From: Flaccisagitta enflata
Lineage: Eukaryota
Length of the DNA: 64,000 nucleotides
Direction of reading: 5' to 3'
Assembly: GCA_965153355.1 (NCBI GenBank)
Contig: OZ231126.1
Coordinates: 39,990,001 to 40,054,000, forward strand
Of the stretch, positions 1 through 64,000 are shown in pieces. Each line of letters begins with the position of its first letter. Positions within the stretch are counted from its first letter, which is position 1. The notes under the pieces were generated by a model. It worked only from the letters and a program-made list of their open reading frames with translations, was not told the origin of the DNA and ran no database searches. A program made the translations under genes and the position numbers.

Positions 1-459
1 TTCAACTGAACTTCACTTTCTGTGAACTCTTAAAATACTGTGGCGGTCATAAGAAAGTTTTAAAGCTGTGATGATTGTCACAGATCCACATCGCTTTTCG
101 ACTCTGGTGGAGAAAATGGACGGGAACTCAAATCGCCACTGGTAGCCAAATCACAAATTCCCTCTGTTATCTAGGTGGATAAAATCTTTCGTCCTGTAAC
201 AAAAACGTATTCATTTGCGTAAAAATGAATACAAATCAATTACATATCCATCAATAATTATTGTGAGCTCCCTTTGACTGAATCATAGCAGCCGTTTGTT
301 TTGGAGGCAATTTGTAGAGCTGTTCGAGTTACTCAGGAGTTGAGTCTTTCCAGACCTTTCTCTTGATTTTCTTTCTTTTTTTTTGTCTATTCTTTCGCTA
401 CATTTAGTCTCACAGCATTCAAAAGAATCATCAAATCATAAAAAAGTCGGTGACTTAAA

Positions 460-679
460 TAAAGCCCTTCGAATTTGCAAGCAGGCAACGCAAATCGCAT
501 CTATCTAGCTCAAGGCGTTTAGAAGTAATAAAAAAAGAGTGAAATGATATCATCAGAAGATTGTGTAGAAATGGCAAAAGTGATATTGAAGTGTTTCAAT
601 CAAAAATGAATAGCTTTTGAACGCATAGAGCTAGAGGGATGCGGTTTGCGGCAATCTCTTGCAAATTTGAAGGGCTTTA
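460..679. mobile_element. Small palindromic MITE
   Basis: TAAAGCCCTTCGAATTTGCAAG ... CTTGCAAATTTGAAGGGCTTTA terminal inverted repeats. Confidence 0.7.
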
Positions 680-1223
680 ATTTTTTCACCAATTTCTTGA
701 TGATGTGTTGATTCTAACCTGAGATATGCATGTAAACCTACCGAAAGATTTTTTCCGCTTAGATAGTATTTTTAGTTGCAGGCGCGTGTCTCTATAACCT
801 GCTATGATTTTCAGATGTTTTGTTGGTCGGTTGGTCAGGCAGTCCGTAACACTTTGGGAGACCTGTATCCGGCTATGTTGAGAAGGCAAAGTGTCCCTTG
901 TCTTTGTTTAGGCTGCTTAGCTTAGCATGACTTGTAAACGCCCCCTTGAGAATAAACTTCTTTGCAATCATATTCATCTGTTAACATTATTTTTTGCGAC
1001 CTTTTATTTCTGTGATCATTTTCATTCCCTTCAAATTATAAATCAGGCCTGGCAATTGCTGTTTTTTTTTTTTCAATCCACATGTGTAGTTACACCTCGC
1101 TATAACAGGAGTAACGGAAATCCACCTATAACAAACATCATTTTCATAGTGGCAATGACAGAAATCTGCCAAAAAAATGAAAAAAAATTCGTCCATTGAC
1201 ATTCGTTATTGCGGTGTTCAACT

Positions 1224-1655
1224 GCCTCTCAGGCCCAACATCTGCCCTCTCAGATCCAAACATACAGCCCAAAAGGCCCTAAATCAGCCTTGTCAGGCCC
1301 AAAGTCAACCATTGCCGGCCTAGATTCAGACCTCTTATACTTAAAATCTGACCACTTGAGTCTCAATTCAGCCCTCAAAACAACCGACTCAGGTCTCTAA
1401 TCTGCTCTCGTCCCTGATCTAATTTGAGCCTTCGGACCCCCCACATCAGCCCGTGCCTGCCTCATTGCTGTGCTCTTATCAATCAAATCAGCCCTTAAAA
1501 GTGCCCTCTCAAGACATCTGGAAATTCACCCATGTATCCTATAGGACATCGGCCCTTTGGAGCCGCTGCCCTGCTCTCATTCCACTTTTTCAGCGGATCA
1601 CTCCAAGCAGGGCATTGGGTACCGCTGTTCATGTGCGATCCTTGGATGACTAGTT
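1224..1655 (+). mobile_element. Family-A HINE, 5'-truncated
   Basis: Minisatellite plus a 3' end matching 17535-17666 (GGACATCGGCCCTTTGG...GATCCTTGGATGACTAG). Confidence 0.75.
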
Positions 1656-1842
1656 TTCATTCTTTTCCTTTCCTCATTCCTCCCTTTCTTTCATTCTTTC
1701 CTTCTTTCCCTCCTTCTTTCATCCTCTTTTTTTTTCGGTTCATATCGTTTTACATCTCTATCTGTCTGTCTTTCAGCCTGAGTGTCTGTTTGTCTGTCTG
1801 TATGTCTTTCTTTATTTCTTTCTTTCTTCCTTTCTCTCTTTT

Positions 1843-1942
<100 letters not shown>

Positions 1943-2018
1943 TATATTTGCTCCAATTGTCACATTTTTGCCGCCAAGAAATAATCGTACAATTGAGAAA
2001 CGTAATATTTCGAAGCCC

Positions 2019-2119
<101 letters not shown>

Positions 2120-2574
2120 TCTTTCACTGCCCTATACAACTTTATTACGATACATCAGTCAATCTCATTAAGCAACGACAGCCAGTGCATCCATGACCTG
2201 GCGTCAATGGCTCTTTATTCTTCTTCTTCTCCTCCTCCTCTTCCTCCTCCTCCGCCTCCACTTGACCCCCCCCCCCCGGTCACTTCTAAATCTCTGTTTT
2301 ATCTCTTTCTTCGCAACTCTTTTCTCATTTCCTTCCATGATTTTGATCACTTTGGATGTACTTATTTATATTACTAGGCGTAGACTTATTGAAAATTGAC
2401 AAAATAAAGTGAAAATTGTTATATTTAGTATTATCTCATACAAACTAAAAAGCGGATGGATAAAATTCATTTCCGAATGTTGTCATCGTTTTTATCACCT
2501 TCCCTAAACACTTCTACAGTGAGAAGTACTTGTAGATAATCAAAAATGTTGATTTTTGTCATTTCGGTACAGGC

Positions 2575-2660
<86 letters not shown>

Positions 2661-4924
2661 TGTATACACACACACTTATTCGTTACAATGATACTGCCTC
2701 AGCGTTGTCGTCCCTCTTTCGTAACCCCGGTTTCAATTTCCATTAAATAGCTGACTAACACAAAGCTTTTCCTGACCGGAGGCTAAATGAGTTTAGATGT
2801 GTTCACATGGTAAGGAAAAAAGGTTTGAAATTAGGTACCTGAGCTGCTCGGTCCAATCATTTCTCATCATTGTTTACTTTACATTATTCAAAGTAGTACT
2901 TTGTCAAACCTGTTGTGCACTGCACAAATCCTCAGCTTATTATCACTGTACTTCCAAAAAAAGTGTCAGACAAACACAAATAAAGATGATGTACATACAT
3001 CCTCTTTGTCCTCACTGTAAACACACACACTCACTCCAGTACCGGGAGAAACAAATAAAGGTGAATGTATACCCTTCCGTTTTGCCCTCACTGTGAACAC
3101 ACACACTCACTCCAGTGTCGGGGAAACACAAAGAAAAGTGGATGTACAACCTTCCTCTTCGTCCTCACAAACGAGAGAGCTTAAGTGAGGATTGATTGAG
3201 AGAAGAGCCATTTCCTTTGCCGTTCCTTCGCCGTTCCTTTGTCGTGTTTGTGTCACTTTGAAGAATGGCTTTTTTTCCGCCGAGGGGGACAATCAACATC
3301 TTTAGGCCCTGCAGCGCTCTCTTCAAACTCCTCTCTCCAATCAGACTCAACACACCAGAGAGAGAACAAAAAGACAAATGAACGACGTGTTAATGTATAG
3401 ACATGTCGGTCACAGGCTTTTTTTGTCGTCTGGGAAATTAAGATTTAAAAAAAAAGAAAAAAAGGAACACGGGGTTAAAATATCGTCGCGGACGAGTGGT
3501 CAGGAGCGTACACCCCCCTTTTCACACACACTGGAACCCACACACACGGACACACACGGACACACACGGACACACACACGGACACACACACACACACACA
3601 CACACAATTTATGAAATGCGAGTTTTCACACTCTCCAACCCAAGCATGACCCATATAACAAACCCAAGATGGATGGACGGACCAACAGCCATACACTTTT
3701 CTTTTTATAAGGACCAGTAATTTTTTTCTGAGGCTGGGATGTCCTTAAATTTTTTGCAAATTACAGGCTGAAATGTTCTTAACGTGTCCTTAATATTTTT
3801 CTCTGATTTTTTTATAATTATGTTTTATACATTGATATAATTGATGTACAGTTTAAGGTAATACAAGTTGCATATGACAATGACTGCTGTTCATAGCAAA
3901 ATAGAATTTCATTTCATAGAACAAATTGTTATTTTTAATGAATGAGATTTTTTTTCTCTATGAATTTGCGTAAAAACAGTTTAAACTATAAATCAAAAAT
4001 CATTTTTCTTAAAATCTGAGGCTAGGCTTTGTCCTTAAAATGTCCTTAATTTTTAGCAAAATTTCAGTCTCAATGTCCTTATAAACTTTGTCCTTACTCA
4101 AAAAAAAGAGTGTATCAACGGGCGAAAAAATCCTCCAATTGAGACGTGAACTCGCGACTAAAAATGGGGAAAGATCAAGTGGCCTGGATTAGGAATCATT
4201 TATTCTTATTCACTATTTTGTTTTGCCCGTGGATACATACAGTCACACCCCACTATGTCGGATCGAAGATTAACAGATATTCACCTTTAATGGATAAATA
4301 ATTTTGGTCCCTTTACAACATTTCCTTTTCTTCTCAAAATGGCTGTAACGGAAATCCGCATATAACAGATAAACTATGTTGGTCCCTTGGCATCCGTTAT
4401 TGCGGGGTTTAATTGTATTTGTATGACTATTGAAATGGGATGTAACGAAAATTTATTACTGTTTTTTAAACGTGAAAAAAGTTGAGGGGAAAGAGCTTCT
4501 TCAGAGTTATTGTCAGTATCTTTCAAGATTTTGTTCCTCGATCACGTAGACCTGTTTAAAAAAAAATTGTTGAAAAATTTCTGAAAAAAAAATGTTGATA
4601 TTTGCATACCGCATTAAAGTGATGTTTCCATGATTTAGGTGGCGATGGAAAGAAATGAAGTTCTACACTTTCTTTGTTTGATGAAATGAAATTTGTTGTG
4701 TTCCATGTTACATTCGTATGAATAGCTTTAGCTTGTCACAGTGATGCTTTGAAACGTTTGTCGATCAGTCTGCCTTATCTTAAAGAAGTCGAACTTAGTT
4801 TCATTGATTTAACCTGAAGTCTTATATCTGTCAGGCCCCCATTTGTGATGGGTTACTTTATTTGAGTGGTTTCCTTGACAAGCGAAAGATTGTCTCAACA
4901 CTGGAATACCATCTTACAAAACCG

Positions 4925-4972
<48 letters not shown>

Positions 4973-6116
4973 CACATGGACCATTGGACGGACCAACAAA
5001 TAGGCCAACGGCCGCACAAAGCCTCCGAAAGAATCGCGAATCTGCGACTATCAAGGCCGTATACACGGAAGCATTAGTCGCGGACGGGTGGGTAGGAGCG
5101 GAAAACCTCAAAAAGTAACTTTGCAGCGGACGGACCGACGGACCGACCGACCGACGGACCGACAAAGTGGCTTATAGAGTCGCGTGTCCGCGACTAAAAA
5201 TGAGGAAAGATTGAATGGCCTGAATGAGGAAAGCCCTTGTTCTCATTTTTTTTGCCCATTGAAACTTACTTGATGCTTAAAACGGGAAGTTATGATAATC
5301 TATTACCATTTTTGTAAGGTTGTGAAAAAAAAATCAAGGGAAAGGCAAAACAAAAAGAGCACTTCTTCAGAGTGATTGGCAGTAAATTCGTCATGATTTG
5401 ATTATCTTTTGAGATTTTGTCCCTCGATCTCGTAGACCCGTTTCGGTAAGAGCTCATACAATTGGTTGAAAAATCCTGATAATTTGCATGTTGCACGACT
5501 GCACTGTTTCCATGAATTAGGTGGCGATGGAAGGAAATAAAGTTCTACACTGCCCTTTTATGAAATAGAAGTTGTTGTGTTCTATGTTACCTTCATATGA
5601 ATAGTTTTCTAAAGCTTGTGAGAGTGAGCTTGTGAAAGTTTTGTTGATCAGTCTTGCATTTGATAGAGTTGTGTCCGGTGGTTTCCATGGCATTCTACTC
5701 CTTGATTTCTTTCGTAAACAGAGTTCCCTCATGAGTTATTAAGAAAACTATGAATAGAAAAGTCCGCTGAAAAATAGAAAGAAAAAGAGCGCGAAAAAAG
5801 CTGAATGTAAGAACTGTTAAAAATTATTTTCCATCTATTCTTCCGTCTGAAAATTAAAAAACCGCTGGACCAAAACATTTCTAGAAGTATAGGGTAATAC
5901 CCCAAAACTAAGCTCTTGCAGTGAAGTGATTTCCTGCTCATGTTTATTTTGGAGAAGTCGGACATGGCTTTATTTATTTAACACTAAACTTATAACTTTA
6001 TCCCGGACGAGACCTCAAGTTGTAGTTTTTTATTTGAGCGGTTTCCATGACAATCACGAGATTGTCTGAGCAATGGAATACCACAGGAATACCATCCTAC
6101 AATACCATCTCATAAT

Positions 6117-6244
<128 letters not shown>

Positions 6245-7451
6245 CACACACTGTTGGTGTTGGGAACGGTTTTAAAGAAAGAAACGTCGAAATAACGACA
6301 ACTTCGCGCAATGAACAATGAGTTAAATCGAATCGCACAAACAGGAAACACAAATAAAAGACGCCTTTGACAAAATAGGATTGACGAGAGGAACAAAGCA
6401 GCAAGACACCACATGCAAGAAGAAAAGGAAAAGGAAGAGAAGAAGAAGAAGAAGAAAAGAAGAAGAAGAAAAGAAGAAGAAAGGAACGAACACGGAGGAG
6501 AAGAAGAAGAAGAAGAAATGAAGAAGAGAAGAAGAAGAAGAAGAAGAAAGAAGAAGAAATGAAAATGAAAAAAGAAAAACAAGAAGGAAGAAGCGAAAAA
6601 AGAAAAGAAAGGAAAAAAAAAAAGAGGAAGCAGAAAGATACACAATGGGACACAAAAGGAGACAAAAGGAGAAGCATGACGATTGACCTTTCAACTTCTC
6701 CCCGCTCGTCTTAACACTTGCCAACAGACTCGTTCTTCGAGACTCAAGACTTTCTCCCTGTTTGTCTGTCGCACTGTCTATATATTGGTGTTTACAAGCA
6801 CAGAACACGTGCATCTGTGTTTTGTAAGTAGCACTGGTAGTGGTCCACTACACGTCACTCTGTCTGTCTAATTGTCCGGCTATCTCTCCATCTTTCTGTC
6901 AGTCGTCTTACTGATGCGAATTAATCCGAGGGGAGGAGTGGGAAGAGATCGTGCAGTTCGTGCACACAAAACGCAACACCCTGGGTGAGCGAGTGGCAAA
7001 CAAAACAAGGCCGGATACACGACCAAAAAGTAATCGCTGGCGGAAAGGCAGGGACAGTGATGCGGGTGGGCAGGGACAGGAAGGGTCGGGGCTGGGGTTG
7101 TAATGTGGCAGGGCAGGGGTGGTAAGGCTCAGAAATCACTATTTCAGTCTTTTTCGCGTCATCCAAAATTTCGCGCTACCGACAGACCTACATTACTAAA
7201 GACGGACACCCTCTTTTAAAGTCGCTTAGACAGAGCCTAAAAAAAGAGACAAACCTCGAATGAGGTCGTGAAGCGTTAGAAATATGAGGTGCACGCAAAC
7301 CAGCTTAACCAGTTAACAAAAGCGGACTAAAGTTTAACAAGAGTTTGATCTAAAACATCAAACGGAACGTGATTGTCTTGGCACACATGGCTCATTTTAC
7401 GGGTCAAGTAGGCACGCACGATACTTTTGCGCAGAGCCCAGACAGAAAGAG

Positions 7452-7518
<67 letters not shown>

Positions 7519-7519
7519 C

Positions 7520-8592
7520 AGATGGACGGACAGATTCCCCCTTTGTTCTACAGGACTTTGTCCCCTTTGGAGCCACTGCCCAAAAAGTGAAAAATGAAAA
7601 ACAAGGGCAATATGTGGTCAGCGATACCTGTTGCCCTGCTTTGATGATTGTGAATTGAAGTGAGAGGATGCAGGGCAGCGACCCGGAAGGGGACAAAGTC
7701 CTGTAAAACACAGGGGACTTTTGTTTGTTTGTCCGTTTGTCCATCTGTCCCTCTGTCTGTCCTCTCAGGCTGGTAAGGGCAGATTTCAGGCCTGAGAGGA
7801 CAGATTCAAAAGCTGAACAGGTTGCCCAAAGGCAATATGTGGTCAGCGATACCGTTGCCCTGCTTTGCATGATTGTAAGTGGAAGTAAGAGGAGAAGCAG
7901 GGCAGAAGCTGAGAACAAAAGTCCTGTAGAGTACAGGGGGACTTTTGTCCATCCATCCATCCGTCCGTCTGTCATTCCATCCATCCCCCCGGGCCCTCTC
8001 AGGCTTGAAATTTGTCCTCTCAGGCCTGAAATCTACCCTCTCAGGCCTGAAATCTGCCCTCTTAGGCCTTGAATCTGTGAGAGCGGGGATGAGGTCTGAA
8101 AGGACAGATTTCAGGCCTGAAAGGGCAGATCTCAGACCTGAGGGCAAATTCCAGGCCTGAGAGGCCAGATCTGAGGCCTGAGAGGGTGAATTTAGGGACT
8201 GAGAGGGCAAATTTCAGGCCTGAGAGAGCCTGGGGGACAAACGGAGGGCCAACGGACGAATAGGTGAACGGACGGACGGACAAGGAGAAGTCCCCCTGTG
8301 TTCTACAGGACTTTTGTCTCCTTCAGGGCCGCTACCCAAAGTCCCCTCAGTCCAAGTCATAGGTCTGAGAGGGCAGATTTCAGGCCTGAGAGGGCAGATT
8401 TCAGGCCTGAGAGGGCAGATTTCAGGCCAGGGAGGGCGAGATTTAGGGCTGAGAGGGCCTGGGGGGGACGAACAAACAAGCGAATGGATGAACAGTTGAA
8501 CGGAAAAACAGACAAAAGGACAAAGGGATGAATGAACGAAAGTCCTCTGTGCTCTACAGGACTTTTTTCCCTTCCGGGCCGCTGCCCAAAAA
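7520..8592 (-). mobile_element. Cluster of family-A HINE copies and fragments
   Basis: Repeated GTTCTACAGGAC / GCCGCTGCCCAAAAA ends, AGGCCTGAGAGGGCAGATTTC 21-bp repeats, (GGAC)n. Confidence 0.7.
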
Positions 8593-8604
8593 GAGAGCGA
8601 AGCT

Positions 8605-11310
<2,706 letters not shown>

Positions 11311-11419
11311 CACCATGTCTAATGAATGGTTTCTATTTTCGTCAATACAACTGGTTTAACACCCTAAGTCAGGCAAGCAACAATTGTCTACTTCGACTCT
11401 CTAATTGCACATAATCACT

Positions 11420-11590
11420 TCACAACTTGATTCCTGTGTACGGCCCATCCTCCCAGAAATTTGTTGTGACGCTGCTGAAAGGAGCTGTAGATATCCTTGT
11501 AGCCAAAGGTTTGACAAAGAGACCTAATGCTCTCCCATCTGTTGTAGCCAAAAATGCGTCTGATCGCGTTATTCATAGCTACCAGATGGG
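11420..11590 (-). mobile_element. 3' fragment of a non-LTR retrotransposon RT ORF
   Basis: Minus strand translates VAMNNAIRRIFGYNRWESIRSLCQTFGYKDIYSSF, resembling the post-RT C-terminus of RTEX-type LINEs (recognised from memory). Confidence 0.5.
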
Positions 11591-11785
11591 GGTGAAAATT
11601 TCTTTTTGGTCATAGAAAGATTTGCATTGGTGAAAAAATTACTTTTTATGTCTACTTTGAGATAAAAAAAAAGTTTGTGCCATATTTCCCAATTCTACCT
11701 TCCCAGGAGCGATTTTAGTGAACCCCCTTTTTGGGGGTGCAAAGCACTACCAAAATATGCAAGGCAAAAAATTAATTCATCTTCT

Positions 11786-12382
11786 TTTGGGCAGCATTCC
11801 CCGAGAAGAAAGGGCAGTCTGTAGACACAGGGAATCTGTCCGTCGTCGTCCGTACGTCTGTGCGTCCCCCTGCCTTGCCCCATCCTCAGGGCTTCTTCTC
11901 CTTTGGGGCCTATTCTGACCCCAATTCTGCCAAATAGCCCAAATCCATGCAATATGGCCCAAATCTAAGCAAAATGACCCAAATCCAAGCATATTGGCCC
12001 AAATCCAAGCAAAATGGCCCAAATCTTGCCAGAAAACCCTAATTCTTGCCTGAGGTCCATCATTTTGGCCTCCAGTGCCTATGGTCTGACCAGATTTGGG
12101 CCATTTTGCAGATTTAATTTATGTGCTGGATTTAGTCATTTTAGCTGGATTTGGGCCATATATTATGGATTTGGGCTATTTGGCAGGGTGAGTCAGTAAA
12201 CCCCAAAGGAGGGTGGGCAGAAAGAGGGAAAGAACCAGACACGAGACGGACGGACGGACAGGCTCCCCTGTGTTCTGAGACTTCGTCCCAGCCGGGCCGC
12301 TGCCTGCCTCAGCTTGTCAGACACTGCTCAGAAGCAGGGCACAGGTTCCGCTGACCACTTACTGCCTTTGGGCTGCTATTCT
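11786..12382 (+). mobile_element. Family-A HINE (diverged)
   Basis: TTTTGGGCAGC start, CTGCCTTTGGGCTGCTATT end. Confidence 0.7.
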
Positions 12383-12867
12383 TTGCTATTCCTGGACTAA
12401 TTGGTACAAATTCTTGGGGCTGGTCTTGTTTGAAAGATATTAAGTAGTAGAACATAAAATTGGGAGAAGTAGCTGATAGGGTCCCTGTGGGGCCCTCCGG
12501 GGGTCCTCAAAGGGCCCCCAAATGACCAAAAAAGCTGAAAATGGCTAAAAAATGAGGGTTTTGGAGTTGTTTCTTCTCAAATGTTATTGGGGAGGACAAT
12601 TTTATGTTAGGATACTCTGTCACCTGGTTTGGAGCAACAAAAGAAAAGGTCAGGGCCCCTCAGAGACCCATTCAAGAGGGACCTAGATGCTCAAAAAGGC
12701 TTAAAACAGGAAAAAAATGACCAAAAAATTTAGCTTTTTCAGTTTTTACCATCTTTGACAATAGGGGGCCTGGTTATCTGTTTAGCTTCCCTCATCAGTG
12801 CAGCAGAACTAGATAAGAAGGCTGAAGACCCCTGATGGGCCCATCCAGAGGACCCAAAGGACTCATA

Positions 12868-13960
12868 ACAGGTCGCCCAAGGGCAATATGTGGTCAGCGA
12901 TACCCGTTGCCCTGCTTTGAGTGATTGAGTTGGAGTGAGGAAGCAGGGCAGCAGCTTGAAGAGGCGCAGTCCTATGGCTGGGGACTTTTCGTTAGATCCT
13001 CGTTACCTGGATGAGATGCTACATAGAGGGTTGACTGACCCTCAAGGCTTAGTGGTCTAAGAAGGCTGATGTAAAAACCTGAAAATGTAGTGGAAGCTTG
13101 AGAGGACTAACTTGAGGCCTAATTTGAGGCATGAGAGGACAGGTTTGAGGCATGGGAATTTCGATTTGAGGCCTGCGAGGCCTAGTTTGAGGTCTGAAAG
13201 GCCAGGTTTGAGGCCTGAGAGGTCAGATTTGAGGCCTGAGGGACCGGCGGATTTGAAGCCTAGGAGGCTGGTTGAGAGCCTTAGAGGCTGGATTTGAGGC
13301 CAGGAGGCTGGATTTGAGGCCCTGAGAGCTGGATTTGAGGCCTAGGGGCTGGATTAGAGGCCTGAGAGGCTGGATTTGAGGCCTGAGAGGCTGGATTTGA
13401 GGCCTGAGAGGCTGGATTTGAGGCCTGAGAGGCCAGATTTTAGGCCTAAGGGGCCTGATAAGGGGGGGACGCACGAACGGACGAACGAACGAACGAAAGT
13501 CCCCCTGTGTTCTACAGGACTTCGTCCCCTTCGGGGCCGCTGCCCAAAAGCCATAAATGACCAAATCTTGACATTTTTACACTATTCTTCTTTTATACAT
13601 TGTTGGACTGCACCTTTTTGGGCAGCGGCCCCAAAGGACCGATGTCCTGTAGGACACAGGGGTGAAATTCCAGACGTCCGTCCGTACATCCGTCCGTCCG
13701 TCATCCCCTGAGGCCCCTCTGAGGTCCCAAATCAGCCCTTTAGGGCCCCAAATCAGCCCCCTAAGGCCCAAAATCAGACCTCTCAGGCCCAAAATCAGGC
13801 CTCCCAAGCCAAAAAGTCAGCCCACTCCTTAAATCAGCCCCCCAGGCCCAGAAATAGCTCTCTCAGGCCCAAAATTAGCCTTCAAAGGCCCTAAATCAGC
13901 CTTGTCAGGCCCAAAATCAACCATTTCAGGCCCTAAACCAGACCTCTCACACCTTAAACC
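12868..13960. mobile_element. Two family-A HINEs head-to-head (12868-13549 minus; 13615-~13960 plus, truncated)
   Basis: GGGGCCGCTGCCCAAAA ending at ~13549 and TTTTTGGGCAGCGGCCCC at ~13615; 21-bp minisatellites in opposite orientations. Confidence 0.75.
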
Positions 13961-14294
13961 CTCAACCCTCTAAGGGCTTGGTAAAGCTCTACCGCTTCAG
14001 GCATCCCATATGCCCCATATTGATGGCATTGTCTCAGTATCTGATCTGGCAACATATCTTTGACAGAAAGAGTCTTACATTGAGATCACCATTTCAAATG
14101 TAAATGACAATCCAAAGTTATTTCTCTTCCAGCTTGGCAATGAATGAAGATCTTTGCCCTTTGGAGGCATGGCTACCCTGTCTTTTCTACCATGGGGAAC
14201 TGGTAGATTTTGAAAAAATTAAGTTTACGTCACTTTGATCATTTAAGTCATTTGTTTCGTTTTTGGGCATTTGAAGTAGTTTTAAGTCATTTTA

Positions 14295-15274
14295 CAGAGT
14301 CTTCAATTACAATTGATTTATTCTAAATTGGTGGTGTGCCTCTCATAGTCAACATTATGATTTTTTCTTTTTTTCCTCTTATTGCATATTGTTTGACGTT
14401 TTTTGTATCAAAATTTCAAGGGTTTTTGTCAAATAGTTTGTCTGTAACAACAATTTGAAGTAGTTCAGGTATTCATGGTTATAACTGAAAAAAACCTATT
14501 TTTTTCATGACATCTTTTTTTCAAACTGCCGTCATTTGTAAATCATTTGAGCTACAGAAGCCTAATTGGTCTAAAATGAAAGATAATTTCTTGTTCTTAT
14601 TGGTGACATGTCAGTCTGTCCGTTAGCTCGTCCACATGTCCTTTTGTAGGTTCATCTGACCACTGCTTGTCCAGCCATTCCATGAACTCTTTTGGCACAG
14701 GCAAGACATCGCTGCCCCAATGCCCCAACAAGTAAAAAAACCCTCGTGCCACTGCTCCTGCTCTCTTGCCCTCATATGAGACTGAGAATGAGTCTGGGAG
14801 TGATGTGTCTATGCCTTGTTCAAACTACTTGAGATGGAACAATGTTTTGATATCATGATTCCATGTGATGACTTTGAAATCAATTTTTTACACAATGTTT
14901 TCCAAACCAACAAATTTCCTTATCGTTTGTATATGATGACTGGCAATCCATATTTCATTTTTTTACCTCTTTAAAGTAGATTGAATTATGTTTCATTTGA
15001 GACCAATGAGTCATCTTTAGCTCTAACCAATTAAAATGAGAGCAAATTGAAAAAAATATCAAAACAAAAAACGATTTTTTTCAGTCACAACCATGAGTAC
15101 CTGATATACTTCAAATTGTTATTACAGACAAACTATTTGACAAAAACCCTTGAAATTTTGATAAAAAAAACGTCAAACAATATGCTACAAGAGGAAATAA
15201 AGAAGAAATCATTATATTAACTATGAGAGGCACACCATCAATTTAGAATAAATCAGTTGTAATTGAAGACCCTG
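14295..15274. mobile_element. Tc1/mariner-type MITE with ~210-bp TIRs
   Basis: TA|CAGAGTCTTCAATTAC ... GTAATTGAAGACCCTG|TA; 14295-14495 is the reverse complement of ~15075-15274. Confidence 0.85.
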
Positions 15275-15312
15275 TAAGTCATTTTGTGACATTTCAGGTC
15301 ATTTTTGGTCAT

Positions 15313-17020
15313 TGTGGAAATTTGTGCTATTTATAAGTATGGGAATGATGATGTTCTTCGCGTGAATGCTTTTTTCCTTCTTTCTGTCCAGTTCGATGCC
15401 TTTTGTTTTCGCCAAATTTTGCCGCAACCATATGGTTGCGCATGGGTTTGTTGCTCTTTTATCCGCTTGGAATTACGTGTTATCACATATTTTCTTTTTC
15501 TACTTTTTTCATCGTCATATGTTTTATGCTTCGCATTTTTATCTCGAATCTACATCGTTTTTATGGCATCGCTTCTTAATGGAATGATTGACATTTTGCT
15601 TGATTTTTATGTTTTGGCGCCCTTAGAATTTCTGACAAAGTCCTGTAGAACACAGGGGAATTCGTCTGCCCGTCCGTCCGTCCGGCATGCCCGCACGTCC
15701 GTCCCCGCCCACCTTCAGGGCTTCTGCCTCCTTGGGCTCAAATCCAAATCAGGCGGTCTAAACCAAGCAAATGGCTCAAATCCAGCCAAATGTGGGCCAA
15801 ATCCAGGTGAAATAGGCCAAATCTGGCTAGAAAACCTGAATTCTGGCCTGAGTTCTATCATCTTGGCCCCTTTAACTTAGATTCTGGCTCCCAAAACCTA
15901 CATCCAAGCCTTAGAGACCCAGATCCTGACCTTTGGGACCCAGATTCTGACCTCCAAGACCTAGGTGCTGGCCTTAAAGACTTAAATCCTAGCCTCAGAG
16001 GCCCAAATCCTGGCCTCAGAAACTGAAATTCTTGCCTCTGAGACCGAGAAATTGGTCTCTGAGGCCCAGATTCTGGCCTCAAGAGACCCAGATCCTGGCC
16101 TGCTCCTCCCTCAACTTAACCTACAAACTATTCAATAAGGGCAAGGGTACCATTGTCCATATACTGCCTTTTGTCATTTCGCCATGAAATTCAATGAAAA
16201 TTTGAATAACAGGGCATCCTGGACAGAAGGAAGGCAGACAGGACGGACGGACGGACAGATTGACGGACGGATGGACAGATTCCCCCTGTGTTCTACAGGA
16301 CTTCGTCCCCTTCGGGGCCGCTGCCCTGCTCCCTCTCAACCTTAATCACTTCCTACTCAAGCAGGGCACGGGTACCGCTGACCACTTACTGCCTTTGGGC
16401 TGCTATTATGTTTTGCGCCCTTGGAATTTCTCATCTTTTATAAGTCTCTCATCCTTTTATTCCAGAGACATATGAACGGACGCCTGACTTATTTGACGAT
16501 TACGACGCTGGCTGGAAACCAAGGAAATTTGGGCCTAAAGTAAGTTTTATCATTTAAGCGTTTTAGTGTTTTATCATTGTTTTTGTCGTCTGACTTTTTA
16601 TTGTTTTATTGTCTGTTTTTGGTGTTTTATCGTCTGTTTTTATCGTCTGTCCGGTCAACTGATTATTGGGTGATATGGGTGAATTTAGTGGGATGGGCAG
16701 GGCGGGGGCAGCGTACGGATCTGGCTTCATGGCCTCTGCATAAGATGTACATGTTGTTATTGGCTGTTTCTGTCCATGTCTATCCTGATCTCATGTTGCT
16801 TTCATGCATTGGTTGACCATCTTTTAATGCCCAATTTTCCCTTTTACTTTGTCCCCCATCTCAGATTGTTGAAATTTTTACCACATCAAAGAGACCATCG
16901 TCACGCCATTTTCCAATCTACGCCCAAATCCCTTTGCGTCTAATATCGTCAGTCAGTCAGAGACATCTACATACAAAGCTAACCCAGAGTCGAAACTAAT
17001 ATTCACGTGGGAGAATAATA
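15313..17020 (+). repeat. 5' LTR (interrupted by an ~0.8-kb HINE insertion)
   Basis: Colinear with 31288-32195 once 15634-16431 is removed; about a dozen substitutions and one indel counted by eye (~1.5% divergence). Confidence 0.93.
15634..16407 (+). mobile_element. HINE/DINE-1-like non-autonomous Helentron, family A, 5'-truncated, inserted in the 5' LTR
   Basis: Absent from the 3' LTR; TCCTGTAGAACACAGGGG subterminal inverted repeat, (GTCC)n microsatellite, internal minisatellite, 3' GCCCTGCT...AGCAGGGC hairpin. Confidence 0.8.
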
Positions 17021-17030
17021 TTTCAACAAT
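17020..17030 (+). promoter_or_regulatory. Candidate self-priming primer-binding site
   Basis: ATTTCAACAAT at the LTR/leader junction is the exact reverse complement of ATTGTTGAAAT at 16865-16875; no TGG-initiated tRNA PBS is present. Confidence 0.55.
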
Positions 17031-17087
17031 TTTAAAACTCGACTCCTCTCGGACTTTTCTTTCGACATCCCGGGGCATATCGTGTCA

Positions 17088-20000
17088 ATGGCGGCTTTCA
17101 ACGACGACGATAACTGTTCGACTGCATCTGTGTCGTCTCGGGTGTCCTTTTTGGGCAGCGGCCCCAAAGGGCCGATGTCCTGTAGAACACAGGGGGGAAT
17201 TTCCATGCGTCCGTCCGTCCGTCCGTCCTTCCGTCCGTCCCCCCCCCTGTTGGCCATCAAGGCCTCAAATTTGCCCTCCCAGCCCTAAATTTAGCCCTCC
17301 AGGCCTCAAATCAGCCTTCTAGGCTTCAAATCAGCCCCCCCCGCCTCAAATCTGACCTACAGACCTCAGATCTGCCCTCCAGACCTTCAACTAGGCCTCC
17401 AAGCATCAAATTTGCCCTCCAAACCTCAAATCCACTCTCAAAGCCTCAATTCTGCCCTCCAGCCTTCAAATATGCCTTCTTTGGCCTGAATCAGTCATCT
17501 ATTGCCAGAAATGTGCCTCCTCAGGACGTATGGAAATTCCCCCCTGTGTTCTACAGGACATCGGCCCTTTGGGGCCGCTGCCCTGCTCTCACTCCACTTC
17601 TTCACTGGATCACTCCCAGCAGGGCATCGGGTACCGCTGACCATGTGCGATCCTTGGATGACTAGTTTGGGTTGAACCAATGCCCAAGAACTGAAAAACT
17701 TCGCGTCATGAAGGGCGAATTGTCACAGGAAATGGATCGGTGTCGTCAACTCTTCGACGCCGTTTTGGCGACGACGGAAGGTTCCAACGATTATGAAGAT
17801 GCGTCGCTGGACTCAGATAGCGCCAGAAACGGTCTACGCGACTGCGTCTATGATTACATCGCTTTCGCTCGTCAAATGGCGATCGACGAGATGCCCGGCG
17901 ACCCTCTGCGTTACGCGGCGTCGAGGTTGCGTCGAATCAGACGTGAATGGGACGCCATGAGATTCTTTGACCGAGAAACGTACAACGAGGGATTTCCGGC
18001 GCATGCTGACGTCATCAATGCGCGTGAAGGCTACTTCGGCCAACGAAAGAGGAACGTACATCAGTTTTTGTGGAATAGTATACCGACTGAATCGGCTCGC
18101 GACGGCGCGGGCGCTCCTCCCTCGCGGATGAGAACGTCTTTGCCACTTTCGGAATCGTCAGAGTATTTGGGCTTGCCGACGGCGCGCCATGGCGCCCAAT
18201 CTCCCAACGGTCATATGCTCCCTCCGAGAAACGCAAACGAATACGTCGAGAGATATATTTCGGAAATTGAACCCGTCAATCCAGGCGGGCAAACGCAACG
18301 AGATGTGGATCTGGAAGATCTCGACGAAGCGGCGACGTTGGCGGACACAAAACCAGCCGACGGTTTGACGCCGAGGGAAAGATCAAGGCGTCGCGAGGCC
18401 GACAGGAGCAGAGAGAGAGAAAGAGCAGGAAGGATGCTGCAAGAGCAGATAAAACGAGATGAAGCTCTTCAGGCTAATCTGCGAGAGCAACAGCGAAGAT
18501 TGGAGCAGCAGCAGCAGCAACAGCAGCAACAACGCGAAGAGCAGGAGCAGCAGCAGCGGCAGCGGCAGCAACAACTTCAGCAGCAGCAGGAAGCAGAGCA
18601 GCAACGGCTGCAGCAGGAGCAGCAAAGAAAAGACGCTGAAGAACAACAAAGGCTTCAACAAGAGCAGCTGAGGCAACAACAGGCGGCTGCAGAGCAACAG
18701 CGACAACAACAGCAGCTGCGAGAACAACAACAACAGCAAGAACAGTTGCGCCAACATCAACTGCAGCAGGAGCAACTGCGTCAACAACAGCTCCAACAGG
18801 AACAACTTCGGCAGCAACAACAGCAACAGCAGCAGCAACAACAGCAGTAGCAGCAGCAACAGCAGCAGCAAGAGCAGCAACGCCAACAACAGTTGCAACA
18901 GCAGCAACAACAGCAGGATCAATTGCGTCAGCAACAGTTGCAACAGCATCAACAACAGCAAGCACAGTTGCATCAGCAACAGCAGCAACAAGAACAGCAA
19001 CAAAATCGACAGCAGTTGCAACAAGTTAGAATTGAGATGCAGCAAGTGCAAAAGGAACAAGAAAGGTTGCAGCAACAGATCCAAGAACAAGAACAAAGGC
19101 GGCAGCAACAAGCCGCCGAACAACAAAGAAAGCAGCAAGAAGCCCAGTTGCAGCAACAGGAGGAGGAGAAGCAGCAGCGGCTGCAACAGCAAGCAGGTCT
19201 TCAGCGGCAGCAGCAGGTTCACCAACACCAGTTGCAGCAACAAAATGTTGCCTTCAGCGTAGCTACAGTCGTCCATCCTCCTGTTTTGAATCCTCTCTCT
19301 GTCGGTAGCAAAACTTCTTCGGAAGCTGAAAATCTTCGTCAACAGCAGTTAGCGGAGCAAAGGATCCGCATGTTGGAAGGAGGTGATAAAGATGCTTCAG
19401 CAACAACGATGGTTACGGCGACAGATACATCAGAAATGATAGTCGCAGTGCCAATAAAATGTCAGCAGAGCAACAAGTCACCAGAAAAAGAACAGCAGTA
19501 CAAGCAAATGTGTCTGCGCTTCAATCAGTTGAAGGAAGAGGAGGAGGCAAGAGCGAGTCATTTCAAAAGTGTCTCTGCCGAGCAATTTAAGGGTGTGATC
19601 AATGTAGGTGATGCAGTGAAGCAGCAGAATATGGTGCCGGTGCATCCGCCCCAGGCGTCGAGGAAGCAGCCACAGCTAATCCCTACGCCGCGTCGACATC
19701 CTCAAATAGCATCCAATCCTCAACATCAACATCCAACTCAAACTCATGTTAAGCAGCAAGCATCAAGTATGGGAGCGGGAGAAGGAAAGAGAGAAGAAGG
19801 AAAGATCAACTCTAAACCTCAGCCTCAATCCTTTCCTCTTCATCAACAACCTCCGTCTGCCGTCATTCCTCCATCAGCGCCGGAAGTTATCTTCGAAAGA
19901 GAAGTTGCAGCCACGGCGCCAAACCCTTCGTCGACGGCGGCGGACATGTTGAAGCTTGATCAACTGTTGATAGACGACGCAAATGGCGTGAGGAGTAGGA

Positions 20001-21607
20001 AGAAGGAGCAGGAAGCAGCTGACGAGGTGTTTGCGCGACAGATGCAAGAGGAGGAGAAAAGAAAGTCCCAAACGCCAGCGGCAGCTTCAGCCAAACGTCT
20101 TCCCGAAGTAGACCGTCAGATGGATCGTCTTAAGAAGGATGCTGCAGATCTTAAACAAGCAAATGCAGCACAACAACGCCTTCTTCAACAAAATCAATTT
20201 GATCTGCACGCAGCGAAAGCTCAAATAGCAGAATTGCAGAAGCATCAATACATCTGTCAAGACTTTGATGCGCCAAAATTCCATCAGCATCAGCAGCAGC
20301 AACATCAGCAACAGCAGCAACAGCAAGATGACAATGTGTGGTACACTAAAACCACAAAGAAACAATCTCCAGTGAAAGTGGGAGGTCAATATGTCTCCAT
20401 CAATCCTCCTCCCACATATCAAGAGCACCACAATCATCCAACTGCCCGTCAACCGGAAGTGGTGCAGCATTTTCCTCAAAGTGAGGCACTGGAAGTGTTT
20501 CTAAAGAGAGCTTCTGACGACAATCGAATGCGGGCAAGAGAGATCGGCTTGAAGGCGATGGAGAAAGCAAGACCTGAGAAGCCGCTTCAGGAGCTCTCGT
20601 CGACGGATTATATGATGTGGAAAAACAAATTTAAAGATTCTGCGAAACATGAGGGTTTGACCGAGATGGACATTTTGCAAGAACTGCCAAAATGGTTTTC
20701 TGGGCCGGCGAAAGAGATAGTTGAGACGGCGGCGATTGGAACGACGGAAGCGGTCGCAGAGGAGGAGGTGAATGTCGCCTTCAGAAAGATGGACATCATC
20801 TTCATGGCTTCACGCGCCAACATCCCAGCGCTGTTCCACGAGATTGCCGCTGAATCGAGGATTTCATCTGCCGACCATAAGAGGCATTTCCATCTTGCGT
20901 CGAGACTGCAAAAGACGAAGAGAATTGCGCAGACATGTGGAGAACTGCCACAGTGTTACAGGAAAGAAATATTGCAGGAAATTATCAATAAAAGAGTGCC
21001 ACATTTGGCGGACAAGTTTTGGGAAAAACAGCATGAATTTGAATTGCAAGGCATCCCGTTCTCATTTGACAATTTGGTCAACATGATTGAAACTTGGGCT
21101 GTCATTCAACGCAATAAAGGGGTGGAGAGTAAGCCCGCGGCGGTGGCAGCGGTGGCAACGGGCGAAAATCCACCAACTTACAACGATGTTTTGACCAACG
21201 GGAAGCAAAAGATGCAGTCGACCGACAAATGCAACGTCTGCAGCGGAATGCATCCGACGGAAGAGTGCAACCAACTCCTTTCACTCGACGTCGACGCACA
21301 TGTTCAAAAGTTGGCATCATGCCGACTCTGCTTCCATTGTTTCACCAGTGGTCACTCAGCAAAGGGTTGCACCAACAGACCAACCTTTCAAACCTGCAAG
21401 AAACAACACGCCACCATTCTCCACGGACGCACATGGGTGAAGAAGGGTGATGGTAAGGAGGTGAAAAAAGGAGGAGAAAAGACCAATAATGGCATTCCAT
21501 TCGCCAACTTCGACAAATCCTCCAACACTTCCACCACTCCAGCTTCAGCACCTTCAACAACGACCACTACAGAATCCAATATCATCACTCCTCTCGTCGG
21601 GGCGTGA
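17088..21607 (+). pseudogene. gag: Bel/Pao gag with long polyQ N-terminal region; interrupted by a HINE (17151-17668) and a TAG at 18848-18850
   Basis: ATG 17088 (MAAFNDDD...VSF) joins in frame to GLNQCP at 17669 when the HINE is removed. ORFs 17672 and 18893 share a frame. C-terminal triple Zn knuckle: CNVCSGMHPTEEC, CFHCFTSGHSAKGC, xQTCKKQHATILH. Confidence 0.88.
17151..17668 (+). mobile_element. Complete family-A HINE inserted in a T-run in gag
   Basis: TTGGGCAGCGGCCCC start, inverted GGGGCCGCTGCCC, (GTCC)n, ~21-bp minisatellite, 3' hairpin, T-run ends; no TSD; removal restores the gag frame. Confidence 0.85.
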
Positions 21608-24600
21608 CTGGCAACGACGGCCACGTTGTGATCCGTGTCATCTTTCGACGACGTCGTCCGTCCCATCGTCCCTGTAGTGATTGTAAATTGTGTGTCTGGA
21701 GAAGAAATGACAATTTTCGCGATGATAGATAGTGGTGCGGACCGAGATGTCATCAGCCACGACGTCATCAAACATCTGCGCATTTCAACAAATATGGTTC
21801 AAATGAAAGTAGTGACAGTTGACAATTGTGTGACTGAAAACCGTCTCTTAGCGTCATTCACTCTTCGCTCCACCAACTCCGAATACATTATTGATGGGAT
21901 TTACTAACGAGTGAAAAAGATATTCCTCCATTTCTACGCAATCTCTCCGACCAACCCCACGTCAGAGGCATAAGATTCCCGGAAGCGACGGGAGGCGTCA
22001 AAATGATCGTTGGCGCCACTCATTCGGACGCAGCCATCGCTCAAGAGCTTCGTCGAGGTCCTCCAGGCTCTTTAACATGCTTCAGATGCAGTTTCGGTTG
22101 GACGATTAGTGGAAAAACTGGGAAAAAAGGTTTAGACGTCGCATCAATTAATGCTATTTCGGTTGATAATAGTGACTCACACGAAAGTATCGACCGAATT
22201 TTCTACCATGATTTTGGATCTGTCGTTTCCTCTGAAGAAATGGGCGATTCTATTGAAAACATACGCGCCTGTGAAACGCTGAAGAAAAAGATCTATTTCT
22301 GCAATGTGACAAAAAAGTATTTTGCGCCTGTGACATGGAAATTCGAATTTGAGAAGATCATGGAGATATTGCGCAAAGTGAAGTCCCGGCCTACAGCCAT
22401 GAAGCGGCTCGTCAACCAGCGCTTCCGCTTCAACCGCGACCCGGCCTTCAAGGAGCGTGTCTTTAAAGAAGTCGAAAAGTTCTATGAAACAGGCGTGGCG
22501 GTTGAGATTGACAGCATTGACGACGACGAGGACATCATTAAACCACGCTGGTACCTTCCGCTCCACATAGTGGAGCTGAGGGGTAAAACCAGAGTATGTC
22601 ACGATGCAAGGGCCGCCACCGACGGAATATGCCTAAATGATCTGTTGGTAGGTGGCCAAACTTGATGAACAGTTTAATGGACATCCTCATGCCCTTTTGA
22701 CAGTGGAAGATCGCCTTTATGTGTGATATAAAGGCGTTCTTCCACCAAATAAGAGTCCACCCTGATGATGCTGATCTCTTCAGTTTTCTCTGGTTCAAGG
22801 ATAGAAGCCACTAGACCATATTACCCTTCCAACGTCTACGATTTTATCCGTCATGGTTTTTACGTCGACGACGGAAGTGGAGGTGGTGATACAGTCGACG
22901 AGGCGTTGGAGTTGAAAGTAGGAGTGAAGTCGGCAATGGGTGATGGAGGATTCCATTTGGTAAAGTGGAAAAGCAACGCGCATCAGCTCATGGAAGGAGA
23001 TCCTAACGTCGCCATTCCCATTGCAGATAAGCAAGACCACGACAACAAGCCGACGAAAGTGTTGGGAGTCTTGTGGCTTCCGGCTGAAGACGCGTTTGTC
23101 TTCATCTGCGACAACGAGTTTAAAACAATGAGGGCGAAAACTCCACGTCAACTGGTCTCCATGCAAGCCAAACTGTACAATCCGCTCGGCTTTTGGAGCC
23201 CAAGTCAATATATTGGACGGCGCCATCTTCAACTGTGTCGTCCACAACCGACAGGATGGGATTCTGCACTTGACGAGACACTGGAGGAATCTTTTTTCAA
23301 ATATACTTCCTCTTGGCCTCTTCTCTCACAATACCGGGTCAAGAGGTGGTGGAACGGCGACACCGACAACATCAACGTCGTTTCCGTCACCATCGAGATT
23401 TTCTGCGATGCGGCGCCAAAAGGTGGATTTGGTGCTGTCGCATATCGTCGTCAAGTTAACACCGACGGCTCGATCTACGTGACAATATTGGGATCAAAGT
23501 CTCACATGGTTCCTCTCAATCCAAAAAGAGCATCTCATCACAACAGTTTACCTTGCGTGGAGATCGTCTCTGCTGAAAAGGCGATTCAGCTCAAGCGGTT
23601 CGTCAACAAGACTCTGAAGCTGCAGGAGAAAAACATCAGACTGTGGTCAGATTCAGAGGCCGCTTTGAAGATGATATACAACCCATCACGCCCAAGACCT
23701 GTCTTCTTCGCCAATCGTCTCTCAAAGATCCACGCAGGATCAAGTCCAGAGCAATGGCGGTGGGTGGATTCCGCCAATAACCCCGCCGACCATTGCTCTC
23801 GTGGAATCGAATCACATGAGGCGGAGAAGTGGAGTCAATTCCACAACGGCCCGGACTTTTTGCGTCTCCCTGAGGATCAATGGCCGCAGACAAACATCGC
23901 GACATGCCCTGTCTCTGTCCACGTGGCGGCGCTCTACGCTGCTGTCGGGGATAAGAGTGAAGAATTTGACGCGGTGCTGCATGCAGCCGCATCTCGGGGG
24001 AAATGGACGCACAAACTCCGCGTCATCGCCATGCTCTTCATTGCAATCCAGCGGTGGCGATTATTTCCAAAGGTTGAAGACTAGAGCGGCAAAGGATCTC
24101 CTCCCCAAACCGGAAGTGACGCAAGTCCATCTGGAGGAAGCGCAGAAGCGGCTCGTCAAGGCTGTGCAGCGGCAAAATTATGGAGAGGTGATAGCCCAAT
24201 TGGAGGCGGGAAAAATCAACAAACCAAACAGTCGTCATGAATTCATCGTCAAGAACAAAAAAATGCGGATGCTCAATCCTTTCGTCAACGATGACGGCAT
24301 CCTTCGAGTCGGCAGTCGATTGGTAAATGCCGACATTTCAAACAACATCAAATTTCCCTTCATTCTTCCACCAAAAGACAATAATGTGAAGTCATTAATT
24401 CGCCATGTTCATCATAATGACTTCCACGCTGGTGCAAAGCGCACATTATGCCAACTGCGTCAATTTGCGTGGATTACTAGAGGTCTTCAGGCCGTCAAGA
24501 GCGTCGTTCATTCGTGCTTTAGATGCCAGAGGAACTTTAAAAAGCATGCGAATCAGCAGATGGCGCCATTACCATCCAATCGAGTCAATCCTGCCCCTGT

Positions 24601-25507
24601 GTTTGCGGAAACAGGGTTGGATGTAATGGGACATTTCAGTGTTAAAATGAATGGCAGAGCAGACCATAAGGTGTGGGTGGCAGTCTTCACTTGCTTTGTC
24701 TCCCGCGCCGTCCACGTGGAATTGCTCTACAACATGTCCGCGGACTCAATGATCAATGCCATCATACGCTTTGCAGCCAGGCGCCCGGGTATTAGACGAT
24801 TCACATCTGATCGAGGAACTAACCTGGTAGGCGCCAACAACATCCTCAAGAAGGAAATGGAAGAGTGGAATCGCTCGTCAACTCTTGAATTGCAACGACG
24901 AGGCCTCCAATGGGATTTCATCACCGCCCGAACGCCGCATTATGGTGGTGTTTGGGAAAGAGTAGTGGCGCTTTTTAAGCGTCATCTCGCATCCATATCT
25001 ACTGGCGCCACGTTGCACGTCGACACCTTCCACACTGCCGTCATTGAAGTGGAAGGTATTCTCAACCGCCGCCCTCTTACAGCGCTGAGTGATGATCCAA
25101 GTGATCCATCGGCGCTGACGCCAAATCACATCCTATCGCCATCCACTTCCGGAAGCGCTCCTGTGGATCTGTTGCAGCACGGCGTCAACTTCGACGCGGA
25201 GTCCACACGTGTCCAATGGAAGCGCGCCCAATCTCGAGTGGATGCTTTTTGGAAGAAATGGCGTTCTGAATACTTGAGCCTTCTTCATGCGCGAAGCAAA
25301 TGGACAAAATCCGAGAAAGACTTGGCGGTTGATGATCTCGTAGTCATCGTCGACGAGGCTGTTCCCAGACACGATTGGAGCCTAGGGAGGGTCGTCGACG
25401 TGGAAGGCACATCGCCCCATGTCCGGCGGGCGCATGTGCGACGCGCTGACGGAAGAATTGTCACGAGGGATCGCACGAAGATCGTGCGGCTGGAGATGGA
25501 CTCATAA
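21608..25507 (+). pseudogene. pol: Bel/Pao pol (aspartic protease, RT, RNase H, integrase) with frameshifts, stops and an internal RT deletion
   Basis: Protease AMIDSGAD. RT: WYLPLH...RVCHDA...LNDLL, DIKAFFHQI, FYVDD. RNase H: FCDA, LWSDS, WRWVDSANNPADHCSRG, GPDFL. Integrase: HH..H...CFRC, GLDVMG, FTSDRGTNLVG, PHYGGVWERVV, C-terminal FWKKWRSEYL. Frameshifts near 21895, 22658, 22803 and 24070. Confidence 0.95.
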
Positions 25508-25869
25508 AAAACGCTAAGTTTTGAGAGAGAGAGATTTTAGGCGCATGGGCCTGTCTATTAGTAACTATAGATGTGAATGATTGTTGCTCTGTTCGTTCAT
25601 AATTGACATAAAGAGATGTACGTCTTCATATTTGGTTCTATTCATCCATGCATTCAACTCTTTCCTCATATTGGCACATTTGTGATGTTCATTTTCAGAC
25701 AAATTAAAAACATTGGTTCACTGCTTTGTATATATGTAGATATCATGCTATTTCCTATGCTTTTGTCCAAACACAGTTCATTCTTCTTACGCAATTTTCA
25801 AAGCTTCCGCTGACGTCGAACTCCATCTTCACGTCAGTTTGCATCTTGAAGTTGATTTTCGGAGTCAAG

Positions 25870-27580
25870 ATGCCATCGCGCGCGCAGCGTCTTCAGGCCG
25901 AAATGGATTCGTCGATGGCGGGTGGATCATTTGATCTCAATCGTCTGATGGCGTCTCCAGAGCGGGATGAAGACTTCGAGACGGATTCCGTCGCGTCGCT
26001 GGAGGATGTGGTGGAGGCGGCGACGAAAGCTGCCTTCAGCGGTGACCTCAACCTCTCCAAGGATGATGAGTCGGCAAAACTCCAACAGCCGGCCGACCCC
26101 GCTTCTTCTTCCGCTCTCCCTCCCCTCGTCATCGCCATCTCGGGAGGAAGTAACCGTAGAGTGAAGTTGAAGCAGCCTGTCGACAATGTCTCCATCGCCA
26201 ATTCGTCGTCGGGAACATCTGCCCTTCCAGACGCTTCCAATCTCATATTCACTCCTGACTTTGGTCGACCGGCTCCACTGGAGGCGAGAGCCCTTCTTCA
26301 GGAGCGTTTAAAAGCTGCAGACCATCGCAGTGGAAGGAAAGATCAAGACTCTCAGGTCAATGAGGAGGAGGCGGCAGAAGAGGAGGAGGGGATGGATGTG
26401 GTGGTGGTGGTAGAGGAAAAGGAGGAGGCGCCCATTGACCCGGAAGTGGATAAAGACTCTCCCGAGGTTAGAATCCAGCGGAAGCAAGCACGCTGGTTTT
26501 TCCATCGCAACAACCCCGCGGATGAGTCAGAGTCGTTGGTCTTTAAGGCCTTCTCCAAACTCAATTTGTGCTGCAACTCGAAGAAGCAAATGCGATTGTC
26601 GGCTACACAGTGTGGGTTAGGGTTTGAAACCCTAGATCGCAGACAAGGAAGGTAAAAGAAAAAGAGGGAGAATTTCAAGGAGGCTTGACGTGTCGTCCAA
26701 GCGTCGAGGAAGAATTTGACGACAAACACATCTTCTGCTGCAGCCGCAAACCCACCGGCGACATCTTCCACCATCGCAGCAGCAGATTGTCAAACGCGTC
26801 CGGCATTGGTTCATCCCCCAAATCAGCAGCGGCCGGATCCTCGTGACGAAACTCCCAACCCAAAAAGGCGTCGACAAGAGAAGAGGGCGCCGGCACTCGG
26901 TCCGGCGCAACTTCAACAGCAGCAGCAGCAACAACAGCAGCCGAAGCAGCAGCAACAACATCAACAGCAGCAACGGCAACAACAACAGCAGCAGCTGCAG
27001 CAACAACCTCAGCTTCAAGCCACGGCCAATTCCAAAAGCAAAGGCAAAGGCAAAAACAATAACAATAACAACATCAAAAAGAAGCAACAACTTCCTCCTC
27101 AGCAGCAGGAGGTTCCCAGCGCAGCGGCAACAGCTTCAGGTAGCGGGGGAGCAACTGTGTCTTCAACGGCGCCTGCGTCGAAGAAGGCAAAGGAGCTTAA
27201 ACAGCGGCCGGAAGCAGCAGCAGCGCAAGGGAAAGCAAAAGGCGACGTTCAGCCTCCAGCGGGCGCAAGTGGTTCTGCGGCGCCTAAACAGCAAGCTAAA
27301 GGACCATCAGCGCATCAGCAACAGGAGTTGGAGTCGCCAAACTCTTCGTCGACGGTTCTTGACACCGAGACTGGACATCGCATCAGCGAGCATCTGCTAC
27401 GCCTATGTGCGGCAACTCGGAGTAATGCCTCTAAACGCCAGTTGTCTAGACTTGCATCGTTCCTTCCGCCGACTAGAGTTTACCTATACGCTTTTTTATC
27501 CGCCACCTCTACCGGAAGTGGCAGATGAGACGCAAAAACGTATTTGGCACCAAAATGAGTTTCCCATTGGCGTTTTTCAG
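25870..27580 (+). pseudogene. Accessory ORF of the LTR element, predicted exon 1 (acidic/low-complexity, basic stretch, polyQ, then globular-looking end); unknown function
   Basis: ATG 25870 (MPSRAQRL). ORFs 25726 and 26716 are in the same frame, separated by TAA/TGA codons that are plausibly C-to-T changes. A 1-nt shift near 27333 gives RQTLRRRFLTPRLDIASASICYAYVRQLG...NEFPIGVFQ, ending at CAG|GT where coding-like composition drops abruptly to AT-rich. Confidence 0.65.
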
Positions 27581-28206
27581 GTTTTTCACTTGGCTATGAA
27601 GGAGTAGTAAGATTTAGGGAATTCATAGTGGATTTTCTGTGATCATTTTCAAAATTTTATAAAAATTTCCAGAACTTTTTTGCTAGCATCAAAAGATTAT
27701 TTTCATTTTTTACTTTTTTTTTATCAGTTTTCATATTTTTCATGTCATGATTCACTTTTCATTTTTTACTTTTCACTTTTTAATTTTCACTTTTCATTTT
27801 TTATTTTTCACTTTTCACTTTTCATTTGTTTTTTTTTTCCTTTTTATTTTTCACTTTTCACTTTTCATTTGTTTTTTTTTTTTCATTTTTTATTATTTTC
27901 ATTTCTACATTTCATTCATTACCTTTTATCAATTTTTTTCTTTTCAATGTACCATACTTTTAATAATTATGTTGTCACTTTTTTTTTCTTTTTCATCTAC
28001 ATCTAATATTTTCTACTCATAATTTTTCACTCAAATCTTTGTGATTATTTCATTAATCATATTTCATGGTTATATATATTTCACCAGTTGATTTGTTTTG
28101 ATAAAGCAGAAAATAAAGTAAAACAAATGATTGATGATTCTCCATCATGCTTATATCAAGATTGTATCATCCCAAAAGAAATGCTGAAATGAGTCTGCTT
28201 GTGAGT

Positions 28207-28320
<114 letters not shown>

Positions 28321-28430
28321 TTTGCACCTGCGATAATGCCATTTCCGATTTTTGTGGACCATATGTTTTGGTTAGATCGATTCTCTGGTTACATGAAGGG
28401 ACGACGGAATAGCTCTCTATATTTCTCTCT

Positions 28431-28490
<60 letters not shown>

Positions 28491-28607
28491 CTCTCTCTCT
28501 CTCTCTGGACAACAAAGCAAGAATATCAAAGGACCCATAGACAAGAAATCATATTTTCATGAATTGTCCTTTATTCTGTTCAAGTCTCAGATCTTGTTCT
28601 GGGTCTG

Positions 28608-28670
<63 letters not shown>

Positions 28671-29003
28671 CAAAATGGAGATATCACGGTGATGCCCATG
28701 CTCTTGATAATCCTAATCCATAACTAGAAAATAGTAACAAAATTTCTATTTTCTTTTATAGTACTGTAGAAAAGCAAATGAGAACATTTAAATGAAAAAA
28801 CATCACCATGTTTTGCTCAAGTATTTTCCTAAAGAGTCAACAAAGCATCGCAGGCACTGGGAAACTCATTTCATCTTAAAGATAGTAGTAATTGTAATAC
28901 TACTAAAAAAAACGTTTAAAAGCGTTTTTTAGGCTAAAAACTCCACTTATACGCAACCTACTATGCATATAATCTCAATTATACTTCCGTTATATGCCAC
29001 TAG

Positions 29004-29725
29004 ATGATTTTGTTTGAAACTCCAAACTCTACCGCCGACATATTACAAATCATTCAGCAACGCCCAGCGGGTTGAATGTGCTCATCAGCTTTGGGACATG
29101 GCGGAAAAGTCTCGAGTTGAAACCAACATCGCGGACTCGAGAAGAAAGGCGATGATTGCGCTAGATGTGAAGGTCAAGAGCGATATGCGAGTGACGGAAC
29201 TGGAGAAACAGTTGGAGAAGGCTAAGCAAGTTGCGGATGCAAAGGCAAAGGAGGCAGCGGGATCTCAGCAGTTGGCGTCGGCGGCAGCATCTGTTAAACA
29301 CGTCCTCTGCGTGCAACAAGATCCTCGCGCCATTCTAGCTCCTGTGACTGCGACAGCGTCGTCATCTCCAGCAGCATCTGCAGAAAATGGAAGTCGGCCT
29401 TCCGTCTTGACGACTGCACAAAGCGCTAAAGACGCTCCCAAGGCAACGCCAAAGAAAAAGAGGCGTCCTTGGAATACAGGCCGCCAGCCGCAGCAGCAGC
29501 AACATCATCAGCAGCCGCCGCAGTAAGGCTGTAATTCGGTGCCACGTCCACAGTTACCATCCATCTAACTACCGTCAAGTAACGCGACGTGGAGAGCGCC
29601 ATCTCGCTGAGTCGTCGTATATTCCATCGCGACGCTCATCCCTCGATGGACAGGCCGGCATTGTCGGGGGCGCTACCCGGGGCGTGGGATTCTTATCCGC
29701 CCTGGGGCCTGGCGAAAACGCCCGC
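29004..29725 (+). pseudogene. Accessory gene, predicted exon 2 (coiled-coil-like segment, PKKKRR basic motif, Q-rich end)
   Basis: CACTAG| acceptor at 29002-29003 marks the return to GC-rich coding-like sequence; 170-aa ORF 29014-29526 (…MRVTELEKQLEKAKQVADAKAKE…); strong GTAAGT donor at 29726. Confidence 0.55.
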
Positions 29726-29829
29726 GTAAGTTTCATGGAAGAGATGGTGTGTGAATTTGTCTTATTATTATGTTTGAATCTGCATATGGTAAGAACTTTA
29801 CTAATCCATCTGCCCTTTTTTCCCCTTTT

Positions 29830-30395
29830 GGGCAGCGGCCCCGAAGGGGCCGATGACCTATGCTTTCACACATAGGGGAAATTTCTCCTTCTCCTTCTTC
29901 TCCTTCTTCTCCTTCTTCTTCTTCTCCGTCCCCCCCCCCCCTCAAGGCCCAAATCCTAATCTCGAGACCCAAATCCTAGCTTCAAGGCTCAAATCCCCGC
30001 TTTGAAGCTCAAATCCTAGCCTCGAGGCTCAAATCCCAGCCCTGAGGCTCAAATCCCAGTCTCATGGCACAAATCCCAGCCTTGAAGCTCAAATCCTAGC
30101 CTCAAAGCTCAAATCCCAGCTTCGAAGCTCAAATCCCAGCCTCAAAGCTCAAATCCCAGCCTCAAAGCTCAAATCCCAGCCTCACAGCTCAAATCCCACC
30201 CTCAAAGCTCAATTCCCAGCCTCAGAGCTAAAATATCAGCCTTGAAGCTGAAATCCCAGCCTCGAAGCTCAAATCCCAGCCTCAAGGCCCTAATTCAAGC
30301 CTCAAGGCCCCAATTCCAGCCTCCAGGCCCTAATTCCATCCTTGAGGCCAAAATAAAAACAGCATAGGTCATCGGCCCCTTCGGGGCCGCTGCCC
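29830..30395 (+). mobile_element. Family-A-related HINE, 3'-truncated, flanked by a ~109-bp duplication
   Basis: Inverted repeats GGGCAGCGGCCCCGAAGGGGCCGATGACCTATGCTTT / AAAGCATAGGTCATCGGCCCCTTCGGGGCCGCTGCCC; 20-bp internal repeat (GCTCAAATCCCAGCCTCAAA). Confidence 0.8.
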
Positions 30396-31272
30396 CTCCC
30401 GCGTAAGTTTCATGGAAGAGATGGTGTGTGAATTTGTCTTATTATTATGTTTGAATCTGCATATGGTAAGAACTTTACTAATCCATCTGCCCTTTTTTCC
30501 CCTTTTTCTTCATCTCCCCGCAAGGGGGGAAAAACTTCTCAGACGATGGCGCCATCTGCCCAACTTCGCGGGGTCCATTTCGTTCCTTTCATCCTCGTCT
30601 CTTACCCACGATTTGACGAGCTGTTGGAGCTTCCGATATGGTCTGCATGTTTCCTTCGGGAAATGGTGCAGGTGACGTGATCGTTCCCATGAATCTTAAT
30701 TTTTGCTTTTCAGATTCGGTTTTAATGTAGTTTGGGTAGTAACTTATTATTTTATATTTGTTTTTGTGTTCCTCGGAACATGTCTGTTTTTATTGTATTT
30801 GACATTGACTTTTTAGTGTGTTAATTACGAAAGCGTTCGTATGTTTTGTATATTTTAGTTCAATGCCCTCCACTTATACTTTTCCACCTCGATGGCAAAT
30901 CCCAGTCTAGAGGTGCTTCTAGGCCCGTTCCCCCCTTCCCCCCCCCTTTCCCTTTTAACTTTTTCCTCAGAACGGGTGCCTTTTCTTCCTCGTCTCCGTC
31001 TCGTCTCCGCCCATCGGTCGTTGGATTGATCACATCGCTTGGTCGACGCCCCCCTCTTGCCGGACGGGGGGGGGGGAAACTTTCGCCGCCATGTTGCTCG
31101 TCGATCTCCATCTGCAAGAGGGGTGGGGATGTAAGAGGCGGAGGCGGGGGAGGGGGGCGAGGGCTGTAGTCTGTTATTGTAAATTTTTTTTTAGCGTGAC
31201 AGATGGGTTTTTTTATTAGGGTTTCCCGCGACCAGAAACTAGATGTCGGATTTTTGAAATTTGTGAAATTCC

Positions 31273-31287
31273 AAAAATGGGGCAGAG
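31273..31287 (+). promoter_or_regulatory. Polypurine tract (plus-strand primer)
   Basis: AAAAATGGGGCAGAG directly abuts the TG start of the 3' LTR. Confidence 0.7.
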
Positions 31288-32195
31288 TGTGGAAATGTGT
31301 GCTATTTATAAGTATGGGAATGATGATGTTCTTCGCGTGAATGCTTTTTTCCTTCTTTCTGTCCAATTCGATGCCTTTTGTTTTTGCCCAATTTTGCCGC
31401 AACCATATGGTTGCGCATGGGTTTGTTGCTCTTTTATCCGCTTGGAATTACGTGTTATCACGTATTTTCTTTTTCTACTTTTTTCATCGTCATATGTTTT
31501 ATGCTTCGCATTTTTATCTCGAATCTACATCGTTTTTATGGCATCGCTTCTTAATGGAATGATTGACATTTTGCTTGATTTTTATGTTTTGCGCCCTTGG
31601 AATTTCTCATCTTTCATAAGTCTCTCATCTTTTTATTCCAGAGACATATGAACGGACGCCTGACTTATTTGACGATTACGACGCTGGCTGGAAACCAAGG
31701 AAATTTGGGCCTAAAGTAAGTTTTATCATTTTAGCGTTTTAGTGTTTTATCATTGTTTTTGTCGTCTGACTTTTTATTGTTTTATTGTCTGTTTTTGGCG
31801 TTTTATCGTCTGTTTTTATCGTCTGTCCGGTCAACTAATTATTGGGTGATATGGGTGAATTTAGTGGGATGGGCAGGGCGGGGGCAGTGTACGGATCTGG
31901 CTTCATGGCCTCTGCATAAGATGTACATGTTGTTATTGGCTGTTTCTGTCCATGTCTATCCTGATCTCATGTTGCTTTCATGCATTGGTTGACCATCTTT
32001 TAATGCCCAATTTCCCTTTTACTTTGTCCCCCATCTCAGATTGTTGAAATTTTTACCACATCAAAGAGACCATCGTCACGCCATTTTCCAATCTACGCCC
32101 AAATTCCTTTGCGTCTAATATCGTCAGTCAGTCAGAGACATCTACATACAAAGCTAACCCAGAGTCGAAACTAATATTCACGTGAGAGAATAATA
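31288..32195 (+). repeat. 3' LTR, 908 bp
   Basis: Direct repeat of the 5' LTR, preceded by a purine-rich tract and followed by the GTCAT duplication. Confidence 0.93.
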
Positions 32196-32443
32196 GTCAT
32201 TTAACATGGTTTTTTGGTATGTTTTGGTCATTTATGTTTGTTGGTTTCTTTGTTTTTGGTTTTTGGTTTTTGGTTTTTGGTTTTTGGTTTTTGGTTTTTG
32301 GTTTTTTGGTTTTTTGTTTTTTTGGTTTTTTTTTTTTTTTGTTTTTTTTTTGTTGTTTTTTTTGGTTTTGTGGTCATTTATGTTTTTTGGTATGTTTTGG
32401 TCATTTATGTTTTTTGGTATGTTTTGGTCATTTATGTCATTTC

Positions 32444-33067
32444 AAGTCTGCTGGTTTAAGTCTTCTGGTTTAAGTCTGCTGGTTTAAGTCTGCTGGTTTA
32501 AGTCTGCTGGTTTAAGTCTGCTGGTTTAAGTCTGCTGGTTTAAGTCTGCTGGTTTAAGTCTGCTGGTTTAAGTCTGCTGGTTTAAGTCTGCTGGTTTAAG
32601 TCTGCTGGTTTAAGTCTGCTGGTTTAAGTCTGCTGGTTTAAGTCGGCTGGTTTATGTCGGCTGGTTTAAGTCGGCTGGTTTAAGTCTGCTGGTTTAAGTC
32701 TGCTGGTTTAAGTCTACTGGTATAAATCTGCTGGTTTAAGTCTGCTGGTTTAAGTTTGCTGATATAAGTCTGCTGGTTTAAGTCTGCTGGTTTAAGTATG
32801 CTGGTTTAAGTCTGTTGGTTTAAGTCTGCTGGTTTAAGTCTGCTGGTAAAGTCTGCTGGTTTAAGTCTGCTGGTTAAAGTCTGCTGGTTTAATTCTACTG
32901 GTTTAAGTCTGCTGGTTTAAGTCTGCTGGTTTAAGTCTGCTGGTTTAAGTCTGCTGGTTTAAGTCTGCTGGTTTAGGTCTGCTGGTTTAAGTCTGCTGGT
33001 TTAGGTCTGCTGGTTAAGGTCTGCTGGTTAAAGTCTGCTGGTCAAAGTCTGGTTTAAGTCTGGTTTA
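32444..33067 (+). repeat. 14-bp minisatellite (AAGTCTGCTGGTTT)n
   Basis: Directly visible tandem array of about 44 units. Confidence 0.95.
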
Positions 33068-33246
33068 GTCATTTTTCATTGATTGGGTTGATAGAGTTGA
33101 TTAATTTGACTCAATTACAAGTCACCACTTTTTCTAGTGGTCCCGGCCTGTAATTGGGTGGGTTTCCATGGCCTCCAATACCTCATTAAGCTGATTTATT
33201 CATCAATTCATTCAAGTCAATCTAGTCAACTAAATCATTTTATTCA

Positions 33247-33438
33247 TTTTTTAGTTGCAGACACGCAACTCTATAAGAGGCTTTGTCCGTCCGTTCGTCC
33301 ATCCGTCCGTTGGTCCGTCCGTCCGTCTGTCCGTTGGTCCGTAGGTCCGTGGTGATCAAGTTGGAAAGTGTGAAAATGCGCATTTCCGCCCCTGCCCACC
33401 CGTCCGCAACTGGTATTGGCCGTGTATCCGGCCTTGTT
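33247..33438 (+). mobile_element. Short HINE-like family B (also ~5052-5200, 7005-7240, 36089-36300, 42337-42528, 43501-43718, 44180-44476, 44675-44860, 49690-49845, 60914-61138)
   Basis: Shared layout: TTTTTAG(T/C)CGCG/TTGCG hairpin, CTCTATAA, (GTCY)n, CCGCCCCTGCCCACCCG, GGCCTTGTT end in T-runs; no TSD. Confidence 0.7.
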
Positions 33439-33784
33439 ATATTTCTCCCTATTCAGTCATGTTGATTAAAAAGATACAATATAATAAGCAGTCAGGTCAA
33501 TTCAGTTTTTTAATGTCTCGCACGCGACTTATAGGTGTTGGCCTTGTTTTAAATGTACTGTAAATTCATTCAATTGCGCAATGAAGTGCAGTGATTAGGA
33601 CGGTTAGCGCTGAGTGAAAGAAAATTTTTGTAAGTCAGACGAATGATTAGAATTCGAAAACGAAAACGATTAAAAGGCCGCCAGGGAGATGAAGAGGAAG
33701 AAAGGTAGGAAAAAATATATGACTCTGGTGAAATCAGATCAATGAGTTTCAGGATAAAACAAATCAATTGAAAGAGAAAATTAG

Positions 33785-34200
33785 GTGAACATGATCCTAG
33801 ACGCAAAAGCACACGCACAAGAGCATGAACTTTATCCTAGACGCAAAGGCACATGAACAAGAGCATGAACTTGATCCCCGACGAGAAAGCACATGCACCA
33901 TATAACAAACGTCAAACCATATCCCAGATGTAAAAGCACATATACAAGAGCACGAACTTGATCCTAGACACAATGCACATACACAAGAGCACAAGAGCCC
34001 AGACGCGAAGGCACGCGCACTAGGGCACAAACTTGATCTTAGATGCACACGCACAGGTGCACAAAAAAGAGCAAAAAATTGAGCCTTGACGTGACACACG
34101 CCCAAGAGCAAGAAAAAAGCACAGACTTGATCCTGAATGAAAAATCACGTGCTGAAAAGCATGCAAAAGAGCACGCACAAGAGCTCACATTCAGACGCGC
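33785..34200 (+). repeat. Diverged ~40-bp minisatellite (GATCCTAGACGCAAAAGCACACGCACAAGAGCATGAACTT)
   Basis: About ten imperfect tandem units. Confidence 0.75.
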
Positions 34201-34716
34201 TGGAAAGTGCACCTTCCTGTGCGTTAAGGAATCAAAGCACTCTTTCTAGAGCCCGATTGTGAACGAACACGTAGAGAATCAAAATTGTACAGATTGGACA
34301 GATATGATCATGCATGAAAGCGAGCGTGAATAAAACGTACAAAATCCTGCACATGTTTCAGCCACAATACAAAAACGCTCAGGGACTAGGCATTTTCGGC
34401 TCGTTGGAAAATTCAGGTTTGTTTTTGTTTTTGTTTTTGTTTTTGTTTTTGTTTTTGTTTTTGTTGGAGACGAAAATTCGTAAAATATTTGGCGGAGCCG
34501 ATTGAATCAAAATCAAACTTCTTCACTTCACATCTTCTCGTTCTTGTTCTTGCACTTGCTCTCACGAAATTTTTCGCTACAAAGCCTTCAGCGTATCTTC
34601 GACAAAGTCGATCTGTAGACTTGAGATTGTGCTGGATTGTGGTGGATCGTGCTTCAGACAGGGCTGGAGTAGGCCGGAGATTCAACTGAATACAGCAGAC
34701 GGTTCTTCCTTCAAAA

Positions 34717-34795
34717 CTAAGAGCGTCGGAACCCAAAGAGATTGGTCCCAAACATAAATTGAAAATTGGTCAGAACGCTCGCGCTGCTTCGTCCC
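34717..34795 (-). CDS. Candidate terminal exon for the 40084-40829 exon
   Basis: TTTTCTTCCTTATAG| acceptor; phase-compatible join gives ...HAYLG-GRSSASVLTNFQFMFGTNLFGFRRS*. Confidence 0.3.
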
Positions 34796-35387
34796 CTATA
34801 AGGAAGAAAATCCGCACGAAGGAAAATTATGGGACAAAATTCCACAGCTCTTGACCACTTTACTCTTCGACAATTTCACATTAGGTGTTGTACCCTGAGT
34901 CCCTGACGAAGCTTGACACAGGCGGGTGGAACATAGGCGATCTTTATAAATTATTGGTCATTTTGGTAGTTTTTCTTCTATCATCCTTTTAAAAAAGGAT
35001 CGCCATTAAAAAGGGCTCCACCCCTCCCCCTCCCACCCCCCCCCCCTTCCGAAACAAAAACTATAAACAACAACGTAGAAATAAAGCAACTAGATATTTT
35101 TTGGATATTGATTTTGGTTGAATAAACTTATAGAATTGTTGGTTAATGGTCATAAATGTTTGGACCAGAAAAGCGCCGTACAAAATGCTTATGAATAGAT
35201 ACATAGTTCTCATGACCCAACGATGTAAGAATCGATAATCTTATTGTGCGGCCTAGGTTGCATCACTGTGCTTGCCCTACCATCATGTTTTAGTGCAAAA
35301 AGAAAAAAAAAGAGGAAAAATGGGAGAAAAAATGGTGGGAGAGTGCTTCGGAAAACGAGCCGAATCTTTTTGGTTTTCTCATGGGCA

Positions 35388-35466
<79 letters not shown>

Positions 35467-37235
35467 CCAATTGAAGATTGAATGACGCCTCTGCGTTGTA
35501 CGTAATTGATTGAACTCACAACTGGGATTCTCCTACGTCATCAATTAATCCTTTAACCTCATCCTCAAATGTCGTCATCAATTAAAAATTCGAGACATTT
35601 TATGATTATACGCCTAGTTTAATATGAGTGACTTTATCATTGGCAGTCAAAAATGAAAAAAAAAAGAGGTTTCGGTGAATTGTCTGCCAAAGAAATTCAA
35701 CACGAAATGTGATTTTTGAAGCTTATAAAAACAAGCCCGATCAGGCAACGATGCGTCCTGACTGTGTCTCTGCGTGTATTGACTTTGGCGCTAGACTTGG
35801 ACGGACAGACAGATGAAGACATAGTATCGAAGGAGGCTCTTAAAATATCCTAATGATTTGATACATGACGCATTGAAACTAAAGATAGAAGACTTTACCC
35901 GTAGGACAAACTAACTAATTGCATTAGTATCTCCATGTTATCAATATCTGCATTATTTTTTTCAAACTTTAGTATGTTTAATTACATGAGAGAAATGGTC
36001 TGTTATTGCCAAATGATAGAATGGGAAAAAGGAATGAAGGAAATGCGACCATGAAGTTGAGAAGAAGTGGAGAAATAAGTGACAATCGATTTTTAGTCGC
36101 GTGCACGCGACTCTACAACCTACTCTGTCCGTCTGTCGGTCGGTCGGTCCGTCCGTCCGTCCGTCCGTCCGTAACGCTTATCTTTTTTTTGTCGATTTAC
36201 GCAATTTTAGGTCATTTTAAGTTATCAAATGTACATTTAGGTCAATTTACATTTGGTCTCTTAGTCTTTTGGTCTTTTAGTCTTTTGGTCTAATGATCTT
36301 AACAACCGCACGCGGGTAAAGGGTTGTCCTTGTTTTAAGCTTACACAGAATTCCAAATTTGCATAGAAAATCAAAATTTCCTTGAAAGAAGAACATAGCG
36401 CGCTCAGTAACTGAGTTAGGGATCGCGCTATGTTCTTATTTTGTTGAGATTTTGATTTTCTATGCAAATTTGGAATTCTGTGTAGGTCATGGTACATTAA
36501 CAAAGTGAGATTTTTAATGTATTTTGTCTAGTTTTTCGAACGGAAAATACATGATTCAAGACTTGAACTGACTTTTTTAAGTCATTTCATGCAAAATGTA
36601 TCTATTGACATGTTGATTGATGACACCCAAGCAAAAAATTGCATCATATTTGATGTTATGAAACTCATGATTCATCTGGCTTGGGTAGCGAATTCTATGG
36701 TAATTTTCAGTGCGTCACATGATATCCTCGCGGCTGAAAAGTGCCAAAAACTGCGATTTTCAAGGAGGCGTAACGGACGGACGGACCGACCGATGGACGG
36801 ACGGACAGACGGATAGACCCTCTTATAGAGATGCGAGGACGCATCTAAAAACGGGAAAAAGGAAAAAAGAGGAATAGAAAAAAGACAGAAAAAGAAAATC
36901 GTCCAAGCAAGTGAGTAAGAACAACGCTTCATGGAAGATGAAAAAAAACGGCAAATGGAAAAACTATTAGGACTGAACAGCAGATGAGAAACCAATTTGG
37001 CTGAGGAAACCAGTTTAGTAGATGAGATGAAATCAAATTTTTTGATTGGCAGATGAGTAAACCAGTTGAGCAGAATGTAAGCTAAAAAAAAACAGATCGA
37101 GATTGGTAGATATGAAGATTATTTTGGCTAAATGGTTTCTTTTGCTTGAATGGCAGCTTGTGAGTCTTCCAACTGATCCAAAGTTCTCAACAAACGCCGC
37201 GTGAATGAAACCGAGTCGCGTGACTACTGACTAGG

Positions 37236-37445
<210 letters not shown>

Positions 37446-38297
37446 GTGGTGACGCGAATGTTGCGCTGAAACTACTGCCGGATTTACTGATGTTTTGTTT
37501 AACTACTTTTCGATGCAAATGGGAAAAGTTTTAACAAAAGAATGGATTTGAATTTTCTTAAAAGAAAAGTTACTCTCAACGTTTCAATGTCTTGAGCCGC
37601 GGAAGCGGAAGTGGTTTATTTGTGTCGCTCCAACGGGCCACGCTTCCGCTTCCGCTTCTGCTTCCGCTTCCGCTTCCCCTCTCACTTCCAAATTACAATT
37701 CAAATACCAGAGCCATCCCACCTACCGAATTAGAGGCGCGGCAATATCACGCACGGTGCTTATTTTGGCCACTCGACGAGGTTTATTTGACCAGCTCGTC
37801 ACACACCCCCTAAATCCACCTACACAGTTCTTATTTTGGCCTCTTGACAAAGCTTATTTCACCAGCTCGTCAACAACCCCCTAAATCCACCTAGACAACC
37901 TAAACAGTTCTCATCTTGGCCTGTTGAAAAAGTATATTTCCCCTGCTCGTCACCAACGCCCTTAATTCACCCAAACAACTTAATAAGTAGAAAATTTACC
38001 CTGTAAGTGTTAACCGATAAAAGTGCCTCGGCCAAATTGAATACTTCAAGAAACATTACTTCAGCTAATAACAAGTCCATGAGAACGACGTCGCATGCGT
38101 CTAACAACAAGTAAAGGACGAAAAATAAAACTAAAGCATTCAATTTTGACAGTAGTTGGACGTGGACCTTAAAATCTAAATTCGGTGGTCCTCAGCACCA
38201 GGACAACAAACGACTCGAAAGACGAACATTTTTGTTGGACCGGCCAATGGGCCGAAGGACTGACCAACAGACCTATTTACCACATGAGTAGACACAT

Positions 38298-39426
38298 GGT
38301 AGGCTGATCGCCGGATGGACGATGAAAGTGACTTGTAAAGTCGTGTAGCGCGGGACTGCAGATGCTGCGAACCATATGAGTAGGCTGATCGCCGGATGGA
38401 CGATGAAAGTGACTTGTAAAGTCGTGTAGCCTGGGACTGCAGATGCTGCGAACCATATGAGTAGGCTGATCGCCGGATGGACGATGAAAGTGACTTGTGT
38501 AGTCATTTAGCGTGGGACTGCAGATGCTGCGAACCATATGAGTAGGCTGATCGCCGGATGGACGATGAAAGTGACTTGTAAAGTTGTGTAGCCTGGGACT
38601 GCAGATGCTGCGAACCATATGAGTAGACTGATTGACAGATGGACGATGAAAGTGACTTGTAAAGTCGGGTAGCCTGGGACTGCAGATGCTGCAAACCATA
38701 TGAGTAGACTGATTGACGGATGGACGATGAAAGTGACTTGTAAAGTAGTGTAGCCTGGGACTGCAGATGCTGCGAACCATATGAGTAGACTGATTGACAG
38801 ATGGACGATGAAAGTGACTTGTAAAGTCGGGTAGCCTGGGACTGCAGATGCTGCAAACCATATGAGTAGACTGATCGACGGATGGACGATGAAAGTGACT
38901 CGTGTAGTCGTGTAGCCTGGGACTGCAGATGCTGCGAACCATGTGAGTAGGCTGATCGACAGATGGACGATGAAAGTGACTTGTGTAGTCGTGTAGCATG
39001 GGACTGCAGATGCTGCGAACCATGTGAGTAGGCTGATCGACGGATGGACGATGAAAGTGACTTGTGTAGTCGTGTAGCATGGGACTGCAGATGCTGCGAA
39101 CCATGTGAGTAGGCTGATCGACGGATGGACGATGAAAGTGACTTGTGTAGTCGTGTAGCATGGGACTGCAGATGCTGCGAACCATGTGAGTAGGCTGATC
39201 GACGGATGGACGATGAAAGTGACTTGTGTAGTCGTGTAGCATGGAACTGCAGATGCTGCGAGCCATATGAGTAGGCTGATTGACGGATGGACGATGAAAG
39301 TGACTTGTATAGTCGTGTAGCCTGGGACTGCAGATGCTGTGAACCATATGAGTAGGCTGAGCGACGGATGGACGATGAAAGTGACTTGTAAAGTCGTGTA
39401 GCATGGGACTGCAGATGCTGCGAACA
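38298..39426 (-). repeat. 81-bp tandem array (~14 units), possibly coding (407-aa ORF 38277-39500)
   Basis: Unit AGTAGGCTGATCGCCGGATGGACGATGAAAGTGACTTGTAAAGTCGTGTAGCCTGGGACTGCAGATGCTGCGAACCATATG; 27-codon period, no indels. Confidence 0.9.
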
Positions 39427-39562
39427 ACTTCCCGTCCGCGTCTCGTCCATTTCGCGCCGTCATAAATCCTCATTTTCGACTTCCTCCTCTTTGTCTCCAC
39501 TCAATCTTCTCATTCTTGGTCTCACTCTCACTCTACCTCTCTGATTCTCTGTATCGCTCTCG

Positions 39563-39655
<93 letters not shown>

Positions 39656-40083
39656 CGCTCCACAAATGAAAACAAATGACCAAAGGAATTAACGCCAACT
39701 GCTTTACGACGTTGGAATAAGTTTCAGTCGTCAAAACGTGTTTGAGAAGACGCGTCGCAAGATGCAGATGAATCTCCATCCACTTCTCCAACCATCTATC
39801 CATCCGCCCATCTATCCATCCATCCATCCATCCATCCATCCATCCATCCATCCATCCATCCATCCATGATTCCCTTAAACTGTTCATCAACAACATCTAT
39901 TTATAAGTTAAAGAGTTCTGACGTTTAAAGTAAAATGGATATCTGGGTTAAATCAAGGACGGTTTTTCAGTGTGTTTTTTTTAAGAACTACGACTGATAC
40001 GCGTATTTACCAGTCGGTTAGAATTCAAAAGGCCCTATATAGCCCTATTCCATTTATTTCAGAGGGCGTGTTAGAAAACTTAC

Positions 40084-40829
40084 CCCAAGTAAGCGTGCCT
40101 CCAAAGTAAGGATGCGGCTTTTCTTTCCAACTGCGTCTCGTCCAACGCAGCTGATTTCACTTCTTGCATTGGCCTCGATTCTACGGCAGCCGCTTCGAAA
40201 CCAAACGATTTCAAAGCCGCGGAGGCCGCCACAGCAAGCGCGCTCGCGGAGGAGGATACGCCATCGTCTTCCGTCTTCGATTTCATTTTCCATTCTTTCT
40301 TCGGACCATAATTCGGTTCACCCTTAAACGCGGTCAATATGGCTTTCGCTTTTTGCGCTGCGGCGTCATAATCGGCTGAAGTTGCTGCAGACGTGAAGAA
40401 CGACGTGGAGAATATTCGCGGTGAAGTGGTAGAAGAAGACTTCTTATGACCGGCAACGGCGTTTGCCACGTAATGTAGAGGAACAGCAACTTCCTGCTTT
40501 CTCGTACCCGGCGTTGAGGAAGCAACGTTGATCCCTCTCGCTGTGGCCCTTGCAGATGCTGTTACTGTTGTTGCTGCTGCTGGTGTTCCTACGGCGGCCT
40601 TTTCCTTTCGTGGTTGGGTAAAGAAAGGAGAATCGTCATTTGAGACGGAGGTTGCAGTAATATTGCTTGAAGTGACGGATTTGGTATCGTGATGGATCTC
40701 TTTGTCGATGGCAGATTCAAGAAAAGTGACTTTTCTAGCTGTATTCTTCGCTTTTGAATCATTTACGGGCAAGGTCAAGGTAGAGTCGATGGACAGAGAC
40801 ATTTGGTCCTCGAGTAAAAAAGGTGCCAT
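40084..40829 (-). CDS. Candidate first coding exon of an unrecognised host gene (Ser/Thr/Ala-rich, ~249 codons)
   Basis: ATG at 40829 (MAPFLLEDQ); non-repetitive ORF ending exactly at GG|GTAAGT (donor 40083); GC content higher than the flanks. Confidence 0.55.
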
Positions 40830-40831
40830 GC

Positions 40832-40921
<90 letters not shown>

Positions 40922-41819
40922 TTTTTTCTTTTCTTTTTTTTTTTTTTGCGTTTTCAGTCGACGAAACTTTTGTCAAAAGGGAGAAAAATTCCTTGATGTT
41001 TAGAACGTGAGGCGGAAAATAACTTTTTCCAAAAAAAGAAAATTAAGTACCGATAGCGTTTTGTTATTAGATTAGGCGATTCTACGGAAAATCATTGACA
41101 AACGTGATGGAGCAGAATTTGCGAATACCATGTACATGGCATATAGGGGACTGAATAAGAGTGTCAGCGGAATAACAAAGTCAATGGAGGGAATTGTAGA
41201 GAAAACATAAAATAGAACTTAAATGATGTGTTGAAAATAAACGAGCGTTGCTATGATAATGACTTTCATTTTCATTCTTTAATGACTGGGATTCCGTGAG
41301 AATTAGAACGGAGATGATAGATGAAGTCGGGGGATGAGGAGGAGGAGGAGGAGGAGGGTGACAACCCAGATGAGTGATAAAGTGGAGTGAGTTAATGAAT
41401 CGTCCCCAAATGAGGCGAAAACTCAAAACGAGTCAACGTCGGCAGAAAGAAAGAAAGAAAGAAAACGCTTTTGGACTGTGTCTGGAGAAGCACAATAAAT
41501 GTGTTTAGATTGTGTCTGGATAATCACGATGAGTGTGAATGGGTTATCATTGCTCATGTCTTGAATGGAAAACCTCAAAAGGTAAACGAAATTTTATACC
41601 TCATCCAATATCCGTGTTAATCATGTCTTAACGACGAGTGGACTGTAACGGTGCTCCACTGTAGTGAAAGTAGATATCTTTGTTCAAAGTTTGAGTCGAC
41701 TGGGAAAAGACTCAAAGTCACAGAAACATGTAATAAATTCATCGTCGTTAAACTGAGCCCTGGAAAGGTGAATTTAAGTGGGGATAGCGTCATGCAGCCT
41801 TTTGATTTTTCAAAAAAGA

Positions 41820-41840
41820 TTCATCGTCATCATTATCGTC

Positions 41841-41917
<77 letters not shown>

Positions 41918-41941
41918 TTTCATAATCATTAATATAATCAA

Positions 41942-42004
<63 letters not shown>

Positions 42005-42162
42005 TACCATCATCATCGTCATCATCATCATCATCATCATCACCATCTTTCTAATCATCGCCATCATCGCCATCATCATCCACATCTTCTTTTATCATTC
42101 TCTCCTTTGTAATCAACATCATCATCATCATTATCCTCATCTTTATCATTATCCTCATCTTT

Positions 42163-42210
<48 letters not shown>

Positions 42211-42217
42211 GTCATCG

Positions 42218-42255
<38 letters not shown>

Positions 42256-42262
42256 GTCATCA
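41820..42262 (+). repeat. (ATC)n microsatellite block
   Basis: Directly visible. Confidence 0.95.
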
Positions 42263-44063
42263 TTAGAGAGGGAGAGGGAGAGGGAGAGAGAGAAAGAGAA
42301 AGCGGATGAGCAAAGAGAGAAAGAGAAAGAGCAAGAAACAAGGTCGTATACATGGCTACCCCAGTCGCGTGCTGGTGGGCAGGGGCTGTAATTGAGGTCA
42401 CCATATCATTTGGACAGGTACAGTGAGGCCAAAAACCGCAAAACCCCAGAAAAAAAAAAGTGTGACGGACGGACCGAAGGACGGACCGACAAAGCAGGTT
42501 GTAGAGTCGCGTAGCACGCGGCTAAAAAGAGAAAGAGAAAGAGAGAGTGAGACTATTTTTAGTTTGAATGTAATGTACTGTGTTTAGTGATATATTTGCT
42601 TGTCTCCCTTTACGTTGACACCCTCACCACCATGTTTATTGACCACCCGGAACATAACCTGTAAACTAGTACATATATCCTATCCTCATTGGACTCGTCC
42701 AGTCCCGCCACCCATCGAGTCAAACACGCAAAATCCCCGCATAAGTATCTTCATCGGGGTTTCATTCTTTTACAACTTATTTCCGTAACAACAGATATCA
42801 CCAAAAGTAATGCCAGTGTGCGTTACGAACTTATGTGATATTGAGTCCTAACGTGCAACGAAAAGGGAAAGGCTTTGAAGATTTTGAAAGCTTTTTCACG
42901 CAGTCGTTATTAGTAGTAAATCCGCGGCAAAAAGGCCAACAGAGAGCTAAAGAGAGCCAAAAAAGGACTTTAAATGGGATTTCCAAAAAAATGGAGAATT
43001 GGTGATGAAGTATTCAACTGGAAAGAACAAATGTTTTTACTTTGTGTGGAAAACGAATTTAAGAACAAAAACGGCTTGAGTAACTAGTAAACGAAAGAAA
43101 CTACTCAATCCAAAGATTGCGCATGGTCAGCGGAATACGGTGCCCTGCTTAGAGTGATCGGAAAATATCATGAATGAATGAATGAATTAAGGAATGAATG
43201 TATAAATGATTTAATGAACGAATTAAGAAAAATCAGAGGCTGAGATGAATTTGAGTTGGACGAGAATGATTTCTGCTGCCATCTTGTAAAAAAAGAAAAA
43301 AATGGCTCACTGGTATTAAGATTTGATGAGTTCTGTCTTGTGGCACCGGGATGGAGGAGATAGCGTAGAAGGGAATGACAAATTTGAAATGTGACAAAGA
43401 GTGAGGGCCGGAAGCTTTAAGGAATGAAATGAAAAAGTCATCCAATTTGGCATGGTCGAACTTGGTAACTTTATTCACTCATGGGAGAAAATGTCAAGTA
43501 TTTTTAGTCGCGTGCACGCAACTCTATACCCCACTTTGTCCATCCGGCCTTCCATCCATTGGTCGGTCTGTTGGTCCGTCACACTTTTACTTTTTTTTTT
43601 CAATTTTATTCCTATTAGTCAGTTTAGGTCATTTAAGAGTATACTTAGTCATTCAAAGTCATTTGAAGTCATTCTATGTGTAAGTCTCGCACGCGACTTA
43701 TAGGTGTTGGCCTTGTTTGAAACACGTACACGTATAACACCCTTCACAAAATTAGGCAAACTGGAATCAGAAAATGTCAATGATTGCGTTTTAAAGTTTA
43801 TAGCAGGAGTTGATATGAATGATGGCTCCAAAATATATCATTTCAACAAAGGTTCCACCAAAAAGAAATTCAACCGCAAAAAGGAATTTTACGCTGCATT
43901 AATTTGATGAAAATTCCACTATGATTAATTTTGTCGAATCCCTTACTACAAGAGAGGCATTAGAAAAATTCGATCCACGTTATACTTATAGTCTTCAACT
44001 GCTACTCGGCCTGCCAATTCGGCTTCTTGTCCAACTGCAATTGCCACTCCCGCAGTGAAGCAA

Positions 44064-44182
<119 letters not shown>

Positions 44183-45227
44183 GCCAACATCTATAAGTCG
44201 CGTGCGGGACATAAATTACTTAATATGAATTAAATTGACCTGAAATGACTTAAATGACTATTGACTAAAGTGACTTAATACAACCCAATATGACGTAAAA
44301 TGACTTAGAATGACTAATAATGACTGATGACTTGTAAACATAATGGCATTTGCGAAGAAGCTGTGAGCCCAAAAAGCTTAAAAACGCCGAAAAAGTAAAG
44401 AGGGGATAGACCAACCGACTGACCGACCGACAGACCAACAAAGCGGGGTGTAGAGTCGCGTAGCTCGCGACTAAAAACAGCTTTTACTGTCATTTCCATT
44501 GATTCTACTACGCTCAATTTAGAACTGCATTCCAATAGCACCTTAATTTGTCAACGCTTGCTTTTGAAACTCCAACAGCAACATAGGCCCACTCAGCCAC
44601 CCGTTCGCAAAGTTGAGGCTGCTTATTGATCGACCTGCATTTCTGCCCCTGCCCACCCGCCAGCGACTACGCTCTTTTTAGTTGCGGACACGCAACTCTA
44701 TAAGAGGCTTTGTCCGTCCGCCTGTCGGTCCGTCCATCCGTCCGCCTGTCCGTCGGTCTGTCTGTCCGTCCGTACTGATCGAGTCGAAAAGTGGGAAAAC
44801 GCGCATTTCCGCCCCTGCCCACCCGTCCGCAACTGGTGGCCTTGTATCCGGCCTTGTCTTTGTAAGAACGTCATTTTTTTCGAAGCCTTCAAAAGAGATA
44901 AACATAGCTACTAATAAAATAACTACAACATTCTTAAGTTTAGGGCATTTTGAAGCCTTGATGTTCTAAACACCTCTCACAAAATTAGGCGAACTGGGAT
45001 CAGAACGTGTCCATGAATGTGTTTAGAATTTCAGAAAGGAGTCCAAGCTTCTGATAATTTTGAAACATGTTATTTCCTTTGGTGTTTGGCAAAAAATGTT
45101 CAAACTATCACAAACCAACAGGTACAGTAGATGTCGTCTAGACTTGGAAATACGGGGGCCCTCATATCCTAGCTACTATTTGCGCCAATGAAATGAAACT
45201 GTGTCTGTATAATGCTGATGTCCTATA

Positions 45228-45814
45228 ACAGGGTGTGCAAAATTATCTGCACAAAGCACTTAATTTTCTCAAAAACCGTAGAAGATAAAGATTTATGAAA
45301 GCATGAGTGGTAAGTATGAAAAAGTATACTTTTTAGTAATCAAAACTAGAATTCACATAGTCAGTATTAAAACTTTTTAGGTATATTTTACTCTGATAAA
45401 AAGTTCCTTAAAATATATTTCATCAAAACAATCTGAAATTCTGTTGTTAGTTTTTTTTTGCTCTTTAGGCTTAGTTTATTTGCTTTAGTGAGCTCCATTC
45501 ATGTTGATATAATTAACCTCCCTCCACATAATGTGTGCCAAGCAAAGAATATTATCATTGAGTAGTCACAAATATAAAAATCTATGATATTGTTACTTAT
45601 TTTGCCTATGAAATAAAATCCTGTCAAAATCAAAATCTTTGCTTCAAATCATTTGACTACCATATTGACAGAGGTTACAGAAAATACCTGCAATCACTTT
45701 TAGCTTCTAGTATGACAAACTGGGGTAATCTGGTCCAAATTTCATGATGCTGAGTCACTTTTAAGTATAGTTTTCTTTCCATGAAGCAAATGCGGATAAT
45801 TTTGCACACCCTGT
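45228..45814. mobile_element. Nested MITE
   Basis: ACAGGGTGTGCAAAATTATC ... GATAATTTTGCACACCCTGT, TA on both sides. Confidence 0.8.
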
Positions 45815-46107
45815 TAGGGTTGACGATGGGGTATGGCAGCTCTGTGGATAGAAATTTCTTTTGAATACACTAAAACAAATTTGCTTTGCCCAAGCAGTTG
45901 CCAGAATTGGTTTAGTGGTTAACTCTCTTGACTTCAAATCCCTCTTGATCAACTTATTTCTTTAAAAGTTCCTGGTTCGAATCTCAGGCTGGTTTTGCAA
46001 TTGAAGCAAATAGATGAAGCTGAAATTCTGCCATAAAAGTGAATGATCCTAACATTTTATACTAAAAGTTTTTTTTGTGAGGTAAGCCGTAGGGGGATGC
46101 CATACCC

Positions 46108-47064
46108 CATAGATGTAACGAACTATTGATTTTAGAAATCGACCAGGTCGAACGAATCATGGTCGAACCCCTCCCAAAAACCGACCCAAAATCGACCATA
46201 GGTCGATCTTTTTGCCAGTTAGTGAAATATCATTTACAATCACAGCAACATGTTTCAGAAGCCACTTTATATCAAAAGATAAGATACTCACATTGTAGCC
46301 ACTCATTAATATGAAAAAAGAAATAAAAGCGAGCTTATCAGGAGAGACAAGCTTTCGTTGTTGAACTTTGTTTCAGAGCTTGGGTTCCGCAATTTTATAT
46401 GTACTTTTATACTTAACTATGGTAAATAAAAAAAGCGAACACTTTGTTTTGCTTATTTCTTCTTAACTATGGGCCTGAACCATAGACAATCCATGACCGT
46501 TTAAAAGTCTTGTAAAAAATCCTCTTAATGGGACGTTGCTGGTCATTGTAGCTCTATTTGTTTAGAAATGGCAAAGGTTTTAAGCAAAAAATCGCTGATT
46601 GAAAAAATGGCTAATTTCAATTTTCTTCCAATGAGAAATTCTAGTCACTCGGTTTTTGTCAATGATGCTGCTTAGGATCGCCTTAGCTACTTGTTATGTT
46701 GAGCAAATAAAAGAGCTTCAGATTTTCTTTTTTTAAAAATGCGTTTCATTTCTATGCTAGAATGAAGACAACCAATGAAAATCACAGTGAACATCCAATT
46801 TTTTTACTACCTGTCTACATCCCAAAGCCTAATCATTGCTTGGATGTGAAACCCTCCCAAAGAATTCAATTTTACGAGCTTTTTTCATCCTTCTAACTCA
46901 AATTTAAATCAGTCTCATTGTCAAACCAAGCCTATGGTAGCCAGAGAAAAAAAAACAAAAAATCGACCCAATTCATTTGTGTTTTTGTGACTCAGGAAGA
47001 TTGTTTACAAACACTGAAAATCGACCCGATTAATCGACCAGTCGATTAGTTCGTGACACCTCTG
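46108..47064. mobile_element. hAT-type non-autonomous element
   Basis: 18-bp imperfect TIRs (CATAGATGTAACGAACTA / TAGTTCGTGACACCTCTG), 8-bp TSD CCATACCC (46100-46107, 47065-47072), subterminal ATCGACC repeats. Confidence 0.8.
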
Positions 47065-47600
47065 CCATACCCCATCGTCAACCCCTTAGGGTCTATACAT
47101 TACACTAGCAAAATATCAGTCCCCTCACTGTACTGATGCTGAGGTTATGAGCTCCCCCGTATTTCCAAGTCTAGACGACATCTACTGTAATTATGGCTAT
47201 TAAAATGATATCATGGAAGACTTCCATTGGACGTGCAAAGTTGGTGTTAGTTCCAAATCAACGGCTAAATCTTTTTTGGATAGCGGTTTTTTGTTACTTT
47301 TTGCTATAACTGAGCTCCCTCCATATCAAATTTCAGCCCACTCAATGCATTTTCACTATCAATTCTAAATATTTTCCTAGTTCGCCTAATCATGTGAGAG
47401 GTGTTAAAAACTAGGTTCTTAAAAAAAAAGTACTTTTTGGCCTTGGATCTGGCCTTCATTTCTTATAGGCGCCTGGTTTATAAGAACATCAAGACTTGAA
47501 ATGGCTCTAAAATTAAGAACGTCCTAGTTAATTTACTACCAGCTATCTCTATCTCTATCTATTTTGAAGGCTTCAGAAAAAAAATTTAATTCTCATATAA

Positions 47601-48948
47601 AACAAGTCATCCAAGGATCGCACATGGTCAGCGGTACCCGATGCCCTGCTCAGAGTGATTAGCTGAAGAATTGAAGTGAGAGCAGGGCAGCGGCCCCAAA
47701 GGGCCAATGTCCTGTTGGACACAGGGGTGAATTTCCAGACGTCCTGAGAGGGCCTATTTAAGGCCTTGGTGGCAACTTTGTATGTTATGCAATAGGAATT
47801 TTGCATTTTTTCAATTTCTCGTCAATTTACTATGTTATTCAATGGGAATCTTATATTTTTCTCAATTTCCATCAATTTTCTTTATTATTCAATGGGAAAC
47901 ATGCATTTTTTTTACTTTTTTGTAAATTTTCCATGTTATTCAATGGAAAGTTTGTATTTTTTTCAATTTCACACTTTTCTTTTTATAAGAACACTGTTTA
48001 TAAGAACATCAGCCTCAAATTTGGCCAAAAAACAAGAACATCTTAAGAACATGCTGAGCCTCAGGTTTGAAAAAAAGAATATAAGTTTTTAAAAAAATAG
48101 TAAAATTACACGCTTTTCTTTTTGTAAGAACACTGTTTATAAGAACATCAGCCACAGATTTTGCCAAAAAATAAGAACATCTTAAGAACATGCTGAGCAT
48201 CAGATTTAAAGATAAGAATAATATTTTTCAAAAAAAACTAGTAAAAGTAGATGAAAACTTCAAAATGATTGATATTTTGAAAATGGTTTTAAAAAAAAAA
48301 ACAATTCTTTTTTCATTAAATATCAATCTTATATTTCTTTTTATGTAATAAAGTTTTTTTTTAACAATTGCTTAAATTATTTCATTACAATGATATGAAT
48401 ATATAATTATAAAAAAATTATCTTATTCAAAAATAAGAACATGTGAAGAATGTTTGAGCCTCAAAACAGGGCTAAAAATAAGAACACTCAGGCTCACTTA
48501 AAAAAAACAATGTTCTTATAAAATGAAAAGCGTGTAGATGAAAAACCCTGAATGATGGATATTTTGATAATACTTTCTAAAATGATAATTCATTATTCAT
48601 TGAACCTTTATCTTATATTTCTTTTTATTTAATGAAAATCTTTTTATAATTGCTTAAAAAATAAACTTTTATATTGATATAGATATATTATTAAAGAGAT
48701 CATTTAATTCAAAAATAAGAATATGTTAAGAAAGCTTGAACCTCAAAAAAGGGCTGAAAATAATAACGCTGACAGTGACTTTAAAAATCCATGTTCTTAT
48801 AAAATGAAAAGCGTGTACCCATGTTATTCAATGGGAATTTGAGTCTTGAGAGGCTTCGGGGGGGGGGGGACGTACGGACGTACGGACGTCTGGAAATTCA
48901 CCCCTGTGTCCTACAGGACATCGGCCCTTCGGGGCCGCTGCCCAAAAA
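47601..48948 (-). mobile_element. Family-A HINE carrying an AT-rich nested insertion (TAAGAAC-rich element)
   Basis: Family-A 3' end at 47601-47740 and 5' end at 48870-48948 in minus orientation. Confidence 0.7.
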
Positions 48949-50162
48949 GTGAAGTCCCGGTCACGGCTATCAGTTTTCACCCACCCCCGAGCGATCTGGG
49001 TCATTTGACAATGCCAAGCACAACTTTCTCCTGTATGGCCACGTCTTTTGTTTTAAAAATCGTTTGCGCTTTTGCAACGCTCGTTGGAAGCGACATCTTG
49101 CAACAATGAAGTTGTATAGATCTAACAAAAGTACAGTTACACGTCGAAACTTCAACCCGATGGCTTTTCATGAACAGCCCTAAGGTAATTATACTTCTAT
49201 ACTTTATACTCCCCCCCTGTCTTTTGTGATAATGTGTCAATCTAGTGGAAAAAAAAACAAAACCTACTGCGCTGATACTTTATTTCTGCCATTTGCAACA
49301 TCGTCTCTCACATTGTTTGTATGTCTTTCTCTTCTTTTTACAGAAAAAAAAACTATTGATTTTAAGATCCCGTTGTTTTGTCATTAATTGTTTCGCGAAT
49401 CGTTACAATAACTTTATGTCAATGCCTTCATGTCAATCTTCTAAGCAGAAAAAAATCCTCTCGAGCCAGTAAGATCAGTGGCCTTTGACAAGCCCAATCG
49501 GGCAATTCAATGCGGTCTCTGCACTGCCGCGCGCGCATCGCGTTCACATTACTCTTATAGTCCCGAAATTTGCATTTTGGAAGAAGCGTAACGGACGAAC
49601 CGACCAACTGACCGACGGATAGGCAATCTCTCTTAAAGAGCTGCGATGACACATCTAAAAAAAACCTTCTCCACGCTGCAAAAACTTGCTTTTTTGTCAG
49701 GACCCGCAACTCTTTAAGGAGCGTCCGTCCGTCGGTCTATCCATCCGTCCGTTGACCGTGGTGATCGAGTTGGAGAGTGTGGAGACGCTTTACCGCCCCT
49801 GCCCACCCGTCTGCGACTGGTATTGGCCGTAATTCCGGCCTTGTCTAACGACGTCAGGACAGACGGCGTCAGACAGTTTTCCCAAGCACCTTAAACCTAT
49901 CGGCTTCTTTGCACAACTACTTCGCAGAAGTGTCGTCTGAGTTTGTCCACCATATACCATTGGCCACTTCAGACAATCGCGATCGCGTATCCAACAAAAG
50001 TGACTCAATACAAGTGGCTTTGTCTATCCGTATATCGTTAAGATTATTTAACGTATTAAATTCTCGTCGTAATCATCATCTATTGATCATTATCATCATC
50101 ATCATTATCGTCATCATCGTCATCGTCGTCGTCATCATGCTCTCTCTTTTCTCTTTTTCTCA

Positions 50163-50350
<188 letters not shown>

Positions 50351-51839
50351 GATAAGTCAGGTGGTGGGAATTCTTTTCGTTAAAGATGAGAACCAGACCG
50401 TCACCTGTTACTTGGTTCATATGACACAATGAAAATTATTGTGACACTTCAGTTTCGCCAAGAGCAAAAAAATCATCATGTTTTTTAACAAAAATAAATA
50501 ATTTACCTTATAATATATGTCACTTTGGGTAGTTAACAGAGAAAATTAATGCAAAATATCATCAGAAAAAAATAGTGATTTTTCTTTTAAAAATGACTTA
50601 TTTTATAAATTTCACAAATAAATATTTAAAAATTCATAAACAGACATCAAAAATTGTCTTGTAGTAATGAAAATTGACATGCAGGTGGTTTGGTGCTTCA
50701 TTTAACTACCATAAAAATTTCATGACTTTTCTTCACCAGGAAGTGCCTCATTTAAAACTCTTAACAAAAAACATCCTTTTTTTCATATTTCTGTTGAATC
50801 TGACATAGGTGCACCCTAAATAACAAATTTGCATAGAAATTTAAAAAATGAAAAAACCAAAAACATCAGACCCTAGTGAATTACATTATCTCGGGTCTGA
50901 TGTTTTTAAAAATGCAAAATATTCATCTATGTTCAAGATTTGTTATTTAGGGGATGAAAAATGTTTTTTTCAAAAACTTCAAATTTCGCAATTTGGAATC
51001 GAAAAACTCACAAAATTGATACTTTAAATCCACCGATTGTTACGAAATTTGAAATGCTTAAGGTTAAATGCTTCCTTTGACTACCATTCAAATTTCATGA
51101 CTTTACTTCAATGGGAAGTACCCCAAATGAATTTTTCAAAATAAAATATCCTATTTTTTGAAATTCAATTGTCAGCTGACATTTTTTAAAAGGTACTTGA
51201 CAAAGACATCCAAAATGCTAAAAATCATATGGCAAAAAAGTTTTATACTAGTGTCAGATAGATATGAACAGCCTCTCAAAAAAAGTTTGACCATATTATA
51301 CAAACTGTGTCGGTAATAATACATTAAAGATACCTCATTAAAATAATTCTTACTATTTTCTAAGATTTTGCTTGAAAATTTTGCCAATTTAAGATCATTT
51401 TACTGTACAAAGCATGCAATTTGAAAAATGATTCTTTAAAATAGTATGAATGGTCTCACATAGCACATGTCAAAACAGATTTTTGGTTAAAAATGGATAA
51501 TTTTATGGAAAGAATGGTGCAAAAAAGTGATGGAACAAGAGTGTCAAGATATGGTTCATGATGTCATATCAGCTAGTTGTAGACAAGCCAATTCTCGATC
51601 AGCAATCGCCGATCCCCGGATCTCCGGCTGACCCTCGGTAAGAGGGAATTAGAAATACCCCAGGCTATAAATACCCTGAAATGAGAAAATGGGCCAAGAT
51701 GCCGGGATTTCTGTATAAATACCCCTTAAATACCCCATTTCAATGTCCTGGGGATCGTTGGTTTAAATACTTTTCTATGTCACAAATACCCTACATTGTA
51801 GATGGGGATTCAACTCTTAAATACCCCAGTCTTTCCCCG

Positions 51840-54800
51840 AATACCCTCTCCTTCATTGAACCCGGGTTTCCATTTTATAAATACCCCCTGAGTGCTACAA
51901 ATACCCCCTTATATCTCCAAGACCAGCCATAAATACCCTCTCCTTCATTGAACCCGGGTTTCCATTTTATAAATACCCCCTGAGTGCTACAAATACCCCC
52001 TTATATCTCAAGACCAGCCATAAATACCCTCTCCTTCATTGAACCCGGGTTTCCATTTTATAAATACCCCCTGAGTGCTACAAATACCCCCTTACATCTC
52101 CAAGACCAGCCATAAATACCCTCTTCTTCATTGAACCCGGGTTTCCATTTCATAAATACCCCCTGAGTGCTACAAATACCCCCTTATATCTCCAAGACCA
52201 GCCATAAATACCCTCTCCTTCATTGAACCCGGGTTTCCATTTTATAAATACCCCCTGAGTGCTACAAATACCCCCTTATATCTCCAAGACCAGCCATAAA
52301 TACCCTCTCCTTCATTGAACCTGGGTTTCCATTTTATAAATACCCCCCGAATTCTACAAATACCCCCTTATTTCTCAAAGACCAGCCATAAATACCCTCT
52401 CCTTCATTGAACCTGGGTTTCCATTTTATGAATACCCCCTGAGTGCTACAAATACCCCCTTATATCTCCAAGACCAGCCATAAATACCCTCTCCTTCATT
52501 GAACCCGGGTTTCCATTTTATAAATACCCCCTGAGTGCTACAAATACCCCCTTATATCTCCAAGACCAGCCATAAATACCCTCTCCTTCATTGAACCCGG
52601 GTTTCCATTTTATAAATACCCCCCGAATTCTACAAATACCCCCTTATTTCTCAAAGACCAGCCATAAATACCCTCTCCTTCATTGAACCTGGGTTTCCAT
52701 TTTATAAATACCCCCTGAGTGCTACAAATACCCCCTTATATCTCCAAGACCAGCCATAAATACCCTCTCCTTCATTGAACCCGGGTTTCCATTTTATAAA
52801 TACCCCCTGAGTGCTACAAATACCCCCTTATATCTCCAAGACCAGCCATAAATACCCTCTCCTTCATTGAACCCGGGTTTCCATTTTATAAATACCCCCT
52901 GAGTGCTACAAATACCCCCTTATATCTCCAAGACCAGCCATAAATACCCTCTCCTTCATTGAACCCGGGTTTCCATTTTATAAATACCCCCCGAATTCTA
53001 CAAATACCACTTGGTTATATTTATATAATAAAAAAAATAATGTGAAATGCTATCTCAGAAACCGTTTGTCGTACGTCATTTTAAGTGTCACCAAAAGTTC
53101 CATTTGACAACTAGATGTAAGTTGATGTTAGACATGTCGCAACATAGGATGAGATAAATAGTTCAAGAGTTATGAGGGAAAAACAGAAACTCACCATAAT
53201 ATGCAAATGAGGTTTCAACAAAACAACTGGGTTTCCATCTCTAAATACCCCCTTAAATACCCTCTCCTTCATTGTACCTGGGTTTCCATTTTATAAATAC
53301 CCCCTGAATTCTACAAATACCCCCTCATTTCTCCAAGACCAGCCATAAATACCCCTCTCCTTCATTGAACCTGGGTTTCCATTTTATAAATACCCCCTGA
53401 ATTCTACAAATACCCCCTTATATCTCCATGACCAGCCATAAATACCCTCTCCTTCATTGAACCTGGGTTTCCATTTTATAAATACCCCCCGAATTCTACA
53501 AATACCCCCTTATTCCTCAAAGACCAGCCATAAATACCCCTCTCCTTCATTGAACCTGGGTTTCCATTTTATAAATACCCCCAGAATTCTACAAATACCC
53601 CCTTATATCTCCATGACCAGCCATAAATACCCCTCTCCTTCATTGAACCTGGGTTTCCATTTTATAAATACCCCCCTGAATTCTACAAATACCCCCTTAT
53701 ATCTCCATGACCAGCCATAAATACCCCTCTCCTTCATTGAACCTGGGTTTCCATTTTATAAATACCCCCAGAATTCTACAAATACCCCCTTATATCTCCA
53801 TGACCAGCCATAAATACCCCTCTCCTTCATTGAACCTGGGTTTCCATTTTATAAATACCCCCCGAATTCTACAAATACCCCCTTATATCTCCATGACCAG
53901 CCATAAATACCCCTCTCCTTCATTGAACCTGGGTTTCCATTTTATAAATACCCCCTGAATTCTACAAATACCCCCTTATATCTCCATGACCAGCCATGAA
54001 TACCCCTCTCCTTCATTGAACCTGGGTTTCCATTTTATAAATACCCCCCGAATTCTACAAATACCCCCTTATATCTCCATGACCAGCCATAAATACCCCT
54101 CTCCTTCATTGAACCTGGGTTTCCATTTTATAAATACCCCCTGAATTCTACAAATACCCCCTTATATCTCCGTGACCAGCCATAAATACCCCTCTCCTTC
54201 ATTGAACCTGGGTTTCCATTTTATAAATACCCCCTGAATTCTACAAATACCCCCTTATATCTCCATGACCAGCCATAAATACCCCTCTCCTTCATTGAAC
54301 CTGGGTTTCCATTTTATAAATACCCCCTGAATTCTACAAATACCCCCTTATATCTCCATGACCAGCCATAAATACCCCTCTCCTTCATTGAACCTGGGTT
54401 TCCATTTTATAAATACCCCCAGAATTCTACAAATACCCCCTTATATCTCCATGACCAGCCATAAATACCCCTCTCCTTCATTGAACCTGGGTTTCCATTT
54501 TATAAATACCCCCTGAATTCTACAAATACCCCCTGATATCTCCATGACCAGCCATAAATACCCCTCTCCTTCATTGAACCTGGGTTTCCATTTTATAAAT
54601 ACCCAAGATTCTACAAATACCCTCTTATATCTCACTGACCATGCCATAAATACCCCTCTCCTTCATTAAACCTGGGTCTCCATTTTATAAATACCCCCAA
54701 TTCTACAAATACCTCATATATCTCCATGACCAGCCATAATGCCCCTCTCCTTCATTGAACCTGGGTTTCCATTTTTATAAATGCCCCTAGATTCCACAAA

Positions 54801-55080
54801 TACCCCTTATATCTCCATGACCAGCCATGAATACCCCTCTCCTTCGTTGAACCTGGGTTTCCATTTTATAAATACCCCCAGAATTCTACAAATACCCCCT
54901 TATATCTCCATGACCAGCCATAAATACCCCTCTCCTTCATTGAACCTGGGTTTCCATTTTATAAATGCCCCTGAATTCTACAAATACATATATCTCCGTG
55001 ACCAATATAAATACCTCTCCTTCATTAGAAACACAGGTTTCCATTTACCAATACCCCAAGTCTACAAATACCCCTTATAT
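51840..55080 (+). repeat. 92/93-bp satellite with three AAATACCC sub-repeats per unit; two sub-arrays split by a unique spacer (~53010-53230)
   Basis: 92-bp units (mostly GAGTGCTAC variant) at 51840-53008; 93-bp units (GAATTCTAC variant) at 53255-55080. Confidence 0.95.
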
Positions 55081-56172
55081 CTAAAGGGAGTATTTGTAGA
55101 GTCTGGGAGTCATTATAAAATGGAAACAGGGTAATGTTATGGCTGATCTAATAAGTAAGTCCAGAAATATTAAATGGAAACCCAGGAAATGTTTATGGCT
55201 GTCAGCATAGTGTCAGGGAAGTATTTGTAAATTCCAGAGAGGTGATAGGCAGGTTGTGGGGAAGGTATTTATGGCTGGTCATGGAGATATGAGATATTGT
55301 AAATTCTGGGGAGTATTTATAATGAAACTTAGTTCAATGAGAGGTATTCATGGCTGAAGTCATGAATATCAGGAACATTGTAAATTCAGAAAGTGTTATA
55401 AATGAGATTTAATGAAGGAAAAGTGATATGGCACAGTCACTTGAAGATATAAATAACAATATAATATTATAATATATGCTTAACAACACAGACCCCAAAG
55501 AGTCCAAGCAAATGGTTGCTAAACCAATTGCAAAAACAGCAAACGTAAGATAGTGTTTGATTTCTTCACGTATTCACAAGTTGATAGATTTTAGTTTGTT
55601 TTTAGATCCTAATAGTCCCAAAACAATTCCTAAAATATGACGTTGTCATTGTTGTTGTCATTGTTGTTGTCATTGTTGTTGTGGTTGATATCGCCTATTT
55701 TGTTGCTGTTGTTGTCATTGTCATTGTCATCATTGATAAAGTTCCAATATCATCGGTGTTTTTGGTGTCGCCGCTGCTATCGCCGTTGCTGTTTCCATAT
55801 GTTTCGCCGAATTGTCGCCAAAGCGGTCCAAATAGCTGTCGCCGCAGCTATCGCCGCAGCAGTCGCCGCAGCTGTCGCCGCAGCTGCCGCCGCAGTGGTC
55901 GCCGCAGCTGCCGACGCAGCTGTCGCCATCATTGACGCAGTCGTTGACACTGTCATTGAGCGGTGATTGTTGATGCTACTGTTTGTTGTTGTTGTTGTTA
56001 TTGTTGTTGTTGTCATTGTTGTTGATGTCCTTGTTGTGGCTGTTGCTGTTCCTGATGTCTTCAGCACTGCCCAGCTCAATCGCAATTGAATCCATCTGTA
56101 AAAGAAAGAAGACAGCGGCAGACAAACCCCAGCAGAAACTTGTCTATCGGCGTATTTGGAAACTTGTCTATC

Positions 56173-57957
56173 GGGGTATTTGTAGAATTCAGGGGGTATT
56201 TATAAAATGGAAACCCAGGTTCAATGAAGGAGAGGGGTATTTATGGCTGGTCATGGAGATATAAGGGGGTATTTGTAGAATTCTGGGGGTATTTATAAAA
56301 TGGAAACCCAGGTTTAATGAAGGAGAGGGGTATTCATGGCTGGTCACGGATATATGAGGGGGTATTGGTAGAATTCAGGGGGTATTTATTAAATGGAAAC
56401 CCAGGTTCAGTGAAGGAGAGTGTTATGACAGTCATGATATAAGGGTATTTGTAGATTTCTGGGGTATTTATAAAATGAAGCAGGTTCAATGAAGAGGAAA
56501 GGGTGTTTATGGCTGTGTAGTGGAAGGAGTATTTGTAGAATTCTGAGGTATTCATAAAATGGAAACCCAGGTGTGAAGGAGGGCTGACATGGCTGGTCAT
56601 GGAAGATATCGAAGTGACTGTAGAATTCAGGGGGTGATAAGATGGGAACCAGTACAATGAGAAGGAGGAGAGTCTTTGGTCGTGAACATAAGTATTGTAG
56701 AATTGGGAGATAATCAAGTAGAGCGGAAGGAAAGAGTGTTTATGGCTGGTCATCAAATTATCGGTATTTGTCAGTATCAAAATGGAAACAGGTTCAATAA
56801 GGAAGGGGTATTTATGGCACAGTCATGGAAATATAAGAGGGTATTTAATAACCTCAGGGGTATTTATAAAATGAAACCAGGTTGTGAAGGAAGAATGACT
56901 ATAATGCTGAATCACAAAGAAATTATCATGGCACTCAGAAATTATTTTATAAAATGAAACCCAGACTACAATGAGGAAAGTGACAGTCTTGAAGATATAA
57001 GAGAAGTGTGTAACACTCAGAGAGTATTTATAAAATGAAACAAGTTCCAATGAAGGAAGGTTGCATATTTGGTCTTGGAAGTATAAAGAAGTATTTATGG
57101 CACTCAGAGGTATCTATAAAATGGAAACCCAGGTTCAATGAAGGAAAGATCGGAAGAGCGTCGTGTAGAAGATAAGGGTATTTATGCACTCAGGGTATTT
57201 ATAAAATGAAACCAGGATTTAATGAAGGAAGTATTTTATGGCTGGCTTGGAGATATAAGGGTATTTGCTTGGCACTCAGGAGTATTTATAAAATGAAACC
57301 GGGTTCAATGAAGGGGAGGGTATTTATGGCTGGTCTTGGAGATATAAGGGATTTGTAGCACTCAGGGGTATTTATAAAATGGAAACCCGGGTTCAATGAG
57401 AGGGGAATTTATGGCTGGTCATGGAGATATAAGGGGGTATTTGTAGAATTCAGGGGGTATTTATAAAATGGAAACCCAGGTTCAATGAAGGAGAGGGGTA
57501 TTTATAGCTAGTCATGGAGATATAAGGGAGTATTTGTAGAATTCTGGGGTATTATAAATGGAAACCGGGTTCAACAGAGAGGAGTATTTATGGCTATTCT
57601 TTTGAGAATAGGGGTATTTTGTAAGTCAAAGTTATTTATAAAATGAAAACCCAGGTTCAATGAAGGAGAGGAATTATTTGTAGTGATCATGGAGATATAA
57701 AGGGGTAATTGTTGAATTCGGGGTATTTATAAAATGGAAACCCAGGTTCAATGAAAAGGAGGGGTATTTATGGCTGGTCTTGGATAAATGAGGGATTTGT
57801 AGAATTCAGGGGTATTTATAAATGGAAACCCAGGTACAATGAAGGAGGGTATATTTAAGGGGGTATTTTGAGATGGAAACCCAGCTGTTTTGTTGAAACC
57901 TCATTTGCATATTATGGTGAGATTCTGTTTTTCCCTCATAACTCTTGAACTATTTAT
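56173..57957 (-). repeat. Inverted, error-rich copy of the 92/93-bp satellite ending in the mirrored spacer
   Basis: GGGTATTT units; 57880-57957 is the reverse complement of ~53154-53230; followed by Ns. Confidence 0.9.
57147..57168 (+). other. Illumina TruSeq adapter sequence (assembly contamination)
   Basis: AGATCGGAAGAGCGTCGTGTAG, a 22-nt match to the start of the read-2 adapter. Confidence 0.92.
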
Positions 57958-57967
57958 NNNNNNNNNN
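57958..57967. other. Assembly gap
   Basis: Run of 10 N. Confidence 1.
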
Positions 57968-58493
57968 CTGTGTCCAATTATCGTCCACGTGAAAGCCGTC
58001 AGAGCAGGGCCTCCCTCATAAACTAAAAGTCAAATGGCCTGAAATTTATATCCAATCATAAATTATGAAAATAAAACATGTAAGCCATAGGAGGAGCCTC
58101 CTGAACAATATGTCAAATGGCCCTGTCATTAGTTTTTTTCTGATCAAAAAGTCAAATAGGCCCGTAATTCGTGTCCAAAATGTGCATTTGCGCATGAAAT
58201 GGAGGAAATGGAAAAAAAAGGAAAAAATCTAGGAGGAAAAAAATGGTGGAAGTGGCACGAATACCTAACCACTGCAATTGATTGAGCACATATGTTTCAA
58301 AAATCTTTTTTATGGCATATAGGTACAGGCTAATGATCACTCCTTCATGGGCACTTCGCTCCATGGTACAAAAAAGCTTAATGGCAGGTTAATGGCAGCT
58401 AAAGTTAAAAAAAAAAAGAGTTCAATATTTCAATCTTTGATTCGTCGAGAGAATGCTTTGACAGCTTTCAGTTTGATTGACAGAAAGAAAGAG

Positions 58494-59098
58494 TAACACC
58501 CCTGACATAATTAGGCGAACTGGAAAAATGATCAAAATCGAGACTAAAAATGCATTGGGAAGGCTGAAATTTGAAACAGAGATAACTCAGATATAGTACT
58601 CTCAAAAACCGAGGCGAAGTAGAGTATCTGCTCAATGGTGTGGCCCTGGGATCGTTATATGCCAGAAATCTGGCACACAATTTTGACTGATTTTGACATG
58701 GACAATTACCTATAAGGAGACGCCATAAACTAGTCTATTTTTTCAATATAAAATGGAAGAAAACAGCCATTCCCAGGTTGTTACATAACTTCCACACAAA
58801 AGTGAGGTTATGGCGCAAAAACACAGTCAGTGACTGCCCTACAAAGTAAAAGAACCCCATAAGAAAATGATGGTTTCTCCATTAAATTCTCTCTTACCCA
58901 AAAGACATTATCCTGTTATCAATGTAAAGAAGGTATCAGAAACTTTTGGTTTGCACGAATTGGATATATTTTGAAGTAAACCTAGCAGAAACAACATATT
59001 TCCAAGTTGTTATCAAACAGAGACCCTTTGTGAGCACAATTTAAGGTAATAATAGACAAACTCTGATCCCAGTTCGCCTAATTTTGGCAGGGGTGCTA
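58494..59098. mobile_element. TIR element of the AATTAGGCGAACTGG family (also 44969-47406 and a fragment at 43736)
   Basis: CACCCCTGACATAATTAGGCGAACTGG ... CCAGTTCGCCTAATTTTGGCAGGGGTG. Confidence 0.7.
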
Positions 59099-59280
59099 AA
59101 AGAAAGAGAGAAAGAGAAAAGGAAGAAAGATGAAATTAATTCATTTTGTAGTCACGACTTGAAAAGCAGAAGTCGGCCTTTGATTGCTTCTTGATCGGCA
59201 CTTCTTAACGAACCCCGCTTTCCATAAATTCTTCCTCATAAAACATTAGCGAGAATACACCAGCTGAGGCCGCGTGTTCG

Positions 59281-59326
<46 letters not shown>

Positions 59327-59821
59327 AGTCAGAGAGAGAGGTCAGAGACAGACACTGATGGAAGAGATGAAAAAAAAGAAGAAGAAAAGAAAAAAAAAAA
59401 AGAAGAAAAAGAAAACGAGGATGGAGAAGTAAGAGAAGAAACTGGAGAGACCAAACATGTATGGATATATCATACACTGATGAAAACAATCGTCAAAGAA
59501 AAGATGAATAATTCTTTTTCAATCTATCATTTGACACCCTGACTCAGAAAATTGCAAATCATTTTCAAGAACACGCACTAGGAAGAAGAAGAAACCAAGG
59601 CCACCCAGAAGTATGCTCGGTGACTCGCCCACTAATGCGTGAACGAGGAGTTGATAACTAGACCACAACAGAACACGGTTGAGGGAGGAAAAGTTACTGC
59701 TTTAGTGCTTGTTAGGCTGTGTTGGCGGGTGGGCTGATATCACTGACTTCTTACTGATGCATGTCAGAACGGAGTGAATGGAGCGTCCTACTTCCAGCAC
59801 TAGCGTAAACGCGTGCAATAT

Positions 59822-60027
59822 TCATATGAATTGAGCAACATTTTCTCCTAAATAACTAAATGGATAAAGACCTTCATCTTCTCTGAAGATATACCAGTAA
59901 TGGCGGCTGTCGCCGTGAGGAAAAAGTTGTAAGCATTGGTCACTTATCACCAAACTTTTGTCTACAGTGACTGCAATTTCTTCTACTTGTTGGATCAAAT
60001 CAAACGCAACTGTATGTATTGATTCCA
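59822..60027 (-). CDS. Possible isolated terminal exon, product unknown
   Basis: GATTTTCAG| acceptor directly before a 68-codon non-repetitive frame (ESIHTVAFDLIQQVEEIAV...). Confidence 0.3.
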
Positions 60028-60749
60028 CTGAAAATCAGAGAAAAATAGAACTGAGCCAAATGAGCTAGATGAGCAAACATACTCAAAATCACTCAACCAG
60101 ACAACCAGCTATGCTCACTGATATACTTTCTTGTATTTGCATGCTCAAATTAAAACATTTATTTCTTTATCCATTTTAAAAATCAGAAAAAAAACCTAGA
60201 AAACTTGAAAACACGGTCACAGATGAGCAGCTCATTGACATGCGTTCTTGTATCTGCTTGCTTAAACATGTATCAAAATATTCATTCATTTATCGCATTT
60301 AAAATCAGAAAAAAAGACTGAGCTAAATAGGCTAAATGAGCTAAAATGCTCAAAAACACCCTCATAGATGAGCAGCTATGCTCATAAACATATTTTCTTG
60401 TATTTGCATGCTCAAACCAACTGATGTAATCGTACCGCAGGCAACGGGTAGCGTGCTCGCTATTACTCATCATTTTGACTAATAGCATAAGCGTAATCGT
60501 AGTTCCTCAATTTCTGTGGACAGCTCGTAAGCGTAGCGCGGCGTTCATCATTCAGCGGTATGCGCGTACGCCAAAATCTGATAGACCAGACAGACAGACG
60601 CATCGAACAGCAAACAGCCCATCTCCCCATTGATGCAAATTTGTTTTGAAGTACTGTGGTCCAACTCATGAGCGTCCACGCTCATCACTAGGTCGATCAG
60701 TTGTTTGCTTCTTGGCCAATACAGGTGAAAAACAGAGCAAAACATCCAA

Positions 60750-60802
<53 letters not shown>

Positions 60803-61467
60803 TCCTTCTTTCTTTTTTTCTTTTTTTCTTTCTTCTTTTTTTCTTTTTATCTTTTCCTCTTTTTCTTTTTTTTCTTTTTTTTTCATTTTTTCCTACTACC
60901 TTTTGTTCTTTTCTTTAGATGACTCGCATCTCTATAAGAAACTTTGTCCGTCCGTCTGTCTGTCGGTTGGTCGGTTGGTCTGTGGTGATCGGGTTAAGGA
61001 ATGATGAAAATGCATATAATCCCGGAAATATCTTAGATTGTGCATCATTCCTAAGGACGATGCAATATTGCATCATTGTTAACAAAAAGCTAAGCCACGG
61101 CATGTGGACGCATCGTTGTACCCCGGAGTACTTGTTTCTTCTTTTCCTCTTTTTCTTTTCTTCTTTTCTTCTTTTCTTCTTTTCTTCTTTTCTTCTTTTC
61201 TTCTTTTCTTCTTTTCCCTTTTCCTCTTTTCTTCTTTCTTCTTTTCTTCTTTTCTATTCTTTTTCTTTTTCTTTTTCTTCTTTTTAGTTGCGGAGGACAC
61301 GCAACCCTATAAGAAGGCTGTCCATCATCCAGTCCGTCTAATACGGTCTAATGGTGAGTCAGTTAGAGGAAAGTGTGGCATATTTTCTGCCTCTGCCCAC
61401 CTCTCACAACTGGTGTGTGTATCCAGCTGCTCTTCGTTTCTTTCTTTCTTTCTTTCTTTCTTTCTTG

Positions 61468-61498
<31 letters not shown>

Positions 61499-61778
61499 GC
61501 TTTCTTTCTTTCTTTCTTTCTTTCTTTTTCTTTTTTTTTCTTTCTTTTTCTTTTTCTTTGCTTTCTTTCTTTCTTTTCTTTCTTTCTTTCTTCTTTCTTT
61601 TCTTTCTTTCTTACTTCGTTCCTTCTTTTTTTCTCTTTTTATTTGCTCAGTCATTCCCTCACGATTGTTTGGTCACTTGGTTATGTGAAGGTTCAAAACC
61701 GCGCAAAACATCCACTTTTTAAAGTTTACACTCATTACTTCATACCTTCATTTTTTTTCCTTTCTTTCTTTCTTTTTT

Positions 61779-61846
<68 letters not shown>

Positions 61847-62429
61847 GCATTCATTCATTCATTCATTCATTCATTCATTTATTCATTCATTCATTCATTC
61901 ATTCATTCATTCATTCTATCTTACAATTTGACCAAAATTGGCTTTAATGTGCAAGTGCGGTAGAGAATTGAGTTGTACTCGTTGTGTACCCGAAATCGCT
62001 ATGGTACGCGATCAAGGATAGGTGGAATTGTAAGCGTAATCGTATTTGCTCATGTGGTAACGTACGCGGAATCGTAATCGCTCTAAAAAGCATCACGTTG
62101 CCATCGCTGGCTCAAACAAACAAACATAAATACGTTCCTTTACTGATCCTGCTTAAAATCATAATAAATTGAAAAAAAAAATCAATTTGAATTTTTTGTA
62201 AATAAATTTTCAAAAAATCATAACGCTAAAAATATTTGTTTAAGGGCTTGTGCGATCAATGGAGATTCTCAACTTCCCCATTAGAAAATCAAAACCATGT
62301 TTCTCTCCAATATGTCAAAAAGTCGAAGACTGACTTCGACTTTTTTCCCGATCATGGAAAGATAGCCTTTGTTATAGCCATTGTGATAGTCATGAATGGT
62401 AAAGAACTTTTTAATGAGTAAAAATGGTA

Positions 62430-62960
62430 CAGTAGATCTTACTAGACTTGAGGTAACGGGGGCAAGCATTATGGAAAAACCAATGAAGCTAGGGGAGTGA
62501 TATTTTGAATATAAACTAATAAAAAAATAATTCATTCCACATAATAGTTGGTTGCAATGGGAACACATTTCTATGTATTCCTGCTATAATAACAATATTC
62601 TAAGAGATTTTTTGAGGGAACATTGCTTAAAATTAAATTTGCTACAGCTTTCCCATAATATCGCTGGTTTGGCCGTTGCTAGGGAGTGTATCTATGTGTG
62701 ACAGCCCCTAGCAATGGCAAAACAAGCGACATTCTTTTGGAACATATCATAGGAAAGTTGTAGCAAATTTAATTTTAAGCAATGTTCCCTCAAATATTTC
62801 TCAAAATATTGATATTGTTGCAGGAATACATGTAAATGTGTTTCCATGGCAACCAACTATTATGGGTAATGAATATTTTTTTTTCAAATATCAGTCCTCT
62901 TAATTTATTTGTTTTTCCATATTCTTGCCCCCGGTATCTCAAGTCTAGTAAGATCTACTG
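62430..62960. mobile_element. Nearly fully palindromic TA-flanked MITE related to 45125-47187
   Basis: TA|CAGTAGATCTTACTAGACTTGAG ... CTCAAGTCTAGTAAGATCTACTG|TA; the arms pair along most of the length. Confidence 0.85.
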
Positions 62961-63358
62961 TACCATTTTAAAAAAAGGAAAACAAGCTAAGAAACAGAAA
63001 TTGAACTAAATAAACTTTTACTCATTTAGCTTCTAGTCATCCGTCGTTGACCTGTACCCTATCTGAACTTTGTCACTTATGTGGCTCAGAGATGGTTACC
63101 AGGTTACCTAATGTCGCCACCAAACAACATCAACTAGTAAACCTCCAGTCAAGTTTATAGAGCATGGTGGAAGTGGAACACAGGAATATCGGGTTTCAAA
63201 GTTTAGGCTGCCCATGAATCTCCCAACAACTTATGATGTTGGCTGGAGGGAAACTTTCTTCACAATCCGAGAGTTTATAAATATTCTAAGGCAAAAGAAG
63301 CAGGAAACGACAACCACATCGGAAAATCCATTTATAATTTCCAACGCAAATTCTTGAT

Positions 63359-63415
<57 letters not shown>

Positions 63416-64000
63416 AGACAGACATGTAGTAAGAGGCAAAGAGGCGAACAAAAAGTGAGGCAGGACAAATAACGTAGAGTTGCGATATCCGCGCGGTTAG
63501 GGGCATGGGCAAAATGCGCTTTTTTCGATTTTTTACTCGAGAATTACGGACCGATAGACGGATGGGCGAACGCATGGACGGACAAAGTCTTTTTATACAC
63601 TGTATAATATACAGTCAGGAGTGTGCGACAAAAAACTCTTTGAAAGACTGACAAAGTGACCGGTGATAGAAAGAGACAGTCACAAAAAGGCGGATAGACA
63701 CGGTAACAGACACACACACAGACCGAAAATTTGTGAGGGCAAAGTCTCCTTGTTCCCTTCTCGGCTTTAAATCATTTCCATGAACCATTCCCAAAAGTTT
63801 ATTCAGTGTAATTATCATATTCGAGGTTTTATTGTCTTTCCTCCCAATTTTTCTTAATTTCTTCCCAAAACCTTGGGCCTCTATTTTCCTAACCAGACGC
63901 CTCCTGAGCCAATTCCGTCAAGAGGAAAAGGGAGAGACAGACGAGATTACGGGAAATGAGACATGGTTAGATAAAGACTAACGAAGAAACGCGCAGCTGG

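What the first reader, a model, noticed from the sequence alone, without database searches (positions are those of the whole stretch)
16863..17032. Bel/Pao element with an apparent self-priming (tRNA-independent) primer-binding site
Seen: the bases after the 5' LTR (TTTCAACAAT) are not a TGG-type tRNA PBS. ATTTCAACAAT (17020-17030) is the perfect 11-nt reverse complement of ATTGTTGAAAT (16865-16875) inside the LTR. Pairing extends on both sides: AG 16863-64 with TT 17031-32, and TTTTACCAC 16876-84 with GTGGGAGAA 17007-15, so the last ~160 nt of the LTR would fold into one closed loop. The paired segment begins within an initiator-like TCAGATT. Established: fission-yeast Tf1 and related Ty3/gypsy chromoviruses prime minus-strand synthesis by annealing the first ~11 nt of their own RNA to a PBS next to the LTR, whereas Bel/Pao elements are generally described as tRNA-primed. 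Inference: this lineage may have evolved self-priming independently; I do not know of a described Bel/Pao case.
Basis: partly seen in the sequence, partly recalled or inferred. Interest (0 to 1): 0.85.

Follow-up and report, generated by a model that had tools for sequence, protein, structure and literature searches.

The report
Bel/Pao retrotransposon that may prime itself
A very abundant Bel/Pao retrotransposon of a marine animal has no tRNA primer site next to its left repeat; the site there matches a probable start of the element's own RNA, so it may start DNA copying with a piece of itself, which is not described for this group.

Summary
The element is a Bel/Pao LTR retrotransposon at 15313-32195 with 908-nt LTRs, a 5-bp target duplication and a polypurine tract. 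The bases that abut the 5' LTR do not begin with TGG. 17020-17030 is the perfect reverse complement of 16865-16875 inside the LTR. Pairing extends to 13 bp and stops exactly at the A of a YYANWYY initiator match (16863). Exact complements this long are rare: 159 of 20000 shuffles and 1 of 453 real control segments. Contigs from four public runs show the same non-tRNA junction, so it is not a private deletion. Because U5 ends where the primer sits, the primer's 3' end must read ...AUUGUUGAAA, which no CCA-ended tRNA can supply. Tf1-type self-priming is the best explanation (about 0.55). It is not proven. The RNA start is unmapped, the host tRNA set is unavailable, and I could obtain no DNA from sister families, so covariation is untested. 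The ICTV profile describes Belpaoviridae as tRNA-primed, and my literature searches found no self-primed Bel/Pao. If true, this is a new variant of a known mechanism in a third LTR superfamily.

The parts
15308..15312 (+). Target-site duplication GTCAT, left copy
   Evidence: GTCAT lies directly before the 5' LTR and directly after the 3' LTR.
15313..15633 (+). 5' LTR, first part (U3), begins TGTGG
   Evidence: 15313-15633 matches 31288-31607 at 97.8%. One search gives the boundary letters.
15634..16405 (.). Nested insertion of a dispersed repeat that splits the 5' LTR (limits approximate; about 26 nt of LTR is repeated on both sides)
   Evidence: this stretch is absent from the 3' LTR, and its parts recur elsewhere in the window.
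16406..17020 (+). 5' LTR, second part (rest of U3, then putative R-U5), ends AATAATA rather than CA
   Evidence: 16406-17020 matches 31582-32195 at 98.5%. One search gives the end letters. One search lists 9 differences.
16861..16867 (+). Initiator-like TCAGATT (YYANWYY), putative +1 at A16863
   Evidence: motif match only, one of 13 such matches in the 908-nt LTR. The RNA start is not mapped.
16863..16875 (+). Putative self-primer: the first 13 nt of the inferred transcript, complementary to 17020-17032
   Evidence: No variant is listed here in the four runs.
16876..16884 (+). 5' strand of the second helix
   Evidence: Read: 7 Watson-Crick pairs, 1 G.U and 1 mismatch with 17007-17015. form part of it.
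17007..17015 (+). 3' strand of the second helix
   Evidence: The 3' LTR copy differs at the position equivalent to 17010.
17020..17032 (+). Primer-binding site with no TGG; it overlaps the last LTR base and abuts U5
   Evidence: It is unchanged in the listed contigs of four runs, and the only nearby change is a 1-nt deletion at 17017.
17088..17145 (+). Start of gag (ATG at 17088), 67 nt after the LTR
   Evidence: translation.
17146..17668 (.). Repeat insertion with inverted ends that interrupts gag (limits approximate)
   Evidence: 17153-17212 is the inverted copy of 17524-17583 at 98%, and the family recurs in the window.
17666..21607 (+). gag, read as two open frames separated by an in-frame stop at 18848-18850. 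It has a long glutamine-rich part and two CCHC knuckles near its end.
   Evidence: Pfam finds no family.
21895..24084 (+). pol: protease/RT region and RT-RNase H (YVDD, Peptidase_A17), in two frames
   Evidence: Relatives are listed.
24380..25507 (+). Integrase (H2C2, rve, DUF5641)
   Evidence: residues 236-606 of the frame 23675-25507.
25508..31272 (+). Long 3' region with no recognised gene: low-complexity frames, tandem repeats, and a nested repeat at about 29721-30506
31273..31287 (+). Polypurine tract AAAAATGGGGCAGAG
31288..32195 (+). 3' LTR (908 nt), carrying the same primer sequence at 32038-32050
32196..32200 (+). Target-site duplication GTCAT, right copy

Best explanation
This Bel/Pao family starts minus-strand DNA synthesis with its own RNA, as Tf1 does. 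Each step below is inferred, not shown. Transcription begins at the initiator-like A16863 in the LTR. The first 13 nt, AGAUUGUUGAAAU, fold back over about 145 nt of R-U5 and pair with 17020-17032, the bases that abut the LTR. A second imperfect helix (16876-84 with 17007-15) helps hold the fold. The element's RNase H cuts the RNA at the 3' edge of this duplex, near 16874/16875, which frees a 3' OH. Reverse transcriptase extends that end and copies U5 and R. Where the primer sits fixes the LTR end at 17020. Plus-strand strong-stop DNA later copies the primer itself, so each replication cycle rewrites the primer-binding site from the R start and keeps the two arms complementary.
For: What is shown: (1) The element is Bel/Pao with verified limits, target duplication and polypurine tract. 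(2) There is no TGG in the 67 nt between the LTR end and the gag ATG. By the standard reverse-transcription scheme, U5 ends where the primer sits. The primer's 3' end must therefore be complementary to 17021 onward, which excludes a CCA-ended tRNA. (3) The element's own LTR carries the exact complement: 11 Watson-Crick pairs, or 13 with an A-U and a G.U. (4) Such a match is rare. It appeared in 159 of 20000 shuffles and in 1 of 453 real control segments, and 2 of 1000 shuffles reached its duplex energy. (5) The helix ends exactly at the A of a YYANWYY match, a motif that marks 13 of 908 LTR positions. It lies 158 nt before the LTR end, a plausible R-U5 length. (6) The helix is part of the minimum-energy and centroid folds. 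The extended duplex scores -18.6 kcal/mol. (7) The junction belongs to the family and is not an accident of this copy. In the 40 variant rows and 8 indel rows shown for four runs, none falls in 16852-16927 or 17000-17051 except a 1-nt deletion at 17017. Neighbouring stretches do vary. A contig of a second organism label spans the whole stretch with 34 substitutions. (8) Contigs in RNA libraries bridge LTR, PBS and leader (X5 record 20 and X17 record 13). (9) There is precedent for the mechanism. Self-priming was demonstrated for Tf1 and proposed for Tj1 (passages). It is predicted for the plant Tcn1 and Ty1/copia TAR lineages (passages). A PBS that overlaps the last LTR base is known from gypsy (passage).
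Against: The transcription start is not mapped, and the initiator match is only a motif. I found no convincing, conserved TATA box at the usual distance; the TTTTAAT at 16822-16828 lies in a variable patch. There is no covariation evidence, because both arms are invariant in the data I could lay and no sister family was obtained. The arms do not stand out within the LTR for conservation: another 80-nt stretch, 16718-16797, also has no listed variant, and 9 variant rows were not shown. The core duplex is AU-rich and weak, -9.5 to -11.5 kcal/mol. Of 25 real AT-rich control segments, 2 reach the same energy. The fold of the whole 178 nt is no better than shuffles, z = -0.54. The host tRNA and small-RNA set could not be searched, so a cleaved tRNA or another host RNA ending in ...AUUGUUGAAA is not excluded. 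Nothing is known about whether a Bel/Pao RNase H can cut an RNA duplex. The finding was selected because of the match, so the p-values are post hoc.
Confidence: 0.55

Rival explanations
1. A host RNA fragment is the primer, for example a tRNA cut in or near the anticodon loop as for copia-type half-tRNA priming, or another small RNA ending in ...AUUGUUGAAA. The match to the LTR is then a coincidence.
For: Half-tRNA and internal-tRNA primer sites are documented in other superfamilies: 1/2 tRNA-Met and 1/2 tRNA-Ile in plant copia (passages), and an internal tRNA-Lys region for FunCo1 (passage). The host tRNA set could not be examined.
Against: This reading needs a coincidence that occurred in 159 of 20000 shuffles or 1 of 453 real controls, plus the coincidence with the initiator motif (13 of 908 positions). 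From general tRNA rules (U33, purine 37, 5-bp stem), none of the four reading registers of the 13-mer gives a self-consistent anticodon arm. That is my own inference and was not tested by a tool. The 13-mer has no C and only 3 G, which is unlike the stems of cytosolic tRNAs.
Confidence: 0.2
2. The pairing is real but serves another purpose, such as closing R-U5 for packaging, dimerisation or control of gag translation. The true primer is unknown.
For: The helix appears in the minimum-energy and centroid folds and closes the whole R-U5. The gag ATG lies only 67 nt downstream. Recalled from memory and not checked here: long-range pairings between the 5' end and the leader exist in retroviral RNAs.
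Against: It leaves the element without any primer at the one place where the replication scheme requires one. The paired segment is exactly that place.
Confidence: 0.1
3. The match is chance in a family whose priming is simply not understood, or this subfamily is non-autonomous and copied by other means.
For: The selection was post hoc. The duplex is AU-rich and weak. Of 25 AT-rich real controls, 2 reach its energy. This copy is degenerate, with nested insertions, an in-frame stop and frame breaks.
Against: The exact-match statistics, the end of the helix at an initiator match, the very high abundance of the family, and the unchanged junction in four runs.
Confidence: 0.15

Closest known systems
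Tf1 of Schizosaccharomyces pombe and the Tf1/Sushi group of Ty3/gypsy chromoviruses, including Tj1 of S. japonicus
   Same: There is no tRNA-type site. The bases next to the 5' LTR are perfectly complementary to a stretch inside the LTR that is taken to be the 5' end of the mRNA, so a fold-back and a cut would give the primer (passages in PMC4600332; PMC5445492). The 11-nt length of the perfect core equals what I recall for Tf1 (recalled, not checked).
   Different: The superfamily differs: this element has Bel/Pao pol domains and no chromodomain. The host is a marine animal. The LTR ends in TA rather than CA. Nothing here is experimental.
[quoted passage not shown]
   Same: They are also in-silico predictions from a missing tRNA site plus complementarity to the LTR. 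They show the mechanism is proposed outside Tf1/Sushi (passages in PMC6317226).
   Different: They are plant elements of the other two superfamilies.
Canonical Bel/Pao (Belpaoviridae, Semotivirus)
   Same: The gene order, pol domains, 5-bp target duplication, polypurine tract and LTR size all lie within the stated range of 0.2-1.2 kb (ICTV profile passages).
   Different: The profile states an 18-nt site complementary to the 3' end of tRNA-Arg or tRNA-Gly, and replication primed by a host tRNA. Here there is no TGG site. With its insertions the element is 16.9 kb, against 4.2-10 kb in the profile.
Fungal GalEa copia elements with a conserved hairpin site instead of a PBS
   Same: They are an LTR lineage whose animal relatives use a tRNA site and which itself lacks one (passages in PMC5445492).
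   Different: Those authors found no complementarity to the mRNA start and proposed a local hairpin. Here the complementarity to the LTR is exact.

Membership tests
Bel/Pao (Belpaoviridae) LTR retrotransposon | pol with Pao-type RT/RNase H region and an integrase carrying the DUF5641 tail, in the order PR-RT-RH-IN | tested here: met
   Peptidase_A17 at 2.1e-24, DUF5641 at 7.2e-21, plus Integrase_H2C2 and rve. YVDD lies upstream. Relatives carry PF05380.
Bel/Pao (Belpaoviridae) LTR retrotransposon | Two LTRs, target-site duplication, polypurine tract | tested here: met
Bel/Pao (Belpaoviridae) LTR retrotransposon | PBS complementary to the 3' end of a host tRNA, as stated in the ICTV profile | tested here: not met
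   There is no TGG between 17021 and the gag ATG, and the same junction appears in other copies. This feature describes the family and is not a phylogenetic criterion.
Tf1-type self-priming (mechanism) | No tRNA-type PBS next to the 5' LTR | tested here: met
Tf1-type self-priming (mechanism) | The PBS next to the LTR is perfectly complementary to a sequence within the LTR | tested here: met
   11 nt perfect and 13 bp in all.
Tf1-type self-priming (mechanism) | That sequence is the very 5' end of the mRNA | tested here: inconclusive
   The helix ends at the A of a YYANWYY match. RNA contigs cannot show a start, and no CAGE or RACE data were available.
Tf1-type self-priming (mechanism) | RNase H-dependent cut at the 3' edge of the duplex releases the primer | not testable with these tools
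   This needs biochemistry or cDNA end mapping.
Tf1-type self-priming (mechanism) | Complementarity kept across related families by matched changes | tested here: inconclusive
   Both arms are invariant in the four runs. No sister-family DNA was found.
Tf1/Sushi clade (Ty3/gypsy chromoviruses) | Ty3/gypsy-type pol with a chromodomain integrase | tested here: not met
   One search shows Bel/Pao domains only. The element would work like Tf1 but is not a member of that clade.

The most novel reading that the evidence does not exclude
An abundant Bel/Pao lineage of a marine animal has given up tRNA priming for Tf1-like self-priming. That would be an independent origin of the mechanism in the third LTR-retrotransposon superfamily, and it would contradict the family-level description of Belpaoviridae as tRNA-primed. 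Its unusual TG...TA LTR ends may follow from where the self-primer sits.
Probability: 0.5. Interest if true: 0.7.

Novelty: new variant of a known kind. Interest (0 to 1): 0.58.

Why it matters
Primer choice is one of the few steps in which LTR retroelements depend on a host RNA. Self-priming removes that dependence. So far it has been shown by experiment only in the Tf1 group, and it has been predicted in some plant gypsy and copia lineages. A Bel/Pao case would show that the solution arose repeatedly in all three superfamilies. It would correct the family description. It would also explain some of the elements that annotation pipelines report as lacking a PBS because they search only for tRNA 3' ends. 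The family is very abundant and turns up in public RNA libraries, so ordinary 5'-end mapping could test the prediction directly.

Tried and rejected
- Whole genome: none is held, so I could not collect other copies, sister families or host tRNAs.
- tRNA genes: ARAGORN found 0 in the window.
- Rfam: 0 matches at gathering score in the window. In 16700-17200 there were only two chance-level hits, E = 2.1 and 3.9.
- Sister-family DNA:
  - Viral contigs with the RT-RH protein gave 1 locus, a 22-residue match that was not useful.
  - Viral contigs with alignment A2 gave 0 relatives from 40 stretches.
  - A wild-carded junction pattern in viral contigs gave 0.
  - Metagenome contigs with the gag N-terminus gave 1 of 35 stretches, and it proved to be a bacterial contig.
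  - Genome contigs gave 0 of 18 stretches.
  - Alignment A1 was too diverse to use as a query.
- Other copies in the window: tblastn with the element's own proteins found only the element itself.
- RNA contigs of runs X5 and X17 cover U3 as well as R-U5-leader, and contigs cannot show a start. They give no evidence on the transcription start, and DNA carry-over is possible. Stretches left uncovered in X17 carry no meaning.
- Duplex energy against real control segments does not discriminate, because GC-rich segments score better: 329 of 453 reach -12.5 kcal/mol. I therefore rely on exact-match length.
- The whole-stretch fold z-score is not significant.
- TATA box, downstream promoter element and AATAAA: reading by eye, I found no convincing match at canonical spacing, and only AATAAT at 17014-17019.
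- The TGG at 17089 lies inside the gag ATG codon context, 68 nt past the LTR. It cannot be the PBS, because U5 would then extend to it.
- Earlier notes of this scan held nothing relevant.
Supplementary tables that list PBS types (PMC6317226, PMC13524379) are closed and might hold relevant cases.

Full report
WHAT IS THERE

The window holds one Bel/Pao LTR retrotransposon at 15313-32195. A self-comparison shows the 3' LTR at 31288-32195 (908 nt). The 5' LTR is in two pieces, 15313-15633 and 16406-17020, split by a nested repeat. The matching parts are 97.8% and 98.5% identical.

The five bases GTCAT flank both ends. The LTR begins TGTGG and ends AATAATA. The purine run AAAAATGGGGCAGAG lies directly before the 3' LTR. 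Pfam finds Peptidase_A17 (the Pao-type region), Integrase_H2C2, rve and DUF5641 in the pol frames. A YVDD motif and two CCHC knuckles are visible in the translations.

This copy is degenerate. A repeat with inverted ends interrupts gag at about 17146-17668. There is an in-frame stop at 18848-18850, and pol is spread over several frames. About 5.8 kb of low-complexity and tandem-repeat sequence lies between the integrase and the polypurine tract. No other Bel/Pao copy is in the window.

THE OBSERVATION

- The bases after the LTR are TTTCAACAAT. No TGG occurs before the gag ATG at 17088.
- ATTTCAACAAT (17020-17030) occurs once in the window. Its reverse complement occurs only at 16865 and at the equivalent place in the 3' LTR, 32040.
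- Pairing continues through G16864.T17031 and A16863-T17032, then stops at C16862 against T17033.
- The second helix, 16876-84 with 17007-15, has 7 Watson-Crick pairs, one G.U and one A.G mismatch (read).
- RNAfold of 16863-17040 places the long-range helix in both the minimum-energy and the centroid structure. The stretch as a whole folds no better than shuffles: z = -0.54, and 54 of 200 shuffles fold as well.
- Duplex energies are -9.5 kcal/mol for 11 bp, -11.5 for the 12-13 bp core and -18.6 for the extended pairing.

IS IT MORE THAN CHANCE?

- I allowed nine start offsets around the LTR end and any partner position in the LTR. An exact complement of 11 nt or more then arose in 159 of 20000 dinucleotide-preserving shuffles.
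- With real sequence as control, 1 of 453 non-overlapping 17-nt segments of the same element had an 11-nt exact complement in the LTR, and 6 of 453 had 10 nt or more.
- By energy, 2 of 1000 shuffled LTRs reached -12.5 kcal/mol.
- The energy test fails against real segments, because GC-rich ones score better (329 of 453). Among the 25 AT-rich controls, 2 reached that value.
- The helix ends exactly at the A of TCAGATT, a match to the YYANWYY initiator pattern. That pattern marks 13 of 908 LTR positions.

These figures are post hoc, since the site was flagged because of the match.

IS THE ODD JUNCTION PRIVATE TO THIS COPY?

No. The family is held by marine DNA and RNA runs. I laid four of the 24 listed runs on 16406-17145 at 80% or greater likeness.
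- 1351 contigs of run X1 lay on the stretch, at very high summed depth.
- One 1680-nt contig of a run with another organism label (X11) spans the whole stretch with 34 substitutions and 6 gaps.
- Among the 40 substitution rows and 8 indel rows shown, none lies in 16852-16927 or in 17000-17051, apart from a 1-nt deletion at 17017. Positions on either side vary: 16821-16826, 16851, 16928-16999 and 17052-17063.

So the intact family has the same non-tRNA junction and the same 5' arm.

Three cautions apply. Nine rows were not shown. A further 80-nt stretch, 16718-16797, is equally free of listed variants, so the arms are not exceptionally conserved. And with no variation in the arms there is no covariation test.

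RNA-library contigs bridge LTR, PBS and leader (X5 record 20, X17 record 13). They also cover U3, and they cannot show a transcription start.

MECHANISM

In the standard reverse-transcription scheme, the right end of the LTR is set by the first DNA base added to the primer. The primer must therefore pair immediately next to U5. This is established knowledge, applied here as inference. It follows that whatever primes this element has a 3' end reading ...AUUGUUGAAA. A mature tRNA ends in CCA and cannot be that primer.

The element's own RNA would begin with that sequence if transcription starts at the initiator-like A16863. The most economical model is Tf1-type self-priming, in these steps:
1. 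The first 13 nt fold back onto 17020-17032.
2. RNase H cuts near 16874/16875.
3. The freed 3' OH is extended through U5 and R.
4. Plus-strand strong-stop DNA later copies the primer, which would keep the two arms complementary from one generation to the next.

Overlap of the site with the last LTR base has a precedent in gypsy (passage in PMC3286476). None of these steps is shown here.

RIVALS

- A cleaved tRNA or another host small RNA is the primer. Half-tRNA and internal-tRNA sites are documented in copia lineages (passages).
- The pairing is real but serves packaging or translation control.
- The match is chance.

I could not search host tRNAs. No genome is held, no tRNA gene is in the window, and Rfam finds nothing.

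COMPARISON WITH WHAT IS KNOWN

[quoted passage not shown] Individual Bel/Pao reports that I saw give tRNA sites: tRNA-Tyr for Achilles and asparagine for an Anopheles family.

Self-priming is described for Tf1 and proposed for Tj1 (passages). A list of further fungal elements appears in PMC6934838. It is predicted for plant Tcn1 and for the copia TAR lineage. [quoted passage not shown]

Literature searches:
- A combination of self-priming, Pao and LTR returned 11 papers. None of the passages I read describes a self-primed Bel/Pao.
- Other combinations also gave none.
- One search found nothing, because the phrase cannot match a name containing a slash.
- The BEL/Pao survey PMC3118150 contains no occurrence of PBS, tRNA or primer binding.
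- Only the held open-access library was searched. Subscription papers, Repbase or Dfam entries, and the closed supplements may hold a case.

The Tf1 details (an 11-nt primer, an RNase H cut after nucleotide 11) are recalled and were not read here.

VERDICT

The element is a member of Bel/Pao and would work like Tf1 without belonging to the Tf1/Sushi clade. I rate it a new variant of a known kind, of moderate to good interest. It can be tested directly by mapping 5' ends and by comparing sister families in the host genome.

Noticed in passing
window 15313-15317 and 17014-17020 (also 32189-32195): The LTR begins TG but ends TA (AATAATA), not the usual CA. Both LTRs agree, and the GTCAT duplication fixes the ends. 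Many other copies lack one base at 17017 in this A/T run. This may be linked to the unusual primer site.
   Followed up: partly
window 15634-16405: About 770 nt of a dispersed repeat is nested in U3 of the 5' LTR. It is flanked on both sides by about 26 nt of repeated LTR sequence, which is long for a target duplication. Pieces of the same repeat family recur many times in the window.
   Followed up: partly
window 17146-17668: A repeat of about 520 nt interrupts the gag N-terminus. Its inverted ends (17153-17212 against 17524-17583) are 98% alike, which looks like a MITE. Copies occur at about 1500, 13600, 47700 and 48900.
   Followed up: no
window 17666-21607: gag is unusually long, about 1300 codons, with several hundred codons of glutamine-rich, coiled-coil-like low complexity before the capsid and zinc-knuckle part. 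Pfam recognises nothing in it.
   Followed up: no
window 25508-31272: 5.8 kb lies between the integrase and the polypurine tract with no recognisable env or other gene. It has low-complexity frames, 8-nt and 20-nt tandem arrays, and a nested repeat at 29721-30506 with 109-nt direct ends. The 20-nt array also occurs, inverted, at about 10000-10310.
   Followed up: partly
window 14292-15277: An inverted repeat with arms of about 300 nt, 86% alike (14292-14588 against 14984-15277), lies just upstream of the element.
   Followed up: no
window 32318-33100: A long tandem array of period 14 begins about 120 nt after the 3' LTR.
   Followed up: no
window 17092-17102: GCTTTCAACGA, just inside gag, repeats the TTTCAAC core of the primer-binding site. 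The 7-mer occurs 6 times in the window, so this is probably chance.
   Followed up: partly
window 57958-57967: An assembly gap of 10 N.
   Followed up: no
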